This document shows positions 1 through 64,000 of a stretch of DNA of 64,000 nucleotides, in pieces (position 1 is the first letter of the stretch; each line of letters starts with the position of its first letter). Under the pieces are notes generated by a model. The model made no database searches and was not told where the DNA came from. It saw nothing but the letters and a program-made list of their open reading frames with translations. The stretch lies in the NCBI RefSeq assembly GCF_018350175.1, contig NC_058382.1:8680001-8744000 (forward strand), given 5' to 3'. The stretch comes from Felis catus. Lineage: Eukaryota. A program made the translations under genes and the position numbers.

Positions 1-430
1 TCACGAGCCCGCGCGGCCTCGGCTCGCGACAGGGGCAAGGGGTGGAGCCAGCCTCAAATCCCTCCGCCGGCCGCGCTGCGCACGCGCGGCGCGATCCAGA
101 ACGACCCACACACAGGGACCTGGCGGCGCCGCGGGGACTGCGCACGCGCAAGGTCGCTTCCCCGCCCACGGGCACCTTAAACTCCTTTGCCGCGGCTGGC
201 TGCAGGCCGCAGTGCGCACGCGGGTACCGCACCAAACCCCAGCCCCCACCACCTTTCGCTTTCGGCTCCAACCGCCTCCGTGCGCCAGACTCCTCGATGC
301 TCCGCCCCTTTCCCTAACACACTTCCCGGATCTTGTACGCATGCGAATGTTGTGTGTACAACTAAATACCCCTCCGCCGCCTGGCAAAGAGGCAAAGAGT
401 CCGTACGTGAATGGTGTTACGTTGATGTCT
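1..430 (-). promoter_or_regulatory. CpG-island promoter with clustered NRF1-type sites, probably the 5' end of SNRNP70
   Basis: CpG-rich. TGCGCACGCG(CA) at 77-87, 139-150 and 213-222; TACGCATGCGA at 336-346. Gene identity and strand are inferred only from synteny (SNRNP70 lies head-to-head with KCNA7 in human); no coding sequence recognised. Confidence 0.55.
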
Positions 431-778
431 AACCTGTTAAATCATAACTGTTCATTCAGCGCCTAGTGTAATGCTAGGCGTTGCTTGGGCGCTGAAGATA
501 CATAGCACGTGACTAAGAGAAAGTCTTTTTCTTCTTGGAGCTTACGTTGTACTGGGGAGATGATAAAGGCATTTAAAAAGAATAAATTGTGGGGGGGGGG
601 GAGAATAAATTGGGGGTTGTGGCCAACACAATAAAGAAAAATAGGGCAGGGGTGCCTGGGTGGCTCAGGTCATGATCTCGGATTTGTGAGTTCGCCCCGC
701 ATCTGGCTGTGCTAACAGCACAGAGCCCGGAGGCTGATTCAGATTCTGTATTTCCCTCTCAGCTCCCCCCCCGCCCCC

Positions 779-780
<2 letters not shown>

Positions 781-829
<49 letters not shown>
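781..829 (+). repeat. (TG)n microsatellite within a SINE tail
   Basis: About 24 perfect TG units. Confidence 0.95.
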
Positions 830-830
<1 letters not shown>

Positions 831-2543
831 TCAAAAATAAACATGAAAAATTAAAAAAAAAATAGTAATAATCCTGGGGCACCTGGGCGGCTCAGTCTGT
901 TGAGCTTCTGACTTCCGCTAAGGTCAAGATCTCACAGTTTTGAGAGATGGAGCCCCACATCAGGCTCTCTGCTTGTCAGCCTGTCAGTGCAGAGCCCACT
1001 TCGGATCCTCTGCCCACCCCCCCCACCCGCCCCTCGTACTCTCCCCAAAATAAATATTCTTAAAAAATAGTAATAACCTTTATTCCTCGATCTGCAGACT
1101 GAGCCACTGGGTGATTGATGGTGCTATTTATTTACTTTTATGTTTTTATTTTATTTTTGAGAGAGAGACAGAGCACAAGCAGGGGAGGGGCAGACAGAGG
1201 GGGAGACACAGAATTGGAAGCAGGTTCCAGGCTCTGAGCTGTCAGCACAGAGCCCGATGCTGGGCTTGAACCCACAGACCATGAGATCATGACCTGAGCC
1301 GAAGTCTGACGCTTAACCAACCGAGCCACCCAGGGGCCCCGGTGCTGTTGATTTAGAGAGGGGAGATGTGGGTGGAGGGGGTTATTGAGGAAGATTCACC
1401 TGTTGATCGCAGGTTTGGACATTGCAAAGATGTCTGACCCTCAGGTGCCGTTGTGGCATTGGAATATATGGCAGTCACGGAGAAGTCTGGGGCTGGAACC
1501 CTAGATCTGGGAGTCTTTGGGTTAGAGATGGTATCTGGAGCCATGAGACTGAATGAACTCATGGTTGGTTAAGCGTCCGACTTCAGCTCAGGTCATGGTC
1601 TCACAGTTGATGGATCTGAGCTCCACGCCGGAGCTCACAGTGCGGAGCCTGCAGGGGATTCTCTCTCTCCCTCTCCCTCTTTGCCCCTCCCCCATTCGCA
1701 CTCTCTCAAAATGAATAAACTTAAAAAAAAAAAAACTGATTAAAAAAAAAAAAGTAAGAAGGGCCCCTGGGTGGCTTAGTCGGTTAAGCGTCTGATTCTT
1801 GGTTTCAGCTCAGGTCATGATCTCACAGTTCCTGAGTTCGAGCCCCACAAGGGGCTCGGCACTGACAGTGCGGAACCTGCTTGGGATTCTCTCTCTCCCT
1901 CTCTCTCTCTCGGCCCCTCCCCTGCTCACTCTCTCTGTCTCTCTCAAAGTAAATAAACTTAAACCAATTTATTTAATTAAAAAAAATTTTTGTTAAAAAA
2001 TAAAAAATTCTTGGGGCGCCTGGGTGGCTTGGTCGGTTAAGCGTCCCACTTCAGCTCAGGTCATGATCTCACGGTCCGTGAGTTCGAGCCCCGCGTCGGG
2101 CTCTGGGCTGACAGCTCAGAGCCTGGACCCTGTTTCAGCTTCTGTGTCTCCCTCTCTCTCTGCCCCTCCCCTGTTCATGCTCTGTCTCTCTCTCTCTCTC
2201 TCTCAAAAATAAATAAACGTTTAAAAAAAAATAAAAAATAAATAAAAAATAAAAAATTCTCATGTAAGAAACAAACTGGGAGACTCGGGTGTCCAGGAAG
2301 CCAAGAGGGCAAAGGCTTCAGGGAGGCAGGGTTCGAGTCCAGTGCTGCTGGGGAATGCAAAAGATCCCGGCTGAAGTTTGGCAACTGTGGGAGACCTTAA
2401 CAAGGCAGTGGGAAATCCAAAGAAGACCTCTGGTGGGGAAAAGTCTTTAGAGAGGTTTTGTGGCAACAGGAGCAGAGAGAGACAGTAATACCAGAGGAGG
2501 GAGGTGAAGTCAAGGAAGATTTTGTTTAAAAAAAAAAAATAGT

Positions 2544-2771
2544 GGGGCGCCTGGGTGGCGCAGTCGGTTAAGCGTCCGACTTCAGCCAGGTCACGATCTC
2601 GCGGTCCGTGAGTTCGAGCCCCGCGTCGGGCTCTGGGCTGATGGCTCGGAGCCTGGAGCCTGTTTCCGATTCTGTGTCTCCCTCTCTCTCTGCCCCTCCC
2701 CCGTTCATGCTCTGTCTCTCTCTGTCCCAAAAATAAATAAACGTTGAAAAAAAAAATTAAAAAAAAAAAAA
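2544..2771 (+). mobile_element. Young full-length felid SINE (SINEC_Fc-like)
   Basis: Full CpG content retained, near-identical to the copy at 38215-38448, flanked on both sides by AAAAAAAAAATAG (probable target-site duplication). Confidence 0.9.
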
Positions 2772-3224
2772 TAGAAAAGAGGGGTGCCTGGCTGGCTCAG
2801 TCCACAGAGCACGTGACCCTTAATCTCAGGGTCATGAGTTCAAGCCCTACGTTGGGTGTGGAGCCTACAAAAAAAAAAAAAAAGACATTAAGAAAGACTT
2901 GCGATGCAAAAAATAAAAGTCTTATGATGCAATTGTCTCCTGATGGCAAAAAAAAAAAAGTTAAGCATCCACTCATCATACAACCCCAGCAAGCCTATCC
3001 TTTTTTTTTTTTTTAGTTTTTTTTTAATGTTTATTTATTTTTGACAGAGAGAGACAGAGTGCAAGTGGGGGAGGGACAGAGAGAGAGGGAGACACAGAAT
3101 GTGAAGCAGGCTCCAGGCTCTGAGCTGTCAACACAGAGCCCGATGCGGGGCTGGAACTCATGGACTGTGAGATCATGACCTGAGCCGCAGTTGGATGCTC
3201 AACCGAGTCACCCAGGCGCCCTTA

Positions 3225-3680
3225 TACATGGATTTCTGTTGCGGCTTTATTCATAATCACCCAAAACCGAAATGGAACTCAAATGTCTATACTGTGGCTA
3301 AGTAGACAAATGAGCATCCGTCCGTGTCTTGGAACACTACAGTCACAGACACAAGAGGAATGGGTCTTCAATGCATTTTGCCAAGCGAAGGAAGCCTGAT
3401 TCACAAGGCTACACGTCGTATTTGACATTCTAGAAAAGACAGTGCTGCAGGGACGGAGGGAGAGAAAACAGCGCAGTGGTTTCCGGGAGCCGGACGTTGG
3501 GGACCGGTTGACTAGGAAGGGCAAAGCGCAGCCTTCGAGGAGTGATAGAACGATTCTGTATTTTGATTTGTACTGGCAGTGACACGACTGTATACATTGG
3601 CCGGAACTCACAAGCATACACTGTGAAGGGTAATTTTTATTGTATGTCAAGTCCACCTCACTAAGCCTGACTGAACAACA
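3225..3680 (+). mobile_element. Old LINE-1 3'-end fragment (L1M-type)
   Basis: Decayed L1 3' motifs: GCGGCTTTATTCATAATCACCCAAAA...CTCAAATGTCTAT...TAGACAAATG; GGTAATTTTTATTGTATGT. Subfamily not determined. Confidence 0.6.
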
Positions 3681-5589
3681 ACAACAACAAAAAGGCTCCC
3701 CCATTCATTAATTACAGATGGAAAAAAATAATGATAATGGAGAAACCCAGCAGATACTACCGTAACCAAGTGACCCAAATTCATCTCACCTGCAGTAAGA
3801 CGTAGCCTGTGTCTACACCATATGAGGGGAAGAGAATTGCACCTCTGTCCCCGTCGAGAAAAACCCTCCATAATCATTATCTAGTCAAGATAAACCACCA
3901 GGTAAACAAATTGAGGAACAATCTACGGTGTCAATGACCAGTATTCTCACACTTTTTGTTTTTAATGTTCATTTACTTTTGAGAGAGACAGAGACAGAGA
4001 CAGAGCACGAGCTGGAGAGAGCAGAGAGGGAGGCACAGAATCCGAAGCAGGCTCCGAGCTGTCAGCACAGAGCCCGACGCCGGGCTTGAACCCACGGACC
4101 GCGAGATCATGACCTGAGCTGAAGTTGGACGCTTAACTGACTGAGCCACCCAGGCGCCCCTAAATGACCAGTATTCTTAAAAAAATGTTGAGTTCAAAAA
4201 AAAAAAAAAAAAGAAAGAAAGAGGGGCGCCTGGGTGGCCAGTCGGTTCAAGTCGGTGAAGCATCCGACTTCAGCCAGGTCACGATCTCGCGGTCCGTGAG
4301 TTCGAGCCCCGCGTCAGGCTCTGGGCTGATGGCTCGGAGCCTGGAGCCTGTTTCCGATTCTGTGTCTCCCTCTCTCTCTGCCCCTCCCCCGTTCATGCTC
4401 TGTCTCTCTCTGTCCCAAAAACAAATAAACATTGAAAAAAAATAAAAAAAAAAATGTTGAGTTCGTGGGGCACCTGGGTGGTTCAGTCAGTTAAGCATCC
4501 GTCTCTTGATGTCCGCTCGGGTCATGATCTCACAGTTGGTGAGGTAGGGTTCAGGGCTGACAGCCAGACCCTGCCTGGGATTCTCTCTCTGTCGCCCTCC
4601 CTCAAAATAAATAAATAAATATTAACAAAAAAAATGTTGAGGTCATTAGCAAAGATAGTAAGATGCCAATATTAGAGGAAACTGGGTGAAGGGTATTTAC
4701 GAACTCTTGTGCTATCTTTACAACTCTTCTGTAAGTCTAAAAATATTTCAAAATTTATTTTTTTTTAATTTTTTTAAATGTTTATTTTTTGAGAGAGAGA
4801 CACACACACAGTCAGGGTAGAGTGGAGGAGGGACAGAGAGAGAGAGGGAGACACAGAATCCAAAGCAGGGTCCAGGCTCTGAGCTGTCAGCACAGAGCCC
4901 AACGCGGGGCGTGAACCCACGAACTGTGAGATCATGACCTGAGCCGAAGCTGGACGGACACCCAACCAACTGAGCCACCCAGGCGCCCCTCAAAGATTTT
5001 ACTTTTAGGGGCGCCTGGGTGGCCCAGTCGGTTAAGCATCTGACTTCGGCTCAGGTCATGACCTCACGGTTTGTGAGTTCAAGCCCCATGTCGGCCTCTG
5101 TGCTGACAGCTCAGAGCCTGGAGCCTGCTTCGGATTCTGTGTCTCCCTCTCTCTCTGCCCCTCCCCTGCTCATGCTCTCTCTCTCTCTCTCAAAAATAAG
5201 TGTTAAAGAACATTAAAAAAAATATTTTATTTTTAAATAATCTCCACACCCAACTTAGGGCTCGAACTCACAACCCTGAGATCAAGAGTCACACATTCCA
5301 CCGACTGAGCGAGTCCGATGCCTTTCCCCTCCTCTCTTTTTTTTTTTTTAAGAATATTTATTTTTATTTTTGAGAGAGAGAGAGAGAGAGAGAGCAGGGG
5401 AGGGGCAGAGAGAGAGGGAGAGAGAGAATTCGAAGTAGGTTTCATGCTGTCCGCATGGAGCCCGAAGAGGGGCTCCAACTCACGAATGAACTCATGAGCC
5501 ATGAGATCATGACCCGAGCTGGAAATCAGGAGTTGGATGCTTAACCGGCTGAGCCACCCAGGTGCCCCCTTTCCTCCCTCTTTAAAGCT

Positions 5590-5826
5590 GGCATTGTAGC
5601 ATCCTTTCCATCTGACCTTGACTCCTATCCTCACATCTTCTGTGAATCTGACCTTCCCACCCTCCTCTTATAAAAACCCTTGATTTCATTGGGCCCACCC
5701 AGATCATCCGGGAAATCTCCCCAACTCAAGAGCCTTGATTTAATCGCATCCACAAAGTCCCACTTTTGCCATATAAGGTCACGGATTCAAAGGTCCCTGG
5801 GATTAGGAGGTAGACATCTTTAGGGG
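5590..5826. mobile_element. MaLR LTR fragment (MLT1-like)
   Basis: TTGGGCCCACCCAGATCATCCGGGAAATCTCCCCAACTCAAGAGCCTT...TTTTGCCATATAAGGTCAC...GGGATTAGGAGGTAGACATCTTTAGGGG resembles MLT1 LTR ends. Other candidates at about 6895-7235 and 34060-34490. Confidence 0.65.
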
Positions 5827-7271
5827 TTCTGGTAACTTCTGTGTTTTCAGTAGAATGAGTGAGGTGATCAGCTTACTGAGGGTGAGGAGGGCCAGGGTGC
5901 TATGGGGGATTTAAGAACAAAGATGGGTAACAGCCATCTTGGGGAGGCAGAGGGTATACTGATGAGGGAAACGTACCAGGGTCGCAGGCAGGGCTGGGGA
6001 TGTAAGGTCCAGCCCCCGTCAAGGCCCCCCCAGGGCCAGGCACAGAGTAGATGAGAGAAGGATTTACCAGAAGGATTTGGAGTTCGGCTACAACGGTGCC
6101 TTGGAGGGGGTCATAGGGCAAGGGAGTTTAAGACATAGGAAAGTGAGGGATTTTATCGGTGGCCCATGAACAGTGGAAGTAGGAGAAAGAGGGAAATGAG
6201 GACAAGGTGGGGGAGCCGGAGATAATGAAAAGGCAACAGGGTCGGGGCGCCTGGGTGGCTCAGTCGGTTGAGTGTCCGACTTCGGCTCAGGTCGTGATCT
6301 CACAGTTCGTCGGTTCGAGCCCCGAGTCGGGTTCTGTGCTGACAGCTCAGAGCCCGGAGCCTGCTTCGGATTCTGTGTCTCCCTCTCTCTGCCCTCCCCG
6401 ACTCACGCTCTGTCTCTTTCAAAAATGAATAAACGTTAAAAAAAAAAAATTGAAAAAAGGAAAAGAAAAGATAACAGGGTCAATGTACTGTGATGTGCTG
6501 GCAGGCTCAAAAGTTTCTCAATTCAGTTGACGGGAAAAAGGAGAGCACGGGATGATGAAAACAGTTTGTTTGGAGGGTATGTCGTTACCGGCAATGACAA
6601 GGACGAGCATATGACCATGAGCGCGGGTGGCACGTTTAGAGGGTGACAGATAAGGGGTGCAGAGTTTCTTTGCGGGTTACCAAAAATGTTCTCAAGTGGA
6701 CTGGAGGGATGCGCAACTCTTAGGAATACGCAAAAAACCCAGCGTCACACAGGTGAAATGGGTGAATTTTATGGTATGTGAATTGCGGCTTCATAAAACT
6801 TCCAGAAAAAAAAAAAAAAAGAACGCAGATGGCTTGGGGTAGGCGAGAGAGCACGATGGGTGACATGATGGGCTCTGTGTACCGAGAGGCCATGATTCTG
6901 TTATCTATTGCCACAGCGTGTCTGACAAACCACCCAAAGCCTGCGTGGTTGAAAACAACAAAGATCATTTATTACAGTCCCAGGTCTGCGACCAGGGCAG
7001 GGTTTGGAGGGGGGTGGGGGGGGTGGGGGGCTGAGGGAGGTCTTACCTCTGCTCCCAGAGCATCAGCGGGGCAGGAGAACGTGGCCCTTCAGATGGCTCA
7101 CTCAACAAGCCTGATTTATTATCAACTGTGAGTTTAGCCTCGGCCGGGAGCCAGGAACCCAGGGTCCTCTCCACGTGGACCTCACCATCTGGCCTGGCCT
7201 GGGCAGGTGTCCCAAGGGAAAGAGTGGGGCTAAAAGTTGCCCGTTTTTTTTTTTTTTAATGTTTATTTACT

Positions 7272-7329
<58 letters not shown>

Positions 7330-9212
7330 TGCAAGCAGGGGAGGGGCGGAGAGAGAGGGAGACACTGAATCCGAAGCAGGCTCTAGGCTCTGAGCTGTCA
7401 GCACAGAGCCAGATGCGGGGCTCGAACTCAGAACCACGAGATCGTGACCTGAGCTGAAGTCGGAGGCTTAACCGACTGAGCCACCCAGGCGCCCCTATGA
7501 CAGTAGTTTTAGGAGGGATAGGAAGCCAGGTTCTCAAATCTCCCATGAAAGAGTAGGAGTGGCCAGAAGGGAAGGGGTGAGTTCAGTAGGGAAGGATGGG
7601 AAGTGTCCGTGGATAGCTTAAGCTTCAAAAGAGCTGAGGGAGGGGGTGCCTGGCTGGCTGGGTAGAGCACAAGACCCTTGATCTTGGGGTTGTGAGTTCA
7701 AACCCCATGGTGGGCGTAGAGCTTACCCAAAAAAAAAAAAATAAAAGTCAGAGGGAGGAAGAACGGTCTAGAAACGGCAAGGCGGAGCACCTGTGCGTTA
7801 AGGAGGGTGTAAGGCATGGCTGCAGGGAGAAGGGTTCAGTTCACAGAGTTCAGAGACCCACAGAAAGGAGTCTCCTTGTGGGTCTCTGAGAATGACAGAG
7901 ACATAGTCGCAGAGAGAGGTAAGACAGAGACCCAGAAAGAGGGACACAGAAATCCAGAAGGATGGTGACATAGCTTCCCAGAAATTACACACGGAAGAGG
8001 GCCTACATTCGGAGGGAGTAACCTCAGTGCTTCTCTGCACTTGCCCAGCAGAGGGCGCGCGGGACCCCATTCCCTGGAGTCCGGGTAACCTATCCCCACC
8101 ACTTCCCCCCAAGCCTATTTTTACGCGGTGTCATAGGATACCGGTGGCTGGAAGGCCATCGTCTGTCTGTCCTTTGGTCCCTTCGAGTGACCCTGCGGCA
8201 TCTCCCCAGCCCACCCCCCACCTGTTCCTGGCAGGCTCGGCCTCTGTTTCCACTATCCAGGGTTACAGCTCAGGCTTCCCTGGGTCTCGGGATGTCTGAC
8301 CGAGAAGACGGGGGGAGACCTCGGCGAGGGAACCGGGTGTGGGGCGCACAGGCTCACGGTTTGCAGTTGCTGGAGCGTCTCCAGGACGGGGCAACCACCA
8401 GGCCGGTGGCAGAGCCGATCTACAGTTTTAGTCAGAAAGAGATTCAGAGAGAGGACTCCAGAGACTCGGAGTCCTCCAGAGGCCCTGAGACAGAAACTCG
8501 CCATAACTCCGAAACACAGGGAAACAGACCCAAAGGGGAGCCCCCCCCCCCCCCGGAAACCCAGGGACAGAGAGACACAGAGTCCTAAGAGATTATGAGA
8601 AGAGACTCCGACGGAGGGGGGAGACAGATAGCAAGGGAGATAGCGATAGACAGACACACCCCTAAGATACAAGCGTCAAAGACGGAGATCCAGACAGACC
8701 AAGATACAGATTACTGACAGAGACCCCCAAGCACTGAGTCTTCAGAGATAACTGACCCACTGAGATACTCAGAGATACACCCCTTGACAGACACCCAAAA
8801 TGAAGACATAGCCAGACGCAGAGATGTAGAAGATAACAGAAGGAAAGACGTGGAAGTTTGTGACTTCAGCACAGGGGCTGGGCAATTCACAAAAAGAGAC
8901 GAGAGACACACACGGCAACCCGGAGAGACGAGGGATAGAGGTCCCGGACGAGAGCGAAACCCAGGGAACGGGGACCCGAAAGCGGATGCGCGCGGAGAAC
9001 GCAAGCTCAGCGCGGCGGCGGCTGGGGGGGAGGGCGGGCGCCCCGGCAGAGGGCGCGCGGCCGCCCTCTGCCCCTCCAGGGTCAGGCGCCCCCTCCCCCG
9101 CGCCCTGGCCGGACGGCCGGGCTATTTTTACGCGTGGACACCGGACACCAGCCTGGGGCGGCGGCGGCGGCGGCGGCGGCCGAGGCGGGGCCGGGCCGGG
9201 TCGGGCGTCGGG

Positions 9213-9352
9213 NNNNNNNNNNNNNNNNNNNNNNNNNNNNNNNNNNNNNNNNNNNNNNNNNNNNNNNNNNNNNNNNNNNNNNNNNNNNNNNNNNNNNNNN
9301 NNNNNNNNNNNNNNNNNNNNNNNNNNNNNNNNNNNNNNNNNNNNNNNNNNNN
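9213..9352. other. Assembly gap (140 N) covering the KCNA7 start codon
   Basis: Run of N inside a GC-rich CpG island; coding sequence resumes at (F)[11 protein letters not shown]. Confidence 0.99.
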
Positions 9353-11576
9353 TCCCGGACACGCTGCTAGGGGACCCGGCGCGCCGGGGCCGCTTCTACG
9401 ACTGCGCGCGCCGCGAGTACTTCTTTGACCGGCACCGGCCCAGCTTCGACGCGGTGCTCTACTACTACCAGTCCGGCGGGCGGCTGCGGCGGCCGGCGCA
9501 CGTGCCGCTCGACGTCTTCCTGGAGGAGGTGGCCTTTTACGGGCTGGGCGCGGCGGCGCTCGCGCGCCTGCGCGAGGACGAGGGCTGCCCCTTGCCGCCC
9601 GAGCGCCCCCTGCCCCGCCGCGCCTTCGCGCGCCAGCTCTGGCTGCTCTTCGAGTTCCCCGAGAGTTCGCAGGCCGCGCGCGTGCTCGCCGTCGTCTCCG
9701 TGCTCGTCATCCTCGTCTCCATCGTCGTCTTCTGCCTCGAGACGCTGCCCGACTTCCGCAACGACCGCGACAACCCGGGGCTCGCTGCGGTGGCGGCTGC
9801 CGGCCCGGTGAGGGGGCGTGTCCTGGGTGGAGAGGGGCGGGGCTTGGGAGGAGCTGAGCGGGGTCCACGGGGATCTGGCCAATTACAAGACGGGGGTGAG
9901 GGGCACTGGGAGGCGGGGCCTCTCGGGAAGGTGGGGCCTGGCTATGGGCGGGCGGGGCATTGGGGGGGCTTGTTGGAGGAGTGGCCAATCACAGGTGGGG
10001 CAGGAGGCTTGAGAGGTGGGCAACCCAGGGACCGGGCCTGACCAGGGGAATTTACCTTTAAAAGCTGGGCTGGGGGCCGGGAAGGGATAGCTTAATGGAG
10101 GCGGGGCCTGAGGATATGAATAGGAGGACCTTCCTATCACTGGGTGGGGTTGAGGCAGGTGAGAAACGGGCTGGCCGAGGGCGGGAAGACAGGTACGTTA
10201 AGAAATGAAGCAAGGGAGGAGAGACTGAAGAATCAGGGGTCCGTGCGGCTGGCAGCAAGCAAGAGAAGGATGGGCTGGAGGGAGCTGGAGACAGAAGAGT
10301 GAGGCCTGAAGGCTGAGGTAGGAGCAACCCAGCACAAAAAAAAGTCAGGCTGAGGGCCATGAGGGCAGGGTTTGGTGTTCAGAGAAGGCCTTTAACCATT
10401 AGAGTCTGGGCTGGGGGTAGAGAGGGCAGAGCACGAGGAAGTGGGACCAGGGTGGCGACACTCCCCATCTGGAAAATCAGTGCTGCGGTGGGACTTTGGG
10501 AAGGAAGAGACTGAGTCTCACTCAGGCACCATTCTAGGAGGCCCCACCAGTGAAGGATCAGGGACCCTGCAGTCAGCCACGCAGGGAGGATCCCCAGGGT
10601 TCTGGAAAGGAGTCTAGGACAGCTGGGGCACTGGAGGCCTGGGAGCAGTGACCACTGACCAGTTTGCACAGAAGCAGTTGGACATTTAAACCATAAATGT
10701 GGCCGTTCTAGTGTGTTCCAGTCTTGGTGTGGTCCTCTCTGACCCCCTTCCTCCCTGCAGTTCCCTGCTCGGCTGAATGGCTCCAGCCCAGTGCCTGGAA
10801 CCCTGTCTCGCATGCCCTTCGATGACCCGTTCTTTATGGTGGAGACGTTGTGCATCTGTTGGTTCTCCTTTGAGCTACTGGTGCGCCTGGCGACCTGCCC
10901 AAGCAAGGCGGCCTTTTTCAAGAACGTGATGAACCTCATCGATTTCGTGGCCATCCTCCCCTACTTTGTGGCGCTAGGCACCGAGCTAGCCAGGCAACGG
11001 GGCGTGGGCCAGCCGGCCATGTCACTGGCCATACTACGAGTTATCCGACTGGTGCGCGTCTTCCGGATCTTCAAGCTGTCCCGGCACTCAAAGGGCCTGC
11101 AGATCTTGGGCCAGACACTACGGGCCTCCATGCGTGAGCTGGGTCTCCTCATCTTCTTCCTCTTCATCGGTGTGGTTCTCTTCTCCAGCGCGGTCTACTT
11201 TGCGGAGGCCGACCGGGAAGATTCCCATTTCACCAGCATCCCTGAGTCCTTTTGGTGGGCGGTGGTCACCATGACCACAGTCGGCTATGGAGACATGGCA
11301 CCCGTCACTGTGGGTGGCAAGATAGTGGGCTCTCTGTGCGCCATCGCTGGTGTGCTGACCATTTCCCTGCCTGTGCCGGTCATTGTCTCCAACTTCAGCT
11401 ACTTTTACCACCGGGAGACAGAGGGCGAAGAGGCCGGAATGTACAGCCATGTGGACACGCAGCCCTGTGGCCCACTGGAGGGCAAGGTCAATGGGGGGTT
11501 GGTGGACGGAGAGATGCCTGAGCTACCACCTCCACTCTGGGCCCCCCCTGGGAAACACATGGTCACCGAAGTGTGA
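9213..11576 (+). CDS. KCNA7: Voltage-gated potassium channel Kv1.7 (Shaker family), 2 coding exons; ATG lies in the N gap
   Basis: Exon 1 runs from the gap to 9807 (T1 domain [23 protein letters not shown]1; donor GTGAGG at 9808). Exon 2 is 10761-11576 (acceptor CTGCAG): S4 [20 protein letters not shown], pore [12 protein letters not shown] motif, PDZ-type tail VTEV. The intron in the S1-S2 linker is diagnostic of KCNA7 among KCNA genes. Confidence 0.97.
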
Positions 11577-13827
11577 GGGACTGTGGAGGTCAGCAGGACC
11601 TCACGTTTCCTTGGAGGGAGGGAGGGAGGGGGAGAAGGGAAGGTAAGGGGGAGGGGGTTGGGTAGAGGAAGAACTAGGTTAAGTGGTAATGAGTTGGGGA
11701 ACACTGAGTCTTGTTGGGTCTTGAGTTGCGGTTTGGCAGCTCCTATGGGTACTTCCTTAAGTGACCGTGAATGGCAACGAGTTATACTGAGTTGATGGAG
11801 AGACTCCATTGGTTTAAATTGCTTTGGGTTGTGCAAGACTTACGGAGCCTTTTGTGGTAAGTGTTGACATAGATTTGATCCCATGGTTGTGTTTTTTAGG
11901 TCCTCACTGGGCTGGGCTGTGTTGTTGAGTCTAGGCGAATCTTGTCCAACTGCATTGTGCAGGATTCTGTGGTTTTATGAGTCCCCTGGGGCCATTTTGG
12001 GTCAAGTGAGGTGGTCATCCACGGCATCGTTGGGACTGACTGCATGTTCATGCATGGTGTTGTGGAGTTGAGTTGAGACACGTTGGAAGTTGTGTGGCTT
12101 TGTGACTCTTGTAGGGCTATGTCATTTTAGATTCTGTGAACTTGTGAGTCATGTAGAAATCCAAAGAGTCAAGTGGTCGCATGTGAGCTTTCCAGGTCAC
12201 GTTAAGTTGGGTTGTAATGTATGACTGTGGGAATCTTTCAGGGTTCTGTTGGGTTGAATTGTGTAAAGTTACATAGCTGGAAGTTTAGGGGGCTACACTG
12301 AGATGAACCGTATTGAATTGTATAACCACGTGAGTCTTGTAGGGCCGTGCTGAGTTGAGTTACACCAAGTTGTGTCATTGTGAGTCCTGTAGGAATGTTA
12401 GGTTGAGGTGGACTGTGTGTATGGGCTCCATAGGGCCATGTTGGTTTGTTCTGCATTTACTGGTAGCACCAGGACCCAAGAATAAGAGCACTTGGTGGTG
12501 GGGGGGGGAATCATGTATCAGGGAGCAAGTGTGGGGTTATGGAGTCTGAGAGACGAACTGAACTGACATGCCTGGTGTCACTTACCATAAGGGGCAGGGC
12601 TGGGTTCTGGATCCATGGATTCAGTTGTTCACGCAGAGGGCCTCTGGGGGAGCTAGGGAGATGCAGATGCTCCCTCCATTTACCCTACACCTGCATCGTT
12701 TTGCCATTCAAACCCTGTCGATCTGTCTGTCCTCTCCTATAGCTTTGCTTCCAAACACGGAGATCAGAGCCACAAGGGGAGAGAAAAGGGGACAAACTGT
12801 ATGTACTGCGTATAGACATGTTAGGGGGACAGAAACACAAATGAGGGGACAGAGACCTGGGAGGTAATGGAGACTCAGAGAAAGAAAGAGATAGAAACCC
12901 AGAGAAGAGGGAACAAAGACCCGAAGAGAGAGGAAGAGAGATTTAGGGAGAAGGAGACAAAGACCCAGAGAGAGGAAACGACAGAGACTCAGAGGAAGGG
13001 GGGGGGGCAGAAAATCCAAAGGGAGAGGGAGACAGAGATCAAGAGTGGGAGACAGAGATGGGGGGGGGGAGTGTCAGGCACCCAGAGAGGGACAGACATC
13101 AGACTTAGAAACAGACCGGAGCGCCCCCAAGAGAAAGGTAACCAAGAAAGAAAAAGGCAGAAAAAGTCAGCGCCTCTGAACCCAAGAGATACACACAGTC
13201 TGTCTTCCACAGAATCACAAAGATCTCAAATCAGGGCGCACCACCCCATCCTCCCACAGCTGAGGAAGGCTGTCAGACAAACGGGGGGGTCCACTCTATT
13301 TTCCAGGGGAGAAACCAGAGTCTTAGATCACGGGGGTGGCTTCCTAAGGTCTCGTGGCACATCCCCAGGGTCCAGGACTGGGGGCAGGCTGCCTGACCCC
13401 ACGGCCGCATCAGCCTGCTGGAAGGCACGGGTCCTCCTTGGATCCTACAGCCTCGTTTCTCACAAAGTACCCGAGGCTCAGAGGGGAAGGTGTTACCCTA
13501 GGTCACGAAGCCAAACATTTTCAGAGGACTTTCGGTACTCAAAGGGCATTTGGAGGAGGAGGACGCAGGATGCTTCAATCGCTAACACATATAGGGCTTC
13601 CTATGTGCCAAGCATCATTCAAAGTACTTTACTTGTATTAATTTATTAAAACCAGTGGTTTACAGAATGTTGTTGTTGTTATTTTTAGCTATTGCCACCC
13701 CCCCCCACTTGCAACTTACCTAGATTCAATGTGAGGCATCCGAGGGGATCTGGTCTGAGGGACACACACCTCTATGGGGTCCCTCTTGGCAACTCAGAAT
13801 GCAGCTAAGAAATTCAGCGTGGGTCGG

Positions 13828-14036
13828 GGGAGGGCCACCTGGGTGGCTCAGTGTATTGAGCATCCAACTCTTGATTTCAGCTCAGGTCGTGATCCCAGGG
13901 TTGTGGGAACGAGCCCCACGCTCAGTGTGGAGCCTGCTTAAGATGCTCTCACTCTCTTTTCCTCCCTCTGCCCCCCCCCCTCCCCTGCACCTGTGTGCAC
14001 ACTCTCCCTCTCTGAGAGAGAGAGAGAAAAAAAAAT
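13828..14036 (+). mobile_element. Can-SINE
   Basis: GGGCCACCTGGGTGGCTCAGTG head, CT linker and A tail. Confidence 0.85.
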
Positions 14037-15394
14037 CAGTTTGGAAACCCCCGATTTAACCCAACCACCTTTTTATACAGAGCGATGGAAGAAAGTACAG
14101 ATTATTGTGGGCAGGGTTTGATAAAGATAGAAAATAATAGAATGTTTAGGTAGTCACTTCTCTCTGAGACGGAGAGAAAGACACGTTTGGAGACAGAACT
14201 GGAGAACAGACCTCCTCACAGTGACAGACGCAGGGCGGAGTCCAGGACCCAGGACAGAGACCCAAAGAGGCGAAAGCCCATGCAGAGAGGAGCCAAGACT
14301 CGGAGAGAGGACACCCAGGGGGAGGAGGGAGAGCAGACAGAAGGAGGGCAGTGACCTGGGAGGGGGTCAGAGGCCGGGGTGTGTGTGTGTGTGTGTGTGT
14401 GTGTCGGTGGGGGGCGGGGGTAGGGAAGGGATCCATAGAAGCTGGAAGGCAACCACGGAGGAAGGGCCAGATATCCAGAGGGAGGGGCACAGAGAGTGTT
14501 TTACTTTTCTTTGAAAACTCACCTGTATTACTCCATCAGAGGCTGGAAGTTACTTAGAGTCTCTCTGGTAGGGGGTGGGATATGTTGGGTGCTTAAGGAA
14601 GAGGTGGAGAAGCCGGGAGAGGTCATGGAGGTGACCGGAGGGGACATTCGAAGGCTGGGAAGTGCCCCTCCCCCCCCCCCAATAAACAACTGTAGGCGCC
14701 TTCTATGTTGCCTTGGCTAGGCTGGGGAAAAGGAGGGAACACCCTAATCCGGGGACACCCTTCCTGCCACCTTGCCATGTTATATTTAGGCCGGGGAGGG
14801 GTATGGGATGACCCCCCCCCCCCCAGATGGGCATCAGCTTTCCTCCTGAAATAGCTCCCGGGGAGGGGTGAAGGGCTCTGCCGGTCCCAGGACTCCGTCT
14901 GACCTCAGTCTGTCTTAGGGTCTCTCTCTTTTCAACGGGGTCTCCGTCCCCCTTCTGGGATTCTGTCCTCTTCCCTCTCTGGGTCTTCTCTCTCTGGGTT
15001 TCTGTCCCCCCTTTCTCTCTGTTTATGTGCCCTTCCCATGTCTCCCTTTGTCCCTCACTATTCATTTTCTTTCTCTGGGCAGAGGTCATCATCGTGTTCC
15101 CAAGTCATACCCTTGGCTGTCTCTGTGCCCTAGAATACCTTGAATTTCTCTTATCTGAGCTCAGGACAGACCCTCTCCCCAGTCCCCACCCAGGAAATTC
15201 CAGCAGACAGGACTCTGTGGGAGAGCTCCCCCATATCCACTGTCTCCCTGGGCCTCGGGCCTTATCGCTGCCCAAGTCCAGCTGGTTAATGTCTAGCCTG
15301 GAGCTCCTGGGAAAGTGGGGATGAGAGCAGAGGGGGGGAATCTGCCCAGGGATTGACACTTAATTGGCAGCACAAGGCAAGGGAATCTCAGGCC

Positions 15395-15720
15395 CAGACT
15401 CCTGGCTCTAAGGAAGGAGGGAGCTGCTGGTCCGGAGCCTCGGGTCTGCGGAGGGAGGGGGCTGGGGGTGAGGACTCCTGGGTCTGAGGGAGGAGCGCCT
15501 TGGGCGTCCCGACTCCTGGGCCTGAGGGAGGAGGGGCTGGGGACCTGAATCCCGGGTCTGACGGAGAGGGGGCTGGGGGTCAGGGCTCCTGGCTCCGCGG
15601 GAGGAGGGGGCTGGGGGCCGGGACTCCTGGGTCTGAGGGAGGAGGGGGCTGGGGGGGGGGTCCCGGCTGCCGGGGCTGAGGGAGAAGGGGGCTGGCGCCT
15701 GGCCTCCCGGGGCTGAGGCG
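15395..15720 (+). repeat. MSR1-like 36-38 bp G-rich minisatellite cluster upstream of NTF4
   Basis: Tandem units of GGACTCCTGGGTCTGAGGGAGGAGGGGCTGGGGG; further decayed units at about 16190-16450. Confidence 0.8.
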
Positions 15721-17098
15721 GGCCAAGAGCTGAGCGAGCCAGGCCGGGCTCCCGAGGTCTCGGCACGCGTGTGGAAGGCGGGATCCCCCGGCCCCTCCTC
15801 CGCCGTCGGGCGCCGCCCCGCCCCCGCCCCCGCCCGGGCCCTCCGGAGCGTGTGCAGCGAGGAGCTGGCGGGCGAGCGGGCGTCCCCGCAGCCAGCGAGC
15901 GGGAGGAGGAGCCGCGCCGCGCCAGGGGCAGCCGAGGAGCCGAAGAGGGCGCCCCAGGTGAGAGCCTCGGCGCCTCCTCCCCCGGGATTCCGGCGTCCGG
16001 GTCGCCCTGCCCCCGGGTAGGGAGGGACGGGGGCGGGGCCTTCGGGGGCGGGGCTTGGCGGAGGAAACTGAGGCAGGAGGGAAGTGCTCCAGCCATGCAG
16101 CCGCTCGCCCCCGTCGGGGTCTCGGGAGACCAGACCCCCCGGCCTAAATCTTCTTCGGGAGGAGGGGCCTGGGAGTACGTATTCGGGGGTCCCTGGGGAG
16201 GAGGGTCCTAAACTCCAGAACTCCCGGGTCCGAGGGAGGAGGGCGCTGGGGGGGGGGGGTGGGTCTGGACTCCTTGGTCCGAGGGAGGAGGGCGCGGGGC
16301 TCCCGGACCCCTGCATGTGAGAGAGGGAGCTGGGGATCTGGACTCGTGAAAAAGGGGAGGCAGCTGGGAACCAGAGCTCTAGGGTCTGATCAGGGGAGGT
16401 GGGAGCTGGGAGCTAGGACTTTCTGGTCTGAGGGAGGAGGTAGCTGGGGATCTACACTCCGGCTCCAGGTTGGATCAGCGTGGTTGGGTCCCTTCACACC
16501 CCTTTTTCCATTTCCCCATCTCCGAGCCAAAGCAGGCAGCCACTCCAGGTATGTGCAATAGAAGTGTCGGACGGGCCCTGGCCTGTCCTGTGAGGATAGA
16601 ACATTCCAGGAAGCAGCCTCAGGGACCCAGGGCTTCTTGAGTGTGGGCCCTCAGGGACCCGGGGGTCCAGACGAGCACCGCCCCCGCCCTGTCTGGGAGA
16701 TGAATGGGCCGTGGAGGATGTAATCTTTTCCAGCCTCCTCTACCCCTCCCACCCCTCCCCCACCGCCCTCCTCCTCGCCCCTCCCCACACCTCCCCCATC
16801 TGCTTCCCATCCCAGCCAGGAGCCATCACCTGGTCAGGGAAGGGGCCCCAGGGAAGGGGGCGCGGCCTTGACTCCTGGGTACCCTACACTTTAAGAGGAA
16901 CACAGAGAAGGGGAGTGTTCGCGTCCCCTCCCCCCACTTGCCCATATAACTTGCCTGTTCCCTTCTTCCCCTAGGTGGCTGCCCCTACCCTCTCCTGAGA
17001 TGTCAGGAAGGAGGGGACCACCTGTGTCCCCCACCGGGGCCCCCCAGAGCCTGGGGGCCCCCAGCCCTGGAGCCTGGAGGTGGAGGAGGTGCTGACAG
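15720..17098 (+). promoter_or_regulatory. NTF4: NTF4 CpG-island promoter and 5' non-coding exons
   Basis: CpG island at about 15720-16130 with GC boxes. Candidate donor CAG|GTGAGA after 15957, possible alternative donor CAG|GTATGT after 16548, and an internal exon 16975-17098 (TAG acceptor, CAG|GT donor). Exon use is inferred from splice signals only. Confidence 0.6.
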
Positions 17099-17601
17099 GT
17101 CTGGTAACCACCTGCTGCTTCCCAGTCCCCTCCACACCACTCTTTCCCAGAGCCAGAGACTTCCAGAATAGTGCAGAAAAACTGAAGCCTCCACGCCCTC
17201 ACCGCTATCTCCCAGCCCCTGGCCGATTTCTGGGACAGGGAAACTGAGGCCCCGCATAGCAGAGGAAATGTCTCGCCTTCTCAGTGGCAGTTTTGAGCTG
17301 AACTTGGGTCTTGCTAGGATTCCAGAACATGGCCTGTCTCAGCATTTTGAGACCTCCAACCTCCTCTAGGCTGCGGGACTTAGGGTTCTTCGGGGGTGTA
17401 GAGGTAGGAGGCAGAATGGAGTTGTTCCGACGGGGCTCAAGTCCTACCTCTGGTATTTGCTGGCTGTGTGGCCTGGTATAAGTCACTCACTTCTCAGCCT
17501 GTGTTTCTCCGTTCGTTGATTTGTTGGCTATTATTAGCAAGAGTAGTAGAACCATTATGATTAATCTAGAAGCTGGGCAGTATCTAAGTCCCAGAGTATA
17601 A

Positions 17602-18387
<786 letters not shown>

Positions 18388-19398
18388 GGCCCATGCCCAG
18401 GAACTGGGCGGGCAGAGGAAGAAGACGGCTGGATCCCGAGGGACCTCAGGGGTGGCCTGACCGCTCCGGGCCTCAGTTTGGGAACTTGTGAAATGGTCAC
18501 ACAATCACAGCTTTCTGATTCTGAGAGCTCAATCCGTGCCAGACAGGTGGTGGAACCAACTGGGGTTTTGAAGGATGAGTAGGAGTTCTCCTGGATGAAC
18601 TTGAGGGTAATGATGATGATAATAATAGCCCAATTTTGCCGAGTGTCTACTGTTTATCAGCGCTAATACACAATTTGTCAGATCAACTCTAGTGGATTCA
18701 ACCATCAGAGGCCCTTGGCTTCTCGGTGGCTAACCACTTGATCTCAGAAGACATCTTGCTCATCCTGGAGAGAGTGACGAGGAAGTGATCTGTCAAGAAG
18801 TGGGTGGGGGAGCATACAAACTGGAACACATAGGCAAGTAGCTGGGAGGTCGGGTTTGAATGAGAAATCTTACTCGGTCACATGGGGCAAGTGTTGGCTT
18901 CGAACGTTCTCTTTTGAGGTAGTGAGCCACCTGTCACAGAAGGAGCAAAAGCAAGGTTGACTGACCGGAGGTCAGGAGACTGGAGAATTTGGCCCTACTG
19001 GGGAGCTGGAGTCAGGTTTCTACTCCCTTTTCTGTCCCAACTTGTACCCATATTGGGAAAGAAATAGACCTTAGAAGTGTCCAGCTTGAGTGTGGCACGA
19101 GGTTCTGACCAATTGACCTGACTCCTGGCTGGAATCAGGGGTCATGTGGACAGTGAATGGGCCAGGAAAATCCAAAAGGAGAAGTGGCCCCAGAGGCCTG
19201 AATGAGGGGGTCAGTGGGACCCTGTGCCAGGCTGCAGAAGGTAGCCTCACTTTTCCCCATCTGAAGAATGGGTCAGTGGGGTTGAAAGAATGGGAGCCGA
19301 GGAGGCAGAGGCCTTGACGAAATGGCCTGTAAAGTGAGGAAGTACCAAGGGAAGTCAGGGGTAACCCTTCACATATCACCAGTCCATATCTTAAGACT

Positions 19399-19401
<3 letters not shown>

Positions 19402-19448
<47 letters not shown>
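19402..19448 (+). repeat. (AC)n microsatellite
   Basis: About 23 AC units. Confidence 0.95.
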
Positions 19449-19450
<2 letters not shown>

Positions 19451-19580
19451 TTAGAACCAATTTTCCCATCCCCCACCAACCCAGACTGGGCCCCTGGGAA
19501 GGGTAGGGGTGGCAGGGCCAGGCGGGGACTGGCTGCCTCTGTTTCTACATCTCCGTGTTTCTAGATCTGTGGTTCCCCAC

Positions 19581-19617
<37 letters not shown>

Positions 19618-20176
19618 CACCTCTCTCTTCCTGTCTCTTGTCTCTGGCTCAGTAGCTCTCTACCTCTGTTTCTCATTCAGTGCCTCTCACCCATTCTTGA
19701 GTGCATTTTTCTTTCTCCTCAAAGCTCTCTCCACATCGCCTCCCTTCCCCTTTTTGCTAAGTATTTCCCTGTGCGTTTGCCTGTGGGTCTCTCCCTCTTC
19801 ACCCACCCCCATATCCAGGTGGAAGTTTTCAACCAAATCAAAGGCAGGCAGGACGCACGAAGCCAAAGCCCAGGCTGAGTCCTTCAGCAGACCGCGGGGA
19901 GGGAGGGAGAGCCCTGGGGAAGTCTGGAAATCGTTACCCCTGAGGTAGGCAGGCCTGGCAGAGGGAGGAGGGGGCTGAGTGAGCTGGGACCCTGTAGGAA
20001 AGGGGGGGGGGGTGTCTCTAAGATTCCCTAAAACTCTGATCTATTTCCCCTTCCCCTCCGCCCCCTTTTCTGGCCATCCTCCTCTCTCTGGGACTCTTCT
20101 CCACTTCTCTTGCGTTTCTGTGCCCCCTCTCTCCAAGTCCCTGTCACTTGTTGCCTGGGTCTCTTTCTCATTCTAG

Positions 20177-22907
<2,731 letters not shown>

Positions 22908-23719
22908 GTCGGCAGCGCCGGCCCCGCCCAGAACACGCCCCCGGGCGGGGGCGGAGCCGAGTCTGGAAGACCCCGGCTGGGGGGCACACTGGGCGGGGCT
23001 ATGGTCGGGAAGCCCGCCCATCACGCGGGAGGGAGACGGAGGCCAGGACCCGCCCACTAGGCGCGAGCCGGACGAATCCCACCGGAGACTGACTAGGGTG
23101 ACCGGGTCGGGGACGAGGATGGATGCTGAGCCTGGAGAATATACTTTGGGGCTGGGGGCTCGCGGGCGGGACACGCCCTCTACGACACAGCGGGCGAGTT
23201 TACCTTAGTCAACGACAGAGTTAAAATAGCCTTAACCGTGCTCATTGCTGGGTTCGGCTCCGGGGGCCCGAGTGTGCGGGAGATGGGGCTCCCGCTCTAC
23301 CCCTCGTGGAGGGAAGACACGTCTGCGTACAGGTGGGACTCCGCCCCTGAGCACAGAATCCAGTATTGAAGCCACGCCCCCTCCGGGGTTAGGCTGTGGC
23401 ACAGGAATGGCTTTCAGCGTGTGGCAGATGGAGTGGGATTGAGGTCTGAGCCGATCACCATTCGAGGGTCCTTGGAGGGACAGCTCCAGCCTTCCCCTGG
23501 CTCCCACTCTGAGGAGCGGAGGCGGGGCTACGCCATCGGGGGCAAGGCCAGGGTCTCCCCATAGCCTATTTCCTATGACCCCAACAGGACTTCGCTGGCA
23601 CCTGACATAGCATCTGACGACTGAGTCAGTGAAGTCAGCTTCACCTTGGGCGCACCGAGAAGCAGGAGCCACTCAGGGCGTGGGGGGCAGGGGCCACTCC
23701 ACTGAGCCACTCCCGCACA

Positions 23720-23830
23720 CTTCCCTGACCTTTTCCGTTTCTCGCCCCCGGAAGGATTAGTGTCCAGGTTACCCCATCAGGCCGCCACCCCCAGTGGCCT
23801 TGCCGCCCCCACAGCCTGCAAGTATAAGAC
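23720..23830 (+). promoter_or_regulatory. LHB: LHB proximal gonadotrope promoter (SF-1/Egr-1/Pitx1/SF-1/Egr-1/TATA)
   Basis: TGACCTTTT 23726-34, CGCCCCCGG 23743-51, GGATTA 23754-59, TGGCCTTG 23795-802, CGCCCCCAC 23804-12, TATAA 23823-27: the established GnRH-responsive module. Confidence 0.9.
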
Positions 23831-23860
23831 CAGGTAAACATCATAGGGGAGGCACCCAGA

Positions 23861-24949
23861 ATGGAGATGCTCCAGGTAAGGCTGTGGGGTCCCCGAGGCC
23901 CTTTGCAACTCCATCCAGGTCACAGCTGGCACAGAGGGAGAGTCCTGTGACTTGATGGAGGAGGCTTCTTTGTGGAAGGGTGTGGACAGCCAGCAGGCTT
24001 CCGGCCAGGAGGAAGCAGGTGGAACAGGGCCTGAGGGTGGGAATCTGCGGGGTTGGGACGATCTGGGGCTTCTGGGGCTCCTGAGTATCGGGGCAGGGGA
24101 TCCAAGTGGGATGAATGGGCCCTGAATGGATGACGTCAGGCAGGGGAGCTGGGCCCCTGAACGGGTTCGTGTGAGGGATGGGAGGGTAAGGGCCCAGGGT
24201 ATTGGTGTCTGGCAGGCCCTGAGACGCTGGCCTTGTCCCAGGGGCTGCTGCTGCTGTGGCTGCTGCTGAATGTGGGTGGGGTGTGGACATCCAGGGAGCC
24301 GCTGCGGCCGCTGTGCCGGCCCATCAACGCCACCCTGGCTGCTGAGAACGAGGCCTGCCCTGTCTGTGTCACCTTCACCACCACCATCTGTGCCGGCTAC
24401 TGCCCCAGCATGGTGAGCTGTGGGGGTGGGGATGGACGGGCGGGGGCCTGGAATGGGTGCTGCCACCTCGGCTCCAGAGTGGATCACTGAGGACCAAGCC
24501 CACAGAAAATGGGAAATGGCAGCCTGGACAGAAGGGTGGCCTGCCCCCACCTCCCGCAGGGGCTGGGCACGAGGGAGGGAGGAAGAGCGCAGAGGGTCGG
24601 CTGCAATGCCCAGCCGGACCTGTGGGGGGCGGGGGGATGGGCACAGCGGGGCGGAGCTCGAGGGAGGGCCTGACCACGCCCCCCTCATCCCCGCCCTGGC
24701 CTCCAGATGCGAGTGCTGCCCGCGGCCCTGCCCCCTGTGCCCCAGCCCGTGTGCACCTACCGTGAACTGCGCTTTGCCTCCGTCCGGCTCCCCGGATGCC
24801 CGCCTGGTGTGGACCCCGTGGTCTCCTTCCCCGTGGCCCTCAGCTGTCGCTGCGGGCCCTGCCGCCTCAGCAGCTCCGACTGTGGGGGTCCCAGGGCGCA
24901 ACCCTTGGCCTGTGACCGCCCCCCACTCCCGGGCCTCCTGTTCCTCTAA
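23861..24949 (+). CDS. LHB: Luteinizing hormone beta subunit (142 aa), 3 exons
   Basis: Exons 23861-23875, 24242-24412 and 24707-24949. [37 protein letters not shown]...CAGYCPSM...[18 protein letters not shown] at 25005-25010. Confidence 0.98.
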
Positions 24950-25069
24950 TGACCCCTCACCCCAATGCCTGGAGCCAGCAGCCGCTCTTTTTTCTACCCC
25001 TCCCAATAAAAGCTTCTCACACTGCACTGCAGTTGTCTTTTGTCAGGCTTAGGGTACGCGTATGAGTAT

Positions 25070-25071
<2 letters not shown>

Positions 25072-25111
<40 letters not shown>
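25072..25111 (+). repeat. (AC)n microsatellite between the LHB and RUVBL2 3' ends
   Basis: About 20 AC units. Confidence 0.95.
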
Positions 25112-25114
<3 letters not shown>

Positions 25115-25218
25115 CTCAGAATGGGTCCGATATCAGAACCATTTTATACAAAGTCACAGTGTCAGAACTCCAATAGAAAACAGAGTGGGGAGGCGGGGAG
25201 GGCGAGGGTCACATCAGC

Positions 25219-41149
<15,931 letters not shown>

Positions 41150-41940
41150 GATGCTCACCAACCGCCAATATCCTAGCGGAAACGGAAACGCGCTAGAAAC
41201 GAGGCGTTCTGGTCCCTCTAGACGGCTAAGGTCCTCCAAAGATCTCGGCGTTCCTTCATAAATATGCAAACTCTCCTTGTGTGGGCGTGGCGTCACTTTT
41301 CAGGACCCGCTCTTCCGCCGAGGCTGAGCTGGTAAATGGGTGCCCGGAACTCCTGGGTCGGTTCCCAACGCCTCCTGACCCCTCCCTTTACCCAGGCCTC
41401 CTTGCCGAGGCTGATTGCAAAATTCTTAAGACTTCTTTGGGCAACCCCACGTCCCCCACGCTCCCTTTCCTCCTTATTCCACCCTCTCCTCTCTCTGCTA
41501 ACGCTGGAGCCTCAGGTTTAGGATTGACAGAGCTGAGGGCCAATCCGCTAGCGCAGCGGCAAGCCGCGCCCCCTGAGGCTCTCATTGACCGCTGGGGGGG
41601 GCGGAGCAGAGCAAACCCTACCTTGTCCACCAATGAGGAGACGCGGGCGCTCCCTCCCCCGGGCACGGACCAATGGCTCTGGCCGGGGGGCGGGCCCCGC
41701 CTCCTGGCGGCCGCAAGATTTCACTGCAGGGGCCCCGCCGGCCTCAGTGACGCTGCGGCCGCCTCCAGCCTACGGCCCAGAGCTCTGGGGCGGGGGTGCG
41801 GTCGTGCAATAGGAAGCCGAGGGCGTTGCAAGCTTCCCGTCGGGCACCAGCTACCTGGCCCCGCGCCCTGCCCTTTGCATTCCCCAGACACCTCGGGAGC
41901 CCCCACCTGTGGACCCTGGAGCCCCCTTCACGCGTCGGCC
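41150..41940. promoter_or_regulatory. Bidirectional CpG-island promoter shared by RUVBL2 and GYS1
   Basis: Start codons about 790 bp apart, head-to-head. CCAAT boxes near 41540, 41630 and 41670, GC boxes, and ETS-like CGGAAA repeats near 41177-41188. Confidence 0.85.
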
Positions 41941-44900
41941 ATGCCTCTAAGCCGCACTTTGTCCATGTCCTCACTGCCAGGACTGGAGGATTGGGAGGAT
42001 GAATTCGACCTGGAGAATACAGTGCTCTTCGAGGTGGCCTGGGAGGTGGCCAACAAGGGTGAGCACGCCAGGCGATGGGTCCTGGACCAGGAGGGCAGTC
42101 GGGGATGGGGGCGCGAAACTCTAGAGTCCTAGAGGACGGAGTTACTTGGCATGATACTCTTGGATTCTGGGCAAGGAACCTATGACTCCTGTGTCCTTGG
42201 GGAGGGCCGGGGTAAGTCTCCTGTACCCTGGCGGGGTGGGGATGGGTCGCCTGACTGTGAAGATGAAAGGAAGCTGGAAGTCCAATTGCTGGGTCCTAGG
42301 GAAGAGGGGGCCAAAATGAATGATTCCTAGGTCCCGGAGGGAGGCTTCCCAGAGACCAGAGACCTGGGTCCTGAACCGGGAAGGAGATGGGGGGTTGGCA
42401 CTTTCTAGTGCAAAACTAGGGAAGTGGCTGGGTTTCAGACCTGTGGCCCTGGGGGAAGAGTCTGGGGATATAAACTCTGGATCTGGGAGAGAGCCAACAG
42501 GGAGATAGGATGCATGAGTCGTGGTGGCAGAATCTGGGGGCTGGCCACTTGCGAGTAAAGATGGGAAGGGCCGCAGACTCTAATTCTTAGATCTTAGGGT
42601 GGGAGAGAGTTGGTCTGAATGCCTAGACTCTGAAGGAGCCGAGGGTGTGAGCTCTGTTTCTAGGAGTACAGAAGCCTGCGGCCTGAGACACATGCGTACT
42701 GGAATGAGGGAAGGCTGGGAAGTCCTAAGTTGGTCAGGGGCTGGGCCCTAGGATGGGAGTGGCTGGGGACCTAGATTTCTGCGTCCCAGGCTCTGAAGGT
42801 CCTAAAGTTCTGGGTTTGGAAAACCAGCTGGGGTTTTGCTTTGCTGAGTCTTGGGAGAGAATGGGGCTGAGTCTCACCCCATGGCAAGCAGCCCTCGAAC
42901 TGGGAGCCATGTATCCCCAGGGCCCAGGCTCCAGTAGGTAAGGAGGCTGAGAGCCCAGACTTCTGGGTCTGGAGTGGAGTTATGGGCAGAGCGGGGCCCT
43001 GCACGTGTGTTCTCAGTTGGGGAGAGGAAACTGGGGGACAGGTCAGCAGAGTCCCTGGGGGCAAGGAATGACAATTCAGGCTTCTCTTGGGCAGCTGTGG
43101 GAAGCTGAATCGGGCTATGGAGAGAGATTCTCCCCTACCGTGACCTAGAGCCTGACTGAGATTATAAACCCAGCTCCCAGAAGCTGGGAACTCAGGGACC
43201 TGAGTCCTGCTGATCCTTGCCAGCTTCTGTCATCCTTGGGACCCCGGCCCCTAATTCCCTCAGACCCAGGAGCCCGAGTCCCTAGCCCTTTCATGTCTCA
43301 GACTCCGAAGTTTAGCCTGAGCCCCTTTCTCCCCCTGAGTCCCAACCCCAGCCCCATTCTCCCTTAGACCCAGGAGTACTGCCCTGGAACTCCTATCCCA
43401 TCATCTCTCTGACTCAGAAGTGTGGGCTCTCAGCCCCCTCCTCCTTCTAAGCCAGAGGTGTGGGGCCCCAGTACCTCCCATGGCCCCCTACCCTGCCCCA
43501 GGTCCCAGACCCGTGGACCTCGGCTGGGGCCTGCCCTCACGCACTTGGGCCCACAGTGGGCGGCATCTACACGGTGCTACAGACGAAGGCGAAAGTGACA
43601 GGGGATGAATGGGGTGACAACTACTACCTGGTGGGACCGTACACGGAGCAGGGCGTGAGGACCCAGGTGGAACTGCTCGAGCCCCCAACCCCAGCCCTGA
43701 AGAGGACGTTGGACTCCATGAACAGCAAGGGCTGCAAGGTGGGACATGGCCTGGCCGAGGGGAGGGGAGGTGGGTGCCCAGAGTCAGGGTGGGAGCGGCA
43801 GGTGGAGAAGGGACGGCGGGGAGAGGGTGGGTAGCCCCACGGGGAGAGGGAGGCATGGACAGAAACATGGGATGAGCCAGAACTTTCCCAGATAGACACA
43901 GAGGAGGTAAGATTGACAGACAGACAGACGCAGGACCCCATGAAGTGGGTGGGTGAACCCCAAGCTGAAGACATTGGTGAACGGACAGACCGACAGCAGG
44001 TGCATAAGAAAGACTGAGAGATGGCTCCCAGAGGCCAAGATCCTCAGACCCACAGAGAGAAAAAGAGCGAGACGGAAAGACAGACAGCCAGGTGGAACCC
44101 GGGGGGAGATGGGCTTGGGGTGAGGCAGGAGTGCCAGAGTGGGGGTTCTGGAGCCTGAAGTTCAAAATCACCTTCTCCACTTCCTGCCTGTGTGACCTTG
44201 GCTAATAAACCTACTAATAGCACCTACCTTGTTCGTTTTGGGGGAAAGGATTAATTGTTAGTTAATAAAGTCCTCAGCCCGGTTCCTGGCCTCAGTTAGT
44301 ACTGTGTATGAGCTCTTGTGACCACGGCCATCGTCATCATCGTTATCATAAACAGCCAAGCCGGCAGTGAGGTGGACAGGCCGACCAAGGGAGAGAGATG
44401 GATGGAGAGAGATTGAGTGTTCCAAAAGGTGGCGATCGCCCCAGGGGCAACAGCAATAGAGAGAGAGGCAGCCTGAGATTTCCAGGAGAAGGAACTAGGA
44501 GGGAGAGGAGATAGAGTACCGATGGAGGGAAGAGAGACAGGGGGCAGAGTTTCAGAGGAGCAGACCCGGGACTTAAAGATAGGAAGGGAGAGTCCCAGAG
44601 CCCCGGCTGAGGACTGACGGATGAGCACTGAGAGGCGGCTGCCTCCGGCGGAAAAGGCCATGATGTAGCAGGGTGGAAGGACAGACAGGTCTGGGAGGAA
44701 GAAGTACAGTGGTTCCTTCATTCATTCACAGCCTCTAGTCTGGGGTGGGGTCTGGAGTCCAGAGAGGCCGGGGACCATGTCCCTAAGGAACCCTAGATCG
44801 GCCCAGCCCTCCCCCATGGCAGCTGCTCCCCACGTGCTGGGGGCCTAAGAATAGCGCCCCCCCCCCAGCAAAAGGGCAGACGACAGCTGGGAGGGGGAGG

Positions 44901-47900
44901 GGTATCAGAGTCAGGCTCCCCAGGCCGGGCAAAACCAGGTCCGGGAGGCGCAGGACTGCTTGCCGCCCGCACAGGGCTGTGGCAGCTGGCCCAGAACCTA
45001 GGCCATCATCTCAGGAGGAAAGCAGCCGCCCGGAGAAATGTGGCAGCAAGGTTTAGAAACATGGCAGCGGGGCAGACAGCAGCTGGTGTTAGAAAGGTAG
45101 CTGCAGAGTCCAAAGGGTAGAGGAAGGAGACAGCAGGTGACAAATTTATAGTGAAAGCATCGGAAGCAAGGCAGCGGGCGCGGAAGAATGTGGCAATGAG
45201 AACAGTAAAAGAAGCATCCAGTGGGAGGAATTAGCAGCAGAAGGAAGAAATAACGGGAGAAGGCGACAGGCGGGTTGGCAAGACGGAAGTGGCAGGAAAC
45301 ACAGAAACAAGGCAGCACGTTGGAGAAATGCTAAGGGCGGGAAAGCAAGGCAGCGGGGGACACAGAGACAGGACCGTGTGACATTCATGGTTATAGGTAA
45401 GAGAAAGGAGGCAGTGGGTTGGGAACCAGGGTAGCGGTTATAGAAAGGAAGCAAGGTTTTCAGTTAGCAGTAATCGCTCCTCTAATAAACCTCATTGGCT
45501 ACGATACCGCCACTGCGCAAAGCTAGAAAGGAAGCGAGGCACAGGGAAAATGTAACAGCGATGGACAAAGAGTGTGGTGGGAATAACTAGCAGCACGTGG
45601 AGAAATACGGCAGCGGGGGAGAAATTAGCAGCAGGTACCGAAACAGGGTGGAAGAACTGAGGCTTTAAGCCCCGACTGCTGCCTGCGGGTGGGCGAGCCA
45701 CCGAGGCTGAGCCCAGGGAAGTGTGGCCAAAAGCCTGAGTCTTCCTGTGGGCCCCCCCAGGTGTATTTCGGACGCTGGCTGATCGAGGGGGGCCCCCTGG
45801 TGGTGCTCCTGGACGTGGGGGCCTCAGCCTGGGCCCTGGAGCGCTGGAAGGGGGAGCTCTGGGACACCTGCAACATCGGGGTGCCTTGGTACGACCGTGA
45901 GGCCAACGACGCTGTCCTTTTTGGCTTCCTCACCACCTGGTTCCTGGGTGAGGTAGGCCCCATTGCTGGTCGCCATGTCACTCCTGACCCGGGCCCCAAC
46001 CTAGGATGGCCGTTAGTCCCTGCCAGAGGGGGCGGGGTAGGAAGGGGTGGCCGGCCGGGGGCCTTGGGGTGGCTGGCTTCTCCCAAGGCATTCTGGGATT
46101 GTAGGTCCTTTTCCAAGCCCTAGCTCTGACCTTTGGGAACACAGACACCCAGGGGCCCAGAGGCTCAAACTCCCAACCCCAGCTTCATTCATTCTAATTT
46201 TCTCAGTAGAGAAATTTTGAACTGTTAGCTTTGGGGGGTGCTGGCCGGGCTAGAGGGCTTGCACCAGGACATTCTGGGAGTTGTAGTTCTGTAGTCTGAT
46301 AGTGGCTGGACTTAGCTCTCAGAGGGGGCCCTGGACGGTTGGGGGGTCTCCAGCCTATATGAGAACCAGGGATCCTGGTTCTGACCCCCTTTTAGGTTTT
46401 AAAAGGCTGAAGAAACTTCACATCTCCTGCCCCAGGGAAACCAGTTTACGAATGGGCCAGTCGTAGGGCATTCTGGGAGTTGTAGTCCTTTAGTCAGTAT
46501 TGGATGCAGCTCCACTCTTGATTGAGACAAAAGGCTCTCCAGGAATTGCGTCCGGGACTTGGGGACACTACAACTTCAGACCTTCCACTTCAGCCCTGCT
46601 GGCACTTAGAAGGTGGGGCCAACCTCTCCACCGCCCCCGGCTCCCATCAGCCTTGAAGGATGGGGTCAGCTGGCCTGGCGACCCGGAGATGTACAGTTCC
46701 TTGTTCTAGGGGAATTGCAGTGGGCTACCATCCACTCTGTGCAAGAATGACGCTAGATTTACCTCTCCCCTGCTTCCCTGTCCACCTTGGGGATTGTTGG
46801 TTGTCCGCACAACACACGTGGAGACACAGTGGCCCTCTTCCTGTTGCCCCATAGTTCCTGGCCCAGAACGAGGAGAAGCCACACGTGGTTGCACACTTCC
46901 ACGAGTGGTTGGCGGGCATTGGCCTCTGCCTGTGCCGGGCCCGGCGGCTGCCCGTGGCCACAATCTTCACCACCCACGCCACACTGCTGGGACGCTACCT
47001 GTGTGCCGGTGCCGTGGACTTCTATAACAACCTGGAGAATGTGAGCCGGGAACGTGTGGCAGATGGGGGCTGTGAGTGGTTCGGGACAGCCCAAAGCTGT
47101 CCGGGAAGCCCAGGGGCGGGGGGATCAAGCTTCCTCTTCTCCCGTGACCCAGGGGTCCAAGTCCTCCACCCCCTCCTCCCTCTGACAAAGGAGTTCAGCT
47201 TCCAACCCCAGCCACCTCCGGGACCCCGGAGTCTGGGCTGCCTGAGTCTTCTCCCCAGTTCTTCTAACCTGACTGCCCTCCCTTCCCACCCAGTTCAATG
47301 TGGACAAGGAAGCAGGGGAGAGGCAAATCTATCACCGCTACTGCATGGAGCGGGCAGCGGCCCACTGCGCTCATATCTTTACTACTGTGTCCCAGATTAC
47401 TGCCATCGAGGCTCAGCACCTGCTCAAGAGGAAACCAGGTAAGGAATAGGCTGGGGTCCCTAGACATGAATGAGGCAGTCTGTGCTCAGGCCGATACTTA
47501 GCTGGTTTTTTTTAACTGTAGAGAGCAAAGAACTACACCCCCCAGCCAGCCCTAAGTTGATGACCTGAATAGGGAGCTGCCTGGTTATACGCCCTAGAGG
47601 CTAATGGGAGGTGTAGTTCCTTTGACATTCATTTCAAAATGGTAAAGTTACCTTATCGGCTAATGTAGTTACTGGTCTTCTGAAAGGGAATGGAGTTTCA
47701 CTGGGTTTTGATTTTGAGAAGAGTGGTGTTGGAATCCGTTATTCTTTTTTTTTTTTTTTTTTTTTAAGTTATTTATTTTGAGAGAGAAAGAGTGAGAGAG
47801 CATGGACAGGGGGAGGGACAGAGAGAGAGAGAATCCCAAGCAGAGCCCGACGCGGGGCTCGATCCCATGAACCGTGAGATCATGACATGAACCCAAACCA

Positions 47901-50900
47901 AGTTGGATGCTCAACCGACTGAGCCACCCAGACACCCCTGGAATCAGTTATTCTTTTCGGGTTATAGCACCCATTCTCAATGGGTGTATTGTGAGAACTA
48001 CAATTCCCAGGAGGCCTTTGGCTAGCCGGCTCCTTCTACTCCTGGAGCTGATGGTGGTTATAATTTTTCATTGATGTATTTTAATTTCAAGGAGGATAGG
48101 AAATGATCGGGACCCTAAAAGAGGCTTGAAGGTTGAGGGTATATTCTGGGAGAAGCAGGATGGGGATGTTTAAATCATCCCCAGTATAGGGTGGGATAGG
48201 GGAAACAAAAGAACTACAACTCCCAGAAGCCCCAAGGTAGTTCATTTCCCTGTGTGGTTAGCCATTTGCAGGGGCTGCTGGGAGTTGTGGTCGTGCTTGT
48301 GAACATAAGCAAGTGACTTGGGGCAAGAAGGCCTCTGAGTGGCAGGGCAGCGGGGCCACCAAGGGAGCTTCTAAAACTAAGAGATTGTGACAGGAAAGGA
48401 GTCTTTCCTTTGTTTATTCATTCAACCACACTGACGCGTATGAATAGATGAAGATATGAAACATGGACCTTCTCCCCACAAATCCCAGATATCGTGACCC
48501 CCAATGGACTGAATGTGAAGAAGTTCTCTGCCATGCATGAGTTCCAGAACCTCCATGCTCAGAGCAAGGCTCGAATCCAGGAGTTTGTGCGGGGCCATTT
48601 TTATGGGTACGTGGACCAGGTACCTAGGTCTTGGGAGAGGAAGGGGTTGGGAACCCAACTCATGAGTGTAAGAGATGGGATAGCTGGGGGCTCAGCCTCT
48701 TCCATTCCTGAGCACCAGAACAATGGTGGAGTATTCAAGTATTGATCCCCATCTAGGGAGAAGAGAACTTCAACTCCCAGGAGCTCCCATGATGCCTCTG
48801 TACTGCCTAAGACGCTCTTTGCCCCTGTAGCTTCTGGGGTTTGTAGTTTCAAGGCCAGGGCTAGCGGGTCCCCACCCTTGGCTTCACCAAGGTGGCTTCA
48901 CCACCATGCCTTATGGCTTTTTTAGGCACCTGGACTTCAACTTGGACAAGACCTTGTATTTCTTTATCGCCGGCCGCTACGAGTTCTCTAACAAGGGGGC
49001 CGATGTCTTCCTAGAGGCCTTGGCCCGGCTCAACTATCTACTCAGAGTAAGGCCTGGGCTTTGAGAAGACAAAAAGAGGAAAAGGAAATCCGCACATAAC
49101 TGGGGAGGGCGGGGGCGGGAAGTAGGGAAACCCCGTGTGTGAAGGGAAAGTGTAGAGACCCAGAAAGAAGACCAGAGTCCCAGTGGGGATGATGACTCTA
49201 ATTCTCCTTGACCGGAAGGAGCATGGCAGGGCCATAGTGGTCTTGATGGGTGGAAAAGGGTAGGTGGCTTCAGCCTTCTCGCGGGTGATCCTGACCCCCT
49301 CCCCCCACCCCACGCCTTTTCCTCTGCCCAGGTGAACGGCAGTGAGCAGACAGTGGTCGCCTTCTTCATCATGCCGGCTCGGACCAACAATTTCAACGTG
49401 GAAACCCTCAAAGGCCAAGCTGTGCGCAAGCAGCTTTGGTCAGCAGCCCTCGGCCCAGGATCCCTGCCATTCCCGCTCCCAGCCATGCCCTTCGGGAGGC
49501 TCAGTTTTGTTATCTGGAACACGAGCGGTTTGCCCCCCAAAAACTCGTAGTGAAGTCACTTGCTTAAGACGCCTCTAGGTCAGGGGCAGTAAGGAGTCGC
49601 ACACAGGACAAGTGTGACCGTACAACCAGGGCCCTGACATCAAACTGGCGAGGTCCCACTTGGGCCACTGACCCTTGGTGGCTTTGTGATAATTTCCTCA
49701 TCTGCAAGAGCCATGCATTAGCCATCAGATAGTCACTGAGCACCTACCGTGGACCAGGCGCTGTTCCAGGCCCTGGGGACGCAGCTGTAAATGAGGACGA
49801 TAAAATCCCTGCCCTCACCGAGCTCCCATTCTAGAGAGTTCTATAGAAAGTGCTCTGGGGTGCCTGGTTGGCTCAGTTAGAGCATGTGGCTCTTGGTCTT
49901 GGGGTTGTAAGTTCGAGCCCCGTGTTGGGTGTAGAGACGACCGCTTAAAAATAGACTCTTTAAGACAACAACAACAACAAAAAGAAAGTGCTCTGACAAG
50001 AAAATAAAGCAGGACTGGAATGCGAGACAGGACATGGAATGGACAGGCCACACTGAGAAAGTTGCCATGGGGTAGAGACCAGTAGAAGAAATGAGGGAGG
50101 GAGCCCTGTGTGTATCTGGGGAATAGCATTTCAGGCAGAGGAACACAGATGCAAAGGCCCTGAGGTATGTCTGAGAAACCACAGGGAGACCAGCGCGGCT
50201 GGAGCAGGGCGCTTAAGGGAGATGGGGTAGAAAATGAGGCCAGAGCTATGAGAAGATTAGGATTAGAGGAATGTCATCGAGGCTGCAGGGTGTCACTAGT
50301 TGCTAGCTTCACTTGTGCACATAAAATTTCCTCTCTCGGAACATCGTTCTCCCTTTTTATAACATGGGGCTTAGCATGGCCACCACCAGGACTAGTGCAC
50401 GTCCTAATAATAGCTGACATTTCTGGAAGGTTTGCTGTGTGCCAGGCACTGTGCGTTGTTTGTCGTGACTTCATCAAGTTTTCCCTGCAGACCTCTGAGG
50501 TCGGTTCTATTTTTATCCCCGTCTGAGAGATGAGTCACCAAAGTCAGAGAGGGAAGGCCACCTGTCCCCCGCCACACAGCTGATGAGGGGCACAGGGGAT
50601 TCGAGCCTTTCAGGGCCTGTCTCCCAGGTCCCCGTCCTCCAGCTCCAAGTCCCCAGGGCCTCTCCGCCCAGACCTCAGTGTAGCAGCTGACAATAAATGG
50701 CAGGTGGCATATATGTGATGCTGTGTCTCTGCCCCTTCTAGGGATACGGCCAACACCGTGAAAGAGAAGTTCGGAAGGAAGCTTTATGAGTCCTTGCTGG
50801 TGTGAGTGTCCCTCCCCCAGCCCCGCATCCTCCTGGGCCCTGACTCCACGGATCACCCATTCCCAGATGCATACCCTGTCACCTTGCAGGGGGAGCCTCC

Positions 50901-53900
50901 CGGACATGAACAAGATGCTGGACAAGGAGGACTTCACTATGATGAAGAGAGCTATATTTGCCACGCAGGTACGGTCTGGGGCCCCGAACAGAGACATGGC
51001 GATGCCCAGCACCCGCCCCGGGGGCAGCTTGCTGTCTTAGCTCTGACCCCAGAGATTGCTGGGGGCTCCGCGTCACCGGCACCCTTATCAGGGAATCAAT
51101 TGATTTTTTTTAAGGCTTATTTATTTTTGAGAGAGAGAGAGAGAGAGAGAGAGAGGAAGACAGAGCGGGGGAGGGGGAGGGGCAGAGAGAGAGGGAGACA
51201 GAATCCGAAGCAGGCTCCAGGCTCTGAGCTGTCAGCCCAGAGCCCGACTACACTGGGCTGGAACCCACCAGCTGTTAAGATCGTGACCTGAGCTGAAGTT
51301 GGATGCTTAACGGACTGAGCCCCCCCCCCGCCCCCCCCCCCCCGAGGCGCCCCCCCCCCCAGTGACTTATTCTGCTACAGGGGCTGCTAGGAGTTGTACT
51401 TTTTTTTTTTAATTTGTAATTTCGTTGAGCCACCGGGGTCAAAAGATGAAAGAGAACTTTAGGAAGTCAACAAAGCCCACAGGAGGAGAATTACAAGCCC
51501 CCGCTGTCCCTGGGTCTTGCTGCTGACTAGTTTCATACTCATTAGAGCCAGAAGGTTTTAGCTAAAACACTAGCCGTTACCTGAAGAGCATTGAAAACTC
51601 TCAGCAGCTGCTGTTTTTCTTATCCCATAGGCCGTGTGTCTTAGTCCCCAGACATTCCTGGCAGTTGTAGCTTCTTTAGATTCCGGAGGTTAATGGAATT
51701 CGGTGGATGGGAAACCTTAGAAGAATGTGGCAATAACAAAATGAGGACTACAAGTCCCAGCAGCCCCTGCTTCAGGCATGCTTCCCTTGCCCCAGAGGCT
51801 CCTGGGAGGGAGAGTTCTTTGATTCTCTGGGGTCAGGAATCTTTGGTACCTGTGGTCAGGGTGGGTGAGCCACTTCCCGGCGAATGGAAACCTAGGTACC
51901 CACGCTGCACAAATGAGGTGTGATGTGCTTTGGGCCAAACTACAATTTCCTTTTTTCTTTTTTTAAGTTTATGTATTTATTTTGAGAGAGAGAGAGGGAG
52001 AGAGGGGATCCCAAGCAGGCCCCGCGCTTCCTGCACGGAGCCTGACATGGGGCTCGAAGCCAGAAGCCGTGAGATCATAATAAAGAGCCAAAATAAAGAG
52101 ATGACTGAGCCACGCTGTGACCCCAGATTACAATTTCTAATAGTCCCTATGGCAGTCAGCCTCACTGAGGATGTGTATGCATTGCCACGGGGCTGCTGGG
52201 AGTTGTAGTTTCCTGAGCCCCTGGAGCTGACTGAAGGCGAGTAGAACTTTTAATGAGATGGAAGAGTTACAAATAACTACATATCCCAGCAGCCCGTGGG
52301 ATTTCCTAGCTCTCGCCCCTCCAGTCACTCTTGGGAATTGTGGTTTCTCTGGGCCTTGGGTGGGAGCGGAAGTGGAGGGAATTACAGGATGGAGAGTAAA
52401 GGGAACTTGGAAAGAAGGCAAGACAGGCTTTTCATAAGAGAACTACAACTTCCAGCAGCCCCTGAAGCTTGCTGCCATATTGACCAAGTCTCTGCCCCCC
52501 ATTGACTTGGGGGAATTTTAGTTCCTTTGGGTTTCTTTGATGATGGAGCCCAGAGTACAGAACCCAATAACTACAACTCCCGGTCGTCAGGGGAGGCAGG
52601 TTAATGCTGGCTTTGCCTCAAAGACAAATGGGAATTGTAGTTTCTTTTCAGCTCATGGTGTGTTTTTGTTTAGTTGGTTATTTTTTATGTTTATTTATTT
52701 TTGAGAGAGAGGGAGGGCTGTCTGGCTGTCAGCCCAGAACCCGATATGGGGCTTGAACCCATGAACCGTGAGATCATGACCTGAGCCGAAGTCGGACACT
52801 TAACCGACTGAGTCACCCAGGTGCCCCTCAGCTCATGGTGTTCAAACAGAAAAGTGAGCCTTTACAGAGAGAGCCAAGGAGGATATCTATGACTCCTCTT
52901 TTTTTTTTTTTTTAAGTTTATTTAGTTATTTTGAGAGAGAGAGTGAGAGCGCAAGCAAGGGAGGGCCAGAGAGAGAGAATCCCAAGCAGGCTCTGCACTG
53001 ACAGTGGAGACCCAACTCGGGGCTCGAACTCACGAACCAACTGTGAGCTCATGACCGGAGCCGAAATCGAGAGTCGGCCATTCCACCTACTGAGCCCCCC
53101 AGGCGCCCCAGATATCTACAGCTTCTAATCTCTTGGGCTTGTGTCCCCACAACCTGGTGGGAATTGTGACCTCCTCCCGGGTCAGCGTGGCTCACAGGGA
53201 ATGAAGGAGCCCTCTGTCCCTTCTCTGACCCCCATCCCTCTTGTGGCCCCTGCAGCGACAGTCTTTCCCCCCTGTGTGCACCCACAATATGCTGGACGAC
53301 TCCTCGGATCCTATCCTGACCACCATCCGTCGAATCGGACTCTTCAATAGTAGTGCTGACAGGGTCAAGGTGAGGGCAATGGCCAGGCTGGGTCAAGCAT
53401 GGAGGGGTGGGGGGTGGAGGTAGGGGGAGCTGGGCCTCACGTCCCCCGTCTCCCCTGGTTTATTAAGGGATCGCTATGTTTAGAAAGGGCCTTAGCACTT
53501 TAAGCGGACAGACTTGGATTCAGTGCTTTGTCCTACCGCTGACTTGTGTGACTTTAGACAGGCTTTTCGCCCTCTCTGGGCCCCTCTGGGATCCCAGGGA
53601 GTTTGGGCTGAGCTCTTCTTTTTCACTGCTAGGTGATTTTCCACCCAGAGTTCCTCTCCTCCACGAGCCCCCTGCTCCCCGTGGATTATGAGGAATTTGT
53701 CCGTGGCTGCCACCTGGGGGTCTTCCCCTCCTACTATGAGCCTTGGGGCTACACGCCGGGTGAGTGCAGCATGGTGGTCGGCTCCTGGTCAGACGGGGCA
53801 CCAACCCCGGGCACGGCACTTGCCCGCTCTGTGCCCCAGGCTCGCCTTTGCAAAACCGGGACGATGGCCACAGTCTGTTGGCCTGCAGCATGTGTTTCTG

Positions 53901-56900
53901 TGACACGGTCGCTCGTGTGATGTGTGACTAGAGGGCTGAGGTCACAGGTCACACGTGATTTCCCCCAGTTTGCTGCTGATTGCCCCCCTCCCCCCCGATA
54001 TCAACAGCTGAATACGTAGTTCATCAACACGACTGAATGGGGCCAGGTCTCTCAGAGGTGTCCCCAGCGCCCATTCGCTCCGCCGTCCTCTTTTACGAAG
54101 GCGTTGGCTCCCTTTATTATTATTATATTTTTTACATTTATTTATTTTGAGAGAGACAGAGACAGCATGAGGGTGGGAGGGAGGGAGGGAGAGAGAGAGA
54201 GAAAGAAAGTCCTGAGCGGGGATTCGATACGGGACTCAAACTCACAAAACTGTGAGATCATGACCTGAGCTGAAACCAAGAGTTGGATGCTTAACCAACT
54301 GAGCCACCCACGTACCCTGGCGTTGACTCCCTTTAGACACAGGCTCCGGGTTGGGGCTTATTTGCACTTGTCCCTCATTTGGGGACATTTTGCCGTGGCC
54401 CCAAACTCAACCCTTCCTCACACTCTTCAATCAAGATTGGTTTTGAGGCTAAGTAAATATCACAGTTGCTGTAGTATTTCTTTTTTTTTTTTAAGTTTAT
54501 TTATTTTGAGGAAGAGAGAGAGAGAGTGTGAGCAGGGGAGGGGCAGAGAGAGGGAGGGAGAGAATCCCAAGCAGGCTCCATGCTGTCAGAGCAGAGCCTG
54601 ACACAGGGCTCAATCCCAGGAACGATGAGATCGTGACCTGAGCCGAACTCAAGAGTCGGATGCTTAACCGACTCAGCCACCCAGGCGCCCCCATAGTATT
54701 TCTTAACTTACGAGCAATTTAACAAACCTTTTTAAACTGTGCTTGCATAATAATTGGGGTAATGATTTTGCCAGTTTCATTTCGGCCATGGTTACAGTGA
54801 TGCATAGGTTTTGTGTGCTTGGCCCCAACCCTCTTTTTCTCATGAAGCCCTGTTACATTTGGTGCCTGTGTTTGCAGGTTATGGAGGTTTTTCGGAACAC
54901 TTACGTGAGAATTATTTTTTTTTTTAATTTTTTCATGTTTATTTTTGAGAGAGAGAGAGAGGCAGAGTGCAAGTGGAGGAGGGGCAGAGAGAGAAAGATA
55001 CAGAATCCAAAGCAGGCTCCAGGCTCTGAGCTGTCAGCACAGCGCCCGTCACAGGGCTCAAACCCACGAACGCCAGATCATGACCTGAGCCGAAGTCGGA
55101 CGCTCAGTGGACTGAGCCACCCAGGCGCCCCTACCTGAGAATTGTAATAAACTACGTGAACCATTTTTCAGGTTTGTTTAAGGTGTTCAGTGAGGCAGTG
55201 ATGAGAATTTTTCGTGTTTCCTGTCAAAACTACGTCTGGCACAAGAAAGTATCTTACAGGTTGTGAGGATGGAGTAAAATGGTACACATTGGCAACCAGT
55301 ACATACTTAGTAATTTACATCCTATCACCTAGCTCTAGATTTGTCCTCATTCTGAAGTCCTGGGACGAGTAAATTCCCTTTTCTGAGCCTCTTCGCTTCC
55401 CCTGCGAGAAACAGACTGTAATCAAACGCACTCACGTTCTAGTTTTGCGGGCTCAGTGATTTGCTCAAGTTGTCAGTAGACGGCGCTGTTGGGGCGTCTA
55501 TTGCGATTTCAAAGCGCAAAAGGGGAAAGCTTAAGTAGACCTTTCTCACTCCTTCCCGCAGCTGAGTGCACGGTTATGGGCATCCCCAGTATCTCCACCA
55601 ACCTCTCCGGCTTCGGCTGCTTCATGGAGGAACACATTGCAGACCCCTCAGCTTACGGTCAGCGCCCAGACCGAGAGCCGAGACTCTTGGATCCCGGGTG
55701 GGGGAAGGGAAGGGCTCCTGGGCCCCGGGATGGGGAGAGGGGTCCTGGTGCCACAGAGTCCCCGGGAGAATGAAGGTTTCCTTCGTCTGATTTCTGAGCT
55801 CTGCCCCGTCCTGGCCCCCACAGGCATCTACATTCTGGACCGGCGGTTCCGCAGCCTGGATGATTCCTGTTCGCAGCTCACCTCCTTCCTCTACAGCTTC
55901 TGCCAGCAGAGCCGGCGGCAGCGCATCATCCAGAGAAACCGCACGGAGCGCCTCTCAGACCTTCTAGACTGGAAATACCTAGGCCGGGTATAACTGCCTT
56001 CTTCCGGTCTCTGATTTGTCAGCTTCCAAGGCTGGCGCAGGGGGCCAGGGGTCCCCTACGCGAAACACTTGCGCTCCCTTTAAGAAATTAACCATCTTTT
56101 GCTGGTAGACCGCATTGGCCAGCGTTACCTTACTTGCATGAAGTGCGTGGCCAAGAGGTACCTGACCTAAGACCTCTGCCCCTGTGAATGGGGGCGTGGC
56201 TCAGAGACTGTCCATTCACAGCTCTGCTTATCGGCTTCAGGGGTGGAACCAGAAAGATAATTGGTATAGGGGCCGACTGGAAGGTGCCAGAAGGTGCTCC
56301 TCTGCCTAAAGAGTGTGGGCTAGGGTTTGCCACCTTCTACCTCTGCTGGGGGCGGTGTCTGGTTCCCTTCTGCTGACGCTCCCCCCCCTTCTTTTCCCCA
56401 AGTACTATATGTCCGCGCGCCACATGGCGCTGGCCAAGGCCTTTCCAGAACACTTCACCTATGAGCCCCACGAGGCTGACGCGGTGAGTGGACCCCGATC
56501 TCTCTGATGGGCCCGGAGCTAGAGGGCTGGGGTGGGTGCGCGTCCTTCCGGGAGTGGGAAGGCCCCGGGGCAAGCTGTCGGGCCCTCCCACACCCCACCT
56601 GCTCACTCCGGGTTTGTGCCCACACCCCCGTAACGCAGACCCAGGGCTACCGCTACCCTCGGCCGGCCTCCGTGCCGCCATCACCCTCGCTGTCGCGACA
56701 CTCAAGCCCTCACCAGAGCGAGGACGAGGAGGAGCCACGGGACGGGCCGCCCGACGTAGACGGGGAGCGCTACGATGAGGAAGAGGAGGCCGCCAAGGAC
56801 CGGCGCAACATCCGCGCCCCAGAGTGGCCGCGCCGCGCCTCCTGCGCCTCTTCCACCAGCGGGAGCAAGCGCGGCTCCGTGGACACAGCGCCCTCCAGCT

Positions 56901-56962
56901 CAATCAGCACTCCCAGCGAGCCCCTCAGCCCCGCCAGCTCCCTGGGCGAGGAGCGCAACTAA
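41941..56962 (+). CDS. GYS1: Muscle glycogen synthase, 737 aa, 16 exons
   Basis: Exons: 41941-42058, 43557-43738, 45761-45952, 46855-47040, 47294-47438, 48489-48606, 48926-49046, 49332-49438, 50742-50801, 50890-50968, 53256-53369, 53633-53759, 55562-55657, 55824-55987, 56403-56483, 56639-56962; total 2214 nt. [36 protein letters not shown]3 sites [25 protein letters not shown]. Confidence 0.99.
46088..53171. repeat. Dispersed ACTACAnnTCCCAG (ZNF143 SBS-type) motif family in GYS1 introns, often as inverted pairs
   Basis: More than 20 copies, e.g. 46270-46288, 46468-46487, 47531, 47605, 47996, 48212, 48272, 48766, 48830, 51381, 51746, 52190, 52275, 52441, 52569, 52629. Confidence 0.85.
47745..55131. 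mobile_element. Can-SINEs in GYS1 introns (mostly antisense)
   Basis: Approx. 47745-47938-, 49857-49985+, 51103-51355-, 51950-52120-, 52680-52828-, 52898-53109-, 54115-54318-, 54478-54692-, 54915-55131-. Confidence 0.88.
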
Positions 56963-59306
56963 GTCCCGCCGCCCCACACTCCCCGCCCATCCTGCCTCCC
57001 TCGTCCAGAGGGCGGACGCAGAATGGCACCGTTCCGAAACCCCACTCCACATCCCGAACCCGCCTTGGGGTCCGCAGCCCCGTCCCCTCCGCCGTACACT
57101 CCAGCCCTTCTAGCTCCTCTCTGGGAATCCCCGACACTCCGGAATCACAACGCCGTGCCTTTCCTGGGTTCCAGAATGCATACACTGTGCCCCGGAGCCC
57201 TTCGGGCCTGGCCTGGGCCTCCTCCCTCCCCGGGAGGGCCGGGCACCTGCCGTTACCCTGCCATGGTGCCAGGGGTTTTAGGAAACCTGGTCTGTTGTCA
57301 CACAGGCAGGAGGCTCCTGGAGCCCTTGTGGCTTGCTGATTTTTCAGCACACCGAAGATGCCATGCTCAGCTGTGGCCTGGGGGCCACCAAGCTCTGGAA
57401 ACCATGTGGTGTCCCTGTTAATGGGGCAATCAAGTCCACAGCTGGGGCACTTTCAGGGACTTAACTGAATCCAGAAGGTCCTCCATTTCAACTCCAGAAC
57501 TCGGGCTCCAGACCAGGGCACTCGCGTCCTTACTCTGATCTTAGCCCTTGTTGGGGTGTCTGGCTCTGCCTGGAGGGCCCCCCCCCCCACTCCTGCTCTT
57601 TTTCTCCATATTTTGGCCAAGGGGAGGTGGGGGGTGGTACAGAACCACTTGACTTCTCATTCCTATTGGAGAACATGCAGTCTGGGTCTAGATGCCTTTC
57701 TGGCCTTTTTTGAACCAGACCCTGTACCTCCTTCCCGGAGAGTCTGAGCTCTCCCCCCTATCTTGAGATTCCTGTGCCCTCCAGGGAATCCCCTTGCTGA
57801 GGACTGAAGGGGCCCGTCTTCCCCTGCCACAACCTCCGACCCCTAGGCCCACCGTAAAACCACTGGGTGCTAGGTCCCGGCTGCCAAATCTGGAACCTCA
57901 CCACTGTGCTGCTTCCCGGTCCCTTTCCCCGGTCTAGAATGGAACCCACTTGGTTCTAGAACTTTCATATTTACCTCGAGGCTCTTCCATCCTTAAGCTG
58001 TGTCCTGCCCCCCAGCTTTGGTGAAAGGGAGGGGCCCTTCACGCGTGCTGTGCTGTGTCTGACGCACTTGCTTTGCAAGTTGGGAGGGCAGAAGAGGTGT
58101 GATTGATGTGTGTCCAGAGATGAAAAAAAATACATCTATATTTAAGAATCTGAGGTTTGGTCCACTCTGAGGGCTTGCTGGGCCTCGCTGCCGGCCCCTC
58201 CCTCCTCTTGGCTTCTCTCTTTCCCTCCTCTTCCCCTCCTCCCGCTGCCGCACTACTGGGTCTCTGATACCCTGTCTCACTCCACTGCAGATAAAATATT
58301 TCCATCACTGCAAAAAGTTCTGTTGGACAGAACTAGCTTAGAACGTGTCCCCAGGGCACTGGTCTCTGGACTTCAGCCCTACTGCCCCCCTGGATGGCTC
58401 TATTTCTGGGAAAACGGTTTTTTTTTCACTTCTCGTCTTCACTAGAGTGCATCTCCAAGCCAATCACATTTCGGGGAGTAGAAAACTAGATTCGCACGTG
58501 TGACCATCCTTCCCGTTAGCCACGGTGTTTGTGATGGACGCAGAAATCCCTTTCCCCTGCCAGAATCACGAGTGGCCACCGAAGTTGGGAGACAACAGGT
58601 GTGGTGTCAGAACAGAAGTCCAGGAGCCACTTCCTGTTAAGATTCTACCAGAAACGGAAGGGTCGGGGGGGGGGGGGGGGTCATAGTTTTGTAGCTTGGA
58701 CCCAGTAGCTGCCTGCTAATCCTCCTCAAGCTTGTTCAGTCCCCGTTTGGAGAATTTAGCCCTAAGTTTCACATCCCATTTCTGTGCGGAGCCCCACACC
58801 CCCAGCTCCGCACCTCTTGCACACTCTGTGCTCCCGCTGCTGGACATTAGTCATCAGAGCCCGTTTCTGGTTACTGTTTATCGTCTCTAAATGCCTCCTT
58901 CCAACTACCAACAGTAGGTCTTGCTAGACTCCTTGGGAGTCTGGGCTCTCCCCTGTAGGAGGGGCAGTTGCCAGCCCAGCAAAGCAGAGAACCTGCTACC
59001 CCACCCCACCCCCTGGGGAAGATCTGGCGAAGAACAGCAAAGACCTGGGGCCAACAGCACTCCCTGCGGGGGCGGAACAGCTAGAAGCCTTGCGAAAATC
59101 GGTACCACCTCATATCACACACGCCCCAAACCACCAGTTGCTGCAAAAAAGCTTTATTGTTTTCATTTGGTCCACGGCTTGGGAGAGGGCTCCAGGTTGG
59201 TTAAAAAGCTGCCTAGTGGCTGCAAGGAGAGACTCAGGCACAAGCCCTGACATCTGGGGGGAATGCCAGAGGGACCCTCTCGAAGGCTGCTGGGCTCCAG
59301 AGACTT

Positions 59307-60658
<1,352 letters not shown>

Positions 60659-61996
60659 TCAGGGACAGCGGTCAGCCAATCTGCGGTGTCGGGAGGCGGG
60701 GCTTGGAGCCTGCGCTTGACCAATCCGAGTTGATAGGAGTCCCAGACCCCCGCCCAGAGGTGGGGAAGTCACGCGCCAGTGCGCGAGGCTGTTGTGAAAT
60801 GGGGAAGTGGGGGTGGGGAGGTTACGGGGTGCAAGGGTCCTGGGGCTGGTTCTGGACAGTCAGGGGATTGTGTGTGGGGGGGTCTCTCTGGTGGGTGGAA
60901 GATTAATGGGGACACTGGGAGCCCTGGAAAATTATGATTCTGGGGTCTTGGGAGTGTCTCAGGAAAGTAGATTGGATTCTGGGGTTGTCTTAGAGCATGG
61001 ATCTTTCTGGCGCCCTGGAGGTTCCTCAGAGGTGTGGATACCTCCAGATGACTGGGGGTTGCTCTGGAAGATAAGGGGTCTCTGGATCATTACGAAGTTT
61101 GGAAGTCGGTGCGGTGAGATACTTCTGGAATCTTCAGGTATCTCTCTGATAGATGGGTTGAGAGAGGGACCTGGAGCCCTGGAGTTCACTAAAAGATTGG
61201 GAATTTCTGTAGCCCTAGAGCTGACAATGGAAGTTCATATTTTCTGGAATCTTCCCCTAAGAGGTTTGGGGGTCTTTAGGCTCATGAAGTGATCTTCAAG
61301 ATGAAAAGGACATTGTTCTTGGGATCCTCCCCCTTTAATCCCCCCTGTAACAGGGGAGAGGGATATTTCTGGAAGCCTAGTAGGGGCTTTTCTAAGAGGT
61401 AGGAGGACTTGGAGAGCCCTTTGGAGCCTTTGAAAGATTGGGCCACTTGGAATATCTTGGGGAAATGACACTCAAACTTTGGGTCTCTCTGAGGCTGCAT
61501 TTCCTGGAGACTATTCTGAGGGCAGCCAGACTTGAAATTCCCTTTGGCTCTGAAGCAGTCTCTCTTGTCCCTGTCTTGCCTCACACGCGCTTCTTCAAAG
61601 TCACAAAGAGAAGCCCTGCATCCTAGGGACCCAAGGAGGGTCTGGGGACCTGTGGATGGGATGTGTCTTTGACCAATGGACGTTTAAGTGTGTCAGTTCC
61701 AGGCTGGTGTCTGGAAGCAGATTGGCTCAACCAGGACCTGCCCTCAAGGAGCTCCCCGTCCTAGTTGATGGGGGGGAGGGGGGGAGACAAAGACAGGAAC
61801 TTGAACCTATTGCAGTGCCCTAATGGAGGTAGCAGGCAGGCTGAGCAGGGGAGCTAAAGCTACTGAGGCCTGCTTTGCAGAGGGGGCCCGCTCCAAGCAG
61901 CCCAGGCAAGGTGTCCTCTGACCAAGGGGACGCTGGACCAGGCTGGTATCTGGGGTCCTCAAGGGGCCCCTGGGCCAGTGGCCAGGAGAGCAGCGG

Positions 61997-62012
61997 TGCT
62001 GAGTCATGCTGA
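61997..62012 (-). promoter_or_regulatory. FTL: Antioxidant-response element (ARE/MARE; NRF2/BACH1) about 1.4 kb upstream of FTL
   Basis: TCAGCATGACTCAGCA on the minus strand, matching the ARE consensus TGACnnnGC and the known position of the FTL ARE. Confidence 0.85.
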
Positions 62013-63367
62013 ACTCAGCGGTAAGGGTCTCAGGCAGAGAGACGGGGTGGGGCCACTGACTGACCTCACGTCCTGCCAGACTGCTGACTGGCGGGGACCC
62101 CGGGAACTAGGCCTGGCTGGGATCCAAGTCTGGCCCCCTCCCCCCAGGGTGCCACCTCGAGTGTGCTTTGTCTCTGCATCTTACGGTCTTTTCGAGTTCC
62201 TCCGGCCTGTGGCCATATTGTCTCCTCTCTGGGCGGTGACTCAGTCTCCCTTCACTATCTTGTCTGACAGCTCTCCCCTGACTTGGTGTCTCTGGGGAGA
62301 GTCTATGGGGGAGGGGCAGGTGCTCCAGGCACACAGTCACAATGGGGCCTGAGTTACTCATTCACCAAATTTCAAACCTCAGCCTAAAGACCTTTAGCCT
62401 CCACCAGGCCCCACCTGCAGAGAGGGGTGACTTTGGAAATGCTCACAGGTAGAGGGAGAGGAAGGGGGGAGACAAAGATGATCTGAAGAAGGACCCAGAT
62501 CTTGGGGGTGAGGGGTAGACAGGGGATGGGGGAAGAGGCCCAGAGACAAGAGGACAGAAAGACCCAGAGAGAAGGGACAACAGACGCTGTGACTAAGTGA
62601 TTTCAATCTCTGATTTCCTCTTCTGTGTCCAATCTACTAGGCCATTTTGCAGTATCTGCACCCGGGCCTGTTCTCCGGGAGGGCCCCCCCCCCCCAGCCC
62701 ATCCAGCCTTGTCCCCTCCTCTCCGGCCACTCAGCACAAGCTCAGGCCTTGACCTCTCCCTTGGATCTTCTGGGCCCAGCCTTCTGACCTCGGGTAGCTT
62801 CCCCACAGGGCTCTAGAGCCCTCTCCTGGCCCACTGAGTCCTGCCACCTCCCCCCCGCCCCGCCCCATTCTCCACCTAAGTGTGCGACTTCCTCTGGTCC
62901 CATATGGTGGAAGCTTCCGAGGCCTAGTTCCCCAGGGCCTGCTGCCCTGTCCTACAGCCTGGACTCCACTGCCTGAGGGCTTGTCTTGCCCACTGCTGCC
63001 TGGAACACAGCACCACCATAGACCTCAACGCAAGTGATCTTCGGTCCCCTCCCAATTGTGGGCTTTTGGAGGGCAGAGCGGGGACCTAATCCCTCACTAA
63101 CCCAGAGGGCACTGGGCTCCCTCAAAAGATTTGCCGGCACATGAAGTCTGGTCTCCTGTGACAGCCAGGGAGAGGGCTCAGTGACTCAGACTCCGAAGTG
63201 AGGCCTGAAAGAGGTTTATTGCCCCCCACCAGACCTCTCCTCCCCCACATCCCCCCCCCCAATAATTACAAAAGTAAGAAAAATGCCCATGGCCCCCAAT
63301 TCCCACCCCTCCCGGAAAAATGCCATAATTTATGCAGAAAAGACACAGTCCAAGGCAGCTGGTGGCC

Positions 63368-64000
63368 TCAGCCCATCTTTTTCCAGATGGTGAGTGACGC
63401 AGTCAGCACTCCGGCCACAAAGATGGTCACTGTCTGCCACGTGGGTGTCCCAAAGTAGGAGAGGAGGCCGTCCTGCAGACAGGTACATGAGTCACTTCAG
63501 CAGCTGGGCCAAGGGGGAGCCCCTGCGCCAGCATGTGAGGAATCAGGGAGGGAGAGGGGCCTGGGAAAGGTCAAAGGGCATGAGTGGGGGTAAAAGCCTA
63601 AGATTAATGGATACTAAAGAGTTGGGGTCGTAGGGTTATCAAAAAACTTGACGGATTCCAGGGGAAGTGGAGGCACCAGGGAGAACAGGAGATACTAGTT
63701 AGGTCAGGGGTCACCGAGAGGTCAGGGGTCACCGAGAGGTCATGGGGTCACTGAGAGGTCAGGGGCGACCAGATGAGTCAGGAATTGATCAGATGTGTGA
63801 GGAAATGCATTATAGACCCCATCTGATGATCCAGAATCAGGGAGGACAACACTGTGTTGGGCTCAGGAAGACTCAGGGGTCTCAGAGTAGTAGGGGTGGG
63901 AGGAGGTTAGGGGCCTCACCCAACCACCCTGGTCCTGGATCCAGCCCAGCAGCCGCTCTCGAAGGAAGTCCAGTGTCCAGCCCATGATGGTCCGGATCAG
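63368..64000 (-). CDS. BAX: Apoptosis regulator BAX, last two exons (partial, continues beyond the window)
   Basis: Exon 63920->64000 LIRTIMGWTLDFLRERLLGWIQDQGGW (BH2) and exon 63368-63472 DGLLSYFGTPTWQTVTIFVAGVLTASLTIWKKMG*. AATAAA at 63215-63220 (minus). Confidence 0.98.
63701..63770 (+). repeat. 18-19 bp tandem repeat AGGTCAGGGGTCACCGAG (about 4 units) in BAX intron 5
   Basis: Directly visible tandem units. Confidence 0.9.

Follow-up and report, generated by a model that had tools for sequence, protein, structure and literature searches.

Results

Paired SBS2 sites in the introns of GYS1 and FTL

The window, by which we mean the whole 64,000-nucleotide stretch of cat DNA analyzed, includes introns of GYS1 and FTL. 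Scattered over introns 3, 5, 6, and 10 of GYS1, which encodes muscle glycogen synthase, are roughly a dozen pairs of SBS2 sites, a well-known motif of housekeeping transcription factors, arranged head to head ~70 or ~81 bases apart; FTL intron 2 holds another pair. Spans include both arms: they run from the A that opens the forward ACTACA through the T that closes the reverse TGTAGT. Arm strength is given in bits (forward + reverse arm) from a PWM built from the window's own sites, whose leave-one-out scores were 14 to 36 bits. The features are as follows:

47532..47617, unstranded: convergent SBS2/Ronin-binding motif (RBM) pair, GYS1 intron 5, span 86, 24 + 28 bits
47997..48064, unstranded: convergent pair with weak reverse arm, GYS1 intron 5, span 68, 31 + 14 bits
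48213..48291, unstranded: convergent pair, GYS1 intron 5, span 79, 37 + 29 bits
48767..48847, unstranded: convergent pair, GYS1 intron 6, span 81, 31 + 27 bits
51747..51815, unstranded: convergent pair, GYS1 intron 10, span 69, 32 + 16 bits
52127..52209, unstranded: convergent pair, GYS1 intron 10, span 83, 13 + 36 bits
52276..52344, unstranded: convergent pair, GYS1 intron 10, span 69, 29 + 22 bits
52442..52522, unstranded: convergent pair, GYS1 intron 10, span 81, 34 + 11 bits
52570..52641, unstranded: convergent pair, GYS1 intron 10, span 72, 23 + 22 bits
46415..46486, unstranded: decayed pair, GYS1 intron 3, span 72, 2 + 31 bits (forward-arm background p 0.023)
51591..51671, unstranded: decayed pair, GYS1 intron 10, span 81, 0.8 + 20 bits (forward-arm background p 0.035)
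53115..53170, unstranded: marginal decayed pair, GYS1 intron 10, span 56, 3.5 + 8 bits
59880..59950, unstranded: convergent pair, FTL intron 2, span 71, starting 22 nt past the donor
46266..46287, minus strand: unpaired strong SBS2/RBM arm, GYS1 intron 3, 31 bits; no convergent partner scoring above background
46085-46106: weaker unpaired arm, GYS1 intron 3
51379..51400, minus strand: unpaired strong arm adjoining a SINE end, 30 bits
Starting at 51490, plus strand: unpaired forward arm, 16 bits
51939..51949, plus strand: 11-nt copy of the 5' portion of the forward arm at 52127, which reads as a SINE target-site duplication

The modules fall into two span classes, 68-72 nt and 79-86 nt, and some of those in GYS1 are separated by just 48-100 nt. 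Four arms are unpaired (46106, 46287, 51400, and 51490). Apart from a 1.9-copy row at 51816-51860, Tandem Repeats Finder detected no array in the modules. The seven modules named in an earlier, sequence-only reading were all present, each within 1 nt of the position it gave. Its three decayed pairs survived in part: the weak arms at 46415 and 51591 rank in the top 2-4% of background, while 53115-53170 is marginal. Two pairs, 47997-48064 (68) and 51747-51815 (69), were absent from that reading.

By sequence, every arm corresponds to the SBS2/M4/Ronin site already known for ZNF143 and THAP11, for which we used the published motif definitions (PMC10329844, PMC5006282, and PMC3627581; here and below, these papers, PMC13734088, and 10.1101/240598 are cited for their accessible parts). 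The window contains 5 exact matches to the RBM and 13 to M4, and several arms are degenerate relative to the consensus. The arm profile is informative to an offset of ~22-25, in agreement with an extended motif of 25-29 nt; a 29-base motif has been published (10.1101/2024.05.13.594008).

The arms are paired in a nonrandom manner

Strong PWM sites are concentrated in one part of the window, with 18 of the 19 in the whole 64 kb falling inside 46287-52641. Scored with this self-derived PWM, the window holds 20 sites of at least 15 bits, compared to 0-2 per order-4 Markov simulation (n = 10). The 24 sites of at least 9.7 bits include 10 plus-strand arms, and 9 of these are followed by a convergent partner at 60-90 nt, a partner window chosen with knowledge of the spacing range noted previously. 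Strand shuffling reproduced nine pairs at a frequency of ~1e-5, and no redraw of positions inside the sites' own intron blocks reached that number in 50,000 attempts. Divergent neighbors at 60-90 nt amounted to three cases. Thus, the recurring convergent inverted-repeat module proposed from the sequence was borne out, its spacing and orientation are distinguishable from those of shuffled motifs, and the pairing of the arms is nonrandom.

The same geometry recurs at human 19q13.3 ZNF143 peaks, and mouse Gys1 is Ronin-bound

We used as a human sample the peaks from the contiguous region chr19:47.55-50.98 Mb (42 peaks) in Table S4 of PMC3627581, which is TSS-limited. At least two FIMO SBS2 calls were present in 15 of the 42 peaks, and 11 of these 15 were convergent pairs with hand-counted spans of 82, 82, 82, 81, 81, 84, 77, 82, 81, 82, and 69. 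The span was 81-82 nt in 8 of the 11, and eight spans in a single 2-nt bin were reached in none of 200,000 uniform draws. In an off-chr19 control of 48 peaks, 27 were multi-site and 2 were convergent at 65-90 (3 including CHMP4B), giving a Fisher p of 2e-5 for convergent pairs on chr19 versus elsewhere; the human p values are descriptive because the control and test rows were selected differently and the 19q13.3 region was picked after part of the data had been seen. One part of this region, chr19:50.17-50.98 Mb, had 0 pairs in 14 peaks. The human orthologue of the FTL intron 2 pair carries a ZNF143 ChIP peak in all four cell lines and has a span of 82 (hand count). GYS1 has no row in the searched index files of this TSS-limited table, and the human GYS1 introns fall outside its range.

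Using the human-defined bin of 81-83, we found the window spans to be enriched in it (3 of 9 strong pairs, p 0.049). Helical phasing of the spans at 10.5 bp is only suggestive. The two span classes are ~11 nt apart and the FTL pair measures 82 in human versus 71 in cat, but Rayleigh p values in the window were 0.03-0.17, and no phase was left among the other spans once the main mode was removed (mean cosine 0.08).

In mouse, a published table lists a Ronin peak within Gys1 (chr7:52697978-52705808) with an intensity of 3100, 9 motifs, and 8 interactions; the peak is 7.8 kb wide, the value of 3100 resembles a ceiling, and the table gives a motif count rather than pairing. The Gys1 promoter has a separate Ronin peak (2510, 1 motif). 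Upon Ronin knockout, Gys1 RNA goes down (log2 about -0.46, p 3.8e-7, published table), a drop that could run via the promoter motif. The Car11 pair spans 81 in mouse and 82 in human, its spacers appearing diverged on visual comparison, and the Tmem143 pair spans 82 in both species. In the mouse syntenic stretch, a FIMO-called pair was found in just 1 of 16 rows (2 with Tmem143), and partner arms were often decayed. Mouse Nucb1 and Izumo1 are ZFP143-bound despite a decayed partner arm; therefore, the pair is not required for binding. In the orthologues, then, published tables place ZNF143 on the FTL pair in human and Ronin on the Gys1 body in mouse, and the pair geometry recurs in the 19q13.3 peaks.

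Alternative explanations of the modules

The arms could be independent single ZNF143 sites in a motif-rich stretch, with the pairing an accident of density. This would fit the four unpaired arms and the three divergent neighbors at 60-90 nt, as well as the finding that multi-site ZNF143 peaks are common and bound more strongly whatever their geometry (PMC3627581). However, we regard it as very improbable, given the outcome of the within-block redraws and the like orientation and sharp span mode of the independent human sample. The sequence-only reading had also offered pre-mRNA hairpins affecting GYS1 splicing, and selection on such hairpins (or on DNA cruciforms) for splicing or processing would agree with the folding of the sense strand at z < -4 in 4 of 12 GYS1 modules and with the location of three modules <100 nt from a splice site, the FTL pair beginning 22 nt past its donor. 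Nevertheless, this alternative failed every covariation test run. Identity between an arm and its own partner was 194/396, compared to 195.1 with permuted partners (p 0.58), G-U and A-C mismatches on the transcribed strand were equal (36 versus 36), and folding of the modules' own pairs did not exceed that of swapped halves (p 0.68). Paired cells made up 72.9% versus 72.7% after shuffling, with a covariation score of 0.166 versus 0.177, and a two-sided change was seen in just 1 of 12 consensus pairs. An Rfam scan of the 64-kb window returned five matches, none overlapping a module. Hairpin selection is largely refuted, and we give it hardly any credence; the modules are probably protein-binding DNA elements rather than RNA structures.

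The remaining proposal was that the modules are MITE relics. Pairwise identity among arms is 0.61-0.67, while similarity among the outer flanks does not exceed shuffle level, so that they contain nothing resembling a terminal repeat beyond the arms. The short-class spacers are not similar above shuffle level, the long-class spacers are weakly so (0.498 versus 0.470, p 0.04), and by local alignment 2 of 36 spacer pairs reached p < 0.05. Thus, the arms were kept while the spacers and flanks were not. A scan of 13 modules for target-site duplications found none above chance, the best direct repeats of 4-7 nt being within the random range. A recent MITE is not supported, as there are no target-site duplications and the flanks are unrelated: the arms are inverted as terminal repeats would be, yet no common sequence lies outside them, and in place of a homologous interior the spacers are near shuffle level with a weak long-class residue. 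What is left of the proposal is a very old origin: an ancient short inverted-repeat element, its arm ends ~81 nt apart, would have spread in this part of the chromosome, either as a DNA transposon of the non-autonomous kind or through local duplication of a unit. Individual arms would then be retained by selection for ZNF143/THAP11 binding, and the span would be inherited, not selected. The sharp length mode and the regional concentration on 19q13.3 are in its favor, as are the decay of partner arms in mouse and the descent of THAP11 from a P-element ancestor. Common descent would also account for the weak long-class spacer similarity and for the common polarity of the modules, since all 12 GYS1 modules have one polarity, the reverse arm being the one extended by TGGGG (identity 0.39 among reverse arms versus 0.28 among forward arms, p 0.025, post hoc). 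Furthermore, 11-nt near-identical copies (51939-51949 and the 52127 forward arm) flank a SINE-like stretch; the SINE was apparently inserted into the 52127 arm, and therefore this module appears to be older than the SINE. On the other hand, beyond the missing duplications and terminal repeats and the 2 of 36 spacer pairs, diverged spacers should hold indels, yet human spans are 81-82 in 8 of 11, and no paper among the matches listed in our literature search tied the motif to such an element. We therefore consider a relic unlikely as the full account, although it may also be the origin of the modules if they are now read in pairs.

A probable spacing-constrained paired site for ZNF143 and THAP11

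A paired-site grammar for ZNF143 is the best supported of the three alternatives put forward from the sequence, with outside evidence from the human and mouse ChIP tables. We think it probable that the GYS1 modules are a spacing-constrained paired site for ZNF143/THAP11. Each would consist of two facing SBS2/M4/Ronin sites of ~25-29 nt with the ACTACA ends outermost, a composition that we consider likely, and there is good reason to expect a preferred span of 81-82 nt with a second class near 70 nt. It is likely that selection maintains the span because both sites are read jointly, and the data suggest that the sites are read as a spaced pair, not singly.

As to the reader, we tentatively propose a THAP11 coiled-coil dimer that, with HCFC1, would bridge the two outer ACTACA ends, while ZNF143 would bind the inner TCCCA parts or compete for them. 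Ronin loops DNA in vitro in a manner requiring its dimerization domain, and Zfp143 does not form loops (PMC10329844). The required DNA bend might come from a nucleosome, since sites ~80 bp apart and dyad-symmetric would sit side by side on its two gyres; we hold this to be doubtful, and the AT-dinucleotide nucleosome profile of six modules showed nothing interpretable. With 10-12 such pairs, the introns of GYS1 could possibly act as a platform that binds THAP11/ZNF143 with high avidity, makes contact with housekeeping promoters in the vicinity, and helps to sustain GYS1 expression.

Similar short palindromic elements occur in frogs and lizards. It is conceivable, if distinctly improbable, that the pair is the preferred THAP11 substrate, whose inverted ends the dimer synapses across the two gyres of one nucleosome as its P-element transposase ancestor did. 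The modules would then be fossil ends of a transposon family that spread locally in the 19q13.3 ancestor and would still be common in amphibians and squamates. If so, a transposon end would be the ancestor of the hyperconserved M4 motif of promoters.

Discussion

M4/SBS2 ranks among the most conserved mammalian promoter motifs. How the motif is shared between ZNF143 and THAP11, and whether either protein loops DNA, is a matter of dispute: no looping role for ZNF143 is reported in the accessible parts of two 2024 preprints, and a 2023 paper reports looping by Ronin (PMC10329844). A natural element of fixed orientation and 81-82 nt offers a defined substrate for studying THAP11 bridging, ZNF143 competition, and nucleosome dependence. 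The modules also point to an off-promoter regulatory array in GYS1 and to a regional motif grammar on 19q13.3 that promoter-centered analyses would miss.

Among known systems, MITEs and relics of transposon ends to which a domesticated transposase domain binds resemble the modules in their short inverted arms and short spacer, and THAP11 is transposase-derived; the modules differ in having no target-site duplication, no terminal repeat past the arms, and spacers near shuffle level. MLT1J LTRs, which carry SBS2 (PMC3627581), are likewise an off-promoter source of the motif, one that is repeat-borne, whereas the modules, when their flanks are compared with each other, have no common flanking sequence and in places lie 48-100 nt apart. 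T-box factors show a gyre-spanning nucleosomal mode of ~80 bp in vitro, for T and TBX2 only (10.1101/240598), and their half-site distance is close to the long class, which is 79-86 in cat and 81-82 in human. Modules of the 68-72 class are too short for this mode, C2H2 arrays are expected to be hindered on nucleosomes, and THAP11 and ZNF143 are not mentioned in the accessible part of that source. SP, NRF1, and BANP promoter motifs show periodic spacing of ~60/70/80 bp, read as cooperation on the same face of the helix (PMC13734088). The distance classes are identical to ours, but those sites are in promoters rather than intronic arrays, and the accessible part of that paper does not report ZNF143.

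As for the SBS2/M4/Ronin sites of ZNF143-THAP11-HCFC1 themselves, the window arms have the same layout, in which ACTACA is followed by two variable bases and then by TCCCA and the SBS tail. Peaks with several copies are known, as are hub promoters rich in the motif, for example Gsk3a with 11 RBMs (PMC3627581, PMC10329844). The motif is usually strongly TSS-proximal (PMC10329844), while the GYS1 arms sit 4-11 kb past the start codon as convergent pairs of preferred span, in introns whose CpG observed/expected ratio of 0.26-0.31 departs from the typical TSS-proximal CpG-island context, a usual setting and no strict requirement. The convergent pair is not described in the accessible parts of PMC3627581, PMC5006282, and PMC10329844, nor among the matches listed in our literature search, which included broad queries.

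GYS1 introns carry convergent pairs of SBS2 sites

The window holds a glycogen synthase gene on the + strand (start codon at 41941; exons 3-12, read by hand, within 45762-53759) and a ferritin light chain gene on the - strand; from translations, we take the genes of this locus to be GYS1, RUVBL2, and FTL. An Rfam scan placed an iron-response element (RF00037) at 60539-60573 (-) and a potassium-channel RNA editing signal (RF00485) at 11280-11393 (+), both expected here. The same gene neighbors appear in the covered part of the mouse table of PMC10329844.

Using a site matrix derived from core matches of the window's own arms, we found 19 strong sites, 18 within 46287-52641 and one at 59950. At 15 bits, 20 sites were observed as compared to 0-2 in order-4 Markov simulations. 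Ten of the 24 sites scoring at least 9.7 bits are + strand arms, and 9 of them are followed 60-90 nt downstream by a - strand partner; strand shuffles reached this number at a frequency of 1e-5, and 50,000 position redraws inside the same intron blocks never did. Thus, the spacing and orientation described in the sequence-only reading depart from random. The matrix scan confirmed its coordinates, but 47997-48064, 51747-51815, and the FTL pair had been overlooked. Four arms are unpaired.

Convergent pairs (+ arm starting ACTACA, - arm ending TGTAGT; span in nt between these outer ends)
47532-47617, clear, span 86
47997-48064, clear, span 68
48213-48291, clear, span 79
48767-48847, clear, span 81
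51747-51815, clear, span 69
52127-52209, clear, span 83
52276-52344, clear, span 69
52442-52522, clear, span 81
52570-52641, clear, span 72
46415-46486, weaker, span 72
51591-51671, weaker, span 81
53115-53170, weaker, span 56
59880-59950, weaker, FTL intron 2, span 71

The arms match SBS2, a 25-bp ZNF143 motif with an ACTACAN extension (PMC3627581), as well as M4 (PMC5006282) and the Ronin-binding motif (RBM) of THAP11 (PMC10329844). Exact matches to M4 (13) and RBM (5) all fall inside GYS1 introns except one M4. The arm profile extends to about offset 25, and a ZNF143 footprint of 29 bases has been reported (10.1101/2024.05.13.594008). Earlier work had already described this motif, the factors that bind it, and hubs rich in it. 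The GYS1 intron array is a real feature, and it probably represents a spacing-constrained convergent pair of candidate ZNF143/THAP11 sites.

A weak convergent pair in the RUVBL2 region (33071-33149, span 79, arms of 14 and 3.5 bits) may be due to chance, as the null yields 1-3 such pairs per 64 kb. A tRNA-derived SINE, presumably of the carnivore type, is abundant across the window. GC-rich 38-nt minisatellites at 15392-15655 and 40830-41093, with a faint copy near 47160-47250, presumably resemble the chr19q13-associated MSR1 repeat and are a second regionally restricted repeat alongside the paired sites. GYS1 intron 2 contains an ordinary truncated U4 snRNA retro-pseudogene (5' fragment, 45448-45524 (-), RF00015, 48.9 bits, direct-repeat flanks) and, at 44700-45760, degenerate repeats with strand bias (63% purine; GGCAG 12 versus CTGCC 1, AGAAA 11 versus TTTCT 0). 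A 140-base assembly gap (9213-9352) is distant from the paired sites.

Human and mouse counterparts

Table S4 of PMC3627581 gives the sequences and FIMO calls of 3122 human ZNF143 peaks, all no more than 2 kb from a TSS; 97 distinct rows were covered, and spans were hand-counted with an error of about 1 nt. FTL, whose peak was called in 4 of 4 cell lines, carries two convergent SBS2 sites aligning with 59880-59950; the first arm lies 22 nt past the donor in cat and human alike, while the span is 82 in human versus 71 in cat. Among 42 consecutive peaks at chr19:47.55-50.98 Mb, 15 have at least two SBS2 calls, convergent in 11 (TMEM160 82, TMEM143 82, CA11 82, MAMSTR 81, IZUMO1 81 and 84, NUCB1 77, FTL 82, LIN7B 81, RCN3 82, SCAF1 69); the last 14 of the 42 contain none. 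Eight of the 11 spans fall inside one 2-nt bin, matched in 0 of 200,000 uniform draws, and seven pairs have their nearest TSS more than 300 nt away. Eight chr19 peaks turned up in a census of the reverse-arm word; the span is 81 in C19orf20, SYT5, and the already counted IZUMO1, and 59 and 62 in two more.

As controls, we used 34 non-chr19 peaks with one exact reverse-arm word (44 of 47 word places covered) and 14 consecutive chr11 peaks. Their 27 multi-site peaks included two convergent at 65-90 (SOLH 84, TMEM115 75), CHMP4B (82) when an arm called as SBS1 is also counted, and two further convergent pairs with spans of 46 and 59. The difference (Fisher p 2e-5) is descriptive, as test and control rows were selected differently.

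In mouse, Car11 retains the pair (span 81) with a spacer that by eye looks diverged from human, and Tmem143 retains span 82 despite a one-base deletion in an arm. In Nucb1 and Izumo1, the partner arm has decayed while binding persists, and only 1 of 16 mouse rows in the covered table part has a FIMO-called pair. These losses cap the possible strength of pair constraint. In the covered ChIA-PET tables of PMC10329844, the Gys1 promoter Ronin (mouse THAP11) peak has one motif (intensity 2510) and the gene body four peaks with 3, 1, 9, and 2 motifs, the 9-motif peak having intensity 3100 and 8 interactions. Thus, an intronic motif cluster exists in mouse Gys1 and is occupied by Ronin. Upon Ronin loss, Gys1 counts dropped from 2802/2922/3247 to 2385/2110/2059 (PMC10329844).

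Origin and function of the pairs

The sequence-only reading had also proposed pre-mRNA hairpins. Four of 12 GYS1 modules have a folding z below -4, which arises because the motif is inverted. Within the window's modules, partner arms were no more alike than arms from different modules (194/396 versus 195.1, p 0.58), G-U did not exceed A-C mismatches (36 versus 36), true halves folded no better than swapped ones (p 0.68), and a 10-module alignment was paired at 72.9% versus 72.7% shuffled, with covariation not above shuffles. These tests make a selected hairpin very unlikely. The proposal of a MITE relic fails for a recent element, as target-site duplications do not exceed chance at any module and outer flanks are similar only at shuffle level, whereas arms are 61-67% identical pairwise. 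An old origin fits two weak signals that run counter to this: long-class (79-86) spacer identity past offset 28 (0.498 versus 0.470 shuffled, p 0.04) and a TGGGG extension shared more among reverse than among forward arms (p 0.025, post hoc). Moreover, the first 11 nt of the 52127 arm are duplicated at 51939, flanking a SINE (51939-52137) that appears to have inserted into this arm, so the module predates the SINE. A common ancestor that spread locally long ago is therefore possible. A second SINE (52880-53130) has a weaker flanking duplication with a forward arm (52882/53113). The arms may resemble amphibian/squamate elements, a likeness that the literature searched did not confirm.

The paired-site reading is preferred, backed by the pairing statistics and the human 81-82-nt span mode. 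Conserved arms, a mostly free spacer, and a span at 81-82 nt are the signature expected of two bound proteins that have to meet. The ACTACA end serves to recruit THAP11. In vitro, Ronin, but not Zfp143, can loop DNA, and does so via its dimerization domain (covered text of PMC10329844), and THAP proteins dimerize through coiled coils (PMC13631171). Because of these three properties, the likeliest reader would be a THAP11 dimer spanning the two outer ends. Naked DNA would form an 80-bp loop only at a high cost. Around a nucleosome, two sites at a distance of about 80 bp would come to lie on adjacent gyres, an arrangement shown for T-box factors (10.1101/240598), and an inverted pair centered on the dyad would supply the two-fold symmetry required by a homodimer. 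Two points count against this gyre model: it does not accommodate the 68-72 class, and wrapped DNA is expected to exclude zinc-finger arrays, which would make ZNF143 binding an alternative state. Evidence for helical phasing of the two span classes is suggestive only.

Comparison with known systems

The convergent fixed-span SBS2 pair, its 19q13.3 concentration, and the GYS1 array are undescribed in the covered parts of PMC3627581, PMC5006282, PMC13631171, PMC10329844, PMC13734088, PMC13032593, 10.1101/2024.03.08.583864, 10.1101/2024.05.13.594008, and 10.1101/2023.09.27.559875. The pairs would be a known ZNF143/THAP11 motif in a new, probably spacing-constrained convergent form, arrayed in GYS1 introns. 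In contrast to the usual context of SBS2/M4/RBM, the window sites lie in introns and are poor in CpG (o/e 0.26-0.31). Among the term-retrieved passages and listings covered, the nearest reports are the 60/70/80-bp spacing of SP, NRF1, and BANP (PMC13734088) and the convergent 37-bp spacing of CTCF-ZNF143 (PMC7782510).

What the first reader, a model, noticed from the sequence alone, without database searches (positions are those of the whole stretch)
46088..53171. Intragenic array of more than 20 ZNF143/THAP11-type SBS motifs inside GYS1 introns
Seen: RACTACAnnTCCCAGnnnSC, perfect or slightly decayed, at about 46088, 46270, 46468, 46567, 46709 (intron 3); 47531, 47605, 47996, 48212, 48272 (intron 5); 48766, 48830 (intron 6); 51381, 51489, 51653, 51746, 51938, 52126, 52190, 52275, 52332, 52441, 52510, 52569, 52629, 53158 (intron 10). 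The spacers are unrelated, so this is not a simple tandem repeat. I noticed only one other good copy in the window (FTL intron 2). Established: ACTACAnnTCCCA is the ZNF143 (Staf) SBS2 motif associated with THAP11/HCFC1, normally found in one or a few copies at CpG-island promoters. Inference: keeping the motif while the spacers diverge suggests a homotypic ZNF143 platform 4-11 kb inside the gene, acting as an enhancer or hub for the RUVBL2/GYS1 and FTL promoters, or as a factor sink. I cannot check whether it has already been described.
Basis: partly seen in the sequence, partly recalled or inferred. Interest (0 to 1): 0.85.

Follow-up and report, generated by a model that had tools for sequence, protein, structure and literature searches.

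The report
Conserved ZNF143/THAP11 motif-pair array in GYS1
Four introns of the glycogen synthase gene GYS1 in this carnivore genome hold about 25 copies of a promoter-type protein-binding motif, mostly as inverted pairs about 60 bases apart; several copies are kept in other mammals, so this looks like an old, partly selected docking array, but its function is untested.

Summary
Between 46,085 and 52,644 (GYS1 introns 3, 5, 6 and 10) there are 25 sites matching the THAP11/ZNF143 motif (SBS2, M4, Ronin-binding motif). The other 57 kb hold 5, four of them weak. The exact 12-base core occurs 8 times where 0.01 is expected.

The sites are organised. Ten form convergent inverted pairs 49-67 bp apart (P<5e-5). 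Interiors and linkers are unrelated, so this is neither a tandem repeat nor copies of one LTR. A human motif-grammar study (TF-COMB) reports that THAP11-ZNF143 motifs prefer opposite orientation at about 61 bp, and that such pairs overlap ChIP peaks more often.

Genomic ORF fragments of GYS1 from other, unnamed mammals read through two introns. They show four sites retained where the surrounding intron is barely alignable. Some lineages, including this one, have lost single arms. The array is therefore ancient and partly constrained.

CpG content is gene-body-like, not promoter-like.

Best reading: a conserved intragenic array of THAP11/ZNF143 docking modules. An origin from an old palindromic mobile element remains possible. 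No paper found links GYS1 to this motif. Unchecked first-reader notes report similar arrays nearby (IRF3, and genes beyond the window end).

The parts
46085..46109 (-). Intron 3 site a. It has the Staf-type 3' half (AATGC). In this genome it has a 1-nt deletion inside the core.
   Evidence: PWM 14.1. The intact form is kept in P0298, P0299, P0300, P0313, P0322 and P0339. It is deleted in P0318 and decayed in P0357, P0309 and P0310.
46266..46290 (-). Intron 3 site b, a perfect core with an AATG-type 3' half.
   Evidence: PWM 32.2. Kept in P0339 and P0357.
46465..46489 (-). Intron 3 site c, a perfect core. It shares about 20 further bases on the ACTACA side with site b. A vestigial + partner may lie at 46412.
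47529..47620 (.). Intron 5 convergent module (arms 47529+ and 47596-, 67 bp start to start).
   Evidence: (I4). Both arms share the rare CC at the NN positions.
47994..48067 (.). Intron 5 module with a strong left arm and a decayed right arm (48043-).
48210..48294 (.). Intron 5 module, the best pair (arms 90% complementary, 60 bp apart).
   Evidence: (I1).
48764..48850 (.). Intron 6 module, in the middle of a 318-bp intron.
   Evidence: The right arm is kept in at least 7 orthologue ORF clusters, including P0290, whose intron is otherwise unalignable. The left arm is kept in P0271, altered by a small deletion in P0275 and P0273, and decayed in P0290.
51379..51403 (-). Intron 10 lone arm directly downstream of a SINE insertion.
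   Evidence: PWM 27.8; sequence.
51487..51511 (+). Intron 10 decayed single site.
   Evidence: PWM 19.4.
51588..51674 (.). Intron 10 decayed module (left arm PWM 8.3, right arm 15.3, 62 bp apart).
51744..51818 (.). Intron 10 module (50 bp).
51936..52212 (.). Intron 10 module whose left arm was split by a carnivore SINE (about 51950-52123) with a target-site duplication. The right arm at 52188 is intact.
   Evidence: (sequence).
52273..52347 (.). Intron 10 module (50 bp).
   Evidence: (I2 partner).
52439..52525 (.). Intron 10 module (62 bp).
52567..52644 (.). Intron 10 module (53 bp).
   Evidence: (I3).
53149..53173 (-). Vestigial site near the 3' end of intron 10.
   Evidence: PWM 9.2.
59877..59953 (.). 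The same architecture outside GYS1: in FTL intron 2, a strong - arm at 59929 with a decayed + arm at 59877 (52 bp apart), inside a CpG island.

Best explanation
GYS1 introns 3, 5, 6 and 10 carry an ancient array of about 25 THAP11/ZNF143-type sites (SBS2, TBS, M4, Ronin-binding motif). Most are built into about ten modules. Each module has two motif copies pointing at each other, with the ACTACA ends outward, 49-67 bp apart start to start, around unrelated sequence.

Shown: the motif match, the pair architecture, the lack of any shared repeat backbone, and the retention of four sites in other mammals where the neighbouring intron has diverged.

Inferred: the arms are kept because a sequence-specific protein reads them. 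THAP11/Ronin with HCFC1 is the likeliest reader, with ZNF143 on the arms that also have a usable 3' half. RBPJ or Ikaros are possible competitors.

Inferred further, from published biochemistry only: Ronin dimerises and can bridge motif-bearing DNA, and ZNF143 bound inside genes can act as a roadblock or start genic bidirectional transcription. The array would then act as a multivalent intragenic docking platform. It would either tie GYS1 to the neighbouring housekeeping promoters (RUVBL2, FTL) or damp GYS1 elongation.

Individual arms turn over: deletion, decay and SINE disruption are all seen.
For: - Enrichment and statistics.
- Pairing: 9 convergent pairs against 1 divergent and 0 same-strand at 45-70 bp, when both arms score 12 or more. 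No orientation shuffle or random placement out of 20,000 reached this. With both arms at 5 or more, all 11 convergent pairs in the 64-kb window are these 10 plus one in FTL.
- Sequence-specific rather than structural constraint: every arm fits one consensus, and only one module (47529/47596) shares a private variant between its arms. The unconstrained flanking columns follow the published extended motif, aGgACTACAAyTCCCAG (bioRxiv 10.1101/2025.11.09.687492).
- Conservation.
- Independent grammar: TF-COMB reports opposite orientation, about 61 bp, and more ChIP overlap (PMC9358416).
- Biochemistry: Ronin bridges DNA carrying its motif and ZNF143 does not (PMC10329844). Intragenic ZNF143 acts as a roadblock and drives genic bidirectional transcription. 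SBS2 sites outside promoters, in MLT1J elements, are bound in vivo.
Against: - There are no occupancy, accessibility or transcription data for this locus in any species.
- The array is CpG-poor (observed/expected 0.22-0.43), whereas bound sites are mostly in CpG-island promoters at a fixed distance upstream of start sites (PMC10329844).
- Most arms have only a degenerate 3' half of the ZNF143 site, and the ZNF143 DNA-binding domain does not bind the THAP11 site alone (PMC3627581).
- Many arms are decayed, one was split by a SINE, and this genome itself damaged site a. Constraint is therefore partial.
- Conservation was read from translated ORF fragments of unnamed species, at only 4 of about 25 sites. 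The main intron 10 cluster could not be checked (one search found nothing).
Confidence: 0.5

Rival explanations
1. The modules are fossils of an old palindromic mobile element (MITE-like, about 80 bp) whose terminal inverted repeats carry the motif. They spread by local hopping into GYS1 and neighbouring genes and now mostly decay. This concerns origin and need not exclude later exaptation.
For: The architecture is inverted-repeat with a narrow size range of 74-92 bp. Copies are dispersed across four introns and in FTL, and other readers' unchecked notes report them in IRF3 and in genes beyond the window end. There is a gradient from perfect to vestigial copies. A precedent exists for a repeat carrying SBS2 (MLT1J, PMC3627581). 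THAP11 itself derives from a DNA transposon (PMC10329844).
Against: No target-site duplications are visible at the module edges, and interiors and flanks share no similarity. The arms are far better preserved than the interiors, and in other mammals better than the surrounding intron. Neutral decay does not give that pattern. No repeat library could be consulted.
Confidence: 0.22
2. The pairs act at RNA level: in the GYS1 pre-mRNA each module folds into a hairpin that affects splicing, editing or small-RNA production.
For: Four of seven modules fold with z-scores at or below -4.5. All are intronic, and one sits mid-way in a 318-bp intron.
Against: The stability comes from the 20-25-nt arms alone; the interiors are not self-complementary. 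The arms keep one shared sequence instead of covarying. Intron 3 has three same-strand sites without clear partners. There is no Rfam family here. The same pair grammar is reported from open chromatin with ChIP support, which is a DNA-level property (PMC9358416).
Confidence: 0.07
3. The sites are fragments of MLT1J LTRs, the repeat family known to carry SBS2 and to bind ZNF143 outside promoters.
For: PMC3627581 reports 89-fold enrichment of MLT1J in ZNF143 peaks, all with SBS2.
Against: About 20 LTR copies in 7 kb is implausible. The modules are 74-92 bp long, and no homologous sequence surrounds them. TRF and the repeat finder see nothing beyond the arms. The MLT1J consensus was not available for a direct test.
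Confidence: 0.03

Closest known systems
SBS2 / THAP11-binding site (M4 motif, Ronin-binding motif) at housekeeping promoters
   Same: The sequence is the same: ACTACA, two free bases, TCCCAG, then a degenerate Staf half, with the same extended 5' AGR. The single FTL copy lies in a CpG island, like the classical sites.
   Different: Classical sites occur once or twice per promoter, about 80 bp upstream of the start site, in CpG islands. Here there are about 25 copies, 4-11 kb inside a gene, in CpG-poor introns.
Opposite-orientation THAP11-ZNF143 motif pairs at about 61 bp (TF-COMB, PMC9358416)
   Same: Orientation is opposite and the spacing matches (here 49-67 bp, median 60).
   Different: That report is a one-paragraph statistical observation on human open chromatin. 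It describes no arrays, no conservation and no locus. How TF-COMB measures its distance was not checked, so the numerical match is approximate.
MLT1J-borne SBS2 sites
   Same: These are non-promoter SBS2 sites that can be bound in vivo, with a repeat as the suggested source of motif copies.
   Different: No LTR backbone is detectable here, and the unit is a short inverted pair.
Homotypic clusters of transcription-factor sites
   Same: Many copies of one motif lie within a few kb, with turnover of single copies.
   Different: The motif is long (over 20 bp), the pair grammar is strict, the location is intragenic, and the factor is considered promoter-restricted.

Membership tests
THAP11/ZNF143 SBS2 site (TBS, M4, RBM) | ACTACA followed by two free bases and TCCCA(G) | tested here: met
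   There are 7 exact and 15 one-mismatch-or-better cores in the region.
THAP11/ZNF143 SBS2 site (TBS, M4, RBM) | A full 18-bp Staf half (…CCCAGAATGC…GCG) as needed for ZNF143 itself | tested here: inconclusive
   The intron 3 sites and 51650 have the AATG(C/T) form. Most others read CAGVAGCC, and none has the terminal GCG. ZNF143 does not bind the THAP11 site alone (PMC3627581).
THAP11/ZNF143 SBS2 site (TBS, M4, RBM) | Occupancy by THAP11, HCFC1 or ZNF143 in vivo | not testable with these tools
THAP11/ZNF143 SBS2 site (TBS, M4, RBM) | Promoter-proximal position in a CpG island | tested here: not met
   The sites lie 4-11 kb inside GYS1, with CpG observed/expected 0.22-0.43. Only the FTL copy is island-embedded.
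TF-COMB pair grammar | Two motifs in opposite orientation at about 61 bp | tested here: met
   Ten pairs at 49-67 bp, median 60 with the FTL pair included.
Tandem repeat / minisatellite | Head-to-tail units with a shared sequence | tested here: not met
   TRF finds no array. Linkers and interiors are unrelated.
MITE | Terminal inverted repeats | tested here: met
   Arms of 18-21 nt, 80-90% complementary.
MITE | Target-site duplications and a homologous interior among copies | tested here: not met
   No repeated flank is visible and the interiors are unrelated. Great age could have erased both.
MLT1J LTR | LTR sequence flanking the motif | tested here: inconclusive
Structured RNA / pre-miRNA | A hairpin kept by compensatory change, or a match to a known family | tested here: not met
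   There is no Rfam hit in the region and no covariation between arms. The hairpins exist only through the arms.

The most novel reading that the evidence does not exclude
The convergent ~80-bp modules are relics of the terminal inverted repeats of the P-element-like transposon lineage from which THAP11 was domesticated. The 'hyperconserved' M4 promoter motif would then have been seeded genome-wide by that element. Arrays such as this one would be local-hopping clusters later kept as natural multivalent Ronin scaffolds that nucleate promoter assemblies. My recollection that a very similar palindromic repeat is abundant in frog genomes is from memory and untested.
Probability: 0.1. Interest if true: 0.85.

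Novelty: new variant of a known kind. Interest (0 to 1): 0.6.

Why it matters
The M4/Ronin/SBS2 motif is regarded as one of the most position-restricted promoter motifs in mammals: one or two copies, about 80 bp upstream of start sites. A conserved array of about 25 copies deep inside a metabolic gene, built from a strict inverted-pair unit, does not fit that picture.

If the array is bound, it would be a natural counterpart of the synthetic 20-motif DNA used to study Ronin assemblies. It would give a concrete locus for testing three things:
- whether THAP11 multivalency organises neighbouring housekeeping promoters (RUVBL2, FTL);
- whether intragenic ZNF143/THAP11 binding throttles a host gene;
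- where the motif came from.

If it is unbound, it is a clean case of motif conservation that still needs another reader to be found.

Tried and rejected
- Tandem repeat: TRF found nothing.
- Long hairpin or structured interior: rejected, because the interiors are not self-complementary once the arms are removed.
- Shared backbone among modules, or among the three intron 3 sites: only about 20 extra bases are shared between sites b and c.
- Known RNA family: none in the region.
- Helical phasing of arm spacing: the spacings fall into two groups, 49-53 and 60-67 bp, but the Rayleigh test gives only p of about 0.03-0.08 with n=11, so no claim is made.
- The metagenome scan with exon 4 returned only distant eukaryotic glycogen synthases (at most 82% identity) with no motif.
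- A purely intronic ORF from intron 10 has no relative in the protein collection, so the largest cluster has no cross-species test.
- The supplements of PMC3627581 are not held.
- Literature searches for GYS1 with ZNF143, and for inverted-repeat or transposon links, gave nothing specific.
Full report
**What is there**

The window comes from a carnivore: it carries feliform-type tRNA-derived SINEs. GYS1 lies on the + strand and its exons were identified by translation: exon 4 at 46855-47040, exon 5 at about 47294-47439, exon 6 at about 48488-48608, exon 7 from about 48927, exon 10 near 50.9 kb and exon 11 from about 53255. I worked exon by exon and ORF by ORF, always by reference.

The core ACTACANNTCCCAG occurs 8 times where shuffles give 0.01. 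Seven copies are in GYS1 introns and one is in FTL intron 2. With one mismatch allowed, 15 of 16 hits are in 46-53.3 kb.

A 25-column matrix built from those 15 hits gives 25 sites scoring 12 or more between 46,085 and 52,644, and 5 in the remaining 57 kb. Ten of the 25 were not used to build the matrix. The core ACTACA..TCCCA is absent from 448 kb of unrelated eukaryotic DNA fetched.

Two sites were missed (48043, 51794). The pair 51938/52126 is a single site split by a SINE and its target-site duplication.

**Anatomy**

The consensus is RGAACTACAACTCCCAGCAGCCCC(TG). The sites alternate in strand. Among sites scoring 12 or more, nine + then - pairs lie 45-70 bp apart, against one divergent pair and no same-strand pair. 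None of 20,000 orientation shuffles or random placements reached this.

At a looser threshold, every convergent pair in the 64-kb window is one of ten in GYS1 or one in FTL intron 2. Start-to-start spacings are 49-67 bp, median 60 with the FTL pair included, which gives outer spans of 74-92 bp. The four best inverted repeats the repeat finder reports in the region are all such pairs.

Interiors and inter-module linkers show no clear similarity to one another: two of the 36 interior pairs reach z of about 3.3. The interiors are not self-complementary once the 25-nt arms are removed. TRF sees no array.

Intron 3 differs from the rest. It has three same-strand sites about 190 bp apart with the classical AATG(C/T) Staf half. 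Sites b and c share about 20 further bases.

The array is CpG-poor (observed/expected 0.22-0.43), so it is gene body and not a CpG island. The FTL copy lies in an island.

**What the arms are**

Each arm matches several published descriptions:
- the 25-bp SBS2, which is ACTACAN followed by the 18-bp Staf site;
- the THAP11 site ACTACANNTCCCA (PMC3627581);
- the Ronin-binding motif CTGGGARWTGTAGTY (PMC10329844);
- the extended ChIP-derived form aGgACTACAAyTCCCAG.

Columns that my search did not constrain behave like the published motif. The first free base is A and the second is Y. After CAG there is a variable base, then A, then G/T.

Most arms have only a degenerate version of the 3' half that ZNF143 itself needs, and ZNF143 does not bind the THAP11 site alone (PMC3627581). 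The array is therefore at least as much THAP11/Ronin-type as ZNF143-type.

**A known grammar**

TF-COMB (PMC9358416) reports that motif-derived THAP11-ZNF143 pairs in human HepG2 open chromatin lie mostly in opposite orientation at a preferred distance of about 61 bp. Such pairs overlap ChIP peaks more often. This is an independent sign that the module is a real binding unit. As far as I could find, it is the only prior mention of it.

**Conservation**

These contain a GYS1 exon that is 97-100% identical to the window's and read on into the intron. Their species are not given.

Intron 6, right arm (48826-48850): the arm is present in every fragment that reaches it.
- P0151, P0152 and P0154 read LLGFVVS.
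- P0158 and P0162/P0290 read ASGVCSF.
- P0160 reads ASGICSC, which back-translates to a perfect core.
- P0163 reads AAGTCSS, also a perfect core.

P0290 translates the whole intron. Apart from this arm and a short block at the left arm, nothing aligns with the window.

Intron 6, left arm: it is kept in P0271, carries a small deletion in P0275 and P0273, and is decayed in P0290.

Intron 3, site a: it is intact in P0298, P0299, P0300, P0313, P0322 and P0339. It is deleted in P0318 and decayed in P0357, P0309 and P0310. In this genome it is damaged by a 1-nt deletion.

Intron 3, site b: it is kept in P0339 and P0357.

The upstream part of intron 3 differs by many indels among these fragments. At four sites in two introns the motif therefore outlasts its surroundings, with lineage-specific losses. 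The intron 10 cluster could not be tested.

**Interpretation**

Three facts point to a sequence-specific reader acting on DNA, rather than neutral relics or RNA hairpins:
- one shared arm sequence across all modules, with almost no private covariation between the two arms of a module;
- a strict orientation and spacing rule;
- retention across mammals.

Ronin dimerises and bridges motif-bearing DNA, whereas ZNF143 does not (PMC10329844). ZNF143 bound inside genes can block elongation or launch genic bidirectional transcription. SBS2 sites outside promoters can be bound (MLT1J).

I therefore favour a multivalent intragenic docking array. Its effect on GYS1, RUVBL2 or FTL is entirely inferred.

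An origin from an ancient palindromic mobile element is compatible with the architecture and with the dispersal noted elsewhere in this genome (IRF3 last intron and genes beyond the window end, unchecked notes). That origin does not by itself explain the differential conservation.

- I did send three ORFs of the region, by reference, to the protein search. I state this openly.
- One hit (P0315) was labelled Homo sapiens and was not used.
- No contig of the ORF fragments was fetched, and none was identified as human.

Noticed in passing
window 11280-11393 (+): A full-length, strong match (107 bits) to the potassium-channel RNA editing signal (RF00485), presumably in the KCNA7 gene of this region.
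   Followed up: no
window 45448-45524 (-): A U4 snRNA match just above the gathering score (48.9 against 46), covering only about 77 bases in GYS1 intron 2. It is probably a truncated pseudogene.
   Followed up: no
window 60539-60573 (-): A canonical iron-responsive element in the FTL 5' UTR. It confirms that FTL lies on the - strand.
   Followed up: partly
window 46085-46109: This genome has lost one base inside the core of intron 3 site a, a site that at least six other mammalian fragments keep intact. This is a lineage-specific loss of a conserved site.
   Followed up: partly
window 47529-52644 and 59877-59953: Arm spacings fall into two groups, 49-53 bp and 60-67 bp, about one helical turn apart, with none at 54-59. 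With n=11 the phasing test is only marginal (p about 0.03-0.08).
   Followed up: partly
window 48233-48270, 52464-52500, 52149-52160: Three module interiors contain a GCCAT or ATGGC core (YY1-like; one reads GCCATATTG). About one would be expected by chance. This was not tested further.
   Followed up: no
window 51320-51361: A long interrupted poly-C tract at the end of a SINE, directly upstream of the lone arm at 51379. The SINE may have separated that arm from its partner.
   Followed up: no
window 9213-9352: A run of 140 N (assembly gap or masked). It was left untouched.
   Followed up: no
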